Source: a virus. Taken from it: DNA of 11,709 nt. Both the position numbers and the translations under genes were made by a program. Position 1 is the first letter of the stretch. Every line of letters starts with the position of its first letter. The DNA lies in the UHGV virus genome UHGV-0058547; one strand, written 5' to 3'. Of the stretch, positions 1 to 11,709 are shown one piece after another. A model generated the notes under the pieces. That model ran no database searches, was not told where the DNA came from, and saw nothing but the letters and a program-made list of their open reading frames with translations.

Positions 1-699
1 ACCGGAGGAAGTAGGAACAGTAGCGGACTCACCACCACCGGACTCACCACCACCGGACTCACCACCGCCAGACTCACCACCACCATTTTGGGGGGTTGAG
101 GGTTTATCAGAGGGGTCAGCTACAGCACCTGTAGGCTTCCATGTTGCAGCGCAAACAGTACCATCACCCTGACAAACAATGACACCAGTAGCCTCATATT
201 CACAGCCGTTATAGTAGATATAGCGACCACCATCATATGAATCAACATTATTAAATACACCTTCTTCTGGCGGCTTCGCTTCACAAATTTCTTCTGGTGT
301 CGGGTCAGTAGGTTTTTCATCAGGAACAGAACGCTGAATATTACCAACAATATAAGCCGTTAAAGACCAATATTTATCCTTCTGCCCTGGTGAATCGCTG
401 TAAGTACAATCGCCAGTAAAAACAAGACGGAATTCAGAATCAGGCCAGATACCCTCATAAGTTGGTTTAATCCGAGTAAATACACTCTGAGCACTGGATT
501 TAGCACCCTGACAAGCGGAGGCCTGCATAGCAGCATCAATATAGTAAACCGTTATCTTAGAGCCATCCTGATTGGTTATTTGCTTACTTTCAGCATAGGC
601 AGAACTTTGATAAGTGGATTTAGTAATGCTTTCCCATGACTCAGCATGTGAAAAAGGAGAAATGAGGACAGCGGAAAGAATTAATATTTTCCTTCTCAT
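1..699 (-). CDS. gIII: Minor coat / adsorption protein g3p, N-terminal part (233 codons, runs off the window start)
   Basis: ATG at 699. My manual translation is open down to position 1 and begins [19 protein letters not shown]|ESWES... (signal peptide). Next comes a ~130-aa domain I cannot assign, then a Pro/Glu-rich linker. After that, [33 protein letters not shown] matches the M13 g3p N1 segment RYANYEGCLWNATGVVVCTGDETQCYGTWVPIG. A (GGGES)4 linker follows. This ORF is absent from the ORF track because it has no stop inside the window. Confidence 0.9.
25..84 (-). repeat. Four tandem 15-bp units (ggactcaccaccacc) encoding the (GGGES)4 linker of g3p
   Basis: Units at 25-39, 40-54, 55-69 (1 mismatch) and 70-84 (1 mismatch). 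They are in frame with gIII and are typical glycine-rich inter-domain linkers of Ff-type g3p. Confidence 0.9.
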
Positions 700-710
700 A
701 GTAACCCGCT

Positions 711-736
711 TTAATAAAGGGGCAACGAGTGCCCCT
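711..736 (-). terminator. Rho-independent terminator between gVIII and gIII
   Basis: The minus strand reads AGGGGCA-CTCGT-TGCCCCT followed by TTATTAAAG. The 7-bp GC-rich stem pairs 718-724 with 730-736. Ff has a strong terminator at the same position after gVIII. Confidence 0.7.
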
Positions 737-745
737 GAGTGAAAT

Positions 746-988
746 TCAAACCGCTTTTGAAGAGAATTTTTTGAAAATACGAATGGCAAGCCCAGCGCCA
801 ACCACAGCAACAACAACAGGCCATACTTTACCAATGAGATCATTTGCCTGAGTCAACAAAGCATCCATTGCCTGACCTGCATAATCAGTACCACCTGTAG
901 CGCCTTCAGCCGCAAAAGAACTTGCAGAAATAAAAAGCGCAGTTGAAGCCAGAGCAATTTTATATTTAACAGTAGACAGAATTTTCAT
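746..988 (-). CDS. gVIII: Major coat protein g8p precursor (80 aa)
   Basis: Signal peptide [26 protein letters not shown]|AEG. The mature part is acidic N-terminus, hydrophobic core [14 protein letters not shown] and basic C-terminus [11 protein letters not shown]. It is near-identical in layout to IKe g8p (...QANDLI..WPVV...FKKFSSKAV as recalled). Confidence 0.95.
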
Positions 989-1007
989 AGGAATAACTCC
1001 ATTAAGG

Positions 1008-1103
1008 TTACATTAATCGGTCAGAAAATGATTTAAATGAACCGACCGCATAGAAAAGGGCAAAACCAAAGGTATAAGCCCCGAAGAAATAAACGATATA
1101 CAT
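1008..1103 (-). CDS. gIX: Minor coat protein g9p-like (31 aa, MYIVYFFGAYTFGFALFYAVGSFKSFSDRLM)
   Basis: Internal ATG at 1103 of the 74-aa track ORF. The product is a small hydrophobic protein in the Ff gIX position. Its C-terminus resembles M13 g9p ...ITYFTRLMETSS. Its start overlaps the gVII stop (TAATG). Confidence 0.7.
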   Translation of the reverse strand: MYIVYFFGAYTFGFALFYAVGSFKSFSDRLM

Positions 1104-1189
1104 TAACGAAAGACCCCCGCAGTAATCGCGCCGAGGCCAAAAGAAATAACGATGCCAGACGCTATCAAAATTTGAATAACATCGTCCAT
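1103..1189 (-). CDS. gVII: Minor coat protein g7p-like (28 aa, MDDVIQILIASGIVISFGLGAITAGVFR)
   Basis: Found by manual translation, since it is below the ORF-track size cut-off. The ATG at 1189 lies 2 nt after the upstream gene's stop. The C-terminus GLGAITAGVFR resembles M13 g7p ...ALGIIAGGQR. It occupies the Ff gVII position. Confidence 0.7.
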   Translation of the reverse strand: MDDVIQILIASGIVISFGLGAITAGVFR

Positions 1190-1191
1190 AT

Positions 1192-1509
1192 TTAACCTTT
1201 GATCTCTGCGATGCCACCATCGGAAGCAACATTATAAGTTACACCTTCCCTACCCTCCATTGACCACGCACGGACATAGACAGGAATTTGAACTAATTTC
1301 CCAATGAAAGCATTCGCCTGGTTCATTAGACCTGCGTTAACGAGAGCCTGAGAAACTCGAATAATAATTTGATCCTGCTTTGTACCACCAAAACCATCAG
1401 GTATTTCAAGGCCAATACCAATTTCATTATAATAGCCCTGACCATTAACTTTATTACGTTGGCGGGCTCCCAACATTTTACCCTTAACGAAAAGACCATA
1501 ATTAGACAT
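1192..1509 (-). CDS. 105-aa protein in the gV (ssDNA-binding protein) position; function inferred from synteny only
   Basis: It sits between gII and gVII exactly where Ff/IKe encode g5p. I see no convincing similarity to M13 or IKe g5p as remembered. It is packed tightly against its neighbours: the gII stop is at 1521 and the start here is at 1509. Confidence 0.6.
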   Translation of the reverse strand: MSNYGLFVKGKMLGARQRNKVNGQGYYNEIGIGLEIPDGFGGTKQDQIIIRVSQALVNAGLMNQANAFIGKLVQIPVYVRAWSMEGREGVTYNVASDGGIAEIKG

Positions 1510-1520
1510 ATTACTTTCCT

Positions 1521-1835
1521 TTAATGCCAGCTACTGGCGTGCGAAATACGGTTGTAATCGAAAATAAAACCTTTCTCATAAATCCATAAGGGGATTTCCG
1601 CTGGCTTGGCTTCCAGCGTTCTTATTAGCGGAACAACGTTATTAGAGTCTGGTGAATCACAATAGAAATTAATATCGATACCGAACGAAAGCAATTCTCT
1701 TCTATGGCGATAAAAAGTGTTATGAGGTAACATTTCTTTCATGTTAGCCCCTTGTTTCCAAAGTAAATAAGTTGACTGTATTTTTCTTGGCAGTTTCGTT
1801 ATTTTTTCATCACTTAAAATAGCATTCTGATTCAT
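1521..1835 (-). CDS. gX: g10p-like product from an in-frame internal start in gII (104 aa)
   Basis: The internal ATG at 1835 is preceded by GGGAGA 8 nt upstream. The product starts MNQNAILSDEKI, aligning with the M13 g10p start MNIYDDSAVLDAI. By analogy with Ff; expression not demonstrable from sequence. Confidence 0.55.
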   Translation of the reverse strand: MNQNAILSDEKITKLPRKIQSTYLLWKQGANMKEMLPHNTFYRHRRELLSFGIDINFYCDSPDSNNVVPLIRTLEAKPAEIPLWIYEKGFIFDYNRISHASSWH

Positions 1836-2573
1836 TTCTATTCTCCCTACATATTCAGAGAATAATTGACGTGGTGTTTTCATATTCCAGTTAGCGCCAA
1901 GCGTTAAATTTAAATCAATAAGCTCAGTTGTTCTTAATGTTAATTCAATACGTAATTTATCTTTCGTCCAGTCCAGTAACCCGGCTCGTACAAACTCTTC
2001 GGCTATCTGGTGCCCTTTTTTACCAGAAACGTGTTCATCATATTTTGAATAAAATTTCAGACTCCATCGACGGGAGTTTTTACCTAAATAAACTGTACCG
2101 CCTTTCCCACATGCGCGACCATGGCGTGTTTTAGCTTTAAATTCGGCGGCATAAAGCCATGATCTGACATTTTCCAGCGTAGATAATGAATACATGTAAT
2201 TAATGTCAATACGTGAAATTTTATACTGACCTGCCATAACGGCTTTATAAGACGCTAAATCATGAGGAATATTCAATAAGGATAAAATCCTGGCATAGAC
2301 CGTCAACATGAGCCCTTGTATATCATCCGACCCAACAACAGAATGCCCCTGCAGAAACTTGGAAGGATTACCATCAATGTACAAATGTGTCGCTTTACCT
2401 TCGCCATTAGATCCTATCGATCGTACTTTCATCGTTGCTTCATGCGAACCGCGAACAGTCAGTCGCTTAACGGTTTCCCACTCAATTGCACCGTCAGCAT
2501 CAACGCTGACAACACTCCCCGCCGGAAGCGGTTTGTGTGTGCAAGGGAAAATCCCGGTAAGCCAATCGATCAC
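1521..2573 (-). CDS. gII: Rolling-circle replication initiator g2p (nickase), ~350 aa
   Basis: Colinear matches to M13 g2p: PSKFLQGHSVVG vs PAKVLQGHNVFG; YKISRIDINY vs TTISRIDATF; C-terminal NNVVPLIR vs NNVVPLVR. I prefer the GTG at 2573 as start. It is preceded by GAGGA 7 nt upstream and gives MIDWLTG..., like M13 MIDMLV.... The track ORF extends to a GTG at 2615. Confidence 0.92.
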   Translation of the reverse strand: MIDWLTGIFPCTHKPLPAGSVVSVDADGAIEWETVKRLTVRGSHEATMKVRSIGSNGEGKATHLYIDGNPSKFLQGHSVVGSDDIQGLMLTVYARILSLLNIPHDLASYKAVMAGQYKISRIDINYMYSLSTLENVRSWLYAAEFKAKTRHGRACGKGGTVYLGKNSRRWSLKFYSKYDEHVSGKKGHQIAEEFVRAGLLDWTKDKLRIELTLRTTELIDLNLTLGANWNMKTPRQLFSEYVGRIEMNQNAILSDEKITKLPRKIQSTYLLWKQGANMKEMLPHNTFYRHRRELLSFGIDINFYCDSPDSNNVVPLIRTLEAKPAEIPLWIYEKGFIFDYNRISHASSWH

Positions 2574-2615
2574 GAATAAATCCTCAAAATTACAAAAATG
2601 ACGACTTACTAACAC

Positions 2616-2742
2616 ATGAGTTCAGTAGTTCATTAGTGTTTTAACATTACACCAGTGAGCTAGTGAGTTCAAGAGGATTGGATGATGTGAGTTCATGAGC
2701 ATGTATACTCACTTCAAATATTGCATTGAACGAGCGTAAAAA
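2616..2742. promoter_or_regulatory. Divergent control region between gII and the RHH regulator gene, with a GAGTTCA repeat array
   Basis: GAGTTCA occurs at 2618-2624, 2665-2671 and 2689-2695, with the variant TAGTTCA at 2626-2632. AGTGAG is duplicated at 2654-2659 and 2662-2667, and an inverted GTGAGT lies at 2707-2712. A minus-strand promoter candidate for gII is TTGAAC (2672-2667), a 15-nt spacer, then the extended -10 TGgTGTAAT (2654-2646). Its -35 overlaps one repeat. Confidence 0.55.
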
Positions 2743-2925
2743 ATGGCAAAGCGCACGACTTATAACGTGACGGAAGAAAGAAAAATGAAACTAGAACGAC
2801 TGGCTATAAATGCCAGTGTAAAACTAGGAAAAACAATTACATGGACAGAGATTTTAGGTTATCTGATTGATAACTACTCTAAAGATGCAGCAGAAGATCT
2901 CATGTCTGCCAAACAAAAGGATTAA
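2743..2925 (+). CDS. Small ribbon-helix-helix (CopG/Arc-like) transcriptional regulator, candidate phage repressor (60 aa)
   Basis: The N-terminus KRTTYNVTEERKMKLERLA fits a beta-strand then helix pattern, with a second helix at TWTEILGYLIDNY. It is transcribed divergently from gII across a repeat-bearing region. Confidence 0.65.
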   Translation: MAKRTTYNVTEERKMKLERLAINASVKLGKTITWTEILGYLIDNYSKDAAEDLMSAKQKD

Positions 2926-2942
2926 GTACCACGAATGGTACA

Positions 2943-2978
2943 AACGTGCAGTATTACCTACACTGCACGTTCTTTATT
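2943..2978 (+). terminator. Perfect 10-bp stem-loop after the RHH gene (possible terminator; see origin-like motif finding)
   Basis: AACGTGCAGT (2943-2952) pairs with ACTGCACGTT (2962-2971) across a 9-nt loop, followed by CTTTATT. A smaller hairpin GTACCA-cgaa-TGGTAC at 2926-2941 precedes it. Confidence 0.45.
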
Positions 2979-3013
2979 GTGCGGATTTTGAACAGCAACA
3001 AAGGATCAAAAGG

Positions 3014-3436
3014 ATGAGTAGAAATAACGAAACAAGCGGCGTTGAACTGGTTGTTGTAGGCGTATTTGCTTTCTGTCTGGCAGTTGTTGCCTGGCTAATG
3101 AAAACTTTCGATGTTGAATGGCAAACAGCACTGGAAACTGCGCCTGGCCTGATAGTCTGGCTGCTTGTTGTCGGTGCGGGGATCTTTTTCGGGATCAAAA
3201 TGGAAACTGGCCTTATTCGCTGGGGTGCTCCACTGGCGATCGCCCTTCTGATTCCGGTATTCAAGCCAATTCTTAAGGAAGCTGCCGGAGTTCGTGAAAC
3301 GGGTGGGCTGGTTTTCGATGATATGGTTTCGTGGTATGGAACTGGCTGGGGAATGTCTCTGATGTTCTTCGGGATTCTTATCGTCGGATACGGTCTGCTT
3401 TATTGGTGGCACAGAAGGAATTCATATTATTGGTGA
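3014..3436 (+). CDS. Small integral membrane protein, four predicted TM helices (140 aa), unknown function
   Basis: ATG at 3014, with AAGGA 8 nt upstream. The hydrophobic segments are VELVVVGVFAFCLAVVAWLM, GLIVWLLVVGAGIFFGI, WGAPLAIALLIPVF and GMSLMFFGILIVGYGLLYWW. The upstream extension of the track ORF overlaps the RHH gene and looks spurious. Confidence 0.75.
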   Translation: MSRNNETSGVELVVVGVFAFCLAVVAWLMKTFDVEWQTALETAPGLIVWLLVVGAGIFFGIKMETGLIRWGAPLAIALLIPVFKPILKEAAGVRETGGLVFDDMVSWYGTGWGMSLMFFGILIVGYGLLYWWHRRNSYYW

Positions 3437-3508
3437 ATGTCAATCACTTGAATTTACAGGTTTTTTATAATTTCAGCCCGCGCTAGTTTGATATTGTGAA
3501 AGGTGAAG

Positions 3509-4084
3509 ATGAGTATGCAACCGAATGAAGAAATGGACCTCAGGAAATTTTACGCAGAGGGAACAGCTGACTACTTAAAAACTAAAATCAAAAAAAGCGA
3601 ACGACTTTTAAAAATAAACCAATATCTATCATTTGCCCTCCCTGTCCTAGTTGGAGGATACGCATCGGTTGATCACAGCTCCAAATATTTTGATTTTTTA
3701 GTTTGGGGCACAGGGATATTATCAGTGATAGTCTTGCTTTCTAATTTATACACACTGGTCATGAAGACTGATGAAAATTTATCTCGATATCTGGAATCAT
3801 ACTCTTTCAATAAACTCCTAACTGATTTGTATGGCGAACTGTCGAGCATGTTTAAATCAAAGACAGGCAACCAGCAACCCGCTAACCATTTGTTTTCAGT
3901 GATAAAATCAAAAGATGACTTCAATGCCAAGGAAGATGAAAAATATGTTAGCAATAATGATAAGAAACGGATTATGTTCGACATTCTGGTAAAGAAAAAT
4001 AAAGAATGCGTACGTTGCAATAAAATACCGACTAAATTTAACAAGCGGAAAGGTTGCACAAATTGTGGCAATCTCGTGAAATAA
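3509..4084 (+). CDS. SLATT-like 2-TM protein with C-terminal CxxC-x12-CxxC zinc ribbon (~191 aa)
   Basis: An N-terminal amphipathic helix (YLKTKIKKSERLLKINQY) runs into two closely spaced TM helices (LSFALPVLVGGYASV and FLVWGTGILSVIVLLSNLYTLV). A soluble helical region follows, then CVRCNKIPTKFNKRKGCTNCG. The start is ambiguous: GTG 3503, ATG 3509, or ATG 3515. ATG 3515 has the best spacing to AAGGTG. Confidence 0.8.
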   Translation: MSMQPNEEMDLRKFYAEGTADYLKTKIKKSERLLKINQYLSFALPVLVGGYASVDHSSKYFDFLVWGTGILSVIVLLSNLYTLVMKTDENLSRYLESYSFNKLLTDLYGELSSMFKSKTGNQQPANHLFSVIKSKDDFNAKEDEKYVSNNDKKRIMFDILVKKNKECVRCNKIPTKFNKRKGCTNCGNLVK

Positions 4085-4095
4085 AGGAGAAACAA

Positions 4096-4287
4096 ATGAG
4101 TTATAAAGTAGATCAAGTCAAAGCTCTCTGGCTTCAATTGACTGATGCGGAGAAAAAAGAATTTACAACATATCTTTTTAATGGTGAAAAAAAATCCTTA
4201 CGTGAAGGATTCGAAAGTTTTAGTGTGAATAAAAGCACTACAATGCAATTTGGTGATGCAAACGTCTGCCCTGCTTGCGGAAAATAA
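4096..4287 (+). CDS. 63-aa protein with C-terminal CPACGK motif, partner of the preceding gene
   Basis: Strong SD AAGGAG 6 nt upstream of the ATG at 4096, and only 11 nt after the upstream stop. The sequence is MSYKVDQVKALWLQLTDAEKKEF...GDANVCPACGK. The track's upstream TTG/CTG-type extension is unlikely. Confidence 0.75.
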   Translation: MSYKVDQVKALWLQLTDAEKKEFTTYLFNGEKKSLREGFESFSVNKSTTMQFGDANVCPACGK

Positions 4288-4329
4288 AATCTAAAAGATT
4301 TTGGTTCGCACAATGACGTTATGCTAAAG

Positions 4330-4366
4330 AGGCCGCTGCGGGATTCGATTTTCGCAGCGGCCTTTT
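4330..4366 (+). terminator. Rho-independent terminator ending the plus-strand accessory operon
   Basis: An 11-bp perfect GC-rich stem, AGGCCGCTGCG (4330-4340) with CGCAGCGGCCT (4353-4363), has a 12-nt loop and is followed by TTTT. Confidence 0.8.
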
Positions 4367-4396
4367 CAACATAACGAGTCCTACATTATGCGCACC
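4364..4396 (-). other. dif-like Xer recombination site A (atypical 11-bp central region)
   Basis: The minus strand reads GGTGCGCATAA-TGTAGGACTCG-TTATGTTGAAA. E. coli dif is GGTGCGCATAA-TGTATA-TTATGTTAAAT. The XerC arm matches 11/11 and the XerD-like arm 9/11, but the spacer is 11 bp. Confidence 0.6.
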
Positions 4397-4555
4397 AACA
4401 TAAACCAAGGGAGAATCCAGTGATTTGTGGACATCCTTGTTCTCGCAGAATATGGATGTGCTGAGTCTGGTTGGTTCGCCTAACGGTTGAAATGTCTTGC
4501 GGCCTTCACTGGGCTTGTTGAGTGTTCTGAATGTTCGCTTCAGGAACTGATTCAA

Positions 4556-5647
4556 ATGAAACGATTAATACTTGCTGCGACTGTAATAAGTGCAAGCCTG
4601 CTGCCATTTACCTGTTCGGCAAATGCCGACTCACTGGGTATCAATAAAGACTGCGATAACCATCCTGTCAGCCAGTACGGCATGGACACCATTACCGCAT
4701 TCAGTCAGTACAAGACGGAATCGAAAAAATTTAAAGATGCACTGACTGCGTTCTGCAATAAAGGCAAAACCATGGGCGACATGGGATTTGAAGCTGCCAA
4801 TGCTCACTCTCTTGCTGAAGCAAGGAAATGGACTGACTCCAGTCTTCCGGGGGGAAATGAAGAGCAGAAAAAATTTTCAGCAGCCATGGGGAGCCTGCTT
4901 TACTATGCAATGCTGAATGGATTCTCTGGTTTTGACTATCCCAGGTCGCCCGAGCAAAAAGAAAAATCAGTAAGCACATTTAATCCAAATGAGATATGTG
5001 ATGACATATCATCTAAAGCAGCCAAATATTCAACCTCGAATCTCCCCCCTCAAGTACAGATTTCATTAGCTGAGTGGAATCAAATCAAAGGCGAGTTTCA
5101 GATGGTGTGTTTTGCGGGAGTTATGGCGGGTAACAATCGCCAGTCGGTTGACTCAAAAATATTGGCTGGAATGAATGATATAGGCCCAGAAGTGAATTTG
5201 AGTGCTTATCGTTCTGGTTCGGAATACCCAAAGCCTCGCAGCAAAAACAACACGGAAAAAATTGATGCTACAGCAAGGGAGAAAGCGGCTGCAAAGAAGA
5301 AAGCAGATGCAGCCAGAAAACAAAGTGCCACCAACAAAACAAAGCAGGCTGACGATTATAAATCCAGGAGTGTTCGCCTTGACTCCCCCGATTTTCAACG
5401 CTTTCAGTCTTCACTCAGAAATGAATTTATGCGGCGAATTGGTGATGCGAAGCGTTTTTCAGGAAAAGAATGTTCAATAAATGTCTGGATGTCACAGAAA
5501 GGTGAGGTTCTGTCAGCCAGGAAGGAATCCGGAGATGAAGAGCTTTGCTCTGTGGTATTGCAGGCATCGAAGGGAATGAGGCTTAGCCCTATGAGTAATG
5601 AAGTTTACGGAGTGTTCCGTAATCCATCCCTCAACTTTAAATTCTAG
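4556..5647 (+). CDS. Secreted protein with TolA domain II/III-like C-terminus (363 aa)
   Basis: ATG at 4556. The track ORF instead starts at an upstream TTG. Sec signal MKRLILAATVISASLLPFTCSANA|DS. There is a Lys/Ala-rich stretch REKAAAKKKADAARKQ. The C-terminus is GKECSINVWMSQKGEVLSARKESGDEELCSVVLQASKGMRLSPMSNEVYGVFRNPSLNFKF, compared with the E. coli TolA C-terminus GKTCTLRIKLAPDGMLLDIKPEGGDPALCQAALAAAKLAKIPKPPSQAVYEVFKNAPLDFKP as recalled. Confidence 0.85.
   Translation: MKRLILAATVISASLLPFTCSANADSLGINKDCDNHPVSQYGMDTITAFSQYKTESKKFKDALTAFCNKGKTMGDMGFEAANAHSLAEARKWTDSSLPGGNEEQKKFSAAMGSLLYYAMLNGFSGFDYPRSPEQKEKSVSTFNPNEICDDISSKAAKYSTSNLPPQVQISLAEWNQIKGEFQMVCFAGVMAGNNRQSVDSKILAGMNDIGPEVNLSAYRSGSEYPKPRSKNNTEKIDATAREKAAAKKKADAARKQSATNKTKQADDYKSRSVRLDSPDFQRFQSSLRNEFMRRIGDAKRFSGKECSINVWMSQKGEVLSARKESGDEELCSVVLQASKGMRLSPMSNEVYGVFRNPSLNFKF

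Positions 5648-11709: not shown

Follow-up and report, generated by a model that had tools for sequence, protein, structure and literature searches.

Genes and features of the window

The stretch of DNA analysed here, 11,709 nucleotides long and referred to as the window, carries a complete inovirus core with all core genes on the minus strand (Table 1). Dif-site prophages of E. coli (UM146 and C10 among others) are about 99% identical to it, as is a 7,938-bp circular 'plasmid' from Salmonella that is evidently a replicative form, and the pII protein of the Yersinia pestis phage YpfPhi is 87% identical to that of the window. On the basis of its identity to the dif prophages and of the similarity of its pII to that of YpfPhi, the window is a dif-integrating filamentous phage of E. 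coli of the CUS-1/YpfPhi type (for the group, see PMC4266046). As a megablast search of phage records yielded nothing beyond short similarity in gIV, to IKe and PEar, relatives were gathered through pII. Between gII and the element described below lies a divergent gene for a 60-aa product that has no family match; the gene is placed as the regulator is in YpfPhi and CTXphi (PMC4266046), and the cargo genes follow downstream of it on the plus strand.

Table 1. Coordinates of genes, origin elements and matches of the covariance model R1 (positions are those of the window unless another genome is named)
Feature	Position	Strand	Details
gII, replication initiator pII	1521..2573, ORF reaching 2615	-	350 aa from annotated start; PF05144 E=9e-70, PF05155 E=2e-29; RefSeq annotation of identical proteins
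gV	1509..1192	-	
gVIII	988..746	-	
gIII	spans window ends	-	
gVI	11099..10755	-	
gI	10754..9660	-	
gIV	9745..8387	-	
Two small ORFs	8317..8009 and 7891..7658	-	
60-aa gene, putative regulator	2743..2925	+	divergent from gII; between probable origin and gII
Hairpin 1 of probable origin (nick hairpin)	2943..2971	-	AACGTGCAGT GTAGGTAAT ACTGCACGTT; perfect 10-bp inverted repeat, top R1 model match, family covariation
Palindrome (hairpin 2), GTACCA TTCG TGGTAC	2926..2941	-	inverted repeat one base after hairpin 1; putative pII binding site
Predicted pII nick, GTAGGT^AATA	2955..2956, between T2956 and A2955	-	model register with M13 T5780/A5781, CTTT^AATA
Whole origin-model match (best R1 match in window)	2922..2976 (read 2976..2922)	-	48.2 bits, E=2e-12
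R1, other strand of window	2938-2990	+	17 bits, E=0.008
R1, L006		-	42.3 bits, E=1.3e-10
R1, L006		+	8.5 bits, E=3.1
R1, best match in M13	5760-5814	+	19.2 bits, E=0.0016
R1, best match in IKe	6548-6602	+	14.5 bits, E=0.044

Two further observations concern this map. The 170-nt interval that separates gII from the divergent 60-aa gene contains TGAGTTCA three times without mismatch, at 2617-2624, 2664-2671 and 2688-2695 (as TGAACTCA when read on the gene strand); these are candidate operator or pII-regulatory sites. Both ends of the window (1-60 and 11650-11709) lie inside the glycine-rich repeat of gIII, and because joining them produces a frameshift there, the 'circle' is probably an assembly that was broken in, or collapsed across, the gIII repeat, or one that derives from a tandem prophage array.

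A two-part hairpin element with the design of the Ff origin

Just past the 60-aa gene, the minus strand reads, in order, AACGTGCAG tgtaggtaata CTGCACGTT t GTACCA ttcg TGGTAC, and the corresponding order in M13 is GAGTCCAC gttctttaata GTGGACTC tt GTTCCA aac TGGAAC. The 10-bp hairpin, which an earlier note on this DNA had mentioned as an alternative structure, proved to be a perfect inverted repeat (2943-2952/2962-2971) and is the dominant feature of the fold predicted for each strand (-16 kcal/mol, z about -4.2). As its stem is a perfect palindrome, the strand can be assigned by the loop and the flanks only. On the minus strand, T^AATA stands in the loop right before the 3' stem arm, and directly 3' of the hairpin follows the second, covarying inverted repeat. 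No Rfam family was found at this hairpin, and a search at the hairpin of the attachment site (see below) returned sub-threshold noise only.

The likeness to the Ff phages (f1/M13/fd) lies in design rather than in letters. Both have a stem of 8-10 bp, a loop with T^AATA before the 3' arm, one or two T residues and a palindrome of 6-7 bp, with 10 nt from TAATA to the palindrome in either case, and in both the element is found on the gene-sense strand upstream of a gII whose product is a PF05144/PF05155 initiator. Hairpin 1 is the equivalent of Ff hairpin D, and the palindrome that of the Ff TGTTCCA-AAC-TGGAACA repeats. In contrast, only 24 of 55 positions are identical (window 2976..2922 against M13 5760..5814), the stem sequences are unrelated, the loop is GTAGGTAATA where Ff has GTTCTTTAATA, the palindrome is GTACCA/TGGTAC instead of TGTTCCA/TGGAACA, and the window, unlike Ff, has a divergent gene between the element and gII. 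IKe shows the same architecture, with 25 of 55 positions identical to the window; its GAGTCCAC stem is common to IKe and Ff and absent from the window, and in the model register its origin is nearer to that of Ff (36/55 positions). The pII of the window has approximately 24% identity to that of IKe and is shorter by about 70 residues.

A covariance model places the element among known viral-strand origins

Alignment of pII homologues led to 76 genomic loci (pII 28-99% identical), which were oriented with gII on the plus strand. Most of them carry a sense-strand hairpin upstream of gII whose stem sequence differs between loci, whose loop has (T)AGTAATA as its last letters, adjoining the 3' arm, and behind which TTGTCYCA-n3/4-TGRGAC follows, as exemplified by AAGGAACG gcttagtaata CGTTCCTT ttgtcccattttggg and AAAAGTCGGG tactggtaata CCCGACTTTT gtctcatt. 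A covariance model, R1, was built from 14 distant-relative sites (pII at most 52% identical), with the window group, Ff and IKe left out, and searched with filters off. Helix 2 was omitted from R1 and tested separately, since its spacer is not of constant length in the ungapped seed alignment.

The best match of R1 in the window is the minus-strand element, with 48 bits against 17 bits for the plus strand, where a match exists only because the stem is palindromic (Table 1). The same preference (42 against 8.5 bits) was seen in pZ0117EC0117-1 (L006, NZ_CP098188.1, 14,367 bp), an annotated E. coli plasmid consisting of two head-to-tail copies of a 7.1-kb inovirus. The E-values for M13 and IKe are modest; nonetheless, each of these matches is the top one in its genome and lies exactly at the known viral-strand origin. 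The nick of M13, within CTTT/A, is numbered 5781/5782 in the literature (PMC11765958) and counts as T5780/A5781 in NC_003287, inside the R1 match, and the IKe match corresponds to the annotated viral-strand origin (6554-6599, NC_002014). Among the 76 loci, R1 yielded 79 matches at E<=0.01, 76 of which (96%) are on the gII-sense strand; 32 of the gII-sense matches are located 10-87 nt and 28 are located 309-1474 nt upstream of gII. In the window group, the longer distance is due to the regulator gene, which is inserted between gII and the origin.

Base pairing is maintained while the stem changes. In the seed alignment 95.5% of cells are paired and 7 of 8 pairs have changed on both sides (34-58% paired in slid controls), and in the 71 distinct matches 95.8% are paired and all 8 pairs have changed on both sides (33-49% in slid controls), percentages that are inflated because the alignments were selected for the hairpin or fitted to the model; the diversity of the stem around a fixed loop is nevertheless plain, with 178 compensatory cells in the 71 distinct matches versus 54 +/- 7 in shuffles. 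The loop core G-T-A-A-T-A is present, position by position, in 65, 70, 64, 68, 59 and 70 of the 71 distinct sequences; the window has GGTAATA, the majority of the family AGTAATA and Ff TTTAATA. As for the downstream palindrome, at least 5 of 6 positions are paired in 75% of family sites compared to 4% in shuffles, and its compensated types include GTCTCA/TGAGAC, GTCCCA/TGGGAC, GTACCA/TGGTAC and GTAACA/TGTTAC. Intermediate origin forms are found on two marine gammaproteobacterial contigs that encode relatives of the window-type pII: one (L119, 479-533) joins an Ff-type hairpin, GAGTCCAC..CTTTAATA..GTGGACTC (loop ctttaata), to the family palindrome TGTCTCA tag TGAGAC, and the other (L056, 1200-1250) has the hairpin GAGTCCAC..CTTTAATA..GTGGACTC of Ff/IKe type.

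Taken together, homology in sequence and structure to the experimentally defined origins of Ff and IKe, strand specificity, covariation and position make it very probable that 2926-2971 on the minus, gene-sense strand is the plus-strand (viral-strand) rolling-circle origin of a CUS-1/YpfPhi-type inovirus, built on the two-part design of Ff. The predicted nick at 2956/2955 follows from the register of the model.

Two other functions of the hairpins need to be weighed against this assignment. They begin one base past the stop codon of the 60-aa gene (end at 2925), and many relatives have a T-rich tail behind them (CTTTATT, TTTTATT, CTTTTCT), as would suit an intrinsic transcription terminator of that gene and nothing else. 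Nevertheless, a simple terminator scan makes no call at the hairpins, R1 recovers the Ff and IKe origins, and we regard a pure terminator as very unlikely because the same structure is situated 10-25 nt upstream of gII in distant relatives that have no convergent gene, because the loop sequence is conserved although a terminator has no need of it, and because the tail in L006 is the C-rich CCCCCGCCCC. A secondary role of the hairpin as terminator of the 60-aa gene is possible. Both hairpins are also predicted to be stable in gene-sense single-stranded DNA, and hairpins of the Ff intergenic region, as annotated in IKe, include a minus-strand origin (an RNA polymerase priming site) and a packaging signal. 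That the element is one of these instead of the plus origin appears improbable to a high degree, given that R1 matches the viral-strand origins of M13 and IKe while the minus-origin and morphogenetic-signal hairpins of IKe are annotated elsewhere (6141-6196 and 6333-6438), and that a TAATA loop with an adjoining palindrome is the signature of a nick site beside an initiator-binding site. We therefore retain the viral-strand origin as the preferred reading.

In many distant relatives, a single gII is preceded by two or three origin-like sites that share one orientation and often differ in their stems (L055 at 1472 and 2928; L076 at 2859 and 2926; L059 at 99, 448 and 1314; L071 at 327, 439 and 1124; L062 at 2293 and 2932). 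One such site could serve for initiation and another for termination, or the sites could belong to satellite elements or be traces that the formation of hybrids has left. In the window itself, a weak, non-significant model match on the minus strand (2576-2628, 12.8 bits, E=0.15) is located right at the start of gII; its sequence, TGTTAGTAAGTC..TTTTTGTAATTTTGAGGA, has no stem and is also present in the Salmonella circle (L002, 4565-4617). As the origin of distant relatives sits at this very place, 10-25 nt upstream of gII, the match may be a decayed ancestral origin.

The plus-strand resemblance to M13

The earlier note had directed attention to the opposite strand, on which CACGTTCTTTA at 2966-2976, its only occurrence in the window, is identical over 11 nt to the M13 plus origin (CACGTTCTTTAATAGTGG in M13); both the placement and the identity were confirmed. 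If GTTCTTT^A within it were a working Ff-type nick site, the antisense strand would be packaged or the origin segment would be inverted, and besides the exact identity this proposal can draw on a possible stem with 5 of 6 pairs and on a distance of roughly 350 nt to gII. The chance estimate that accompanied it, 0.006, is about right for one fixed 11-mer (we computed approximately 0.01), but looser matches are common: 28 of 300 shuffles contain a match of at least 11 nt to some part of the 18-mer considered in that note, and 95 of 300 contain one to the 71-nt M13 core origin, which makes the 11-nt match by itself unremarkable. The full Ff 18-mer is absent from both strands of the window at up to three mismatches, and GTTCTTTA with one mismatch allowed gave 22 scattered matches where 14 were expected, an uninformative result.

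Comparison with relatives whose pII is 85-100% identical speaks against the proposal. The exact 11-mer, with its CTTTA tail, occurs in only 6 of 20 distinct flank variants; on the plus strand the hairpin is followed by CTTTA, TTTTA, CTTTT, TTAAA, CTAGT, CCAGA, CTGGA, TTTGA or CCCCC, the last of these in L006. The proposed stem CTGCAC/GTGCGG can indeed form 5 of 6 pairs in the window, but it shares an arm with the perfect 10-bp stem, with which it competes, it lies outside the minimum-energy fold, and at least 5 of 6 pairs are retained in only 5 of the 20 variants. Of the letters of the 11-mer, the first six, CACGTT, come from the palindromic stem, namely its 3' arm, and the remaining five, CTTTA, from a non-conserved T-rich flank, whereas in M13 the same letters form the end of the 5' stem arm and the loop. 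The identity thus pairs non-homologous parts of the two origins. Nor is there a strong reason to expect an Ff loop sequence here. The description of the initiator as clearly Ff-like was overstated, for the Pfam families PF05144 and PF05155 are shared, yet identity to IKe pII is only about 24-28%, in partial segments; furthermore, IKe itself lacks the 11-mer and has CACTATGTTTA at the corresponding position.

Considering also that R1 favours the minus strand in both the window and L006, that nearly all family matches are gene-sense and that YpfPhi virions are reported to contain the positive strand (PMC4266046), we find a plus-strand nick site extremely unlikely. Since the origin reads on the gene-sense strand, neither an inverted origin nor antisense packaging is called for. 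Plus-strand CACGTTCTTTA is a chance look-alike without a role of its own; coincidence, one of the possibilities listed in the earlier note, was hence the right one for the motif itself, and the note had found the right locus through the wrong motif, strand and structure.

Packaged strand and a proposed mechanism

In line with a viral-strand origin on the gene-sense strand, positive-strand single-stranded DNA has been reported for YpfPhi virions, as noted above. The UM146 prophage has a perfect dif site at its 3' end in gene-sense polarity and a hybrid site at its cargo end; these junctions fit a CTX-type integration of the single-stranded gene-sense DNA, although integration of double-stranded DNA predicts the same junctions.

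By homology with Ff, and by analogy with the plasmids pT181 and pC221, initiation may be pictured as follows. pII would bind the palindrome GTACCA-TTCG-TGGTAC (2926-2941) on the presumably supercoiled replicative form, the adjoining 10-bp inverted repeat (2943-2971) would be extruded or melted, and pII would then introduce a minus-strand cut within the loop sequence GTAGGT^AATA, probably between 2956 and 2955. From the 3' OH, synthesis would proceed toward lower coordinates, first across the palindrome and the antisense 60-aa gene, then across gII, gV and onward; after one round, the regenerated site would be cut and the displaced gene-sense strand circularised, coated with pV and packaged.

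In pT181 and pC221, the initiator binds the ICRIII palindrome and nicks the extruded loop of ICRII, the extrusion of which needs negative supercoiling (PMC5775427). The working logic, a binding palindrome beside a nick hairpin, is the same as in the window, but these are Gram-positive plasmid replicons with a PF02486 initiator, and the mechanism alone is alike. The possibility that the element is itself a pT181-family origin was rejected, as pII scores 17.3 bits against PF02486 (Rep_trans), below the cut-off of 29.6 bits. The origin of CTXphi offers a closer parallel in position: ori(+) lies past the 3' end of the divergent regulator gene rstR, the nick is in an apical hairpin loop, and the prophage is integrated at dif and forms tandem arrays (PMC4439123, PMC4266046). 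The window shares with CTXphi the place of the origin relative to a divergent regulator, a nick that is predicted to lie in a hairpin loop, and dif integration with tandem arrays; unlike the window origin, that of CTXphi spans 167 bp and needs HU, and its initiator, RstA, is not of the pII type. Sequence similarity between the two origins was sought and not found. The origin of the Xanthomonas phage phiLf was dropped as a comparator, having a different Rep superfamily and nick motif.

The origin design of Ff is textbook knowledge; what appears to be new is the probable origin of the CUS-1/YpfPhi group, for which we found no published or mapped origin in the literature accessible to our search, together with the family-wide signature. 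Its recognition removes an apparent anomaly, in that the window is an inovirus without an antisense origin, and provides a testable origin and nick position for phages linked to the virulence of E. coli K1 and Yersinia pestis. The signature, i.e. a variable stem, a loop ending in AGTAATA and TTGTCYCA-n-TGRGAC on the gII strand, could serve to annotate the origin and the polarity of the packaged strand in many uncultured gammaproteobacterial inoviruses, and may be of use in phagemid building.

An invariant hairpin between changing modules

Apart from one base of the loop, the 29-nt hairpin is identical throughout a set of close relatives that comprises 38 viral contigs (pII 85-100% identical), E. 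coli prophages and the Salmonella circle. The palindrome GTACCA cgaa TGGTAC (2926-2941, plus strand) is exchanged in other relatives for GTCTCA ggaa TGAGAC, which amounts to two compensated pair changes. The 10-bp hairpin and its loop recur in two other phage lineages, the NC101 prophage and pZ0117EC0117-1, again just past a regulator gene, even though their regulators and morphogenesis genes differ from those of the window and both flanks of the hairpin are different. One copy of the inovirus in L006 has a frameshifted gII and an origin loop with a 1-nt insertion, both of which may be sequencing errors.

The 3' flank on the plus strand is variable among the close relatives (CTTTATTG, TTTTATTG, CTTTTCTG, TTAAATTG, CTAGTTTTG, CCAGATTTG, TTTAAATTG, TTAGATTG, CTGGATTG and TTTGAGTTG). 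Beside the hairpin, at 2977-2995 (plus strand), TTGTGCGGATTTTGAAC is semi-conserved (TTGTGCRAWTTTTRAAC), even where the downstream cargo gene is different.

Across the window and 29 distinct related sequences, 14 types of cargo-side flank and 7 types of regulator-side flank are joined by this same, invariant 29-nt hairpin, so that reassortment of modules takes place at the origin. Tentatively, the origin hairpin could double as the point where cargo modules and replication modules change partners by way of tandem dif arrays, an idea that we consider possible though doubtful. In arrays of CTXphi, hybrid genomes joined at the nick arise by rolling-circle synthesis from one origin to the next. 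In the same manner, synthesis that starts at the origin of one prophage and ends at that of a neighbouring, different prophage would yield a hybrid genome joined precisely at the nick. By eye, the one loop base that varies, which is 5' of the predicted nick, seems to go together with the flank on the cargo side, but at the clustering used it does not separate the types, since cargo-side type 0 is found with both variants. An identical pattern would result from ordinary homologous recombination inside the conserved hairpin.

The attachment site and a TolA cargo module

Two inverted dif-like sites, at 4303-4330 (plus strand) and 4369-4396, match E. coli dif at 21 of 28 (counted by eye) and 20 of 28 positions, respectively, and enclose a GC-rich 10-bp hairpin, GGCCGCTGCG..CGCAGCGGCC (4331-4368). 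This segment, 4303-4396, is a CTX-type attP, as has been proposed for YpfPhi (PMC4266046), and the junctions of the UM146 prophage use the site equivalent to 4369-4396. An integron attC-like site at the cargo boundary was also considered and rejected by eye, its flanks not fitting RYYYAAC/GTTRRRY.

Adjacent to the attP, a module at 4397-7619 is bounded by the repeated XerC-arm sequence CATTATGCGCACC and contains a 315-aa ORF and the gene of a secreted protein whose C-terminal domain is that of TolA (4487..5647, PF06519 E=6e-11). The module is missing from most related prophages (matches with 65% coverage) and is found as a unit on a plasmid of Enterobacter kobei (H30, 96.7%); in E. coli C10 it forms the right end of the array. 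Its appearance is that of a separate Xer-dependent element. It is speculation that the TolA domain, in the periplasm, acts as a decoy against pIII-mediated superinfection.

Follow-up and report, generated by a model that had tools for sequence, protein, structure and literature searches.

A two-gene cassette of a predicted SLATT-like membrane protein and a small zinc-knuckle partner in the accessory slot of an Escherichia coli inovirus prophage

What do two small genes beside the attachment site of a filamentous prophage do for the element that carries them? The question is raised by virus genome UHGV-0058547, of which the whole stretch of 11,709 nucleotides analyzed here is called the window. 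A first-pass annotation made from the letters of this DNA had proposed the pair as a candidate membrane-disrupting defence or toxin cassette. Its coding sequences held up: both open reading frames lie on the plus strand where it had placed them, the first (gene 1) encoding a 191-aa protein and the second (gene 2), after a gap of 11 nt that includes an AGGAG, a 63-aa product terminating in CPACGK.

The prophage and its accessory slot

The host element is a UPΦ-like, dif-integrating E. coli inovirus prophage related to phage IKe (Lineavirus-related), recognized by its IKe-like core genes, GGGES pIII linker, dif-like site, and tandem dif integration. The pair and the structural genes occupy opposite strands. 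Upstream of the pair and on its strand are two genes encoding a 140-aa hydrophobic protein (phrog_4174) and a 60-aa protein (phrog_2503) that, on our own reading of its sequence, may be RHH-like. Comparison with sister prophages set the limits of the insert, as identity with them ends at 3434 and restarts at 4301, bracketing exactly the two genes in a plus-strand cassette at 3435–4300. A non-phage Enterobacter locus matches the window DNA only over 3515–4286, and GC content is 35–36% in the two genes versus 41.6% in the whole window. Judged by these sequence comparisons, 3435–4300 is a self-contained, horizontally mobile two-gene cassette in a variable accessory slot.

Downstream of the cassette lies a GC-rich hairpin (4317–4376, dG −38.2 kcal/mol) with a short U run, which is probably a bidirectional terminator; our simple terminator scan missed it, as its loop exceeds the 8 nt that the scan rule allows. 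The first-pass annotation had put the pair in a repressor-side operon ending at this strong hairpin. The location stands, but the hairpin is conserved in sister prophages bearing other cargo and is therefore part of the phage backbone beside attP, bounding the cassette without belonging to it. A motif search placed a dif-like XerCD site (attP or junction) on the minus strand at 4369–4398, with a perfect XerC arm at 4386–4396 (the reverse complement of GGTGCGCATAA) and the phage/non-phage junction at ~4398. In sister strains, the prophage abuts hipBA, beside dif. Rfam matched nothing in the window.

The same slot in sister prophages holds either an AbiJ_NTD4+DUF7014 protein or a DpnII/MboI-type REase-like protein (PADLOC Aga_Helical-REase, 1e-34); to argue from such cargo for a conflict role of the pair would be guilt by location. 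This setting resembles the accessory region of UPΦ, CUSΦ, and YpfΦ (Shapiro & Putonti 2020, PMC7307601) in its IKe-related backbone, GGGES pIII repeats, tandem dif integration, and reverse-oriented accessory ORFs beside dif that vary between phages. That study gave the accessory ORFs no function or family. What is added here is the identification of one accessory cargo and of Abi-like and REase-like genes held by the slot in sister phages.

A membrane protein encoded next to attP could also serve the inovirus itself, for instance by governing assembly or secretion, by regulating Xer integration and excision, or by keeping related filamentous phages out at the membrane. A membrane site beside the assembly machinery is plausible, the position is suggestive, and some inovirus accessory proteins block superinfection (PMC8764522, PMC6813254). 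We nevertheless regard such a life-cycle role as very improbable: sister phages with backbones at least 96–98% identical exist without the pair, only 1 of 5,426 complete E. coli genomes has it, and the family is mostly found on plasmids and in unrelated phyla. Given these natural phages, deletion of the cassette would likely leave virion yield, integration/excision, and homo-immunity unchanged.

The large gene and its relation to SLATT proteins

Gene 1 (3509–4084, +) encodes a Mob_CxxC_CxxC-family protein by TIGR04402 match and PGAP annotation. Translation could start at 3503 (GTG), 3509 (ATG), or 3515 (ATG), always ending at 4084; NCBI PGAP chose the 191-aa form for the identical E. coli C10 sequence, and the third codon is the start in most close homologues, which are then 189 aa long. 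A Shine-Dalgarno-like AAAGGTG can be read at 3499–3505. Within 3466–3505 on the same strand is a candidate weak promoter of its own, with a −10 TATAAT at 3466–3471 and a poor −35, also read from the sequence; the promoter scan made no call at 3466–3471, and co-transcription of the pair with the upstream genes is equally possible.

The protein scored 143.1 bits against TIGR04402, “mobilome CxxCx(11)CxxC protein” (cutoff 70, E 1.1e-41), over aa 7–188 of 191 and profile positions 2–179 of 180, and the Pfam counterpart PF27874 is precomputed on its homologues. The family name put forward in the first-pass annotation was the right one. Gene 1 shares with TIGR04402/PF27874 the full-length match, a size of ~190 aa, the C-terminal double CxxC, and the mobile context. 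It differs in belonging to an enterobacterial subgroup with x12 spacing, where x11 is the norm, and just 20–28% identity to the bulk of the family, and the definition of TIGR04402/PF27874 is apparently without the small partner that accompanies gene 1 here. Our literature search found no paper naming the Mob_CxxC_CxxC family, which is without described function.

The domain layout given in the annotation was borne out by hydropathy, an AF2 model, and the cysteines. An amphipathic N-terminal helix (aa 5–35) leads into TM1 (aa 36–54, nt 3614–3670), a short loop, and TM2 (aa 60–86, nt 3686–3766). TM2 reaches a Kyte-Doolittle value of 1.8, whereas TM1 is weaker, at ~1.1 by hand sum against a scan cut-off of 1.2. 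The AF2 model (pLDDT 81.5) has a helix at 5–52, a loop at 53–58, and a helix at 59–87, followed by three more helices and a beta-hairpin knuckle at the terminus. These three helices (89–117, 119–143, and 149–162) make up a predicted cytoplasmic region (aa 89–162, nt 3773–3994, +) that holds a conserved D143-E-K motif, with a basic helix preceding the zinc ribbon. The ribbon itself, C167-x2-C170-x12-C183-x2-C186 (4007–4066, +), coincides with the modeled beta-hairpin. Across an alignment of 128 family members, the four cysteines and P174 are invariant and D143 is nearly so, and the double-CxxC motif was found in nearly all library representatives of the family. The gene 1 product would be an inner-membrane protein with both termini in the cytoplasm.

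The N-terminal half (3521–3766, +) carries the SLATT layout, in which an N-terminal helix is followed by a close pair of TM helices. In the literature, SLATT proteins count as predicted pore-forming effectors of CBASS, DRT10, RADAR, and further systems (PMC9226505, PMC7159879, bioRxiv 10.64898/2026.04.29.721553). Gene 1 on its own fell below every curated SLATT cutoff (SLATT_1, 13.3 bits versus 41; DUF4231, 13.7 versus 24.7), with SLATT_1 aligning below cutoff to aa 20–94. We tested the relationship by scanning family members one by one with hmmscan against a reversed-sequence control. SLATT_1 was matched by 75 of 128 members (best E 1.8e-6), SLATT_4 by 32, SLATT_5 by 6, SLATT_6 by 2, and Pfam DUF4231 by 23, versus 0 of 50 reversed sequences matching any SLATT model. 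These alignments are colinear, pairing protein positions ~27–96 with profile positions 13–80, though ten central members scanned singly scored only 13–18 bits. Among the top 23 Foldseek matches to the viral models of BFVD, 8 were SLATT-annotated. The proposed SLATT-type identity is thus partly upheld, by a signal at the level of the family, while the single protein misses the cutoff: the N-terminal half is, on this remote similarity, a divergent SLATT-type module and not a certified SLATT.

Set beside the known SLATT effectors (NCBIfam SLATT_1–6; Pfam SLATT_1–5, SLATT_fungal, and DUF4231; effectors of CBASS, DRT10/UG17, RADAR, DRT3, and AbiA), gene 1 is alike in its ~190 aa, N-terminal helix with two-TM hairpin, and remote sequence similarity, and its family is likewise mobile and found in conflict contexts (PMC9226505). 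Unlike them, it stays below cutoff, has a C-terminal zinc ribbon, and has a zinc-knuckle partner of 60–70 aa in place of an adjacent SMODS, SLOG, or RT enzyme. The absence of an enzymatic sensor, as first annotated, is confirmed and extended, with no signal generator (SMODS, SLOG, RT, etc.) in the window or at any inspected locus. Neither window protein matched any of the 5,027 models of PADLOC-DB 2.0.0 at E ≤ 1, nor did the IncF homologues at E ≤ 0.01.

The small gene and its pairing with the large one

Gene 2 (4096–4287, +) starts at the ATG at 4096, with its ribosome-binding site AGGAG at 4085–4089, 6 nt ahead, and the TAA of gene 1 at 4082–4084. Its product combines an N-terminal helix motif, LW.QL.D.EKKEF, with a C-terminal FGD..VCPACGK, a predicted zinc knuckle (aa 58–63, nt 4267–4284). 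Partner proteins across the family measure 60–70 aa and share the C-terminal signature (L/F)GP..CxxCG[K/R], with C58, C61, and G62 invariant in an alignment of 26; the single CPxCG[K/R] knuckle amounts to half a zinc site. With dN/dS of 0.09–0.16 for gene 2 and pN of 0.04–0.05 versus pS of 0.74–0.77 for gene 1, both genes are under purifying selection; as each also has homologues in several phyla, we take the two ORFs as real genes and not chance.

That the small gene is a coupled partner had been suggested from its spacing, strong SD, and CPACGK end, and the evidence is now stronger than the first-pass annotation could know. Of 27 family loci across Gammaproteobacteria, Actinomycetota, Bacteroidota, a deltaproteobacterial MAG, and metagenomes, 25 have a gene 2 homologue behind the large gene, and the other two lie too near contig ends to tell. 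There are also natural fusions, one joining large and small proteins in frame (P0130) and one partial (P0032), which implies that both proteins are on the same side of the membrane. On this pattern of co-occurrence and fusion, the small gene is a universal, obligate partner of the large family. An AF2 model of the P0130 fusion computed without an alignment (pLDDT 56) was uninformative on the interface.

Gene 2 matched no family in Pfam, NCBIfam, PHROG, PADLOC, or PDB. HMM searches of the family and partner profiles against PDB sequences gave nothing meaningful, the sole match of the partner profile being a C2H2-type “CPxCGK” knuckle. Two other readings of the partner were considered and rejected: it is far too small for the sigma factor of an anti-sigma-like (ZAS) pair and the HxxxCxxC motif is absent, and a modifying enzyme, as would accompany a RiPP precursor, is never adjacent.

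At least 24 Yersinia enterocolitica contigs have an intact gene 2 but have lost the 5′ half of gene 1, which encodes the TM helices, a pattern that fits inactivation of a costly gene. In the decayed variants P0034 and P0035, it is the C-terminus that is lost and the TM half that is kept, so decay across the family does not point uniformly to selection against a toxin. Large-first, small-second order and translational coupling would be as compatible with a structural complex as with a toxin/antitoxin pair. With membrane-toxin Abi and TA modules (RexAB-type, a sensor with a membrane effector; type II TA in which the small gene comes second, such as higBA and hicAB), the pair shares a two-gene operon on prophages or plasmids and a small cytoplasmic partner next to a membrane protein, with expression in the lysogen plausible; it has no sequence relationship to them.

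Carriers, neighbours, and a model of function

The carriers of the family are this inovirus prophage, 353 plasmids (315 of them conjugative), and mini-elements and islands. Searches of GTDB representative genomes and IMG/VR found no close relative of the window subgroup and, for the main family, one genome locus and 20 metagenome loci. By tblastn, neither the window protein nor a central family member had a match in 50,697 deposited phage genomes, a collection from which UPΦ-type prophages are absent. The cassette also stands by itself, alone beside ParDE in Enterobacter, in an Edwardsiella mini-element, and in Providencia with only a Rep_trans gene, adjoining hipBA. Elsewhere, family members neighbour HigB, TIR plus caspase, methylases, AbiEi/AbiEii, resolvases, and TrbM. 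The mobile and conflict contexts expected of homologues if the annotation was right are thus what the plasmids and these neighbours provide.

Such company would also suit a pure addiction module, in which a stable membrane toxin and a labile mini-protein antitoxin stabilize a prophage, plasmid, or IMEX (Xer-dependent integrative element) and block no phage. The two-gene unit travels with plasmids, with mini-elements, and with a dif-integrated tandem prophage that is unstable, its neighbours include the toxin-antitoxin systems ParDE, HigB, and HipBA, and the small gene survives beside the truncated large gene in Yersinia. Against this, the pair has no homology to any known toxin-antitoxin family, and the slot in sister phages is occupied by Abi-like and nuclease-like genes, not classic toxin-antitoxin systems. 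We consider addiction on its own unlikely, though it and abortive infection are not mutually exclusive and it is partly a sub-case of the conflict module that we favor below.

The plasmid carriers bring in a further reading. On F-like/IncF plasmids, the pair is co-oriented between sopAB and antirestriction/DUF1380/DUF3560 genes, a position that we take to be the leading region and that would be compatible with a role in establishment. A membrane zinc-ribbon protein and its adaptor would then act early after entry, non-lethally and with no pore, in anti-defence or regulation, for instance by holding a host factor at the membrane or tuning envelope stress. The carriers are mostly conjugative elements which, like the inovirus, enter as ssDNA; some family members give weak PspM matches; and nucleic acids or proteins are common ligands of zinc ribbons. 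However, the phage pair lies opposite to the structural genes and so cannot be read from incoming phage ssDNA, the specific SLATT signal indicates an effector-type domain, and non-conjugative Flavobacterium and Streptomyces plasmids also carry the family. We judge an establishment role to be quite unlikely.

In the family assignment, architecture, partnership, and cassette limits, we have high confidence. Membrane topology, partner binding, toxicity, trigger, and phenotype we infer. The cassette probably protects or stabilizes its carrier, and our preferred reading, to which we give an even chance, is a lysogen-expressed conflict module in which a mini-protein controls a membrane effector. The pair would be expressed from the prophage, and the mini-protein would bind the cytoplasmic tail or zinc ribbon of the gene 1 product, holding it inactive. 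If the partner were displaced, titrated, or degraded, the SLATT-like hairpins might oligomerize and depolarize the membrane, and the resulting arrest or death of the cell would give abortive infection or exclusion, with addiction to the element as a by-product. The trigger could be superinfection by a phage, a shut-off of transcription, or the element being lost; as no sensor enzyme is present, these candidates are pure conjecture.

A bolder version, which we offer tentatively and think more apt to fail than to hold, is that of a phylum-spanning, sensor-less SLATT-type system not recognized before. A ~65-aa protein would gate a pore-forming effector directly, via a zinc site that is shared or intermolecular, with no nucleotide second messenger, and inoviruses of the UPΦ/CUSΦ/YpfΦ kind would have, in their dif-proximal slot, a hotspot of defence cargo like those of P2 and P4.

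New here are the small partner, the exact limits of the cassette, the alternative cargoes of the slot, and the movement of the cassette on its own. If the conflict module is real, it would supply a first functional hypothesis and a minimal, testable two-gene unit for a family that is unstudied although its annotations span phyla and hundreds of E. coli IncF plasmids. The DRT10 preprint (10.64898/2026.04.29.721553) names the activation of SLATT effectors as an open question, and a SLATT-like effector with a single mini-protein as its regulator could make that question tractable. It would also suggest seeking defence genes in the accessory slot of filamentous prophages that integrate at dif in Enterobacterales, among them the CUSΦ/YpfΦ group carried by pathogens.

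The gene pair and its family

Every feature that the first-pass annotation had described, from the reading frames and the transmembrane (TM) and cysteine layout to the Shine-Dalgarno sequence and the terminal CPACGK, was found where it had been placed. The large gene (3509-4084, + strand) encodes 191 aa from the start chosen by PGAP, with alternative starts at 3503 and 3515. Its product opens with a Lys-rich helix, followed by TM1 (aa 36-54, moderately hydrophobic) and TM2 (aa 60-86, strongly hydrophobic); its cysteines occupy positions 167, 170, 183, and 186. In an AF2 model made with 17 homologues as input (pLDDT 81.5, pTM 0.66), helices 5-52 and 59-87 form a hairpin, followed by three helices, modeled as cytoplasmic, and a terminal knuckle. 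The small gene (4096-4287, + strand) is preceded by AGGAG at 4085-4089, starts with ATG at 4096, and encodes 63 aa ending in CPACGK; a hairpin (4317-4376, dG -38 kcal/mol) lies downstream. Purifying selection is strong on both genes (small gene dN/dS 0.09-0.16; large gene pN ~0.045 against saturated pS), and the cassette that holds them (3435-4300) is lower in GC than the phage (35% against 41.6%).

The large protein matched NCBIfam TIGR04402, "mobilome CxxCx(11)CxxC protein," at 143.1 bits (cutoff 70); the family name suggested in the first-pass annotation is correct. On this profile match it is an unambiguous member of TIGR04402, which is the same family as Pfam PF27874 (Mob_CxxC_CxxC) and of which we found no mention in a literature search. 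Searching 1.84 billion cluster representatives exhaustively with HMMER returned 264 relatives at E<=1e-3, nearly all of 180-200 aa with the double CxxC at the C-terminus. In an alignment of 128 members, invariance is restricted to the four cysteines and P174; two TM1 residues, P45 and G49, are nearly invariant, as is D143.

The N-terminal half had also been likened to SLATT effectors. The large protein itself falls below the curated thresholds, scoring 13.3 bits for SLATT_1 (cutoff 41) and 13.7 for DUF4231 (cutoff 24.7). When the 128 family members were scanned singly, 75 matched SLATT_1 (best E 1.8e-6), 32 SLATT_4, 6 SLATT_5, and 2 SLATT_6, with Pfam matches to DUF4231 (23), SLATT_4 (6), and SLATT_fungal (3). 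These alignments are colinear, placing protein residues ~27-96 onto profile positions 13-80. As a control, 50 family sequences were reversed, retaining composition and hydrophobic layout: none of the 50 matched any SLATT model, and each family that was matched was found by one sequence at most. Independently, when the AF2 model was compared with predicted viral structures by Foldseek, giant-virus proteins annotated as SLATT came at ranks 2, 3, 4, 8, 11, 13, 21, and 23, with weak E values (0.04-0.6). The family's SLATT similarity is specific though sub-threshold. We take the N-terminal half to be a divergent SLATT-type module. The similarity that had been proposed is real but lies under every curated cutoff, and the protein does not belong among the SLATT family members.

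SLATT proteins are predicted pore-forming effectors found in CBASS, DRT10/UG17, RADAR, DRT3, AbiA, and GAP1 systems; they are described as highly mobile, exchangeable modules whose mode of activation is called an open question (PMC9226505, PMC7159879, bioRxiv 10.64898/2026.04.29.721553). The cassette has no signal-generating enzyme, as had been noted from the sequence. In its place, the large protein has a zinc-ribbon tail, predicted to be cytoplasmic, and a mini-protein always linked to it.

The zinc-knuckle partner

The small gene had been proposed as a coupled partner, and its conservation bears this out. Distant homologues of the large gene in Pectobacterium and Providencia (42-51% identity) are each followed by a 61-aa gene whose product is 33% identical to the small protein of the window. 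We surveyed every fetchable locus of the wider family: plasmids from E. coli (IncF), Plesiomonas, Flavobacterium, and Rhodococcus, one deltaproteobacterial MAG, and 20 metagenome contigs. At 25 of the 27 loci, a partner ORF ends 180-230 nt past the stop of the large gene with the terminus (L/F)GP....C(P)xCG[K/R]; in the other two, the contig stops ~210-225 nt after the large gene, too short to judge. The 26 partners, which align end to end, share an N-terminal helix, "vL.GF..L..hE+.EF," and the C-terminal knuckle, with C58, C61, and G62 as the only invariant residues, and no match was found in Pfam or PDB families. The two proteins also occur joined: a 260-aa library representative (P0130) is an in-frame fusion of both, and the 231-aa Providencia large protein (P0032) carries a partner-like N-helix after its zinc ribbon. 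Two tandem partner paralogues follow the large gene at the Pectobacterium (L002, 676-1047) and Providencia (L003, 8723-9105) loci. One CPxCG knuckle provides half of a zinc site; we infer that the other half comes from a second partner copy, in the manner of the Rad50 hook, or from another protein. A universal zinc-knuckle partner is new relative to both annotation and literature.

The host inovirus and its cargo slot

The phage parts of the window include filamentous-phage core genes, which lie on the minus strand: pVIII (746-988), pV (1192-1509), the replication protein pII (1521-2615; Phage_CRI, 8.7e-70), and pVI, pI/Zot, and the pIV secretin (8387-11099). Similarity to phage IKe and to the PEar phages of Erwinia is confined to pIV (~80% identity). 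E. coli C10 is 99.4-99.8% identical to the window over the phage parts and 100% over the 1-kb holding the cassette genes; there the phage is a tandem 8,490-bp prophage in the dif region, adjoining the lsr operon and a hipA remnant. The phage resembles the UPΦ group (Shapiro & Putonti 2020, PMC7307601) in the GGGES repeats of pIII, tandem integration at dif, and reverse-oriented accessory ORFs adjoining dif. Those ORFs vary from phage to phage and were assigned no function in PMC7307601. Two small conserved minus-strand genes sit between attP and gene IV, encoding a 77-aa protein with two CxxC pairs (7658-7891, phrog_5435) and a 102-aa protein (8009-8317, phrog_4115); these are probably the two function-unassigned "UPΦ-specific" genes of PMC7307601.

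The window is a composite, with phage sequence at 24-4398 and 7606-11705. Gene III, encoding the attachment protein (1-699 and 11099-11709, minus strand), is cut by the window ends within the GGGES-repeat linker, and its halves are out of frame with each other on circularization, which makes the window either a slice of a tandem array or an assembly with collapsed repeats, not a clean circle. Between the phage parts lies a separate ~3.2-kb element (4399-7608), with a dif-like XerC arm at either boundary (4386-4396 and 7609-7619). This element is missing from C10 copy 1 and sits in that strain between copy 2 and the hipA remnant; probably it is an Xer-dependent integrative element (IMEX) in its own right within the dif array. 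On its plus strand, 4487-5647 (probable start ATG 4556) encodes a secreted-looking protein (MKRLILAATVISASLLPFTCSANA...) with TolA domain III at its C-terminus (PF06519, 6.3e-11; TIGR02794, 4e-16; phrog_5772), and the middle of this gene differs from its C10 counterpart. TolA-III is the co-receptor that filamentous-phage pIII binds, so a periplasmic copy could be a decoy blocking superinfection or colicins; our literature search found no report of such a decoy. A 315-aa protein in the same element (6461-7408, + strand) matched phage HNH-endonuclease families (phrog_2081, 2e-35; phrog_953, 7e-23) and no Pfam family above cutoff.

In sister prophages, the backbone is 93-98% identical up to 3434 and again from 4301, with different genes between. 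In this slot, strains HUM3355 and 85.0412 have two and three hypothetical proteins, respectively. Strain A1.S1.65 (L032, 3592-4386) has a protein of 264 aa whose restriction-endonuclease domain is of the DpnII/MboI type (PF18742, 198 bits; PADLOC Aga_Helical-REase, 1.3e-34, PDC-S35), besides a DUF6953 pseudogene. Strain JA0266 (L033, 3608-4537) carries a 309-aa AbiJ_NTD4+DUF7014 protein (PADLOC PDC-S32). The dif-proximal slot of such inoviruses looks like a defence-gene hotspot. New here is the location of the cassette, in a slot where sister phages carry Abi-like and nuclease-like genes. Neither cassette protein matched a PADLOC model.

Two plus-strand genes precede the cassette in the same operon. 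One encodes 60 aa (2743-2925, phrog_2503) and resembles a ribbon-helix-helix repressor; some sister phages have an HTH protein in its place. The other encodes a hydrophobic, multi-TM-looking protein of 140 aa (3014-3436, phrog_4174), possibly an exclusion factor. The downstream hairpin and its flanks (4301-4398, core 4302-4373) are a repeated sequence, with matches at 89-98% identity in 646 E. coli records at 824 places, 475 of them on plasmids (IncF/ColV-type) and mostly unannotated. Some copies adjoin doc-family toxin or TIR genes. The repeat, which had no Rfam match, may be a mobile terminator, a piece of an Xer/cer-like site, or something else.

Mobility, decay, and a predicted function

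The cassette of the window occurs in 1 of 5,426 complete E. coli genomes. Enterobacter hormaechei shares DNA identity with 3515-4286 only, and its pair adjoins ParDE, without phage genes; in Edwardsiella, the cassette forms a mini-element with the RHH-like gene and the att region, and in Providencia it is accompanied by a Rep_trans gene alone, adjoining hipBA. Defining the pair as a discrete mobile cassette is new relative to annotation and literature. By tblastn with a central family member, 353 plasmids carry the family (325 from E. coli, 315 conjugative), and no match came from 50,697 deposited phage genomes, a collection that itself lacks UPΦ-type prophages. Near the pair lie HigB and a TIR + caspase pair on the Plesiomonas plasmid, and a restriction endonuclease and a helicase + DUF1156 pair on the Rhodococcus plasmid. 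Among the neighbors in the deltaproteobacterial MAG and five metagenome contigs, which together gave six longer loci, are DNA methylases, resolvases, AbiEi/AbiEii, TrbM, UvrD + PD-(D/E)XK, and a transposase. On an IncF plasmid, the pair is flanked by sopAB and antirestriction/DUF1380/DUF3560 genes, a location that a role in establishment would fit.

The most economical model, on circumstantial evidence, is a membrane effector gated by its mini-protein. The mini-protein would bind the effector's tail and keep it closed; once the partner was lost, displaced, or titrated, as could happen on infection, when transcription stops, or when the element is lost, the freed hairpins would oligomerize and depolarize the membrane. 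Abortive infection or exclusion would result, with addiction to the element incidental. In favor of this gating model we count the SLATT signal, the obligate pairing and natural fusions, cassette mobility, and the slot shared with Abi-like and REase-like cargo. Decayed cassettes bear on it in both directions. In Yersinia enterocolitica (L037-L039, 5699-6192; at least 24 contigs), a large gene without codons 1-95, and so without either TM helix, stands beside an intact small gene, which we also count as circumstantial support. Other decay variants retain the TM half, and these count against the model, as does the IncF location. Two further rearrangements involve the small protein's C-terminus: in P0027, a deletion joins the middle of the large protein to the C-terminal half of the small one, and in P0029 (E. 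coli), the upstream membrane protein is joined to the small protein's C-terminus. The reading of the cassette as a defence or toxin module is now better motivated and is plausible, as a predicted function.
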